DNA of 28,461 bases. Origin: Candidatus Faecivivens stercoripullorum. Lineage in GTDB: Bacteria > Bacillota > Clostridia > Oscillospirales > Ruminococcaceae. Positions 1 through 28,461 of this stretch are shown piece after piece. Under the pieces are notes generated by a model. That model searched no databases. It was not told the origin of the DNA and was given only the letters and a program-made list of their open reading frames with translations. The DNA is taken from assembly GCA_018715285.1 (NCBI GenBank), contig DVLW01000203.1, positions 1-28,461 of the forward strand, read 5' to 3'. Positions within the stretch are counted from its first letter, which is position 1. Each line of letters opens with the position of its first letter. A program made the position numbers and the translations under genes.

Positions 1-1
1 G

Positions 2-367
2 TCTGTTACACATTTTGAATTGGGTGAACCGGGAGCTTCGGCTGAGTATGAGCTTCTGCAACGTCAGAACGAATACCGTTTTAGACGGGGTACAGCTGCT
101 AAAGAAAATGAACAGCTGAGTACACGGCTTATCCAGCTCTATCATCTGCAGGAAAGCGAACTCTATCCGGGTGTTTATTTTACCAAACGTTGGAATGGAC
201 CGGGACAGACGGATTATACGATGGTGGTCTGGTTTGACGATTACAGCTTCATGTGTTCCATCTGGATGCCATACGATCTGTTTAATGAAGAGGATATCCC
301 GACCTATACCGAGGTAGAGTATTTCTATATCGACACTGACAATCAAACGATGGTTGTTGCGGAATAA
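2..367 (+). CDS. Hypothetical protein, C-terminal part (5'-truncated by the window edge)
   Basis: Frame is open from position 2 (SVTHFELGEPG...) to TAA at 365-367 and is followed by a hairpin. No family motif recognised. Confidence 0.7.
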   Translation, partial: SVTHFELGEPGASAEYELLQRQNEYRFRRGTAAKENEQLSTRLIQLYHLQESELYPGVYFTKRWNGPGQTDYTMVVWFDDYSFMCSIWMPYDLFNEEDIPTYTEVEYFYIDTDNQTMVVAE

Positions 368-375
368 TAACAGGT

Positions 376-410
376 AAGCCAGGTGACAGCGAGTGACTGT
401 CGCCTGGCTT
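376..410 (+). terminator. Hairpin downstream of the first ORF, probable terminator
   Basis: AAGCCAGGTGACAG-CGAGTGA-CTGTCGCCTGGCTT inverted repeat 8 nt after the stop codon; U-tract is weak. Confidence 0.5.
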
Positions 411-434
411 GTCTATTTAACATGATAACAAATC

Positions 435-472
435 AAAAAAGGTGCTCTCCCCGAAGGAAGAACACCTTTTTT
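435..472. terminator. Bidirectional intrinsic terminator
   Basis: AAAAAAGGTG...CACCTTTTTT between convergent genes, with A6/T6 flanks. Confidence 0.75.
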
Positions 473-486
473 ATATATAAAGCTGC

Positions 487-1968
487 TTATTCAGCAGAAT
501 CGTCCGATGCTGCGTTGGGGTTTTCGATCAGCGTGACTTCAGCCGACAGCATCTTGCCGCCGCGTTCAACGGTAACGGTTACAACGTCGCCCGGCTGTTT
601 GTCTGCCAGATAATCGGTGACATTCGCCAGTTCATTGACGATGGTATCATCGATACTGATGATACGGTCACCCGAAGCCAGACCTGCATCAGCGGTCGAC
701 TGCTCGGTTACCTTAACAATGTATACACCAGCGGAAGAATAGCCATACTGAGCCGCCTGCTGTGCATTGAGGGTAGTTGCAGTGATACCGAGGATTGCAC
801 GGTTGGTAGTCTGGGTAGCGCCGTTTTCATCGGTAGTGGACTGGCTGCCTTCCGGAGGAGTATAGCTGCCGGTGGTAATCAGCGAGTTTGCAATCTCCAT
901 CGCACGGTTGGAAGGAATTGCAAAGCCGAGGCCTTCCGCGTCACTGTCGGAAGATTTCGCGTTGACGATACCAATCAGCTCACCGCGGGAATTGAACAGT
1001 CCGCCGCCAGAGTTACCGGGGCTTACAGGTGCGGAAGTCTGGAATACGTTGATGACCGTCTGGATGATGCTTGCGTCGGAATCATACGAACCGCCAAACA
1101 TCGAATTCCAGTAATCATACTGGCTGTTGCCGCTGTTATTGTTTGCGCTGTCGTCATCGTTGTAAACGGTCAGCTGCATCGAAATATCACGGCTGACTGC
1201 CGAAATCAGGCCATCGGTGATCGAACCGCTGAAACGGCCTTCAGGGTTACCAACTGCGTAAACCTGCTCACCCTGAACAACCTGGCTGCTGTCGGCGATC
1301 TCAGCTGCGGTCAGGCCGGTTGCTTCAATCTTAACGACTGCGATATCGTTTTCCGGATAAGCGCCGACCAGTGTTGCATCATAAATGGTGCCGTCGGAAA
1401 GCTGAACCTTGATGGTGTCTGCGCCTTCGATGACGTGGTCACAGGTCAGGATGTAACCGTCTTCCGAAATGATAACGCCGCTGCCTGCGCCGCTCTCAAC
1501 CTGAGAACCAAACCAGAAGTTGGAAGTAGTCATCCGTTCGGTAGTGATTGCAACAACCGACGGTTCAGTCTTTGCGGCAATCTCAGCCGAAGTCAGCGCG
1601 CCATCTTCAGAAGCAGCTGAAGTACTGCCGTTTTCGGTTGTCTCAACGCGCTGGACGACAATCCGGTCGACCTGCTGGTAAGCAAGGGTGGAACCGAGGT
1701 AACCGCCGCCGACTGCCAGTGCCGCAATCAGTACGGCAAACAGGCAGCTGCCAAGCCAGCGCATATTTTTCTTCTTTTTAGGCTGCTGCGGAGGAACTTC
1801 CGAGCCATCTGCCGGAGGGAAGATATCCGGCTGGACAGGCGGCTGGTTAAACTGATTGTCCGCTGCATTTTCATTGACATTGGGGTTCTGGTTCAGATTC
1901 TGCTGATTCTGATCCATATTGTTATTCTGATTGAGGTTCTGATTCTGATTCATGTAATTTCCATCCAT
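487..1968 (-). CDS. htrA: HtrA/DegP-family membrane-anchored serine protease with one PDZ domain
   Basis: GSGVII motif; catalytic His (TCDHV), Asp (NDIAV) and Ser (PGNSGGGL); N-terminal TM helix; C-terminal PDZ (LGI...GDRIISID); AGGAGAG RBS before ATG 1968. Confidence 0.93.
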   Translation of the reverse strand: MDGNYMNQNQNLNQNNNMDQNQQNLNQNPNVNENAADNQFNQPPVQPDIFPPADGSEVPPQQPKKKKNMRWLGSCLFAVLIAALAVGGGYLGSTLAYQQVDRIVVQRVETTENGSTSAASEDGALTSAEIAAKTEPSVVAITTERMTTSNFWFGSQVESGAGSGVIISEDGYILTCDHVIEGADTIKVQLSDGTIYDATLVGAYPENDIAVVKIEATGLTAAEIADSSQVVQGEQVYAVGNPEGRFSGSITDGLISAVSRDISMQLTVYNDDDSANNNSGNSQYDYWNSMFGGSYDSDASIIQTVINVFQTSAPVSPGNSGGGLFNSRGELIGIVNAKSSDSDAEGLGFAIPSNRAMEIANSLITTGSYTPPEGSQSTTDENGATQTTNRAILGITATTLNAQQAAQYGYSSAGVYIVKVTEQSTADAGLASGDRIISIDDTIVNELANVTDYLADKQPGDVVTVTVERGGKMLSAEVTLIENPNAASDDSAE

Positions 1969-2290
1969 AGTGATCTCTCCTGTCGGGTATATTTAGCCGG
2001 AAGGTTGTCTCCCGGCGGAGCCTCTTGTTTACAGTTCATATTATGCCAGCATGAGTTTATGGCTGTGTGATGAAAAAATGGATTTAGATTAAACATTTAT
2101 CGAAGAATTAAGGCCAAAATAAGGCTAAAGTATCTTTTTATTCATTTTTACCCATCTGCAAATCCAGATATTTCCCCAAAATCCCCATTTGTGCGGAAAG
2201 AAAACTATTTAAGACAAATCCTTCGACCCGATTCGACACACAATCTTCTTTCGGTACGGTATAATAATGTCAGGAAAAGGAGGTTACAGT

Positions 2291-3196
2291 ATGAATTTGT
2301 TTGAAACAACAAATATCGGTCCCCTGACGCTGCCCGGTCATCTGATCCGCTCAGCCGTCGCCGAAGGACTTGCCGGGAAAAATGGCGAACCCCTTCCTCA
2401 GCTCGCCGCACACTACCGCCAGTTGACTCAAAACCAGACCGCCGCGATTATCTGCGGTCCTATCAGTGTGACTGGCATCAACCGTACACAGCCGCTGCTG
2501 AGCCTGCACAGCGTCAAACAGCTCGACTGCTACAGGCAGCTGACCGATGAAGTACATGATGCAAACGGGACCATTCTGGCACAGCTGTCCTATCCGTCTG
2601 AATGCCAGGAAAACCCGGGTGAAGCCGGATGGCGGCTGCTCCGGTCGCTGGAACGCAGCTATTCCCACTCTGCCGCCAAAGCCAAAGAGGCAAACTTTGA
2701 CGGAATCCAGCTGGATTTCACCTGTTATTCACTGCCCGGATGTTTTCTCTCGCTGCTGTATAACCAGCGCCGGGATGAATACGGCGGCGATATCCATGCA
2801 CGCATCCGGTTCCCAAGAGATATCCTGCGGGCAGTAAGGCGGGCAGTCGGACCGGATTACCCGATCTGGGTATCTCTGGAATCGGACGTCAACCGGATTT
2901 CGGTACAGGATCTGCTGATGACAGGCCAGTATCTCGCTTCGGCCGGAGCCGGTGCAATCGAAGTCTGCGGCAGTTTTCCGCCTCATCCGCCCCAACAGTT
3001 TGATGATTCGCTGCTTCCGCAGATACACCCGGCAGAGATGCTTTCCCGTATCGTTCCGGTCCCGGTCATCCTCACCGCCGGAATCAAAACGGTTATGGAG
3101 ATGCAATTGATTGCCCAAAGAAGCAAAATCCGATTTTTCGGTCTGTCAAAACAGTTGGAAGAAGACCCGGGATTTATTTATCGGATGATTCGGTGA
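2291..3196 (+). CDS. NADH:flavin oxidoreductase/Old Yellow Enzyme-like protein with degenerate catalytic motif
   Basis: LFETTNIGPLTL...IRSA, FDGIQL, FLS.LYNQRRDEYGG.IHARIRF motifs. Start moved to ATG 2291 behind GGAGG. Confidence 0.8.
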   Translation: MNLFETTNIGPLTLPGHLIRSAVAEGLAGKNGEPLPQLAAHYRQLTQNQTAAIICGPISVTGINRTQPLLSLHSVKQLDCYRQLTDEVHDANGTILAQLSYPSECQENPGEAGWRLLRSLERSYSHSAAKAKEANFDGIQLDFTCYSLPGCFLSLLYNQRRDEYGGDIHARIRFPRDILRAVRRAVGPDYPIWVSLESDVNRISVQDLLMTGQYLASAGAGAIEVCGSFPPHPPQQFDDSLLPQIHPAEMLSRIVPVPVILTAGIKTVMEMQLIAQRSKIRFFGLSKQLEEDPGFIYRMIR

Positions 3197-3227
3197 ATGT
3201 GTACCATCATTTTTCACAAAAACCATG

Positions 3228-3256
3228 TAGACACAGATGGATTCCTGTGCTATCAT
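3228..3256 (+). promoter_or_regulatory. sigma-A promoter for the hydrolase-acetyltransferase pair
   Basis: TAGACA-17 bp-TATCAT with extended -10 TG. Confidence 0.6.
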
Positions 3257-3343
3257 AATGATAGTAAGTCTGTCCCACGTTTGCCGGGTACAGACACACA
3301 CTGCTGCCGGAAATGATTTCCCGCAGTTTAAGGAGGGACCATC

Positions 3344-4348
3344 ATGCCGCGATTTAAACTGATTTCCGAAAAGAATTATATGAATCAGATGAATACCCGC
3401 GTTATTCCATCGCTCAAACCCTATCACACCGGCGGAACCGTCGAACGTATCGGCGGACAGCCGGTCCGGTGGGACTATTACCGCTGCCCGAACGCACGGG
3501 GAAGCATCATGATTTCCCATGGGTTCACCGAAAGCGGATATAAATTTATCGAAATGGTCTATTATTTTCATAAGATGGGGCTTAACGTCTGTACCGTCGA
3601 CCACCGCGGCCACGGCCGTTCCTGGCGCGGCGTGGACGAAGTTTCACTGACAGATGCGGATGACTTTTATGATTATGTACTCGATCTGCGCCAGGTGACG
3701 CTGGATGTGCTGCAAAAGAAGGGCGACGGCCCCTACCTGATTTACGGGCATTCGATGGGCGGCGCAATTGAAGCGGTACTGCTCAAACGTTTTCCTGACC
3801 TCTATTCAGCGGCGATCTTCAATGCCCCGATGATTCGCGCACAGACCGGCGGACTGCCGCTGGCACTCACCGGACTGATTGCCAAAATCGCTGTCCGGCT
3901 GGGATGGGGACAGAAACCTGTCTTTGTCCACCGGCTGTATGACCCCGAGGAATCGTTTGAAGAAAGTCCGGCCACTTCCAAAGCACGTTTTGAGTGGTAC
4001 AGCGATATGCGCCGACGCAATCCTTTTTACCGCAACAACGCCGCAACTTATAAATGGCTTCGCGAAACAGTCAAGGTCTGTACTGAACTGACCGGCAAAT
4101 ACGGTACCAGAGGTATCCGTATCCCGACGGTATTTTACATCGCCCAGCAGGATACCTTTGTCGACAGCGGCGCAATCCGAACCTTTGCTTCAAAGATTCC
4201 CCATGCGCGTATTGTCCAGATTCCGGCCTCGAAACATGAGATTTACCGGAGCGGAAACGACGCACTGGAAGTCTACCTCAATTCGATTGAAGCGTTCATC
4301 GATGAAAATATCGATGCGTCTGAAAGTGAAACCCAAAGGAGCGATTGA
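3344..4348 (+). CDS. Alpha/beta hydrolase, lysophospholipase L2/monoacylglycerol lipase-like
   Basis: SHGFTES, DHRGHGRS, nucleophile elbow GHSMGG, C-terminal KHEIY; AAGGAGG RBS. Confidence 0.88.
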   Translation: MPRFKLISEKNYMNQMNTRVIPSLKPYHTGGTVERIGGQPVRWDYYRCPNARGSIMISHGFTESGYKFIEMVYYFHKMGLNVCTVDHRGHGRSWRGVDEVSLTDADDFYDYVLDLRQVTLDVLQKKGDGPYLIYGHSMGGAIEAVLLKRFPDLYSAAIFNAPMIRAQTGGLPLALTGLIAKIAVRLGWGQKPVFVHRLYDPEESFEESPATSKARFEWYSDMRRRNPFYRNNAATYKWLRETVKVCTELTGKYGTRGIRIPTVFYIAQQDTFVDSGAIRTFASKIPHARIVQIPASKHEIYRSGNDALEVYLNSIEAFIDENIDASESETQRSD

Positions 4349-4349
4349 C

Positions 4350-4991
4350 ATGAACGAGGAAAACAAGATTTTTGCCGGTGAACTCTTTTCTCCCGGCGCG
4401 CCGGAACTGAAAGCAATTAAACTGCGGTGCCATAATCTGTGCAGTGAGTATAACCGTACTTTTGAGGATGAAACCGAAAAGCGTTCCGAGCTGGTTCATC
4501 AGATTTTTGCCGAATTTGGCGAAGCAAGTTTTATCCAGGGCCCGATGCAGATTCATTACGGACAGCATACCCGTATTGCAGACCATGTCTTCATCAACTT
4601 CAACCTGACCATTCAGGACGACGCCAAGGTCACTATCGGTGCACACTGCAATTTCGGCCCCAACGTCACGATTGTCACACCGCTGCACCCGATGGTTGCA
4701 TCCGAGCGCCGTTGCGTCTATAATCCGGACGGCAGTGAAAAGCGTGTCTGCTGGGCAAAACCGGTTACAATTGGAAGTGACTGCTGGTTTGGAGCGAATG
4801 TCACCGTCTGTCCGGGCGTCACGATTGGAGACGGGTGCGTCATCGGTGCAGGCAGCGTCGTCACCCGCGATATTCCGCCAAACTCGTTTGCGGCAGGTGT
4901 CCCGGCAAGGGTCATCCGCGAAATTACAGATGCCGACAGTCTTGCTCATCAGCCGGAATTACTGGGTGAGCTGAAAGTCAAACCGGAATAA
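4350..4991 (+). CDS. Maltose/galactoside O-acetyltransferase family (hexapeptide repeat)
   Basis: Left-handed beta-helix repeats (PVTIGSDCWFGANVTVCPGVTIGDGCVIGAGSVVTRDIP...AGVPARVIR). True start ATG 4350 behind AAGGAG, 1 nt after the upstream stop. Confidence 0.9.
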   Translation: MNEENKIFAGELFSPGAPELKAIKLRCHNLCSEYNRTFEDETEKRSELVHQIFAEFGEASFIQGPMQIHYGQHTRIADHVFINFNLTIQDDAKVTIGAHCNFGPNVTIVTPLHPMVASERRCVYNPDGSEKRVCWAKPVTIGSDCWFGANVTVCPGVTIGDGCVIGAGSVVTRDIPPNSFAAGVPARVIREITDADSLAHQPELLGELKVKPE

Positions 4992-5010
4992 ACACAAATT
5001 ATATGATGAT

Positions 5011-5056
5011 AAAAGCCAGATTTCCGCCGGGCAGCCCGGTCAGAAATCTGGCTTTT
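5011..5056. terminator. Bidirectional intrinsic terminator
   Basis: AAAAGCCAGATTTC...GAAATCTGGCTTTT perfect 14-bp inverted repeat between convergent genes. Confidence 0.8.
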
Positions 5057-5081
5057 CTGATAGATCTGTATCTGGAACTGA

Positions 5082-7901
5082 TTACATACCAAGCAGTGGT
5101 TTAAGGTACTGGCCGGTATACGACTGCGGCAGCGCTGCAATCTGTTCAGGTGTACCGCATCCGACAATCGTACCGCCGCGGTCACCACCCTCAGGGCCGA
5201 GGTCGATGATATAATCAGCGGTCTTGATGACATCGAGGTTGTGTTCGATGACGATGACGGTATTGCCCTGATCGGTCAGCTGCTGCAAAACATCGATCAG
5301 CATATGCACGTCATAGGTGTGCAGGCCGGTAGTCGGCTCGTCGAGAATATACACCGTCTTACCGGTCGAACGACGGGAAAGTTCGGTTGCCAGCTTGACG
5401 CGCTGTGCTTCACCGCCTGAAAGGGTGGTCGCAGGCTGACCAAGGGTCAGATAACCCAGACCGACCTGATAGAGTGTCTCGATTTTGCGGCGGATTTTGG
5501 GCAGGCTGTCAAAGAAACTGAGTGCCTCTTCGACCGTCATATCCAGAACATCGCTGATGCTCTTGCCCTTATATTTGACTTCCAGCGTCTCACGGTTATA
5601 GCGTTTGCCCTTGCAGACCTCACAGGGGACAAAGATATCCGGCAAAAAGTGCATCTCAATCTTCAAGATACCGTCGCCTTCACAGGACTCACACCGTCCG
5701 CCCTTGACATTGAACGAAAAACGTCCGGAGTCATATCCTCTCAGCTTTGCGTCCGGAGTAGACGCAAACAGTGCACGGATATCGGTAAATACACCGGTAT
5801 AGGTTGCGGCATTGGAACGCGGTGTCCGTCCAATCGGCGACTGGTCAATATCGATGACCTTGTCCACCAGTTCCAGTCCGTCCAGCCCGTCAAAATCACC
5901 CGGACGGACACGTGCAGTCGAGAGTTTCTGTGCCAGTGCCTTATAGAGAAGCTCATTGACCAGACTGGACTTACCGCTTCCTGAAACGCCGGTCACACAG
6001 GTGAAGACCCCAAGCGGGAATTTGACATCGATATTTTTCAGGTTGTTCTGTCTCGCGCCCTTTACCGTCAAAAACTGTCCGGTGCCGGTTCTGCGTATAG
6101 ACGGAACCGGGATATGCCGTGCACCCGAAAGGTACTGGCCGGTCATCGACCGCGGCTCATTGATGATATCCTGCAAGCTGCCGGCTGCGACGATCTCACC
6201 GCCATGCACACCGGCACCCGGACCGACATCGACGATATAATCAGCCGCCCGGATGGTGTCTTCGTCATGTTCGACGACAATCAGGGTATTGCCGATATCC
6301 CGCAGACGTTTGAGGGTTGCAAGCAGCTTGTCATTATCCCGCTGATGCAGGCCAATCGAAGGCTCGTCGAGGATATACAGCACCCCTACCAGACTGGAAC
6401 CGATCTGTGTTGCCAGACGAATACGCTGGCTTTCGCCGCCAGACAATGTTGCCGACGAACGGGACAGGGTCAGATATTCCAGACCGACCGACTGCAAAAA
6501 TCCCAGACGTGCACGGATTTCCTTGAGAATCTGTTCCGCGATCATCCGGTCACGATCAGAGAGTTTGAGCTGGTCGATAAATTCCAGCGCTTCGGTGACC
6601 GACATCCGGCAGAACTGGTTGATATTGATGCCGCCGACAGTGACAGCAAGGTATTCCGGTTTCAGACGCGCGCCATGGCAGTCGGGACAGAGGACACTGG
6701 ACATAACCTGTGTGATTTCCTCCCGAACCCAGCTGGACTGAGTTTCCCGGAAACGGCGTTCGAGGTTGTTGATAACGCCTTCGAATTCGGTGTCATAGGT
6801 ACCGGTACCGTATTCTTTCTGGCGAACCATGTGGATACGTTCGCCGTTTGTACCGTACAAAACCGCGTCTTTCTGCGGACGGGTGAGCTTTTTCCAGGGT
6901 GTATCCAGCGTAAAACCGTAATGCTCGGCAAGTGCCTCATAATACATCTGGGCAATCGTTCCCGAATCGCCGATATACCAGCCGGAAGCCTTGATTGCAC
7001 CGCCTCTGATGGAGAGTTCCTCATTCGGTACGACCATTGCCGGGTCGACTTTCATAAATGTTCCCAGGCCTGTACACTTCGGGCAGGCACCCTGCGGGTT
7101 ATTGAACGAGAACATTCTCGGTTCCAGTTCGCCGACCGAAACGCCATGTTCCGGGCAGGCATACGACTGAGAAAAGGTGATATCCTCTCCTGCCACGTCG
7201 GCAATCATCAGCCCATCAGCCAGTGAAAGCGCCGTTTCGATTGAATCGGTCAGACGGGAACGAATCGACTCGGATACAGTAAGACGGTCGACAACGATTT
7301 CGATATGATGCTTTTTATTCTTTTCCAGCTTGATTTCTTCCGACAGATCGTAAATAATTCCATCAATCCGCACCCGGACAAAACCGCTCTTTCTCGCCGA
7401 TTCCAGCGCCTTGACATGTTCCCCTTTACGTCCTCGGACGATGGGCGCAAGGATTTGCAGCCGGGTTCTTTCCGGGTAGGAAAGCAGCTGATCTACCATC
7501 TGATCGACCGACTGCTGACGGATTTCCCGTCCGCATACCGGACAATGCGGTACACCGATACGGGCATAAAGCAGACGCAGATAATCGTAAATCTCGGTGA
7601 CGGTGCCGACAGTTGAACGAGGGTTTTTGCTGGTTGTTTTCTGGTCGATGGAGATTGCAGGAGAAAGCCCTTCAATCGAATCGACATCGGGTTTTTCCAT
7701 CTGCCCCAGAAACATCCGGGCATAGGAAGACAGGCTCTCGACATACCGCCGCTGCCCGTCTGCATAAATCGTATCAAATGCCAGCGAGGATTTACCGGAA
7801 CCCGACAGTCCGGTAAAAACCACCAGCTGGTCACGTGGGATGGTCAGGTCGATATTTTTCAGGTTATGTTCCCTTGCACCCCGAATCACAATTTCATTCA
7901 T
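5082..7901 (-). CDS. uvrA: Excinuclease ABC subunit A
   Basis: GAREHNLKN, two Walker A motifs ([16 protein letters not shown]), LSGGE signatures, zinc fingers. Start ATG 7901 behind GGAGG. Confidence 0.98.
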
Positions 7902-8016
7902 AAACTTCCTCCATCCGCTCACCAATGCGCTCCGATGCCGTTTCGCACTTCCGGCGGCCATTATCCGTTTTGGCTATCCCCTTCTCGGTATAACCCATAT
8001 GAACAATTGCATCCTG

Positions 8017-8472
8017 TTAATGATAACCCATCTCCCGCAGTTTTGCAATCAGTTCCGGCGTAATTGCGGGATATGTCCAGATATCTGTCTCATCCGGCAG
8101 TCGGTCAAACAGCTTTCTTTCCGCCATTTCAAAACTTTCCGGCAGTTCGCCGAGCGTTTCAATCTCAGCGAGAAAAACCACGCCGGATGCAGCACCCTTT
8201 GTATCCTCAGAAACATAATCAAAAAGTTCATGAATCGTGAACTTTTCCGCGCCGGTTTCTTCCCACAGCTCACGTTTTGCAGCCTGCAATGGCGTTTCAC
8301 CCGGTTCAATATGTCCGCCGGCGGTTTCGATGGTTGTCCGCTTTTTGTGCCGGCAGAACAGCCATTTACCCTGATATTGTGCAAACATCACGACGTATTT
8401 ATACCGCGCCAGCGAACCCGGCGCAAATACCGCAGAATGCGGTACAGGAACATATTCCATTGTATATTCCAT
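8017..8472 (-). CDS. Nudix hydrolase (YtkD-like clostridial family)
   Basis: Nudix box [23 protein letters not shown]. Start may be 8472 or 8460. Confidence 0.88.
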
Positions 8473-8499
8473 CCTTTCCGGTAACAGCCAGTCAAAGAA

Positions 8500-10476
8500 T
8501 CATTTCTTTTTCCCGGACGCTTCTAACTCATCCCGGAGTTTAGCGATCTTATCACGAAGCAGTGCAGCCTGCTCGAATTCCAGCAGCTTGGCAGCCTGTT
8601 TCATCTCGGCGGTATACGCCTTAATCAGCTTCTGTTTTTCCTGATCGGACAGTCTGCGACCCTTCTTGTCAATCGTATCGCGGCTGGAAATCTCGAGAAT
8701 TTCCGCAACCGACTTGACAATCGTTTTCGGCGTGATGCCATGTTCCTTATTATACGCCATCTGGATTTTCCGGCGTCGGTAGGTTTCATCCAACGCACGC
8801 TCCATCGACGGCGTGACCGAATCAGCGTACATGATAACGTGTCCATTCGCATTACGGGCAGCACGTCCAATCGTCTGAATCAGTGAAGTTTCGCTTCGCA
8901 GGAAACCTTCCTTGTCCGCGTCCAGAATCGCAACCAGACTGACTTCGGGAATGTCCAGACCTTCACGCAAGAGGTTAATACCGACCAGAACGTCAAACTT
9001 TCCAAGACGCAAATCACGCACAATCTCCATCCGCTCGATGGTATCGATATCATGGTGCATATACCGAACCTTGATGGAAAGTCCGTTCAGGTATTCGGTC
9101 AAATCTTCCGCCATTTTCTTAGTCAGCGTCGTGACCAGAACACGTTCACCTTTAGCGGTACGGGCGTTGATTTCGGTGACAAGGTCGTCGATCTGCCCTT
9201 CAACCGGTTTGACCGTGACCTCAGGGTCGAGCAAACCAGTCGGACGGATGACCTGTTCCGCAAAGTTTTCGCTGTGTTCCCGTTCAAAGGGACCGGGAGT
9301 TGCAGAAACATAAATCACCTGATCCAGCTTTTCCCGGAATTCCTCAAAATTCAGCGGCCGGTTATCCAATGCCGACGGCAGCCGGAATCCGTAATCGATC
9401 AGCACCTGCTTGCGTCCACGGTCGCCGTTGAACATGCCGCGAACCTGGGAAACGGTAACGTGTGATTCGTCGATAAACAGCAGAAAATCCTTGTCAAAAT
9501 AGTCAAGCAGGGTATGCGGAGTCGAACCGGGCGCACGTCCTTCCAGTACACGGGAATAGTTTTCAATTCCCTTGCAAAAGCCGATTTCCTCCAGCATCTC
9601 CATATCATACTTGGTACGCTGTTCAATCCGCTGGGCTTCCAGCAGCTTTCCTTCCGATTTGAACATTTTGATCTGCTGTTCCATTTCCGTCTGGATATTT
9701 TCGATTGCCGTGACCAGCTTTTCCCTTGGAGTGATAAAGTGGGACGCCGGGTAAATTGCGACATGGGAAACAACGGCGCGCACTTCACCGGTCAGCGGAT
9801 TGATTTCACTCAGCCGGTCGATCTCATCGCCCCAGAATTCCACACGGATGGCTGTTTCACCGCTGCCTGCCGGGAAAATCTCGACGGTATCGCCGCGAAC
9901 CCGGAACTTGGTACGGGTAAACGAGATATCATTCCGGTCGTATTGCAGCTCAACCAGCCTGTGGAGCAGCTGGTCACGCGGCAGTTCCATCCCGGTACGC
10001 AGCGAAATGACCATACTTTTATAATCGACCGGTGAACCGAGCGAATAGATACAGGATACACTCGCGACGATAATGACGTCCCGTCTCTCAGACAGCGCAC
10101 AGGTTGCCGAGTGGCGGAGCTTATCGATTTCATCATTGATTGCCGAGTCCTTTTCGATATAGGTATCCGAACCGGGAATATACGCTTCAGGCTGGTAATA
10201 ATCGTAATACGAAACGAAGTACTCGACCGCGTTTTCCGGGAAAAATTCCTTGAACTCAGAACACAGCTGTGCGGCAAGGGTTTTGTTATGGGCCAGCACC
10301 AGCGTCGGTTTATTGATCTGCGCGATGACGTTTGCCATCGTAAAAGTCTTACCAGAACCGGTAACGCCCAGCAATGTCTGCTCCCTGTCACCGGCTCGCA
10401 GACCCGCGACAAGACTTGCGATTGCGGCCGGCTGGTCACCGGTCGGCTGGTAAGGTGCATGCAGTTTGAAATCCAT
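8500..10476 (-). CDS. uvrB: Excinuclease ABC subunit B
   Basis: [40 protein letters not shown]-terminal UVR coiled coil (FEQAALLRD); GGAGG RBS. Confidence 0.98.
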
Positions 10477-10547
10477 CCCAAAATCCCTCCCACAAATTTT
10501 TACGGCAACGGCCCAAACGGCTGTCCATCCGACATGATTACCCTGAA

Positions 10548-10556
10548 ATTATACCA
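10548..10556 (-). promoter_or_regulatory. Extended -10 promoter for uvrB
   Basis: TGGTATAAT on the minus strand about 70 nt upstream of the uvrB ATG; no clear -35. Confidence 0.55.
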
Positions 10557-10644
10557 TATCCGGCAGCAAAAGTACAGCCGTCCGGCAAACATTTATTCCA
10601 AAATTCCGAATAAAAGACCTTTATCATCCTTTTCCGATTATAGA

Positions 10645-10673
10645 TTGACACGGCCAATCCGGCACGGTATACT
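10645..10673 (+). promoter_or_regulatory. Consensus sigma-A promoter with no downstream plus-strand gene
   Basis: TTGACA (10645-10650), 17-bp spacer, TATACT (10668-10673). Confidence 0.6.
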
Positions 10674-10691
10674 GATTTTGAACAGACTGTC

Positions 10692-10722
10692 AAAAAAATA
10701 CCCTGCCCGAAGCCGGACAGGG
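10692..10722 (-). terminator. Intrinsic terminator of radC
   Basis: Minus strand CCCTGTCCG-GCTT-CGGGCAGGG-TATTTTTTT, about 20 nt after the radC stop. Confidence 0.8.
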
Positions 10723-10742
10723 CTGGTATACATATTTTCAAA

Positions 10743-11903
10743 TCAGCAATGGGTCACCCGTGTTACTGCCAGTTCTCCCATCTGCGCCATCGATTTCCAT
10801 TCATTGCCCGCGACAATAAAGTGATCCACCAGATCGATGTCCATCATCTTGAGCAGACCCTGTAACCGGCTGGTCGTGCGGATATCCTCACTCGATGGAT
10901 AGGCACGTCCGCCCGGGTGGTTATGTGCCAGGATGACGTTGGGTGAATTGGAGATGATAGCCGTCTCACAAATCTGACGGACACTGACCCGTACCGCACT
11001 TGAACTTCCCTGTGCCAGCTGGGTACAGCTGACCAGACGGCAGTTATTGTCCAGACAAAGCAGGAAAATCGTTTCATTGGTCAGGCCGTAGAACTTACGC
11101 AGTAAATATTCCCCAACCTTCTGATCGGTATTCAGCAGGTCATTGGAACTGTTCTGTTCCTCAACTGCACGCTGCGCAACCTGCAACACCATATCCAGTA
11201 ATACCGCGGACTGACGGTTCATACCCCGAACCGTTTCCAGCAGGTCGACACCTGCGCCAAGTACACCATGAAGACTGCCGAAGCGTTCCATCAGGCTGTC
11301 GGCCAACATGGCAGTATTCCGCTGCGGGAAAGCGAAATGCAGCAGCATTTCCAGCACCTGACTGTTTTTAAACCCGGTGAGCTGATTGGCGAGGTAATAC
11401 CGCATATAGGTTTCACGGTGCTCAGACAGTTCGCTGTGTCCGATTGTATAAACCAGATTACTGTCATATTCCGGCGGGCCCTGCGGCTGGTCATCCGCAT
11501 TTGAAGGAAGCAGGTCATCTTCCTCGTCATCGTCCTCCTCGTCTTCATCCTCATCCGGCTGAACCGAAGGCACTGTGGTATTTCCGTCTGCCGAATCCGG
11601 CGTATTTTTGGATACCCGTTTGCGGCTTTTATGCGCAATCTCACCGACGCCGGGTACCGTTAAGGACTCATCATTTCCCAGCCAGATTGCGCGGATTTCC
11701 GGAGGCATATAGTCAACCGACTGAAAAGGGATATCCACCAGGAAAGATGCTTCCTGTGAAGTCCCGTCCTTAGTTTTCCGTTCGGCATCAGAAGCAGGTT
11801 CCGGCGAAGACGGGTCAGAGACCGTATATCTGTTAGCCGGAGGGTTCGGATTCGGACGCAGACGACGGATTGTTTCATTAGACAGCCTGCCTTCATGCTT
11901 CAT
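10743..11903 (-). CDS. radC: RadC/JAB-domain protein with a ~150-aa acidic, low-complexity N-terminal extension
   Basis: LEMLLHFAFPQRNT...RFGSL helical region and intact JAMM motif (E; HNHPGGRAYPSSED; DHFIV). Start ATG 11903 behind AGGGAG. Confidence 0.88.
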   Translation of the reverse strand: MKHEGRLSNETIRRLRPNPNPPANRYTVSDPSSPEPASDAERKTKDGTSQEASFLVDIPFQSVDYMPPEIRAIWLGNDESLTVPGVGEIAHKSRKRVSKNTPDSADGNTTVPSVQPDEDEDEEDDDEEDDLLPSNADDQPQGPPEYDSNLVYTIGHSELSEHRETYMRYYLANQLTGFKNSQVLEMLLHFAFPQRNTAMLADSLMERFGSLHGVLGAGVDLLETVRGMNRQSAVLLDMVLQVAQRAVEEQNSSNDLLNTDQKVGEYLLRKFYGLTNETIFLLCLDNNCRLVSCTQLAQGSSSAVRVSVRQICETAIISNSPNVILAHNHPGGRAYPSSEDIRTTSRLQGLLKMMDIDLVDHFIVAGNEWKSMAQMGELAVTRVTHC

Positions 11904-11961
11904 AACATTTACTCCCTGTGTGCGTAAAATTCCGTCTTTTACCACTGTTATCAACAGATTC

Positions 11962-11990
11962 AGTATAGCACAAAACTTATGTTCTTTCAA
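11962..11990 (-). promoter_or_regulatory. sigma-A promoter of radC
   Basis: TTGAAA-17 bp-TATACT with extended -10 TG on the minus strand. Confidence 0.7.
11972..11985 (-). promoter_or_regulatory. Candidate LexA (SOS) box
   Basis: AGAAC-ATAA-GTTTT matches the Firmicute GAAC-N4-GTT(C/T) pattern and lies between the -35 and -10 hexamers. Confidence 0.5.
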
Positions 11991-12086
11991 TAGCATTTTG
12001 GATAATTTGTTCGAATATTTTTGCGACCAAATTTTCTGGTTTTATCATCTGTTTTCATCCGAAAAATATATTTCGAAAAAAAGTAT

Positions 12087-12115
12087 TTGACAAATCCTGT
12101 CAGGTATGCTATACT
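12087..12115 (+). promoter_or_regulatory. sigma-A promoter of tRNA-Ser
   Basis: TTGACA-17 bp-TATACT, extended -10 TG, A-rich UP region. Confidence 0.8.
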
Positions 12116-12145
12116 ATAAAAGCTGTGTTAAACAGTTATAAATAC

Positions 12146-12236
12146 GGAGATGTATCGAAGTGGTCGTAACGAGAACGACTCGAAATCGTTTTGTCAGTAA
12201 AATGGCACGTGGGTTCGAATCCCACCATCTCCGCCA
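12146..12236 (+). tRNA. tRNA-Ser (anticodon CGA)
   Basis: Acceptor GGAGATG/CATCTCC, anticodon arm AACGA-CTCGAAA-TCGTT, long variable arm, T-arm GTGGG-TTCGAAT-CCCAC, discriminator G, encoded CCA. Confidence 0.96.
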
Positions 12237-12274
12237 GTTAAGAGATACCATGTAACAACGTGGTATCTCTTTTT
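12215..12274 (+). repeat. Direct repeat copy 1: tRNA-Ser 3' end plus terminator
   Basis: 57/60 identical to 12460-12519. Confidence 0.95.
12239..12274 (+). terminator. Intrinsic terminator of tRNA-Ser
   Basis: AAGAGATACCATG-TAACAA-CGTGGTATCTCTTTTT. Confidence 0.85.
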
Positions 12275-12293
12275 ATGTCCGCAAAACCTCTGT

Positions 12294-12470
12294 GTGGGAT
12301 TCGAACGGGAGCAGGCCCGGTGTCCGGGCGAACTTGATGACGAGGTTTGTACACGCCTTTGGTGCTCAGCAACTCAGGCGTTTCTTCCACGGTCATACGG
12401 TTCTTTCATGACAGTCCGGTGGGCTGTCAGAGCTGCGACCTGGCTCGCCCGCAGGCGAGTCGAATCCCAC
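12294..12470. mobile_element. Putative non-autonomous miniature element bounded by tRNA T-arm-derived inverted repeats
   Basis: GTGGGATTCGAAC (12294-12306) is the exact reverse complement of tRNA 12213-12225 and pairs with TCGAATCCCAC (12460-12470). It has several internal hairpins and its core recurs at about 19.96 kb. Mobility is inferred. Confidence 0.55.
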
Positions 12471-12519
12471 CATCTCCGCCAGTTAAGAGGTACCATGTAA
12501 TAACGTGGTACCTCTTTTT
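12460..12519 (+). repeat. Direct repeat copy 2: att-like duplicate of tRNA-Ser 3' end plus terminator
   Basis: TCGAATCCCACCATCTCCGCCAGTTAAGAG is exact for 30 nt, then the terminator carries three substitutions. Confidence 0.95.
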
Positions 12520-12622
12520 TTACATGCGTCAGCCATCTGATAACAGGCGAACCATTCCCTATCGATACTGGAATGCAAAATGACGCGGAACCTTTTATTT
12601 TATTGCAGAAAGGTGATTTCAG

Positions 12623-13548
12623 ATGAGTGATCTTTTTTTCGCGCTGGCAAACAGATTCTCCGAACAGCTCGGACAAAGCCGGTAATCTCCGTCCATACCG
12701 AACCTATGGCACCGGATGAACAGGGATATTCCGGTGCACGGCTGCAACGGCTGCTCTGCACAGACGAGGATGGAAAAACCGTCCGTTTTATCTGCAAGCA
12801 GACCACACTGCGCGAAATAAACGTCATGCAGGCATTGACCGACCAAAAACGCGGACATACACCTCTGAGCTGTTCTCTGCCGCAAGAGAACGACCAGCCG
12901 GGATGGTTTATCATGCAGGATATCCGCTCACAGGAAAAACTGCCGGACGATCTGAGGCAATGGAAACGGATGGTGGCCTCTTCACTCGCCGATATCCACA
13001 CCGATAATCTGGGCGGCAATTCCATCCCGCAGCTGCCCACAGCAGACGAAAACTACTGGAAAGAAATTACCTCAAAGATTTCCCTCAGCCATTTTTCCGA
13101 AATCTGCAAAAATAACGATGCCTTTGCCCGTAAATATGCCGGTATGCTTCCGTTACTCTGCCGACGCGCTGAAACATTCGTTGCAGACATGACCGCAATG
13201 AGCCGTGATACCGGCTGTATGACGGTTACCCACGGTGATTTGCAGCAGAATGACGGCGATCACGTGCGAATCTGGCAAGGCAGGCCGATGATTATTGACT
13301 GGGGATTTTGCCGGTATGCACCGTTTTATATCGATCTGGTCGACTATTTCACGCCCGATGAATCGATGGTTTATTGGGAAGAACTGCGCCGGAGAGGCGT
13401 TTTACTGAGCAGAGAAGACTTTGCCTGCCGGTTTCATGCGGCATCTCTCTACCCGGCATTTATCTACCTCTATCCTGCATTGATGCACTTTCTCCGTGGG
13501 GATGACACCCGGCTGGAGAGACTGCTTGCCATCTTCCGCAACGGATGA
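12623..13548 (+). pseudogene. APH/choline-kinase-family phosphotransferase, apparently frameshifted near the 5' end
   Basis: HGDLQQND and IIDWGF motifs in the 12706-13548 frame. The RBS-linked ATG at 12623 (AAAGGTGA) stops at 12683; one added base joins the frames. An intact shorter protein starting at 12706 is not excluded. Confidence 0.65.
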
Positions 13549-13559
13549 CAGACACCATT

Positions 13560-14317
13560 TTATACCTGCACCACGCCGTCCTGATCGGTCACAATCAGAG
13601 CACCCTCTGAAAGACCAAAGGCGGCTATTTCATTAAACGGGTAGATTTTTTCGCCGATTTTCTGCATACCGATCATCATCACACCGTCCGCATCAAAGCT
13701 GTACCAGAAGGTACCGGATGAGCCGGTGATTTTACGCCAGGCGCTTTTGACCGGCTGTCCATTCTCGTAATAATACCATTTTTCCCCGATCTGTTTCCAG
13801 CCATTTTCCGAAGCCGTCAGCCGCTTGTTGACCTCGGCGGCGATATACGGGAATTTGCTTTCGAGATACGGTCCGGGACAGGCGTCGCCGCAAACCATTT
13901 GTGCATGGTCAGGTTGCCGTTTTTATCGCCGGTGAAATTCAGCTTTTCGATATTATTCCGGCGGCAGATATCGGTGCACAGCTCAATCAGCTTTTCCATC
14001 GCCGTATCCGATACCTTCCAGTCAGGCGCACCGGTCAGGTTTGCAACCTCAATGGTAATCGCCTGATGGTCGTTTTCAGGATTAGAGCTGCACCAGGAAC
14101 GGTCTTTTTCCTCGACATACATGCCGACCCTGCCGTCATTATCCACCGCGTAGTTAGAGCTTGCCTGCCGGGAAGTTTTGGCAAACATAGCGCCGCACTC
14201 CTCGACGGTCATAAATCCAGCCATATGATGGATGGTAATCTTTTTGATTGCGCTGTTGCGCGGGCTGGTTTTGTTGGGACTGAGGATGGTATAATCCACA
14301 AGTTTACTGTTACTCAT
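13560..14317 (-). pseudogene. Phage-endolysin-like N-acetylmuramoyl-L-alanine amidase (Amidase_2) with cell-wall-binding repeats, split by a 1-nt deletion
   Basis: ITIHHMAG...ASSNYAV...AITIEV...HKWFAAT in one frame continues as ACPGPYL...GWKQIGEKWYYY...WYSFDADGVM in the next. Break at about 13885; AAAGGAG RBS before ATG 14317. Confidence 0.85.
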
Positions 14318-14389
14318 GAGATACTCCTTTTCAGATTCCCATCGGCTTCCCATTATATGTCCACTACCGGAAATATGTCCACCATCAGC

Positions 14390-15229
14390 TCATTCCAGAT
14401 AAAACACCGTCACTTCCGGCGGCACGCCAAACCGGACAGGATAATGAGATGTCCCGATACCGCGGTTGACATACAGCGCGGTATTTTCATTTAGCTGATA
14501 AAGCCCTTTCTGATACTTTTCTGTCAGCGAGGTTGTCAGCGGCGGCAAAAACGGGACGTCAACCTGTCCGCCATGACTGTGACCTGCCAGCATCAAATCA
14601 AAGCCGTCCTCCGCATACTGGTCGGCCCGATCAGGCTCATGCAGCATCAGAACTGAACAGGGATACTCATCCGGCGGATACTGCGCCAAAACCGGCTGGA
14701 TATCCGGTTCTCCCAACAGCGCGTCATCCAGACCAGCTAAAAGCAGCTGTTCCCCATTGTCAGTGGAAATCGTCACCGCCTCATTTTCAAGCAGCGCAAA
14801 ACCGGCTGCTTCCATAATCTGGCTGTACTGACGCGCCGCACCGCCGCCATAGTCACGGTTTCCCCAGATGGCGAATTTTCCATACCGCGGCTGAATCTGG
14901 GAAAGCTGAGCGATGAAATTTTCATCGTCATGAAATGCCGCAAAGTTTTCGTACAGGTCACCGGTAAACAGCAGAATATCCGGTTCAAGGCTGATAATCC
15001 TGTCCACCACCTTCTGAAAATGCCGGGTAGTATAGCTCTCACTGATCTGGATGTCTGAAACCTGTACAACCGTCAGCTGTTCTGAAAGTCCGGTATCCAG
15101 TGAAACCTCTTCCGTCCGGACGATGTACGGCTCGATTTTCAGTCCGTACCAGATACATCCCACCGCACACAGAAATATCATCAGCAGAATGCCAGCCGTC
15201 CATTTGATTACTTTTCCAATCTTTCTCAT
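14390..15229 (-). CDS. Calcineurin-like metallophosphoesterase (YkuE-like) with N-terminal TM/signal segment
   Basis: SDIQ, TGDL, GNRD, LMLHEPD, GHSHGGQ, NRGIG motifs. Start ATG 15229. Confidence 0.88.
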   Translation of the reverse strand: MRKIGKVIKWTAGILLMIFLCAVGCIWYGLKIEPYIVRTEEVSLDTGLSEQLTVVQVSDIQISESYTTRHFQKVVDRIISLEPDILLFTGDLYENFAAFHDDENFIAQLSQIQPRYGKFAIWGNRDYGGGAARQYSQIMEAAGFALLENEAVTISTDNGEQLLLAGLDDALLGEPDIQPVLAQYPPDEYPCSVLMLHEPDRADQYAEDGFDLMLAGHSHGGQVDVPFLPPLTTSLTEKYQKGLYQLNENTALYVNRGIGTSHYPVRFGVPPEVTVFYLE

Positions 15230-15239
15230 ACCATCACCG

Positions 15240-16037
15240 TTACCGCTCCGCTTGGATTGAACACCTGCTTTCATGCCGTGCGATCTCGGACTTAAAGTCA
15301 CGGCAGATTACATTTCCGGCCATCTGCTGCGGCTGTACCTCACAGCATACCGCCGCTGGGATACCATCCGGTGCGGTTGCAGCCGGCGTTCCGTCCGCTG
15401 CAAAAACCGTACTTCTGCCAAGAAAACTGGCATCCATTCCCGGCATCGATTCATTTCCGACCCGGTTTGCGACGATCAGCGGAGTGAGGTTTTCGATTGC
15501 CCGTACCCGTGCAATCATCTGGCTGGTTTCGCCGCCGAAGTTAGCCGGGACACAGAAAAGTTCGGCACCTGCCTGCAACTGTTCCCGCGCAATTTCCGGG
15601 AACCACAGATCAAAGCAGATCTGTACACCGATGGTCAGTCCATCCAGCTGAAAAACGGTATTCTCGGTTCCAGATGCAAACAGCTTCTTCTCAAAGTCGG
15701 ACAGATGGATTTTCCGGTATTTTCCGATATACCTTCCTCTGCTGACTACGGCGGCGGTATTATAGATCAGCCCATTTTCCATCTCCGCCACCCCAAATAC
15801 CATCGAACACCGGTACCTTTCCGACAGCTGCCGCATCGCTTCAACCGTCCTTCCGCCGGGAACCGGTTCCGCGACCTCTGCCAGCGCTTCCCGGTTTGGG
15901 AAAAGATATCCTGTGCCGCAAAGTTCCGGCAGTACCGCCAGACCATCTTCAAACCCGCTCAGCTGATTTTCCACCATGCGGATATTTTTATCCAGACTGC
16001 GGGAAACATCGTACTGAATAAACCCTGCTTTCATCAT
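15240..16037 (-). CDS. Carbon-nitrogen hydrolase (nitrilase superfamily)
   Basis: Catalytic triad E (VLPELC), K (YRKIHL), C (ICFDLWFPE); RAIEN and NRVG motifs. Start ATG 16037. Confidence 0.9.
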   Translation of the reverse strand: MMKAGFIQYDVSRSLDKNIRMVENQLSGFEDGLAVLPELCGTGYLFPNREALAEVAEPVPGGRTVEAMRQLSERYRCSMVFGVAEMENGLIYNTAAVVSRGRYIGKYRKIHLSDFEKKLFASGTENTVFQLDGLTIGVQICFDLWFPEIAREQLQAGAELFCVPANFGGETSQMIARVRAIENLTPLIVANRVGNESMPGMDASFLGRSTVFAADGTPAATAPDGIPAAVCCEVQPQQMAGNVICRDFKSEIARHESRCSIQAER

Positions 16038-16127
16038 CAAAACACATCCTGTTCTTTTCGCATATAAAAAGATGATCCTCAGGCGGCCAGCTATTTTGAA
16101 CTGCCGCATGAGGATCATATTCTGTTT

Positions 16128-17327
16128 TCAATTCGTTTGAGAGGAAACCGTACAGCCGCCATTTTCCCGGCGCTTAATCCGCCACAGCCATTCGGTCATC
16201 AGCAGCATTGCTCCGGCAATGCACAGCAGAATCACCGGATAGGGCGCCATTCCGAACTTTCCGACTACAGCACCGACAATCGGCGGCGTAAAGGTCGAGC
16301 CGACATACGCACTCGCCATCTGAACGCCCATAATCGACTGAGAAGCATCTCTACCGAAGTTGTCCGGCGTCGAATGGATGATACTCGGGTAAATCGGCGC
16401 ACAGCCAAGCCCGATCAGCAGCAGTCCGGCACAGAGGACAATTTCCGGAGCAGGTACCATCATCAGCACCATACCGCCGAGAATCACAATCTCACCCATC
16501 CGGATGAGCGTCTTATCTGTCAGCCGTCCCGCGATAAATCCGCATCCACCGCGTCCAAGGGTAATCCCGAGGTAGAACAGCGAAATCCATGCCGCAGCCT
16601 TTTCGGGCGAAACACCTCTGTATCCAACCATATAGCTGCTTCCCCAAAGTCCGACCGCTGCCTCAACCGAGCAGTAACAGAAAAATGCGATCAACACCTG
16701 TCTGGCACCCGGCATTTTAAGGATCTCCGGGATAGAACGGGAATGTCCTTCCACTTTTTCGCCGTCCCACTGAGCGGTAATTTTCTTTTTCCACATCGGC
16801 AGCGACAAAAACAACACAGCCGTCAGTACAAACTGCACGATACCAATTGCCCGGTACCCTGCCGGCCATCCCATGCCGCGTGTCAGGCAGAATCCCATCA
16901 CATACGGTCCAGCCGTCGCGCCCAGTCCCCACATACAGTGCAGCCAGCTCATATGCCGCGCCTCATAATGCAGCGCGACGAAGTTATTCAGTGCCGCGTC
17001 GACGCTTCCTGCACCCAGACCATACGGCAGTGCCCACAAAAACAGCATCCAGTATTCCCTTGTGACCGAAAAACCGATCAACGCCGCTGCTGTCATTGCG
17101 ACGCTGACAGCGGTCACCTTTCCGGTACCAAATCTGCGGATCATCCGGTCACTGAGCAGGCTGGATATAATGGTACATCCCGCAATCGTCATCGATACAG
17201 CGCCAGCCGCGCCGACCGGAACGCCCATTTCCGGCTGCATACTCGGCCAGGCGGCGCCGAGAAGTCCATCTGGCAGTCCCAAGCTGATAAAGGACAGATA
17301 GATAATTGCCAGCAATAATGAAACCAT
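16128..17327 (-). CDS. MFS transporter
   Basis: About 12 hydrophobic segments; motif A-like LSDRMIRRFGTG; second-half AGRLTDK. Confidence 0.9.
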   Translation of the reverse strand: MVSLLLAIIYLSFISLGLPDGLLGAAWPSMQPEMGVPVGAAGAVSMTIAGCTIISSLLSDRMIRRFGTGKVTAVSVAMTAAALIGFSVTREYWMLFLWALPYGLGAGSVDAALNNFVALHYEARHMSWLHCMWGLGATAGPYVMGFCLTRGMGWPAGYRAIGIVQFVLTAVLFLSLPMWKKKITAQWDGEKVEGHSRSIPEILKMPGARQVLIAFFCYCSVEAAVGLWGSSYMVGYRGVSPEKAAAWISLFYLGITLGRGGCGFIAGRLTDKTLIRMGEIVILGGMVLMMVPAPEIVLCAGLLLIGLGCAPIYPSIIHSTPDNFGRDASQSIMGVQMASAYVGSTFTPPIVGAVVGKFGMAPYPVILLCIAGAMLLMTEWLWRIKRRENGGCTVSSQTN

Positions 17328-17433
17328 GATTTTCTCTCCCGTCTTGCAATACTATTGCTGAAAGCCGCCGGTTTATTTCCCCACTTTTATGTATGAGAGG
17401 TGGAAAAAGTGGCTGCCGCAGCCCATTTATCTG

Positions 17434-17462
17434 ATTATAACACGGAGCAACTGCCGCCGCAA
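17434..17462 (-). promoter_or_regulatory. sigma-A promoter for the MFS operon
   Basis: TTGCGG-17 bp-TATAAT with extended -10 TG. Confidence 0.55.
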
Positions 17463-17516
17463 TCGGGATAAGGTGATTTTCATATTATGGAAAAACACGG
17501 GCTTTGCGCACCGCCA

Positions 17517-18059
17517 TCATTTTTTCCGGTTCAGCTTTAGAACCAGTTTTCTTTCGTCTGCGATTTGCTGCAAGATACCGGCTGCCAGCTTTGCCCTGTC
17601 TTTTTGCGGCATTGTACCGGCGTTATCCTGCGTATCGATCAGTGCCATCGCCCACTGCAAATCCGGCAGTTCCATCAGGTTGACCGCCAGTGAGAACAGA
17701 GTCTTTTTGCGGCCGTCGTTATATTCCGACAACAGCCGGTGCAAAATCTCCACCTTTTCCCGCTGTACCACATTATACGCTTCAATCCCATCCCGTGCCG
17801 CCAGTGCCAGATCATCCATCTGACGACGGTGGGTAATAAAAGAATCATACTGACCCGCATCCCGGTATTTTTCACATGGAAATTCCCGGCATTCAAAGCA
17901 GTATTCCACCCCATCATGCGCAAGACTGCACCGCGCAATTGCACAGGACTGGTTGCCATTGCCGCATCCGCCGCAGTAATCCCCAATCCGCATCGTGCAA
18001 AGCCCGCAGTTCAGACCACAAAGGGAAAGCAGCTGGTTTTTGCGAACAAAACCTTTCAT
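17517..18059 (-). CDS. DUF3795-like Cys-rich protein
   Basis: CGLNCGLC...CGGC...CAIARC...YCFECREFPC pattern followed by a helical C-terminus. Confidence 0.8.
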   Translation of the reverse strand: MKGFVRKNQLLSLCGLNCGLCTMRIGDYCGGCGNGNQSCAIARCSLAHDGVEYCFECREFPCEKYRDAGQYDSFITHRRQMDDLALAARDGIEAYNVVQREKVEILHRLLSEYNDGRKKTLFSLAVNLMELPDLQWAMALIDTQDNAGTMPQKDRAKLAAGILQQIADERKLVLKLNRKK

Positions 18060-18071
18060 CCTGCACCCGCC

Positions 18072-19436
18072 TTATTGACCGTTACCGGACGGCTGTGCAG
18101 CGGATGCCGCATTCCAGAAATCATTTTCCGCAATAATCGGAATCCCAAGTTCCCGCGCCTTTTCGACCTTATTGCCGTACCCACGCACCCAGCGGTCACT
18201 GCCAAGGCTGCCGACAATCAGATACTTCACCGATTTAGTCACCGAACCACGCACTACACCGCCAAGGTCACGGATTTTGTCTTCTGCTTCTTCCCGGCTT
18301 CCGGTGCGGAAATCACCGGTTACCGCAAATACGGCAGTAAAGTCGATGGTTTCCAGGTGGCTGTAATATTCACTCGGCAAGCCACGTCCTGATTTTCTGC
18401 GGACAGGACGCTGGCTTTTTGCAGGAGAAAGGTCGTAGCGTGAAATAAAGGTATCCATGTCCCGCAGTTTCCCGAGTTCGACAAACAGTCCGTAACATCC
18501 TTTTGCATCACTCAGGGCGTTGTGATGGTCGAGCGGTATATTATAGTAAGCACACAGGGTGTTGAGCCGGTGATTTGGAAGGCTTGGCAGCAGTTTCTGT
18601 GCAGAACGGCAGGTACAGATATATTCCACCTCACCCAGCCGGAGGTTATAATTTGCCAGCGTCGATTTAAGGAAAAACAAATCAGCGGCTGATGCCGAAT
18701 GTGCTACCAGCACACTGCCCTCAAACCATTTTCGGATTTCCTTCCAGACTTCCGGGAAGGTTGGTGCCGTGGCTGCCATTTCATCGGTGATACCATGGAT
18801 AGCAAGGTTTTCCTTCTGCATCGGACGCTCAGGATTGACCAGTGAATAATATTCCGTCATTCTGCCGTCGCTGTCCTGATGCAGCAGCCCGATTGCGCAG
18901 ATCTGACCGGTCGAGTCGGCAGTCTCGCAGTCAAAGAATGTATAGGCGTGTTTTCTGCGCACCGTCATGGACGGTTTTATCATCCCGATACAGGTTTCCC
19001 AGTCGCGGTATTTTCCCTTCAGTTCCCAGAAAATCCCGGCCAGCTGTTCCGGCTCGGTAATATTTTCCGTTAAAGGTGCATAGGCAGCTTTTGCCAGTTC
19101 CCGGATACTGAGGGTGAACATGACCGGCGGATACAGTCCCCGGCGTTCAAGTGCAGCCGAGATAGCTGCCGCCTCATTTGCCGGACAGACGACAAGGCTG
19201 TGGGTAAAATACCGCCGTACCTCTCCCCAGACCTGTTCCAGCTGCGGAGCCTGTTCCAGCTGTTCACGATTAAGACCGGCCTGTTCCAGCTGACGGGCAG
19301 GCGGTGTCTGGGTTGGACTGATGAGAGAACCGTACCGGCGCACCTGGTCACCGTCCTGATGGAATAGTGACAGCGAGTATAGTTCCGACTTTGAACCGGT
19401 TCCGAAAAAACCGGCAGTAATTGCTGTTAGCTGCAT
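18072..19436 (-). CDS. DEDDh 3'-5' exonuclease with an N-terminal degenerate exonuclease copy and a C-terminal BRCT domain
   Basis: Active domain FFDCET...HSASAAD...HHNALSDA; BRCT FAVTGDF...GGVVRGSVTKSVKYLIVG...KARELGIPIIAENDF; N-terminal domain aligns with the second domain. Confidence 0.87.
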   Translation of the reverse strand: MQLTAITAGFFGTGSKSELYSLSLFHQDGDQVRRYGSLISPTQTPPARQLEQAGLNREQLEQAPQLEQVWGEVRRYFTHSLVVCPANEAAAISAALERRGLYPPVMFTLSIRELAKAAYAPLTENITEPEQLAGIFWELKGKYRDWETCIGMIKPSMTVRRKHAYTFFDCETADSTGQICAIGLLHQDSDGRMTEYYSLVNPERPMQKENLAIHGITDEMAATAPTFPEVWKEIRKWFEGSVLVAHSASAADLFFLKSTLANYNLRLGEVEYICTCRSAQKLLPSLPNHRLNTLCAYYNIPLDHHNALSDAKGCYGLFVELGKLRDMDTFISRYDLSPAKSQRPVRRKSGRGLPSEYYSHLETIDFTAVFAVTGDFRTGSREEAEDKIRDLGGVVRGSVTKSVKYLIVGSLGSDRWVRGYGNKVEKARELGIPIIAENDFWNAASAAQPSGNGQ

Positions 19437-19438
19437 GG

Positions 19439-19843
19439 TTACATCCTCCGTCCGGCGGCGATTTTATCAAGTATTTCCCGGTCAGCCGGGCAGAAGGTGA
19501 ACTGTTCCAGTTCATCAGGAGCGGCCCAGCACATTTCCATATGCTCCAGCCGTCTGGGGACACCTGAAAGGATGGACGCAGTATAGACCTGCATACTCAG
19601 GTGCATTTCAGGGTAATCATATTCGACCTGTGCGAACAGTTCCCGTGGGCAGATTTCGACCGCCAGTTCTTCGCGGCATTCCCGGACGAGAGCCTGCTCG
19701 GGAGTTTCGCCGGGTTCGATTTTACCGCCGGCAAATTCCCACATACCAGCAAGAGTCTTTCCCTCAGGGCGGCGACAGATCAGCAGTTTACCGTCCTGTT
19801 CGATCATAGCCGCGACAACCTGTACTTTTTTCTTTTCCATCAT
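19439..19843 (-). CDS. mutT: MutT/NudG-like Nudix hydrolase
   Basis: VVAAMIEQDGKLLICRRP...WEFAGGKIEPGETPEQALVRECREEL. The symbol is by family resemblance only. Confidence 0.85.
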   Translation of the reverse strand: MMEKKKVQVVAAMIEQDGKLLICRRPEGKTLAGMWEFAGGKIEPGETPEQALVRECREELAVEICPRELFAQVEYDYPEMHLSMQVYTASILSGVPRRLEHMEMCWAAPDELEQFTFCPADREILDKIAAGRRM

Positions 19844-19880
19844 CACAACATCCCTTCACCGTCAAAATTCCCATATCTGT

Positions 19881-19910
19881 ATTATATACCACTCCCACCA
19901 CATTTGACAA
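19881..19910 (-). promoter_or_regulatory. sigma-A promoter for the mutT operon
   Basis: TTGTCA-18 bp-TATAAT, immediately downstream of the repeat element. Confidence 0.55.
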
Positions 19911-19911
19911 G

Positions 19912-20202
19912 GTGGCGTGTCGCCACGGACTTGTTCGCGGCGGAATGCTTCCGCTGCCTTGATGCAAAGGTCCGTTCACGCCGCTGGAGCTCAGCACTCG
20001 ACGGCTTCGACCCCGGCGCAGTGCCTGCGCTCCTTGATGCCGAAGTGATACCACGCTCCAAAAGGTGGCAAACCAACGCTTCGATCACGCACCAACATAA
20101 AGAGATTGTACGCACACACTATCCATCTGTTCACGCGAGCGCAGAACGAGTACCAATTTTCCGCAGATTTATGCCCACATGCTGTCCTGTGGACAGTTCA
20201 CG
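19912..20202. repeat. Intergenic palindromic repeat cluster (same family as the tRNA-Ser element)
   Basis: Four 3-nt-loop hairpins, two CTTGATG-N12-CACGC motifs 75 nt apart, and homology to 12333-12371 and 22146-22173. Confidence 0.8.
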
Positions 20203-20249
20203 ACACACAAAACCAACATCAATACCGCTGCTAAACATCCCATACATAC

Positions 20250-20283
20250 AAAAAGCCGGAAGCCCCATAAAGGCTTCCAGCTT
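20250..20283 (-). terminator. Intrinsic terminator of the DUF362 gene
   Basis: AAGCCGGAAGCC...GGCTTCCAGCTT stem with a minus-strand T-run. Confidence 0.75.
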
Positions 20284-20309
20284 ACTTTGCATACAGACAA
20301 AACCTGCAA

Positions 20310-21422
20310 TTATTCGACAGTAATCATCTCATATTCACGGCTGCCCATTCCCAGTTTAACAGCATGCTCGAGACAGCTCTGCCAGTTGGTTTCCGGGTGA
20401 ACATCGGTGAAATGATCGTGATGGCAGTGTTCCCGCTCGGTATCCAGTACCGAACCCGCCATTACCGGTGCACGGTTGCACAGGTCTGCACAGCACTGGT
20501 CCAGCGCGACCGGGTCAAACGATGCCAGCATACCAATATCCGGGATAATCGGAATATCATTCTCGGCATGGCAGTCGCAGAAGGGCGATACGTCAACAAT
20601 CAGGCTGATATGGAAGTTGGGACGTCCGTCGATAACTGCCTTGGTATACTCGGCAATCTTGCAGTTGAGAATATCATTTGCCTCATCGTAATCAGGGCTG
20701 ACCGCATCCTTGGGACATGCGCCGATGCAGCGTCCGCAGCCGACACAGCGGTCATGATTGATAGATGCCTTGCGGTTTTCGATGGTGATTGCGTCATGTG
20801 CGCAGTTTTTGCGGCAGAATCCACAGCCGACGCAAAGCGACTGATCGACCGAAGGTTTACCGGCAGAATGCATTTCCATCTTACCGCCGCGGGAACCGCA
20901 TCCCATGCCCAGGTTTTTGAACGCGCCGCCAAAACCGGTCGCCTCATGACCCTTGAAGTGGCTGAGCGAAATGATGATATCTGCGTCCATGACTGCCTTG
21001 CCGATCTTGGCATTCTTGACGTAAACGCCGCCTTCGACCGGTACTTCCACGTCATCGGTTCCCTTCAGACCGTCGCCGATAATGATCTGGCAGCCGGTAG
21101 TAAAGGGGTTATATCCATTTTCATAGGCTGCGTCCAGATGATCGAGCGCATTTTTTCTGCGTCCGACGTAAAGGGTGTTGCAGTCAGTCAGGAAAGGACG
21201 GCCGCCCAGTTCGCGGACCATATCTGCGACAACTTTGGCGTAATTGGGACGGAGATAGGCAAGGTTTCCGGGTTCACCGAAATGAATCTTGATGGCAGTA
21301 AACTTACCGTCAAAATCGATATTGCCCATTCCGGCAGTCTTGAGCAGTTTGCGCAGCTTGTCCAGCTGGCTGACGCCATTTTTACAGCGAAAGCTGGTGA
21401 AATATACTTTTGACTTTTCCAT
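20310..21422 (-). CDS. DUF362-domain protein with a 2x[4Fe-4S] ferredoxin insert
   Basis: IKIHFGEPGN, SHFKGHEATGFGGAFKNLGMG, CVGCGFCRKNC and CVGCGRCIGACP, SPFCDC. Start ATG 21422 behind GGAGG. Confidence 0.9.
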   Translation of the reverse strand: MEKSKVYFTSFRCKNGVSQLDKLRKLLKTAGMGNIDFDGKFTAIKIHFGEPGNLAYLRPNYAKVVADMVRELGGRPFLTDCNTLYVGRRKNALDHLDAAYENGYNPFTTGCQIIIGDGLKGTDDVEVPVEGGVYVKNAKIGKAVMDADIIISLSHFKGHEATGFGGAFKNLGMGCGSRGGKMEMHSAGKPSVDQSLCVGCGFCRKNCAHDAITIENRKASINHDRCVGCGRCIGACPKDAVSPDYDEANDILNCKIAEYTKAVIDGRPNFHISLIVDVSPFCDCHAENDIPIIPDIGMLASFDPVALDQCCADLCNRAPVMAGSVLDTEREHCHHDHFTDVHPETNWQSCLEHAVKLGMGSREYEMITVE

Positions 21423-21517
21423 AAAAAAATCCTCCCGGTATTTTTTACTATTATACAACCTTGAGTGAACTCCATGTCAAGCTCCGGCAGAAAATTTGAG
21501 GAAAATTCGATATTCTA

Positions 21518-21546
21518 TTGACAGACAGCAAACCATATGTTACAAT
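21518..21546 (+). promoter_or_regulatory. sigma-A promoter of padR
   Basis: TTGACA-17 bp-TACAAT with extended -10 TG. Confidence 0.8.
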
Positions 21547-21551
21547 TACCT

Positions 21552-21593
21552 CATCAGATGTAGTACATCAGGTGTAGTACGACAGATAAAGTA
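21552..21593 (+). promoter_or_regulatory. Tandem 14-bp repeats, probable PadR autoregulatory operator
   Basis: CATCAGATGTAGTA / CATCAGGTGTAGTA / CGACAGATAAAGTA; the first two contain a CATC-A-GRTG dyad; located between the -10 and the RBS. Confidence 0.65.
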
Positions 21594-21608
21594 AAGGAGC
21601 GTGAGTAT

Positions 21609-22004
21609 TTGATCAGCAGTGATATCCTCCGCGGATATAATGACATCATCGTTCTCGGGCTGCTTATCGGGCAGGATTCCTATGGATATAATCTGATGCA
21701 GGAAATATCCGTCCGCAGCGGGCATACCTGGCAGATGAAGGAAACAACCCTGTATTCGGTCCTGTCCCGGCTGGAAAAGAACGGGCTGGTGACCTCCTAC
21801 TCGGGCACCGAAACGATGGGCCGCAAGCGAACCTATTTCCATATCACGCCGGAAGGAATGGACTATTACCAGCAAAAATGCGCCGAATGGATGGAAACAA
21901 AACAACTGATCGACCGGTTTACCCTGCCGACACTTCTTCCATCATCTGTCAGGAAAGATGCGGCAGAATACCAGCTGGACAAATTCCTGAGCAAAATTGA
22001 GTAA
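21609..22004 (+). CDS. PadR-family transcriptional regulator
   Basis: SYGYNLMQEI...ETTLYSVLSRLEKNGLVTSY...GRKRTYFHITPEG; TTG start behind AAGGAG. Confidence 0.92.
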   Translation: MISSDILRGYNDIIVLGLLIGQDSYGYNLMQEISVRSGHTWQMKETTLYSVLSRLEKNGLVTSYSGTETMGRKRTYFHITPEGMDYYQQKCAEWMETKQLIDRFTLPTLLPSSVRKDAAEYQLDKFLSKIE

Positions 22005-22033
22005 AACTTTTTTACTCGGACACAGCAGACCAG

Positions 22034-22173
22034 CGCGAACAAGTCAGCAGTTAAAGGCTTTAAGTTCCATTTTGCACAACGTAACAGCCGCGACCACTCA
22101 CGTTGTTTCTTTTACGACAGAGGCCGTCGGAACGCGGCCGACCAACGCGAACATGTCCGCGGCGACACGCCGC
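22034..22173 (+). repeat. Intergenic repeat-family copy between padR and its partner gene
   Basis: CGCGAACAAGTC at 22034-22045; 22146-22173 matches the reverse complement of 19912-19939 at 25/28. Confidence 0.75.
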
Positions 22174-22213
22174 CACGCCGCACAATAATCTTTATGAAGG
22201 GATGCAGACAAAT

Positions 22214-22906
22214 ATGAGTAAAGTGACCGAATATATCGATAACCTTTTTTACCTGATGCCGCGTACCGAAGCAGCGGCAGAAATGCGGCAGAAACTGATC
22301 GAAAGCAGTGAGGATAAATATGAAGCGCTGCTCAGCTGGGGACGCAGTGAGGACGAAGCGCTGGGAATTGTGGTAAGTGAGTTCGGCAGCATGGAGGAAA
22401 TCTGTGAGGAACTGGGCGTTAACCCGCTTGGGGCAACCAACAACCTTAATGCTGTTCAGGAAATGCACCTTGGTTTTGCGCAGCTTGGGAAACGGTTTGC
22501 GATGGGACTTTCAGCTGGAATCATGCTGTGTATTCTGGGGCTGCTGGGATGTATCTTTTTTTCCGAGGTGTTCTGGTCGGATATGATGGCGGTCACATCG
22601 CTGTTTTTGCTGGGCGGTGCCGGTGCGGTCGTGATTGTCTATTCCGCACTCGGATACGCACGCAATAAAAAGCTGCTCCAGATGGGCATTTCCCCTTTTC
22701 AGATGAAAAATACTGGCGGCAGACACTGGACCAAAAAGGCGGAGGAAGTGATCTGCTCGCTAATTATGCTCGGCGTGACAGCACTTTTCTTTTTGGCAGG
22801 TGTACTGGGCGGTGCATGGCATCCGGCATGGGTGCTGTTCCCGCTGGGTGGCATCCTGTGCGGTATCATCTCGGTGATACTGGAAGCCATCGGCAGATCA
22901 AACTGA
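22214..22906 (+). CDS. PadR-associated membrane protein with an N-terminal helical 'permease prefix'/HAAS-type domain
   Basis: YIDNLF...EMRQKLIESSEDKYEALLSWGRSEDEALGIVVSEFGSMEEI followed by 4 TM segments ending WHPAWVLFP. Start 22214 preferred over 22103. Confidence 0.8.
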   Translation: MSKVTEYIDNLFYLMPRTEAAAEMRQKLIESSEDKYEALLSWGRSEDEALGIVVSEFGSMEEICEELGVNPLGATNNLNAVQEMHLGFAQLGKRFAMGLSAGIMLCILGLLGCIFFSEVFWSDMMAVTSLFLLGGAGAVVIVYSALGYARNKKLLQMGISPFQMKNTGGRHWTKKAEEVICSLIMLGVTALFFLAGVLGGAWHPAWVLFPLGGILCGIISVILEAIGRSN

Positions 22907-22951
22907 TGAATATTCCAGTCGTTTATCCCAATAAACGATAACAGCAGATGA

Positions 22952-23007
22952 AAAACAGCTCGTACCCGGATGGGACATCATCGTCCCAATGGAGCACGAG
23001 CTGTTTT
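22952..23007. terminator. Bidirectional intrinsic terminator
   Basis: AAAACAGCTCGT...ACGAGCTGTTTT with an inner TGGGAC/GTCCCA stem, between convergent genes. Confidence 0.75.
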
Positions 23008-23044
23008 ATTTTATATATGAGCCAACCATCAGAAATGGTGCTTT

Positions 23045-23560
23045 TTATGATTTGTCCACCGGGATATTGGCCACTGTCCAGCCTTCAGGCGAACAAAGCC
23101 GCAGATAATCTTCAAACGCATTGTTATTATAAAAATAATAGGTCCACTCGTCATCCTCGGCTGCCATTGTCACCCGCACCCCGGACTCGGTCTGGTCGAT
23201 ACTGCCGGAAACCGAGCTGACCGCACTTTTACCGGTAAATGTGATGGTCTGTCCGGTCAGCGGATCATCCGACTTTTCCACCCGTTTGCCGGTCGAATCG
23301 CTCAGGAAGGTATAAAGCGCATAACGGTTGAGCGGCGCCAGTTCACAGCTGCCATCTTCGGAAATGACGGTAATGACGGCGGTATCACCGAAATTGTATT
23401 TCAGCGCTTTCAGATACTGCTGGTACTGATAGTACATCCTGCATCCCCAGATGACCATTCCCACGCCGCTGAGCAGCAATACGACCGCCAGCGCAACCAA
23501 CGCGCGGAAAACCAGCCGGGAACCGTTTTTCCACAATGAAAATCCTACTTTTCCTGCCAT
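23045..23560 (-). CDS. Hypothetical single-pass membrane protein (paralog 2)
   Basis: AAGGAG RBS, N-terminal TM helix, aligns throughout with the adjacent ORF. Confidence 0.82.
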   Translation of the reverse strand: MAGKVGFSLWKNGSRLVFRALVALAVVLLLSGVGMVIWGCRMYYQYQQYLKALKYNFGDTAVITVISEDGSCELAPLNRYALYTFLSDSTGKRVEKSDDPLTGQTITFTGKSAVSSVSGSIDQTESGVRVTMAAEDDEWTYYFYNNNAFEDYLRLCSPEGWTVANIPVDKS

Positions 23561-23565
23561 ATCCG

Positions 23566-24096
23566 TTATTCTCCTTCCTGCGATTCAGCCGGATAATATT
23601 CGAGATTAGGCTCTACCCAGCCATCCGGAGAAGTGACACGCTGATAGTATTCATAGACCGACCGGTTCTTGCAGTAAAATTCCCAGGTTTTTCCCTCATA
23701 TGTAAAGGTAATCCCGACATAGTCTCCGCTGATTTCGGTGACCGTCCCATCTGCTTCCCCTACCGCACTTTCGGCATGGAAGGATATCGACTGTCCAGTC
23801 GGCTCACCGGGACAAAATGGCAGCCGTCTGCCGCTTCCATCAGCCAGGAATCCATACATTGCCCGCCGGTTGATATCCGAAAGGACACAGCGGTTACCTG
23901 ACTGGTCGACCGTTTCGACTGTTGAAGTCTGGCCGCCCATGACATATTCCAGCCGGATCTGATACTGCTGGTAGCTGTAATGGTTGAGCAGCAGCCAGGT
24001 TGCTCCGCCCACCAGTATAACCAGTATCGTCAGCCCGAGTATAATAAAAATCCGTGCGCCCCAGCTGCGTTCCTTTTTGGGAATCTGAATATCCAT
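23566..24096 (-). CDS. Hypothetical single-pass membrane protein (paralog 1)
   Basis: AAGGAG lies 9 nt before ATG 24096 (and abuts ATG 24105, too close); N-terminal TM helix; 5-nt gap to the next gene. Confidence 0.82.
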   Translation of the reverse strand: MDIQIPKKERSWGARIFIILGLTILVILVGGATWLLLNHYSYQQYQIRLEYVMGGQTSTVETVDQSGNRCVLSDINRRAMYGFLADGSGRRLPFCPGEPTGQSISFHAESAVGEADGTVTEISGDYVGITFTYEGKTWEFYCKNRSVYEYYQRVTSPDGWVEPNLEYYPAESQEGE

Positions 24097-24215
24097 CTGT
24101 ATCATCTCCTTATATTTCTGAAATTATGGTATCATATTCCAGCCTGGCAGACAAGGCAGAATACAAAATCTAGGGCTTTTGCTGCAAAAATTAAGGTTTC
24201 CGGCGCTCAATAGAC

Positions 24216-24247
24216 AAAAACTGCCCGGCCCAAACGGACCGGACAGT
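24216..24247 (-). terminator. Intrinsic terminator of the ABC transporter gene
   Basis: Minus strand ACTGTCCGGTCC-GTTT-GGGCCGGGCAGT-TTTT. Confidence 0.75.
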
Positions 24248-24271
24248 CTGTAAAAAATCGTAAGATAACCG

Positions 24272-27200
24272 TTATTCGCTTCTGAGTGCTTCAACCGGGT
24301 CTTTGCGTGCCGCCATCTTGGACGGAATCAGACCCGAAATAAAGGTCAGCAGCATACTGATCGCAACCAGTATCACCGCACCGACCGGCGGCAGCGCCGC
24401 AAGTCCTGCAATTCCTGTCAGCGCATCAATTATCATATTGATCGGAATCAGCAGCAGCAGTGTAACCACAATTCCGAGCGCACCCGAGCCAAAACCGATA
24501 ATCAGCGTTTCGGCGTTAAAGACGCTGGAGATATCATGCTTGGAAGCACCGATTGCACGCAGTATACCAATCTCCTTTGTACGTTCCAGAACCGAGATAT
24601 AGGTGATAATGCCGATCATGATCGACGAGACAACCAGCGAGATACCGACAAATGCAATCAGGATGTACGAAATCGCATTGATAATCGTCGTGACACTGCT
24701 CATCAGCAGGCCGACCATATCGGTATAATCGATGGTATCCTCTTCCCTTCCTTCGGAACGGCAGAGATCGTTGTAATCTTCAATCATCGCAGTCAGCTCT
24801 TCCTTGTCGGCAAACGACTTCGGAATCAGCTCAATCGAGGTGGGCGAATCAAAGTCCGCTGCACCAAATGCCGAGAGGTTACCGTCATAGGTGTTAGAGG
24901 TCGGCGCCGTGTAGCTTTCCATCAGTGCCCGTACCTCATCCGCCGACATCGACGACAGGTAAGCAAGCTGTTCTTCCGACAGAGTGGACGGGTCAATTCC
25001 CATCTCTTCCAGCACTGCAAGACTGTCGCTTTCGGCGGGTTCTTCATTACCCGGCTGCTGAGACTGTGCTGCCTGAGCAACCCGCATCCATTCGCCGTCG
25101 GTCATCGTCGCAGGGTCCATACCCATCGATTCAGCCAGCGGAGACAGGGCAACTTTCTGCTCCTCAGTCAGTCCGCTTTCGGCTGCCGGCTCGGAAGAAG
25201 TCTCCGGTTCAGTGGACTGGGTCTCAGTCTGGGGCTGTACGACGTCAATGACCCGCTGCCATTCGCTGTCGGTCATCGTTGCAGGGTCCATGCCCATCGA
25301 TTCAGCCGTCGGTGAAAGGGCAATCTTCTGCTCATCGGTCAGAGGCAGCTTGTAGGTGGGAGCTGTCTGGGACGGAGTTTCAGCGGTTTCCGACTCAGCT
25401 TCCGAAGCAGGCTGGCTTTCGACCGCTTCATCCGACGATTCCTCAGCAGGCTGTTCTTCCGGCTGGGTATCTTCTTCCGTCTGTTCAGGCTCCTGTGTCT
25501 GAGCGGACTCAAACGGCTTACCGGTCAGGATATCGGTATCAGGGTTTGCTTTCTGTGCTGCGACGACTTCCGAATCATTCGCCGCATTAATCAGGTATTC
25601 AGTCAGCTCGTGGGTATAGCCGATACCGCCCGAAACGCTGCTGGAACGCTCTGTCTCACGCACGACACCGGTAATCCTCAGCTGCACGCCATTAGCAGCT
25701 GCTTCGGAAATATAATCCGCATCTTCCCGATGATCGGTCCAGACACCGTCTCCGTCGCTGTCGTCAAACAAGTCACAGGACGGTACAACCGAAAAGGTCT
25801 TGCCAATCCATTCATCATAGGTGAAAGTAAGGTCTTCGGTGGTAAAGGTTTCCCCTGAATCAGGATTCATCATCTGTTCAACTTCCTCAAGCGGCTTGAT
25901 ACCAAGGGTATACAGGGTATAGTCGCTGATTTCGTTGTTCGGGCTGATAATCAGCACCGCTTCATCATAGCTCTCCGGCCAGGAACCAGAAAGCAGCTCG
26001 TAGGACGCATCCCGCAAATTCTCATTTTCCCGCAGCTCGGTAAAAACATTATAGCTGTCGGAATATGCCGACATCACCGGATTGACGCTGAGCAGCTCGG
26101 ACATGCCCATCTTGTCGACAACCAGGCTCGGATTGACCTGCTGGGTGGAACCGTCCTCCAGCGTGGTATAGACCATCGGCGTGACACCATACCGATAGGT
26201 AATCTCGTTGGTATACTGCATGACGGTCTCTTCATTTTCGGTCAGGTAGTCCTTGAAAGCCGACAGGTTGTTGGTCTGCACCTCTGCCTGCATCAGCTCG
26301 GTCATATCGCCCATCATATTGCTGGAATAGATCTTGTCAAGATCATGTTCCTCTGACTGGTGCATCTGGGAAGCAGAGGCAAGCATCGAGGTCAGGTCGA
26401 CGGTACTTGCTTCCAGCTGAATCGGGTAGGAAGCGAGTGTATCTTCCTGCACACCGTTGATATACTCCTGTACGCCGTTGGACAGCGACAGAATCAGCGC
26501 AATACCGATGATACCAATCGAACCGGCAAAAGAGGTGAGGATTGTTCTCCCCTTTTTGGTCATCAGGTTGTTGAGCGACAGCGACAGCGCCGTTCCAAAC
26601 GACATCGAGGTTTTCTCATTGGAGATAACCGCCGGCGGCTGTTCCGCTCCGGGGTCATACGGGTCGGTATCGCTCAGAATCTGGCCGTCCTGCATCCGGA
26701 CAATACGGGTGGAATACACTTCTGCAAGTTCCGGGTTATGGGTAACCATGATAACCAGCTTATCCCGCGAAATCTCCCGCAGGATTTCCATAATCTGGAC
26801 GCTGGTCTGGGTATCCAGTGCGCCGGTCGGTTCGTCCGCCAGCAGAATATCCGGATTGTTGACCAGTGCACGGGCAATCGCCACACGCTGCATCTGTCCG
26901 CCCGACATCTGGGAAGGACGCTTGCGGAGCTGGTCGCCAAGGCCAACTTTCTGAAGTGCTTCCGTTGCACGTTTGCGTCTTTCTGCCTTACCGACGCCGG
27001 AAAGGGTCAGGGCAAGTTCAACGTTTGCCAGCACCGACTGGTGCGGAATCAGGTTATAGCTCTGGAAGACAAAGCCGATTCTGTGGTTGCGGTAGCTGTC
27101 CCAATCGCGGTCACGGAATTCCCGTGTTGACCGGCCGTTGATAATCAGGTCGCCGCTGGTGTACTGGTCGAGTCCGCCAATGATATTAAGCAGGGTCGTT

Positions 27201-27331
27201 TTTCCCGAACCGGATGGACCCAGTATCGAAACAAACTCCGTTTCCCGAAAGGAGAGGCTGACGCCATCCAGCGCCTTAACCTGCAGATCTCCTGAAACAT
27301 AGTTTTTTCGGATTTGGTTAAGTTGGAGCAT
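24272..27331 (-). CDS. MacB/FtsX-like ABC transporter, fused ATPase-permease
   Basis: [37 protein letters not shown]; TM1; large extracellular domain; C-terminal FtsX region [18 protein letters not shown]. Start ATG 27331. Confidence 0.93.
25088..25342 (-). repeat. Intragenic duplication of 28 codons (25088-25171 and 25259-25342)
   Basis: 73/84 nt and 24/28 aa identical; offset 171 nt. Confidence 0.92.
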
Positions 27332-27364
27332 TTCTTCCATCCTTTCCAATTAAAATACCAGATC

Positions 27365-27393
27365 ATTTTACAACGGGTTAACCAAAAATGCAA
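27365..27393 (-). promoter_or_regulatory. sigma-A promoter for the ABC transporter
   Basis: TTGCAT-17 bp-TAAAAT on the minus strand. Confidence 0.6.
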
Positions 27394-27421
27394 TGAACTG
27401 GTTGTAAAACAAAACCTGGAA

Positions 27422-27450
27422 TTGCACATTTTTCCATAAAGATGTATAAT
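27422..27450 (+). promoter_or_regulatory. sigma-A promoter for the DUF3237 gene
   Basis: TTGCAC-17 bp-TATAAT. Confidence 0.65.
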
Positions 27451-27503
27451 AAAACCAAAATCAAACAATATTTTATATATTATTATAGAAAGGATGACGC
27501 CTG

Positions 27504-27995
27504 ATGTCTGCACCAACCCTCAAAAAACAGTTTGAAATCCGTGTCGAGGTAGCGCCTCCCGTCCTGATCGGTCAGGACGATATTTCCGGCCGCCGCCAGC
27601 TGATCCCGATTCTCTCCGGCACCCTCACCGGTGCCAGCGAAGGAAACTTCCCATCCCTTACCGGTGAAGTCCTGCCGGGCGGTGTCGACAGCCAGGTCAT
27701 CCGGCCGGATGGAAAATGCGAACTGTCAGCGAGATATGGCGTCAGGCTGACAGGCGGTGAATGGGACGGCGCCAGCTTCTATATTGAGAACAATGGATTC
27801 CGTACCGTACCGGAAGAATATGTCCCGCAGGTACTGGCCGGTGGATTTGTCGACCCGTCACTCTATTATTTCTGCACTGTCCCGCAGTTTGAGGTATACG
27901 ACAGCCGTCTGAACTGGCTGAAACAGCGGCTGTTTATCTGCTCGGCAACACGACTTCCCGACGCTGTTATTCTTGGCTATTATACCGTCGAATAA
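27504..27995 (+). CDS. DUF3237 (UPF0311) family protein
   Basis: GRRQLIPILSG...GEVLPGGVDSQVIRPDG...LSARY...YIENNG...YYFCTVPQFE...LNWL pattern. Confidence 0.85.
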   Translation: MSAPTLKKQFEIRVEVAPPVLIGQDDISGRRQLIPILSGTLTGASEGNFPSLTGEVLPGGVDSQVIRPDGKCELSARYGVRLTGGEWDGASFYIENNGFRTVPEEYVPQVLAGGFVDPSLYYFCTVPQFEVYDSRLNWLKQRLFICSATRLPDAVILGYYTVE

Positions 27996-28022
27996 TCTCT
28001 TGAAAAAAAATTTAAAAAAGGC

Positions 28023-28051
28023 TTGACAAAATCATCCATCTGCGCTATAAT
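28023..28051 (+). promoter_or_regulatory. sigma-A promoter of tRNA-Pro
   Basis: Perfect TTGACA-17 bp-TATAAT with an upstream A-tract UP element. Confidence 0.88.
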
Positions 28052-28096
28052 AATAAACGTTGACGCGAAAGCCACCTGAGTGGTAAGCGAAAACGT

Positions 28097-28173
28097 CGGG
28101 GTGTAGCGCAGTTTGGTAGCGTGCATGGTTCGGGTCCATGAGGCCACGAGTTCGAGTCTCGTCACTCCGACCA
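28097..28173 (+). tRNA. tRNA-Pro (anticodon CGG)
   Basis: Acceptor CGGGGTG/CACTCCG, anticodon arm CATGG-TTCGGGT-CCATG, T-arm ACGAG-TTCGAGT-CTCGT, encoded CCA, 77 nt. Confidence 0.96.
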
Positions 28174-28175
28174 CC

Positions 28176-28209
28176 AAAAGAGATCTGTCTGATGACAGAT
28201 CTCTTTTTT
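28176..28209 (+). terminator. Intrinsic terminator of tRNA-Pro
   Basis: AAAAGAGATCTGTC-TGAT-GACAGATCTCTTTTTT. Confidence 0.88.
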
Positions 28210-28344
28210 GTTTTAGTCCATACCTCTTCTTGCATATTACCATATCTAAAATCAATCACTTTTATCCATAATGGAAGGGTCAGTAATCATAACCGCCGGA
28301 TATGGGACATCGGTACCGTTGTGCTCTTTCATATTATAATCTGA

Positions 28345-28461
28345 TTCAACAACTACTGCATCGCCAATGAAGAAATGCTGAAACAGGTCTGGATCAATCT
28401 TCTGGACAACGCGGTAAAATTCACCCCGGAAGGGGGCGCCGTTGAGGTTTCCATTCAGGAA
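28345..28461 (+). pseudogene. 5'-truncated sensor histidine kinase fragment (HATPase_c N-box), running off the window end
   Basis: FNNYCIANEEMLKQVWINLLDNAVKFTPEGGAVEVSIQE, preceded by an in-frame TGA at 28342-28344; no HisKA region upstream. Confidence 0.75.

Follow-up and report, generated by a model that had tools for sequence, protein, structure and literature searches.

The tRNA-Ser(CGA) gene of Candidatus Faecivivens stercoripullorum is followed by a stretch that we read, on balance and with modest confidence, as a decayed single-unit copy of a widespread family of gene-less hairpin modules, which sit at the 3′ ends of tRNA and tmRNA genes in gut Oscillospirales and would act as non-autonomous modules at the level of DNA. 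Full-text searches of the open-access literature yielded no description of this module family, which is apparently undescribed. The copy lies in a window of 28,461 nt (the whole stretch of DNA that was analysed, DVLW01000203.1:1-28461 of GCA_018715285.1), where it is placed, as in the rest of the family, directly 3′ of the tRNA and its terminator and on the tRNA strand.

The tRNA-Ser(CGA) locus and its repeats

The features of the locus are given below in window coordinates, with P0 denoting the closing stem of the module, IR-L and IR-R its two arms, and P1 to P3 the helices of the core.

12087-12115, + strand: sigma-70-like promoter of tRNA-Ser(CGA), TTGACA-17-TATACT, near consensus
12146-12236, + strand: tRNA-Ser(CGA), intact, CCA encoded (ARAGORN and Rfam; tRNA 57.5 bits)
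12215-12274, + strand: direct repeat copy 1, comprising the T-loop from T55, the T-stem 3′ strand, the acceptor 3′ strand, CCA and terminator 1
12240-12271, + strand: stem of terminator 1, followed by a T-run, within direct repeat copy 1
12275-12293, + strand: spacer between terminator 1 and IR-L, decayed in the window copy
12294-12306, + strand: IR-L, exact reverse complement of tRNA G53-C65, 5′ arm of P0
12307-12314, + strand: 5′ strand of the core helix P2, GGGAGCAG
12315-12407, + strand: nested 93-nt insertion, a unit of a different dispersed intergenic repeat
12408-12429, + strand: end of the conserved internal loop, followed by the hairpin P1 (9 pairs, GGT loop)
12432-12440, + strand: 3′ strand of P2, GCTGCGACC, which takes in the tandem G.A pair positions
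12444-12459, + strand: P3 hairpin, CTCGCC-CGCA-GGCGAG, directly adjoining the T-loop copy
12460-12519, + strand: direct repeat copy 2, comprising IR-R, then the acceptor 3′ strand and CCA to 12481, then terminator 2
12460-12470, + strand: IR-R, 3′ arm of P0
12485-12516, + strand: stem of terminator 2, followed by a T-run, within direct repeat copy 2
12520-12595, + strand: 76-nt stretch from terminator 2 to the start region of the downstream gene

The initial annotation had reported a 60-nt direct repeat (offset 245 nt, 3 differences) together with an exact 13-nt inverted copy of the T-arm, and both were reproduced, the repeat at 12215-12274 and 12460-12519 and the inverted copy, GTGGGATTCGAAC, at 12294-12306. 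The 22-nt part of the repeat that derives from the tRNA end has exactly 2 occurrences in the window, with 0 expected from shuffles, and 0.03 matches are expected for the inverted copy. Gut metagenome contigs from 3 independent studies reproduce positions 12195-12464 with zero differences, and thus the arrangement is not a misassembly.

Both direct-repeat copies end in a 14-pair terminator-like hairpin, in which pair 6 is A-T in copy 1 and G-C in copy 2, and the third difference between the copies falls in the loop (AACA versus AATA). Pair 6 of terminator 1 is G-C at the empty site described below and in most relatives, G.T in relative G001 and A-T in the window, and terminator 2 of the window retains G-C. 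The compensatory change that had been proposed for the terminator stem is therefore supported for copy 1, and the series across relatives indicates that terminator 1 evolved via a G.U intermediate on the transcribed strand; this terminator still serves tRNA-Ser(CGA). A promoter scan of the locus found no promoter between the two terminators, and on the + strand the site at 12087-12115 is the sole promoter-like site upstream of the module.

Two observations concern the neighbouring genes. The downstream gene (12623-13548, + strand) has its start at 12623 in the orthologue of relative G005, and in the window this frame meets a stop after ~20 codons and reopens at an ATG at 12706; contigs of two runs (X5 and X14) have one extra A behind 12672. 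The break is either a frameshift in the MAG or a consensus error, and no Pfam family was found for the 280-aa product. On the minus strand (13560-14353), two overlapping frames, one with Amidase_2 (13817-14353) and the other with a choline-binding repeat (13560-13898), appear to be parts of a single cell-wall amidase gene broken by a frameshift.

Unit number, the empty site and a nested insertion

In same-genus relatives the unit at tRNA-Ser(CGA) measures ~158 nt and follows the order terminator, ~20-nt spacer, IR-L, P2, internal loop, P1, P3 and IR-R. The internal loop of the core is purine-rich, with TA(G/C)TGAAT opposite GA; P1 has the consensus GACAGYCC-GGT-GGRCTGTC, and P3 is a short hairpin with a CGCA loop, abutted by an IR-R that often runs through CCA and a further terminator. 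In younger copies elsewhere the spacer is the reverse complement of the acceptor and CCA. Unit number varies at this tRNA, with two units in G009, at least two in G001, one each in G014, G013, G007 and G004, and zero in G005, G003 and G010. The search for an empty site, suggested by the initial annotation, was answered by G005, where between syntenic flanks the ribosome-binding site and start of the downstream gene come immediately after the terminator, and the 76 nt at 12520-12595 have no counterpart.

The direct repeats, including the terminators, are more alike within a genome than between genomes, which fits in-situ duplication or homogenisation as well as import. Such genome-specific likeness, highest within the locus, is also what would be expected if the arrangement arose by local rearrangement, that is by slippage and hairpin (quasipalindrome) template switching at the terminator, with the family reflecting a shared structural hotspot and not mobility. 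In keeping with this, unit number differs between close relatives, and at three related loci (L101, L040 and L037) the tRNA end, terminator and IR-L form one long palindrome. However, local events cannot give the same ~65-nt core (at least 24 nt identical) at unrelated tRNAs and in unrelated families, and within other repeats, nor can they give the constant arm boundaries at G53 and T54-G57, and as an account of the family we hold local rearrangement to be improbable. Template switching may nevertheless make IR-L after the core has arrived.

The copy in the window is itself interrupted. Positions 12311-12394 resemble an intergenic repeat of which >25 copies are dispersed over this genome, 0 of them in open frames. 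At the tRNA-Ser(CGA) locus of same-genus relatives, the sequence of the window up to 12314 joins directly to that from 12408 onward, and metagenome contigs show the joint of 12314 to 12408 with TAGTGA or TACTGA between. As 12315-12407 is missing from both, the window must carry a 93-nt nested insertion that replaces these 6 nt of the core internal loop. The core loop is thereby split, which makes the window copy a damaged family member in which P2, P1 and P3 are present; being single and interrupted in this genome, the window module is probably inert here. The only other trace in this genome is a decayed IR-L-like stretch after the terminator of tRNA-Ser(GGA) on contig C146 (tRNA at 191-283, minus strand), where GAGGAATTTAAAC past the terminator agrees at 10/13 positions with the IR-L expected for Ser(GGA) and no core follows, possibly the scar of a lost module.

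The dispersed repeat that supplied the insertion is found elsewhere in the genome, often in tandem, for example at C169:4009-4088, C244:5906-5967, C192:13435-13491 and C221:1592-2041. Its unit consists of a variable-stem hairpin with a TGT/TGC loop followed by ~60 conserved nt (...GACTTGATGCC...CACGCC...GCTCAGCA...), and no Rfam family matched it. A decayed excisionase-like helix-turn-helix on the minus strand (12300-12404, MTVEET...) was considered for this part of the module and rejected, as similar places in the genome are frameless intergenic repeats.

The core recurs behind other tRNA genes between cognate arms

Among the matches listed, an exact 24-mer of the core occurs in >120 contigs, from MAGs of Oscillospiraceae, Faecousia, Faecivivens and Colimorpha and of further Clostridia of the gut and rumen. 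Of the 104 core copies examined, those with T-arm-like arms stand behind tRNA genes for Ser(CGA), Ser(GGA), Ser(GCT), Tyr, Arg(ACG), Met, Val, Gln, Leu(CAG), Ala, Glu and Trp, as well as behind a tmRNA. The initial annotation had suggested looking for the same interior at other tRNAs, and it was indeed found there, behind at least 12 tRNA species, with two flanking arms that match the tRNA in question. The core 24-mer follows the end of the tRNA by 70-97 nt, or by one unit more, and the orientation of tRNA-linked copies is fixed, always on the tRNA strand. At other tRNAs IR-L is a reverse complement of 10-18 nt that starts at G53, the boundary in most family members, and in some copies it continues through the acceptor, CCA and the terminator flank; IR-R starts at T54-G57 and extends over 8-60 nt. 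The arms read ATTCGGAC / CCGAATCC at tRNA-Tyr and GGGGACTCGAAC / TCGAGTCCCC at tRNA-Arg, and those of the window (12294-12306 and 12460-12481) have the same G53 and T54-G57 boundaries. Copies seemingly without a tRNA were found at contig starts, with the tRNA end just visible. Together, the empty site and the cognate-armed copies at other tRNAs refute a one-off local duplication.

The initial annotation had left the choice between a non-autonomous mini-element at the tRNA T-loop and a collapsed island, and of the two only the mini-element is sustained, by its recurrence, its cognate arms and the empty site. In a collapsed island, a tyrosine-integrase element would have lain between the two copies of the tRNA end, and an internal deletion would have left the 185 nt now present. 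The attL/attR footprint in its classic form is a direct repeat of the tRNA 3′ part with its start in the T-loop, and Williams reportedly described in 2002 such repeats as left by integrase-borne elements, with classes according to sublocation within the tRNA gene; an apparent prophage boundary also adjoins modules at a tmRNA end in one viral contig. Yet neither cargo nor integrase remnant was found in the ~45 tRNA-linked copies, whose tRNA-to-core spacing keeps to 70-97 nt or one unit more, and the interior is not debris but a conserved covarying core common to at least 12 tRNAs, plus a nested repeat. Moreover, the integrase model needs no inverted copy, and no recurrent neighbouring gene was found within ~4 kb of 80 loci, where only generic ABC ATPases recur. 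The collapsed island is thus largely refuted, and we consider it a quite improbable origin of the window copy.

Approximately half of the core-carrying copies lie away from tRNAs and have other closing stems, suggesting that the core may be a cassette carried within repeats of various kinds, with the T-loop association only one of its habits. A MAG of the Oscillospiraceae (SIG473; loci L049, L057 and L079) contains a ~330-nt repeat with long terminal inverted repeats, AATTCCGATT...CTGTAGGGGAGGG, in which only the right terminal hairpin has the core in its loop, the left one being empty, apparently a direct case of core insertion into a pre-existing hairpin loop.

With one mismatch allowed, the 24-mer is present in 25/301 genomes sampled across the order (Oscillospirales), unevenly by family: 4/4 in f4, 7/12 in f17, 3-4/18 in others and 0/18 in other genera of the window's family. 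It also occurs in 5 IMG/VR contigs, in intergenic DNA or at a tmRNA-side boundary, and the collections of phage and plasmid records gave no match to an intact module. A near-identical core, a patchy spread and presence or absence at orthologous sites amount to the behaviour of a mobile element.

Two further observations were made at these loci. In the IMG/VR contig L169 (11800-12234), two tandem modules with arms that copy the tmRNA 3′ end adjoin an apparent prophage junction in the final ~15 nt of the tmRNA, which would place integrase-type and module-type use of one gene end side by side. The Gut-1 RNA motif (RF01706, up to 60 bits) occurs in several copies near tRNA arrays and modules in relatives (L037:736-808, 852-911, 2132-2202 and 2329-2415; L043:944-1023) and represents a separate multi-copy structured repeat.

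The core is a covarying fold whose arms decay independently

IR-L pairs over 11 nt with the second direct copy (12460-12470), and in relatives it is this IR-L/IR-R pairing, not that of IR-L with the tRNA's own T-arm, that closes a conserved three-way junction. The proposal that the inverted copy closes the insert against the tRNA is accordingly not upheld, the partner being the downstream direct copy instead. The window copy still folds as the junction, to which the nested repeat adds a branch (z = -4.6). P2 is a real covarying helix: changes on both sides are seen in 7/9 pairs, with 95 such cells versus 31 in shuffles (0/500 reach 95), and controls with the helix slid give ≤0.07 versus 0.21. 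In P1 one pair changes from C-G to T-A among relatives, and the T.G wobble of the window is the intermediate. Within P2, G.U exceeds A.C (24 versus 8), and the tRNA-sense strand folds better in 69/79 copies, an asymmetry that is not independent evidence since the copies share one core.

The arms behave differently from the core helix P2. A comparison of 29 copies over positions 56-65 gave 23 differing sites between IR-L and the tRNA and 22 between IR-R and the tRNA, as against 42 between the two arms. The differences are roughly additive and lack compensation; both arms are thus independent copies of the tRNA that drifted separately and were not co-maintained. Such independent decay argues for an event at the level of DNA that used the tRNA gene as its template, and not for a maintained RNA stem. 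Between them, IR-L and IR-R rebuild tRNA positions 55/56-65 as a predicted duplex.

These data bear directly on a structured RNA, which would be made by read-through or from another promoter and in which a tRNA-like 3′ end (acceptor strand and CCA) on a three-way junction would serve as a decoy or substrate for tRNA 3′-end enzymes, or as a processing or stability element. The covariation of P2, the tandem G.A positions and the conserved purine-rich loop are in agreement with such a molecule, as are the excess of G.U over A.C in P2, the greater stability of the tRNA-sense strand and the fixed orientation to the tRNA in all tRNA-linked copies. RNA-library contigs contain the module without the nested insert, although contigs from an RNA library do not show transcription. 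Against this, the module has no promoter, a strong terminator stands in front of every unit, and the closing stem is without compensatory change. The module is moreover patchy, near-identical across families and found inside other repeats and viral contigs, as a mobile element would be, and in the window copy the conserved loop accommodates a 93-nt insertion. With Rfam 15, neither the window locus nor 21 related loci gave a family for the module, the best matches being at chance level (tmRNA_permuted, 11.4 bits; DUF3800-XI, 22.2 bits versus a cut-off of 37.8). We regard the structured RNA as unlikely, if the least so of the alternatives to a DNA-level module. Hammerhead-like (CUGACCGA ... GAGA) and K-turn-like readings, made by eye, were set aside, as invariant positions deviate and no model supports them.

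A possible route of insertion

From the cognate arms, the empty site and the recurrence at many tRNAs, we infer that the module inserts or recombines at the T-loop of tRNA genes, as DNA and in a non-autonomous manner. It would bring or regenerate a tRNA 3′ end and terminator, so that the tRNA stays intact. In the route that we propose, folding of a single strand would bring IR-L and IR-R together as a duplex that reproduces the target segment 53-65; a putative recombinase supplied in trans would then exchange strands with the chromosomal T-loop, and replication would fix the product. Unequal recombination between the direct repeats could subsequently add or remove tandem units. Protein-domain searches bore out the initial annotation in that no recombinase is encoded in the window, and in the genome assembly, which is 84% complete, one tyrosine recombinase gene (PF00589) was found.

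The folded-strand reading accounts for the arrays, the small size and fixed orientation of the module, its cognate inverted copy and the need for a structured core without a gene. It does not account for the rewriting of the arms at a new tRNA, for which quasipalindrome template switching is a candidate, nor for repeats and terminators that are most alike within a genome. Junctions of excision (12274 to 12520), of circles or of inversion were absent from metagenome and metatranscriptome contigs, which drop rare variants; since contigs cannot show rare forms, strand or transcription, this carries no weight for or against excision, inversion or an RNA. Antisense pairing of the inverted copy with the tRNA, which the initial annotation had considered, was likewise not seen in any of the analyses.

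Movement of single-stranded hairpins by a Y1 HUH transposase (RAYT or IS200/IS605 TnpA), as for a REP/REPIN-like element, offers another route for a small, hairpin-rich, intergenic and non-autonomous element. Two Y1_Tnp genes are present in the genome, and GNA-type loops and GCGAAGC mini-hairpins are found in non-tRNA copies. The distribution of the two, however, does not coincide: Y1_Tnp occurs in ~9/25 module-positive genomes versus 112/301 overall, and in f17 modules are found in 7/12 genomes versus 1/12 for Y1_Tnp, with 4/4 versus 1/4 in f4. Furthermore, no fixed tetranucleotide flank is seen, and insertion of the IS200/IS605 type makes no duplication. This route is disfavoured and appears very unlikely.

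Taken further, the folded-strand reading would make the module a protein-less folded DNA cassette whose closing stem copies the landing site both ways, offering a duplex mimic of the T-arm to a host recombinase and retargeting by re-templating the stem. A sequence-programmable, hairpin-guided system of this kind, distinct from integrons, IMEX elements, MITEs and IS200/IS605, is put forward only tentatively, and we think it rather doubtful at present.

Significance and relation to known elements

The 3′ ends of tRNA genes are classic landing sites of islands and prophages. Here, the same T-loop site is used by a ~150-nt gene-less element that copies its target both ways and spares the tRNA by bringing an extra end and terminator. 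Were folded-strand recombination to hold true, the attC/CTX principle would apply to tRNA genes and in Gram-positive gut anaerobes as well, and nature would offer a site that takes its specificity from the stem of the element itself. The modules also have practical consequences. Many copies lie at contig ends, so the modules break MAG assemblies at tRNA loci; they can pass wrongly for att scars of lost islands, and annotation pipelines overlook the tandem terminators and pseudo tRNA ends to which they give rise. To this, the window copy adds a decay dated by a nested insertion, a G-C to G.U to A-U path and an orthologous empty site.

Islands and prophages that integrate at the T-loop of tRNA and tmRNA genes, and their gene-less derivatives, the CIMEs of Streptococcus thermophilus, resemble the module in leaving the tRNA intact, in a 3′ repeat that starts in the T-loop, in tandem accretion and in having an empty site. 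The flanking direct repeats of the tRNA 3′ end that characterize tyrosine-integrase islands and CIMEs are present in the module, but an integrase or full-length relatives that bear one were not found in the window or among the ~45 tRNA-linked copies. A unit of 158-245 nt is, in addition, too small for a double-stranded circle and has no integrase or cargo in any copy, and unlike islands and CIMEs the module has a cognate inverted copy and a conserved covarying core that recurs at 12 or more tRNA specificities.

Group IIC introns likewise lie directly downstream of a terminator hairpin. The module differs from them in its core of ~100 nt, which has no intron domains or reverse transcriptase and gave no Rfam intron match.

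MITEs and the BOX, RUP, Correia/NEMIS and REPIN repeats are, as is the module, small, non-coding, multi-copy, intergenic, modular, nesting and patchy by lineage, and often lie behind terminators. Fixed terminal inverted repeats, as in a MITE, are absent from the module, whose arms vary with the tRNA and whose target duplication is 20-60 nt and not 2-10 bp; no autonomous relative was found among neighbouring genes or in the collections of phage and plasmid records. MITE, BOX and REPIN-type repeats have a mover that is known, and no transposase is known to match the module. Unlike REP/REPIN elements, the module does not co-occur with a Y1 HUH transposase.

The attC sites of integrons and the attP(+) of CTX phage and other IMEX elements invite a further comparison. 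The module differs from these in its target, the tRNA T-loop, in arms that change with the target, and in having no IntI gene, R/L consensus or dif-like site, where RYYYAAC/GTTRRRY boxes and a dif-like sequence were looked for by eye. By its predicted fold it would share with these systems an imperfect hairpin with a stem that restores the duplex target, and a terminal structure between the arms that is variable or branched. Orientation is fixed and arrays occur in both, and an enzyme acting in trans is proposed for the module.

Follow-up and report, generated by a model that had tools for sequence, protein, structure and literature searches.

BOX repeats of Streptococcus pneumoniae are composite elements with the arrangement boxA-boxB(n)-boxC (Croucher et al. 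2011, PMC3049150). They are regarded as parasitic, their turnover is slow, and ISSpn2 has been proposed as the resident IS that their ends resemble (PMC3049150). Within REP/BIME arrays, as described by Nunvar et al. 2010 (PMC2817692), neighbouring palindromes alternate or invert, and REPINs are inverted REP doublets (Bertels and Rainey 2011, PMC3116915); REP palindromes carry the conserved tetranucleotide GTAG or CGTC at one of their ends (PMC3733652). MITEs, such as the Correia elements, RUP and ERIC, are characterised in PMC3049150 as AT-rich sequences with terminal inverted repeats and target-site duplications. The repeat family described here, from Candidatus Faecivivens stercoripullorum, is new and its kind is familiar, being like that of BOX or BIME repeats.

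The window, that is the whole 28,461-nucleotide contig analysed (DVLW01000203.1), carries the motif CTTGATG-N3-ARGT-N5-CACGC on the plus strand at 12333, 19958 and 20033 (search pattern CTTGATGNNNARGTNNNNNCACGC), in agreement with a preliminary description of this DNA; the pattern had 0 matches in 100 dinucleotide-preserving shuffles, and the chance expectation is 0. The GC-rich hairpins with TGT or TGC triloops that were said to lie 0-3 nt ahead of the motif can be read directly at all three sites: GCCCGG-TGT-CCGGGC (12315-12329) 3 nt upstream of 12333, GCGGCGGAA-TGC-TTCCGCTGC (19937-19957) 0 nt upstream of 19958, and GCGCAG-TGC-CTGCGC (20016-20030) 2 nt upstream of 20033. The reported ungapped match of 12333-12371 with 19958-19996 was likewise confirmed (30/39, 77% identity).

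All three sites carry a copy of the same module, ~80-95 nt long and named H+Y. Each unit consists of H, a 6-7-bp GC-rich triloop hairpin, followed by a hairpin-specific 3-4-nt linker (TGCC, GGAC, TCCC or TGAC) and a ~65-nt body of type Y or X, of which Y bears the motif. The loops of H are TGC, TGT or AGC, and identical H variants are found ahead of X as well as Y bodies. Units follow one another head to tail along a single strand, and at ~16-24 loci they continue into further modules in the co-oriented order (H-X or H-Y)n, Z, a ~300-nt multi-hairpin core and a T hairpin. With R1 denoting the covariance model of the H+Y unit, the features of the window are:

12290-12519, plus strand: tRNA-Ser-linked unit hosting copy 1 (60-nt direct repeat, comparison with relatives)
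12315-12329, plus strand: H hairpin of copy 1 (GCCCGG-TGT-CCGGGC), one of at least 7 recurrent stem variants
12330-12407, plus strand: linker GAA and Y body of copy 1 (CTTGATG...CACGC...GCTCAGCA...); R1 match 12314-12396, E 4e-20
19912-19936, plus strand: solo H (GTGGCG-TGT-CGCCAC, GGA, CTTGTTC), from sequence reading; adjoins a minus-strand -35 box
19937-20014, plus strand: H+Y unit, copy 2 (hairpin 19937-19957, body from 19958); R1 match 19940-20014, E 2.6e-17, and alignment
20015-20094, plus strand: H+Y unit, copy 3 (hairpin 20016-20030); R1 match 20015-20094, E 7.6e-21
20097-20166, plus strand: Z module (AAAGAGATTGTACGCACACAC...GCGCAGAACGAG...), from alignment with Z of 16 full copies
20182-20196, plus strand: T hairpin (CTGTCC-TGT-GGACAG), from sequence reading
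22088-22173, minus strand: H+X unit (GCGGCG-TGT-CGCCGC, GGA, CATGTTCGCG...), from sequence reading; X-unit entry C24_22169-

The body of copy 3 is a variant in which GGT-GGCAAACC replaces GCTCAGCA, and the same variant occurs at C214, C91 and C192. The island at 20 kb has Z and T with the core missing between them, and the core is present in the ortholog of the sister species G005. This island sits between a terminator and a promoter of the opposite strand (TTGTCA-18-TATAAT at 19910-19881, minus strand) that is abutted by the solo H, where the G005 ortholog is short by exactly 23 nt. A T hairpin of the form CTGTCC-GGT-GGACAG occurs 24 times in the islands of the genome.

The preliminary description counted three copies. 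A genome search with R1, of the kind it had proposed, found 65 H+Y units in this 2.0-Mb MAG (G000). The family has ~65 copies and is itself one module of a larger composite element; H+X units gave 73 nhmmer matches, 69 of them full-length, and nhmmer reported 124 matches in 84 loci. A chance resemblance, or a local duplication confined to the three window sites, therefore has a practically negligible probability: few copies are visible in a single window, but 0 matches are expected and there are 65 copies here and 15-54 in each of four other species, and copy counts and shuffles together refute it. The 89 islands sum to 29.2 kb (1.46% of the MAG, the share being at least ~1.5%), all of them are intergenic, and they have a GC content of 55% vs 50% for the genome. 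Twenty-two of the 89 lie at contig ends, which indicates that the assembly is broken by the repeats. H hairpins repeat in direct orientation at intervals of ~75-100 nt. The islands contain 105 perfect H hairpins of the 6-bp/3-nt form and hold 39% of the genome's GC-rich 6-bp/3-nt hairpins in 1.5% of its sequence. Modules lie on a single strand in 79 of 84 islands, with adjacency counts of 57 (HX), 50 (HY), 23 (ZK), 17 (KE) and 18 (ET) and a grammar in which Z comes after Y and leads into the core start. Relative to flanking genes the islands are oriented same/same in 26 cases, opposite/opposite in 16, divergent in 12 and convergent in 6. Six of 11 solo H+Y units are sense-oriented between a stop codon and the gene's terminator, and are thus co-transcribed.

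H+Y, as detected by R1, is present in 5 of 15 Candidatus Faecivivens species, which are uncultured sister species from the chicken gut: 65 copies in this MAG, 54 in G005, 25 in G014, 23 in G001 (a genome 98% complete) and 15 in G009. The search for copies in other genomes thus succeeded among five sister species and gave no convincing covariance-model match in 150 other genera of the bacterial family; phages, plasmids and viral contigs held no match to the repeat family. When the window and 12 family loci were compared with Rfam 15, only tRNA-Ser, tRNA-Pro and one unrelated skipping-rope RNA were found, and no repeat scored near the gathering threshold of any family, tRNA, tmRNA, ROOL, GOLLD and HEARO included; the suggested Rfam check therefore yielded no matching family. 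ARAGORN found no tRNA or tmRNA in the cores.

Structure conserved over sequence, as had been proposed for the dispersed family, is seen in H: the helix is 95.7% paired, five of its six pairs show compensatory change on both sides, and its covariation score was reached by 0 of 500 shuffles. The covariation test was thus positive for H, and no other conserved helix was found in Y. In particular, the helix that was thought to close around GCTCAGCA by covariation (GCCT/AGGC vs GCCG/CGGC) is paired in 56.5% of cells across 27 family members, and the two window copies are not in the same register. Fixed spacing did not hold as a family feature either. Genome-wide, the strict motif occurs 4 times and the relaxed form CTTGATG-N12-CACGC 8 times, every occurrence within the repeat family, and among 64 Y units CTTGATG is found in 17, ARGT after CTTGATG in 7, CACGC in 42 and GCTCAGCA in 54. 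Since the motif elements are this patchy, the spacing is ungapped homology inside subtypes, and ARGT, CACGC and the 12-nt interval are subtype homology.

Comparison of orthologous loci bore out the presence/absence polymorphism that had been suggested for examination, with both presence/absence of modules and their exchange between species. The shared stop codon at the C72 locus has H+Y after it in G000, H+X in G014 and H+X+H+X in G001, and six species have no module there. The C118 locus is filled in G000 and reduced to 15-19 nt in G001 and G009; these remaining nucleotides are similar to the 3′ tail of a Y unit, and deletion fits them as well as insertion. The 20-kb window locus differs from that of G005 by the 23-nt H indel and by differing modules. 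Whole modules are gained, lost and exchanged at orthologous sites, often flush with the stop codon or with terminator or promoter edges, and neither terminal inverted repeats nor target-site duplications were found at the two filled/empty sites examined (C118 and C72). As no mobilising enzyme was found in addition, mobility is read from presence/absence patterns alone, and these could also have arisen by deletion and gene conversion. G000 and G005 share a 167-nt stretch at 98% identity where flanking genes are ~84% identical, which hints at selection or recent exchange.

Copy 1 lies in a more complex setting. The tRNA-Ser-linked unit that hosts it contains an inverted T-arm copy, a T-type hairpin (GACAGTCC-GGT-GGGCTGTC), a hairpin CTCGCC-CGCA-GGCGAG and a duplicated tRNA 3′ end with terminator, and the 60-nt direct repeat comprises 12215-12274 and 12460-12519 (95% identity). 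G005 has no equivalent of 12275-12595, G009, G001, G014 and G007 have 1-2 tandem copies of the unit, and its 3′ 113 nt are found again at other places in several species. H+Y copy 1 itself (12315-12407, 93 nt) stands against 6 nt (TACTGA) in G009, G001 and G014, and contigs from RNA libraries join 12314 to 12408 in the same way as relatives without copy 1.

In a REP-RAYT system a cognate RAYT (Y1 HUH) gene would be expected, flanked by the REPs and with its presence tracking REP abundance. The preliminary description had linked the repeats to HUH Y1 enzymes of this kind (IS200/IS605 TnpA, RAYT), and several features agree with the units being single-stranded DNA substrates, REP- or PATE-like, for an integron-type recombinase or a Y1 HUH transposase: a conserved short motif comes after a short GC-rich hairpin, units are extragenic and high-copy, 23-nt solo H modules appear and vanish, and the one-strand G·T excess of island hairpins (61 G·T vs 26 A·C overall, the copies not being independent) is compatible with a single-stranded DNA intermediate. 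This MAG also holds two PF01797 (Y1 HUH transposase) genes; however, both are IS200-type with unrelated AT-rich ends, lie on AT-rich contigs, and are flanked by hairpins unrelated to the repeat family, and PF01797 was not found in the other 14 species of the genus, including four (G005, G014, G001 and G009) with 15-54 units. TnpB was not found in G000, and no GTAG or CGTC stands upstream, or CTAC or GACG downstream, of any of the 105 H hairpins, which are co-oriented with their neighbours and form neither alternating nor inverted pairs. The Y1-enzyme reading is largely refuted, and such a substrate role, the integron-type variant included, is highly improbable. No IS110 transposase, reverse transcriptase or element-borne gene was found, and PF04986 (IS91-Y2) had no match in the five repeat-bearing species, nor in the control genomes, which leaves this search unvalidated. 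With the MAG split into 266 contigs and 84% complete, a repeated transposase gene may have been missed by the assembly.

The core, ~300-400 nt long, carries a tRNA-like minihelix with a 12-13-bp stem and a 7-nt YUCGAUG loop, whose geometry is that of the tRNA acceptor/T-arm minihelix. Counted over 14 bp, the minihelix is 99.8% paired with 11 compensatory pairs, and it has 25 G·U cells vs 1 non-standard cell; among core pairs predicted for both strands, G·U outnumbers A·C by 14 to 2. G·U being far commoner than A·C indicates that one strand folds, as RNA or single-stranded DNA, and a repeat that existed purely as double-stranded DNA would not be expected to show this strand-specific excess. It is conceivable, if doubtful, that the H-X/H-Y arrays are leader or trailer modules of a multi-copy structured RNA formed by the core, with solo units acting as RNA-level 3′-UTR elements (with roles, for instance, in transcript stability or in RNA processing by RNase P or another RNase). 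The core folds on the plus strand only, every module is co-oriented with it, the sense-oriented solo units ahead of terminators are co-transcribed, at the seventh H pair the family strand has G·U in 11 sequences and A-U in 5, and at least 14 RNA-labelled runs, drawn from several studies, have contigs that contain core words. However, as the RNA evidence consists of contigs alone, DNA carry-over is possible; no conserved promoter was found before the core and no terminator after it, and Y bodies are not promoter-like (4/64 at threshold vs 1.4 in shuffles). The mixed orientation to flanking genes, the position of the window island against an opposite-strand promoter, and H as the sole conserved helix of Y also count against an RNA role, as do the balance of G·U and A·C in H itself (10 vs 8) and the hairpin loops, which switch to their reverse complement between copies, a DNA-level event. 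Rather unlikely is a further proposal, in which the single-stranded ornate core is the active form of an undescribed multi-copy element and H-X and H-Y are its satellites; the core would be a high-copy structured RNA of a new class that tRNA enzymes process, or else a mobile element that has no protein and moves via RNA or single-stranded DNA. The tandem tRNA-Ser 3′-end units beside copy 1 would then belong to the same tRNA-mimicking biology, and a core transcribed as a tRNA-mimicking RNA in dozens of copies would, if true, be a new ornate RNA class.

The sites are probably modules of a composite interspersed repeat that is non-coding, specific to one lineage and similar in function to BOX of pneumococci or BIME of enterobacteria; the repeat would be a non-autonomous selfish element. 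Such an element would be multiplied and rearranged in trans, through some enzyme that recognises, on single-stranded nucleic acid, the hairpin together with the C-T/A-T/G-G/T-A/T-T stretch next to it, or else through template switching or host recombination at hairpins; for the host the consequences would be mostly passive, namely extra structure in 3′ UTRs and spacers. Annotation of the repeats would help both to assemble MAGs and to place gene boundaries in this genus, which is common in the poultry gut. The family also shows that mosaic repeats based on hairpins do not need a RAYT-type enzyme to thrive and swap modules, a puzzle that concerns this whole class of elements.

Among known systems, MITEs share with the family a non-coding, intergenic, highly base-paired nature, presence/absence polymorphism and a possible position between stop codon and terminator, but the islands are GC-richer than their genome and have neither the terminal inverted repeats nor, at the two filled/empty sites, the duplications of MITEs. 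REP/BIME elements are likewise short, GC-rich, extragenic, high-copy palindromes with covarying stems, forming species-group-specific mosaics with other motifs. The present islands differ from the BIME and REPIN arrangements in being co-oriented (79/84), from REPs in bearing the GTAG/CGTC tag on 0/105 H hairpins, and from REP-RAYT systems in that RAYT was not found in the 14 other species, including four that bear repeats, the PF01797 genes of this MAG being IS200-type. Unlike BOX, each unit opens with a GC-rich triloop hairpin that covaries and whose stem comes in at least 7 interchangeable variants, the full element has a ~300-nt core with a tRNA-like minihelix, and no terminal inverted repeats like those of a resident IS (ISSpn2 for BOX) were seen. 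The likeness to BOX is one of kind and not a claim of membership: both have distinct modules whose order is fixed and polar and whose internal members vary in number, high copy number in one species group with near absence from related genera, much secondary structure, and frequent co-transcription with neighbouring genes.

The pattern CTTGATG-N3-ARGT-N5-CACGC is found in the window at 12333, 19958 and 20033, as the preliminary description stated, and none of 100 dinucleotide-preserving shuffles contained a match. Each site is preceded by the triloop hairpin noticed there, and the first two copies agree over 39 ungapped nucleotides at 77% identity. These copies belong to a family of composite, non-autonomous intergenic repeats that is real and apparently undescribed, and whose kind is familiar. 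The window is contig C24 of a metagenome-assembled genome (MAG; 2.0 Mb in 266 contigs, 84% complete; G000 below), in which the strict pattern has four occurrences and a relaxed one eight, all of them in a shared sequence context. Iterated nhmmer gave 84 loci with 124 hits, and longer queries delimited 89 islands (intergenic runs of modules) of 36-1049 nt each, with a summed length of 29.2 kb (1.46% of the MAG); 22 of the 89 reach contig ends. The islands are built from the following modules.

Modules of the repeat family
H: 6-7-bp GC-rich hairpin with a TGC, TGT or AGC loop, and a hairpin-specific linker (TGCC, GGAC, TCCC or TGAC)
X: second body, about 70 nt, CTTGTTCGCG...GAGCGAACGCG; 73 hits
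Y: the body first described, about 65 nt, containing GCTCAGCA
Z: between the H-X/H-Y array and the core
Core: about 300 nt, with many hairpins
T: hairpin CTGTCC-GGT-GGACAG

The order of modules is fixed, (H-X or H-Y)n, Z, core, T, with all modules on one strand in 79 of 84 islands, and the same H variants precede both the X and the Y bodies. All islands are intergenic. No description of the H-X/H-Y family or of Faecivivens repeats was found in the literature. A minisatellite-like array of five tandem Y units, about 94-97 nt each, is present at G000:C221:1522-2112 (C numbers designate contigs of the named genome).

Hairpins and islands in the window
12315-12329: hairpin GCCCGG-TGT-CCGGGC, preceding the motif at 12333
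12315-12407: island, a single H+Y unit
19912-20196: island, H, H+Y, H+Y, Z, T; a copy without the core
19937-19957: hairpin GCGGCGGAA-TGC-TTCCGCTGC, preceding the motif at 19958
20016-20030: hairpin GCGCAG-TGC-CTGCGC, preceding the motif at 20033
22088-22173, minus strand: island, a single H+X unit

As to structure, the preliminary description was right about the H hairpin and wrong about the rest. The H helix has 95.7% of cells paired and both-sided changes in five of its six pairs (27 units), and its covariation score was approached by none of 500 shuffles and by no slid register. The second helix, proposed from GCCT/AGGC versus GCCG/CGGC (43-46/65-68), was rejected with 56.5% of cells paired, as was an alternative outer helix, TTGATGCCG/CGGCTTCGA, with 50.5%; RNAalifold on 64 units returned no helix besides H. 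Of 64 units, 17 have CTTGATG and 42 have CACGC, and only 7 have ARGT behind CTTGATG; the fixed motif spacing thus reflects homology within subtypes and not a structural constraint. The Y body was also considered as a mobile sigma-70 promoter (-35 box TTGATG or TTGCCG) and rejected, with 4 of 64 units reaching at least 9 of 12 matches versus 1.4 in shuffles.

Further copies were retrieved with R1, a covariance model of the H+Y unit, which found 65 in G000 and others in four more Candidatus Faecivivens species (G005, 54; G014, 25; G001, 23; G009, 15). No H+Y unit was detected with it in ten other species of the genus, and 150 other genera of the bacterial family yielded two marginal hits only (E 5e-4 and 9e-4). 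Phages, plasmids and viral contigs searched with the core gave no match. The suspected novelty holds with respect to Rfam, where neither window locus and none of 12 family loci matched anything relevant at gathering or E-value thresholds. A skipping-rope RNA (RF02924), unrelated to the repeats, was recognized above the gathering threshold (53.7 bits) on the minus strand of extracted locus L007:96-191 (G000:C219). The first core hairpin and the CAGGGC-NNN-GCCCTG hairpin that follows it also occur by themselves, and repeatedly, in species without the other parts of the family, including one species from a neighbouring genus; examples are L020 (G007:C36) and numerous sites in each of G003 and G015. 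At L020, the only locus read, the pair adjoins a gene end and resembles a bidirectional terminator.

G000 has at least 16 complete copies of the core (L001-L012 and L043-L047, for example L002:425-800), with two alternatives for its middle domain and an optional three-hairpin insert. Its 3′ domain, compared among 19 distinct copies from three species, includes a helix of 14 bp capped by the 7-nt loop YTCGATG; in this helix 11 pairs show both-sided change, 99.8% of cells are paired, and G·U cells number 25 versus 1 non-standard. If the outer pair is counted as weak, the stem is 12-13 bp and, together with its 7-nt loop, would by tRNA geometry correspond in size to an acceptor/T-arm minihelix; the core was not called a tRNA by ARAGORN on the whole genome (nor was a tmRNA found) or by Rfam. 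When pairs are predicted for the two strands of the entire core, there are 14 G·U and 2 A·C. The counts are 61 and 26 for all island hairpins, whose copies are not independent, and a balanced 10 and 8 for H itself. Folding therefore belongs to the strand originally read, whether in the form of RNA or of single-stranded DNA. A third core variant, ...GCGAAATCTCC-TACGCAGTGCGC...GGGTGAATTT...AAAGAGGGG...GGGCTGCCCCT, is found at L005/L023 (G000:C149), L024 (G000:C161) and L034:2590-2890 (G005); its end lies immediately 5′ of phoU and of a gene for a Cys/Met PLP enzyme, and it occupies the window's 19.9-kb locus in G005.

Folding on one strand raises the possibility of an RNA gene. At least 14 RNA-labelled runs have contigs with core words, where DNA carry-over is possible, and RNA-library contigs cover parts of the window at 20.1-20.8 kb; the latter were not counted towards transcription because contigs reveal no strand, ends or level. 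Several observations speak against an RNA gene: a search for a conserved promoter or terminator was negative, islands take either orientation with respect to their neighbouring genes (26 versus 16 where the flanks agree, not a significant bias), the window island is bordered by a terminator and by a promoter that belongs to the opposite strand, and loops are reverse-complemented between copies. The last is seen in the core insert (for example L003:330-440, and L011) as TTT/AAA, CTT/AAG and TT/AA at the palindrome centre, and is a sign of loop inversion at the DNA level. The most novel interpretation, with the core as a tRNA-mimicking RNA of a new, multi-copy type or as a mobile element that is single-stranded, is considered rather unlikely.

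As a composite intergenic repeat, the family shows the presence/absence polymorphism that the preliminary description had proposed to look for, its modules being gained, lost or replaced between species at orthologous loci. At C72, one and the same stop codon leads directly into H+Y in G000, H+X in G014 and H+X+H+X in G001, whereas six other species have just the terminator; because G000 retains the 3′ end of the G014-type X unit, a module must have been replaced in situ. At C118, H+Y is flush with TAA in G000, where G001 and G009 have 15-19 nt; as this residue resembles a Y tail, deletion is as possible as insertion. The window's 19.9-kb locus has the same flanks on both sides as in G005, but an H module of 23 nt and the set of modules differ, the core being present in G005. 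At the tRNA-Ser locus, window positions 12275-12595 are missing from G005, and TACTGA stands in G009, G001, G014 and G007 at the place of the 93-nt H+Y unit of G000. The same type of joint occurs in RNA-library contigs, which probably stem from such relatives. A stop codon adjoins roughly one in four left junctions of islands and 6 of 11 solo H+Y units; elsewhere the neighbour is the T-run of a terminator or a -35 box.

The tRNA-Ser locus also carries duplications of its own. Within window positions 12146-12595, tRNA-Ser(CGA) is followed by the segment of about 320 nt absent from G005, in which a T-arm copy in inverted orientation and two hairpins are joined by a repeated tRNA 3′ end and its terminator; the terminator stem shows a compensatory change. 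After the same tRNA, G009, G001, G014 and G007 have one or two tandem units of about 185 nt (inverted T-arm copy, two hairpins, tRNA 3′ end and terminator), whose last 113 nt also occur at other sites in several species. Elsewhere, 167 nt comprising a core 3′ end, T hairpin and H+Y unit are 98% identical between G000:C192:8260-8426 and G005:C249:8677-8843, with flanking genes at about 84%, which suggests recent exchange, concerted evolution or selection.

The enzymes originally named, HUH transposases of the RAYT or IS200/IS605 type, found no support. Profile PF01797 (Y1 HUH, RAYT included) detected two genes in G000, with flanking hairpins unrelated to the repeats.

L041 (G000:C163), AT-rich contig: IS200-type Y1 transposase gene
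L042 (G000:C136), AT-rich contig: IS200-type Y1 transposase gene

PF01797 had no hit in the genus outside G000 (14 species, among them the four that also bear the repeats), so the two genes may be recent arrivals or binning contaminants. Confined within the genus to G000 and unrelated to the repeats, Y1_Tnp was rejected as the mobiliser. The GTAG/CGTC tag was absent from all 105 H hairpins; together with the enzyme's distribution and the unrelated flanks, this makes a REP/RAYT or IS200/IS605 origin unlikely. Searches of G000 for TnpB, IS110 transposase and reverse transcriptase were negative, as was one for IS91 Y2 in the five repeat-bearing species, control genomes being equally without signal. 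Genes between islands are ordinary ones, with no transposase among them.

REP/BIME elements, as defined in PMC2817692, consist of alternating palindromes with a cognate RAYT, and MITEs are AT-rich with terminal inverted repeats and target-site duplication (PMC3049150). By those definitions the H-X/H-Y family lies outside both the REP/BIME-RAYT and the MITE classes, and it is alike in kind to BOX elements as a composite polar repeat.

Follow-up and report, generated by a model that had tools for sequence, protein, structure and literature searches.

The 28-nt module that occurs twice in the window (the whole 28,461-nt stretch analysed here, from Candidatus Faecivivens stercoripullorum, an uncultured member of the Clostridia from the chicken gut) is the hairpin-bearing 3' end piece of a ~100-nt non-coding repeat unit. 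The repeat family is undescribed and of the REP/BIME/BOX kind, a new example of a familiar type of bacterial interspersed repeat. We consider it probable that the module marks the 3' end of a lineage-specific, modular, hairpin-rich intergenic repeat that lives at the DNA level. In the labels used here, G000 is the source genome and G001, G005, G009, G010 and G014 are other species. The repeat-related features of the window and the adjoining promoter-like site are:

12315..12341, minus strand: third window locus, a CATCAAG-type linker with a GCCCGG-ACA-CCGGGC hairpin, downstream of tRNA-Ser.
19881..19910, minus strand: promoter-like site of the NUDIX gene (TTGTCA, 18-nt spacer, TATAAT; 11 of 12 consensus positions), kept in G005.
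19912..19939, minus strand: terminal module of 28 nt, with linker 19927-19939 and hairpin 19912-19926 (6-bp stem, ACA loop), the hairpin folding in prediction.
19940..19966, minus strand: preceding module, a CATCAAGG-type linker with a GCGGAA-GCA-TTCCGC hairpin, kept in G005.
19967..20062, minus strand: further mosaic modules of the family, with BLAST matches at dozens of genomic places.
20110..20144, plus strand: inverted, TIR-like copy of the core unit's 5' segment in an otherwise minus-oriented array, as compared with core 5' ends by eye.
20182..20196, no strand assigned: CTGTCC-TGT-GGACAG hairpin of the second hairpin class of the mosaic, its loop class known from repeat regions.
~22018..22049, plus strand: truncated and decayed remainder of the 3' portion of an older unit, with an orphan 12-mer at 22034-22045 and a likeness to the core 3' end judged by eye.
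22076..22173, plus strand: complete, diverged repeat unit, with core 22076-22145, internal covarying hairpin 22122-22139 and terminal 28-nt module 22146-22173.

The module consists of a 12-nt linker of the type GC-R-A-W-C-W-D-G-K-S-H, in which GTAG is absent, and, 3' of it, a 15-nt GC hairpin with a 6-bp stem and a 3-nt loop. An earlier note on this DNA quoted the two copies correctly. Read on the minus and plus strand, respectively, 19912-19939 and 22146-22173 differ at three sites, one A/T difference in the linker and a paired T-A versus C-G difference in the stem. The earlier note took the latter for a compensatory change between the two copies. The paired difference is real, but the stem types GTGGCG and GCGGCG are two abundant subfamilies with ~12-16 copies each in G000 (where the commonest type, GCGGAA-GCA-TTCCGC, has 21), and it therefore represents family-wide covariation and not a single event within the window. 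Similarly, the two copies are inverted on the contig, as had been noted, but relative to the gene that each precedes they are alike, with the hairpin end facing the downstream gene. A 12-mer search with W at position 9 and at most one mismatch returned three matches in the window (0.44 expected from shuffles, with 0 of 100 reaching three). The match at 22034-22045, previously described as a third partial copy, is a remnant of a decayed, truncated unit, and no family-type hairpin lies behind it.

Simple units are asymmetric in that their 5' end differs from the 3' hairpin end, and they have no terminal inverted repeats. By eye, some composite copies are flanked by an imperfect inverted repeat of ~27 nt, and the core 5' segment is the sole part that is found inverted as well. 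Repeat regions also hold a second class of hairpins with GGT, ACC or TGT loops.

At 19.9 kb, the 28-nt module closes its array, with 1 nt between it and the -35 box. It adjoins the CATCAAGG-linker hairpin module at 19940-19966 on the minus strand and shares a family with the CATCAAG/CTTGATG-linker hairpins, both as proposed earlier. The block 19967..20062 includes the hairpin GCGCAG-GCA-CTGCGC at 20016-20030 and its CATCAAGG linker, and a 16-mer repeat mask flagged 19909-20062 and 20123-20145. The whole array stops 1 nt upstream of the promoter-like site of the NUDIX gene (19439-19846, minus strand), in which a NUDIX domain was found. The unit at 22076..22173 lies in the spacer that separates the PadR gene from the one after it and was also found in contigs of other samples; it was recovered with an nhmmer E-value of 1.3e-19 and a covariance-model score of 83 bits, and its nearest other copy is 87% identical. 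One repeat family accounts for the odd intergenic features at 19.9 kb, 22.0-22.2 kb and 12.3 kb, and this shared membership calls for caution in reading them as regulators of the NUDIX gene or the PadR operon. At both of these gene loci the elements simply lengthen spacers, upstream of the NUDIX promoter in one case and inside the PadR operon in the other.

We used pattern, nhmmer and covariance-model searches to examine the abundance of the family in G000, a draft genome of 2.0 Mb. These returned 23 exact copies of the 12-mer plus hairpin, 88 linker-plus-hairpin modules (none in the reversed-genome control) and 72 copies of the ~100-nt unit. The mosaic hairpin-repeat family that includes this unit makes up ~1% of the assembly, and a single similarity network joins 118 of 142 repeated regions, ~25 kb in all. 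Only two of the 88 modules fall inside called open reading frames, so the family is extragenic. For 25 of the 142 regions a contig end is at most 100 nt away, and the repeats interrupt short-read assemblies. There are no pairs of identical copies of the unit, nearest-neighbour identity having a median of 91% and a maximum of 97%, and very recent bursts are therefore not indicated. When the degenerate pattern was searched for genome-wide in other taxa, the single matches seen in many high-GC genomes were set aside as chance and only multi-hit Clostridia assemblies were counted.

The terminal hairpin covaries in G000 and in its relatives. In G000, 97.5% of alignment cells are paired and five of the six base pairs change on both sides; the outcome was the same for 59 distinct copies from relatives (97.5-97.9% paired across both sets), and none of 500 shuffles scored as high. 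The internal hairpin also covaries, and both local hairpins stay paired across many different stem sequences. The earlier note had named two outcomes that would speak against it, an absence of further genomic copies and an absence of covariation in a larger alignment; given the many copies and the covarying stem, neither applies. A global RNA fold of the unit was rejected: the long-range helix P1 is without covariation, the long-range helix P2 has many mismatches at one pair (G-U on one strand, C-A on the other) and single-sequence fold z-scores reach only -0.9 to -3.0. Rfam gave no match at gathering score, none for 6.2 kb of canonical copies at E ≤1, only noise at E ≤1 for a 450-nt composite unit and only noise at E ≤10 for the window region. 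A strand test comparing G-T with A-C mismatches gave 1 versus 6 in nine imperfect hairpins, and hairpins of the relatives had 12 wobble cells versus 7 non-standard cells; the test was discarded as too small and inconsistent.

The repeat occurs in a single genus, and there only in one subclade. Seven of the 15 sampled species of the genus that includes Ca. Faecivivens carry it, in 72, 64, 57, 43, 24, 15 and 9 copies, the other eight have none, and none of 60 other genera of the taxonomic family does. Within the subclade, sites filled in one species are empty in the next, and whole modules have been gained or lost between species and strains. The closest species, G005, is without exactly 23 nt of the 19.9-kb module (19913-19935), its promoter being intact, and without a 74-nt block within 19967..20062. 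In a strain contig from run X16, 19911 is joined to 20032 with one hairpin between them and 19912-20031 (120 nt) is skipped, a form that a deletion between two CATCAAGG linkers could produce. In G000 the spacer beside PadR measures 209 nt; it is 23 nt long in G009 and similarly short in G014 and G001, the unit at 22076..22173 being absent there. Replacement of the PadR C-terminus by insertion was ruled out by translation, which gave diverged but homologous tails of similar length. Intergenic sites of contig C192 hold 525-1082 nt of repeats in G000 versus 11-123 nt in G001 and G014, and at two sites, where the junction is flush with a stop codon, the hairpin differs among two to four species.

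The modules are placed in a regular way. In 47 of 48 intergenic regions of G000, linker-hairpin modules share one orientation, which with repeats masked is unbiased relative to genes (17 antisense, 14 sense); an apparent bias against transcription, 22 to 4 by a crude open-reading-frame call, was gone after this masking. It is the hairpin end and not the 5' end that is often flush with a -35 box, a ribosome-binding site or a convergent stop codon. Of 21 hairpin ends that face a convergent stop codon, 7 stop 0-1 nt short of it, and 8-9 copies have theirs directly at a -35 box, whereas none of 12 5' ends lies within 3 nt of a stop codon. In G000, TTR occurs at offset 0-1 after the terminal hairpin in 16 of 59 cases versus a background of 7.2% (p = 3e-6), and CTTG or CTTA follows many terminal hairpins; at the relatives' loci TTR was found in 2 of 21, the flush stops there being TTA, CTA and TCA. 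Since the TTR signal, significant in G000, was not replicated in relatives, TTR was dropped as an insertion target and we retain only the reading that the hairpin end abuts functional boundaries.

The account that we favour, a modular repeat living at the DNA level, would combine three processes. The family may persist as selfish or near-neutral DNA, its arrays might be rearranged through recombination or slippage from one conserved linker to another, and new sites might be seeded by a trans-acting, hairpin-recognising activity on single-stranded DNA that leaves no target duplication. A function in RNA or gene expression could account equally well for the flush junctions and the perfect hairpins.

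Under such a function, the modules would act in RNA, with hairpins after stop codons ending or stabilising the upstream mRNA, hairpins before promoters insulating, and selection keeping both the pairing and the flushness. The covariation of the hairpins and their position 0-1 nt past the stop codon at a third of the convergent cases are consistent with this, as is the C260 site, where the non-carrier G010 has a canonical terminator and four carriers have a flush hairpin module. The linker, which on the reverse strand lies 3' of each hairpin and is weakly T-rich, points the same way, but there is no T-run behind the hairpins and a terminator scan found none in the arrays. Contigs from RNA libraries run from PadR through the element into the following gene; they are, however, uninformative on strand, transcript ends and expression level. 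(Contig depth was abandoned as a measure of expression, as other copies raise it in DNA runs as well and the two RNA runs differ.) Against a role in RNA also stand the unbiased orientation relative to transcription, the unrelated stems at one junction across species, the sites that are empty in close relatives and the restriction of covariation to local hairpins, long-range helices being without it. Moreover, a hairpin directly after a stop codon would be melted by the terminating ribosome. We regard this explanation as rather unlikely.

It is also possible, if unlikely, that the repeats are miniature non-autonomous derivatives of a rolling-circle or single-strand HUH transposon (IS91-like or IS200/IS605-like). 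The terminal hairpin would then be an ori-like end, insertion beside a short target would leave no duplication, and repeated insertion at the retained target would build head-to-tail arrays. The arrays are indeed in direct orientation, new modules appear exactly at the flank junction and the GC hairpin with its triloop is subterminal. Such elements need no terminal inverted repeat, and no target duplication was seen on comparing filled and empty sites at C149, the sole cleanly comparable site. The CTTG or CTTA after many terminal hairpins in G000 recalls IS91, an element with subterminal palindromes that inserts without duplication and requires CTTG or GTTC beside its oriIS end (PMC13181058), but the relatives do not share the junction motif. 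Further, an indel of 23 nt is very small for a transposition unit, and there is no bias in orientation relative to gene direction, our proxy for replication direction. A search for the Y2 transposase PF04986 found no match in 15 genomes, although the same search was silent in 14 control genomes too. PF01797 (Y1) is absent from five carrier species, one of them 98% complete, and the two PF01797 genes of G000 look like ordinary IS200-like genes without a flanking repeat; a RAYT/IS200 partner was rejected. No gene family was found to recur beside the arrays. The "terminal recognition hairpin" proposed in the earlier note is terminal, as the 3' module of the unit or array, but a role in recognition is at best putative: no partner enzyme was found, no target duplication was seen at the one comparable site and the TTR preference was not replicated.

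Alternatively, the arrays may grow by a hairpin-directed process distinct from both Y1 and Y2 HUH transposition, with linker-hairpin cassettes of 23-28 nt added or swapped at one growing end, which would stay directly against a stop codon, a ribosome-binding site or a -35 box. We consider this version quite unlikely; if true, non-coding DNA in gut Clostridia would have a new route of spread, and terminator or insulator roles might have been taken over by the arrays. Finally, each of the two window copies precedes and points at a gene, one of them 1 nt from a -35 box, and the 12-nt linker is conserved, but an operator for a DNA-binding regulator of the downstream NUDIX and PadR-operon membrane protein genes is very improbable, as the same promoter has a different hairpin or none of this kind in G005 and the strain variant, the genes downstream of the 8-9 promoter-flush copies seem unrelated (judged from N-terminal sequences only), copies that face stop codons or are antisense are equally numerous, and copy number ranges from 0 to 72 within one genus.

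As a DNA-level repeat, the family resembles the REP, BIME and REPIN elements of Proteobacteria in its short GC-rich extragenic hairpins, its conserved sequence 5' of a variable, covarying stem, its tens or more of copies per genome, its mosaic clusters with other short motifs and its restriction to a lineage. With a 15-nt hairpin and a 12-nt linker it also falls within the 20-40 nt of an extragenic palindrome. It differs from REP in lacking the GTAG head and in having a Clostridia bacterium as host, from REPIN and BIME in that modules stand head-to-tail and not as inverted pairs, and from REP-RAYT systems (TnpA-REP, Y1 HUH) in that no RAYT gene is flanked by the repeat and five carrier species have no PF01797.

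BOX of Streptococcus pneumoniae (boxA-boxB(n)-boxC) and SPRITE/RUP are likewise intergenic, hairpin-rich units with a variable number of internal modules, occupy ~1% of a 2-Mb Firmicutes genome and have no transposase of their own; the likeness to BOX is one of modular architecture only, and a relation in sequence is not expected. Unlike in BOX, the variable part here is a 23-28-nt cassette of linker and triloop hairpin with many alternative stems, and one end of the repeat is flush with gene signals. Terminator-like repeats of the SPRITE or bcr1 kind differ in that the present arrays hold no GC hairpin followed by a T-run and are unbiased in orientation. The ends of IS91 (Y2 HUH, rolling-circle) and IS200/IS605 and their miniature derivatives (PATEs) share asymmetry, subterminal hairpins and the lack of target duplication, and IS91 keeps CTTG or GTTC beside one end (PMC13181058). 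The present units are, however, far smaller, no cognate transposase was found, and the junction motif is inconsistent across species. MITEs, as derivatives of DDE transposons, differ from the simple units, which are without terminal inverted repeats and, at C149, without target-site duplication.

The Gut-1 RNA motif (RF01706) is alike in its arrays of mini-hairpins, GNA-type triloops, fixed linkers, freely varying self-complementary stems and scatter through the intergenic DNA of gut Clostridia, but its linker and core unit differ and its Rfam model gave no match at E ≤1-10. We know of no mobilising enzyme for hairpin-array repeat families of this sort. The present family offers a well-delimited case in uncultured gut Clostridia, with ~70 copies per 2-Mb genome, a phyletic boundary in one genus and both filled and empty sites, and the gapless contact of its hairpins with neighbouring gene signals, together with the exchange of hairpin cassettes at fixed junctions, gives testable clues to how such repeats spread.

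Both 28-nt modules had been quoted correctly in the earlier note, and each consists of a 12-nt linker followed by a hairpin whose 6-bp stem encloses an ACA loop. One linker position distinguishes the two, as does one stem pair, in which both sides are altered. A third copy of the 12-mer is indeed present, giving three matches in the window versus 0.44 expected from shuffles, and the 19.9-kb module directly follows another linker-hairpin module, whose linker is CATCAAGG. The relevant features, including the repeated regions identified in the window by a 16-mer census of the host genome, are as follows.

Repeat features of the window
12314-12330: repeated region
19909-20062: repeated region
19912-19939, minus strand: 28-nt module
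20123-20145: repeated region
22034: third copy of the 12-mer
22076-22173: full unit in the PadR operon spacer
22102-22174: repeated region
22146-22173, plus strand: 28-nt module

The host draft genome (2.0 Mb in 266 contigs, 50% G+C, 84% complete; the window is its contig C24) contains 23 occurrences of the 12-mer, all of which except the one at 22034 are followed by a perfect hairpin with a 6-bp variable stem and a 3-nt loop. Extending the copies revealed a unit of ~100 nt that comprises, from 5' to 3', a conserved segment, an internal hairpin with two variant forms, a second conserved segment with the linker at its end, and the terminal hairpin. Profile and covariance-model searches each found 72 units in the host genome; the full unit at 22076-22173 is among the more diverged copies (nearest relative 87%), and other short modules belonging to this family make up a mosaic in the 19.9-20.2-kb spacer. 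The census yielded 142 repeated regions totalling 21.5 kb, 118 of which are joined in a single similarity network. Linker-plus-hairpin modules number 88 (79 perfect) versus none in a reversed-genome control, with GCA, ACA, GCT or ACT loops and discrete stem types (GCGGAA, 21 copies; GCACAG, 16; GCCCGG, 16; GTGGCG, 14; GCGGCG, 12; GCGCGG, 11; and others). The paired difference between the window's two modules, which had been called a compensatory change, is therefore a contrast between two common stem types. In substance the earlier reading of a terminal hairpin from one family linking three loci holds, while a 'recognition' role is unproven.

A ~450-nt composite repeat dense with AT-richer perfect hairpins (C192:3365-3817 in locus L145, with similar copies at C149:2395-2843 and C39:18335-18776) connects into the same network. 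It has ~20 full or partial copies in the host and dozens in sister species G001, G014, G005 and G009 at 75-95% identity; it contains no notable ORF and matches no Rfam family. At 12213-12519 of the window, a GCCCGG hairpin module of the family lies behind tRNA-Ser amid duplicated tRNA 3'-end sequence.

In the terminal hairpin, 97.5% of cells are paired among 28 host-genome copies and 97.9% among 59 distinct copies from relatives, with both-side changes in five of the six pairs in each set; covariation is also seen in the internal hairpin. Two candidate long-range helices showed none, one never covarying and the other having 38 unpaired cells at one pair. Single-sequence folds were only mildly better than shuffles, and Rfam gave no family match to the repeat even at permissive thresholds. 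Constraint thus acts on local hairpins and not on a larger RNA fold.

Comparison with other species of the genus shows filled and empty sites. At the NUDIX promoter, the closest species, G005 (~87% identical at this locus), shares both the promoter and the preceding hairpin module; of the 28-nt module exactly 23 nt are missing, as is a 74-nt block, and G005 carries ~370 nt of other repeats. A strain variant is seen in a chicken-gut RNA library, one contig of which is identical to 19849-19911 and continues through a single hairpin to 20032, a form expected from deletion between two CATCAAGG linkers together with loss of the terminal module. The spacer between PadR and the next gene is 209 nt in the host versus 23 nt in G009, and is similarly short, without the element, in G014 and G001. 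The PadR tails are diverged yet homologous, so the insert sits wholly within the spacer. Relative to the G009 spacer, CTTT flanks both sides of the ~180-nt insert (22005-22013 and 22189-22194), which a 4-nt duplication or chance could explain; at the clean site C149:17254, where G001 and G010 are empty with the adjacent stop codon in the same place, filled and empty versions show no target duplication.

Three intergenic sites on contig C192 hold 525-1082 nt of repeats versus 11-123 nt in G001 and G014. In C192:1840-5210 (L145), a repeat cluster at 3128-3892 lies between a tail-sheath-like gene and the gene that follows it in a phage-tail-like cluster; G001 and G014 have only ~16 nt between the two genes. 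At C192:13300-13600 (L145), ~60-70 nt of a gene's 3' end is tandemly duplicated with a repeat-module block between the copies, and G009 has the same duplication without repeats (L152:3520-3680). At both C149 and C260:2164, different terminal hairpins occupy an identical junction in two to four species, and at C260:2164 a canonical terminator takes the place of the hairpin in non-carrier G010. An ORF running into the element at C187:5840-5960 (L148) is 4-7 residues longer in the host and G014 (L199) and ends ...MGE* in non-carrier G010 (L202); in G014 its frame reads across the terminal hairpin to a stop within the linker.

The repeats show no orientation bias with respect to the flanking genes (17 antisense, 14 sense), and linker-hairpin modules share one direction in 47 of 48 spacers. 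Functional signals frequently adjoin the hairpin end: a convergent ORF's stop codon is 0-1 nt away in 7 of 21 cases, a promoter-like -35 box is 0-6 nt away in 8 cases, the window's NUDIX promoter among them, and in some cases a ribosome-binding site lies only a few nt off. The 5' end came within 3 nt of a stop codon in 0 of 12 cases. In the host genome this flushness takes the form of TTR directly after 16 of 59 hairpins, versus a 7.2% background. Because this enrichment was not seen at relatives' loci (2 of 21), where flush stops are TTA, CTA and TCA, the junction rule seems to be contact with a boundary and not a sequence target. Such flushness might arise by hairpin-anchored deletions trimming neutral DNA, by module addition at the hairpin end or because the hairpin has a function in expression. 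A weak promoter-like match (22162-22189, plus strand; 9 of 12 positions) shortly precedes the gene at 22214; its first hexamer falls inside the terminal hairpin, running from the last stem pair across the ACA loop, and 22174-22181 tandemly duplicates 8 nt of that hairpin's 3' arm.

By covariance model, 7 of 15 species in the genus carry the repeat (72, 64, 57, 43, 24, 15 and 9 copies) and the other eight have no copies; it was also absent from 60 other genera of the family, each represented by one genome. The five carriers comparable at the DNA level over the window's PadR-DUF362 region are those most similar to the host there. Named assemblies with many matches (Ca. Faecivivens stercorigallinarum, Ruminococcaceae UBA1448 and several uncultured Clostridia/Oscillospiraceae MAGs) are, from their identical loci, the same genomes as G014, G009, G001 and G005. 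Most sequencing runs that contain the window come from chicken-gut, bird or other gut metagenomes.

The genes next to the arrays include no recurrent family. The host has two PF01797 (Y1) genes, ordinary IS200-like in appearance, with flanks unrelated to the repeat and end hairpins of their own (C163:133-486, locus L021; C136:3089-3445, locus L022); such genes were not found in five carrier sister species. PF04986 (Y2, IS91 family) was not found in 15 genomes, with control genomes equally silent. IS91-family elements make no duplication, have subterminal palindromes and retain CTTG or GTTC at one end (PMC13181058). The repeat has several traits in common with these elements; its membership of the family is not supported. 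No publication dealing with repeats in this genus was found. The module forms the hairpin-bearing end of an undescribed interspersed hairpin repeat of the REP/BIME/BOX class that is specific to a subclade of the genus, and the result is thus genuine and informative without representing a new kind of system.
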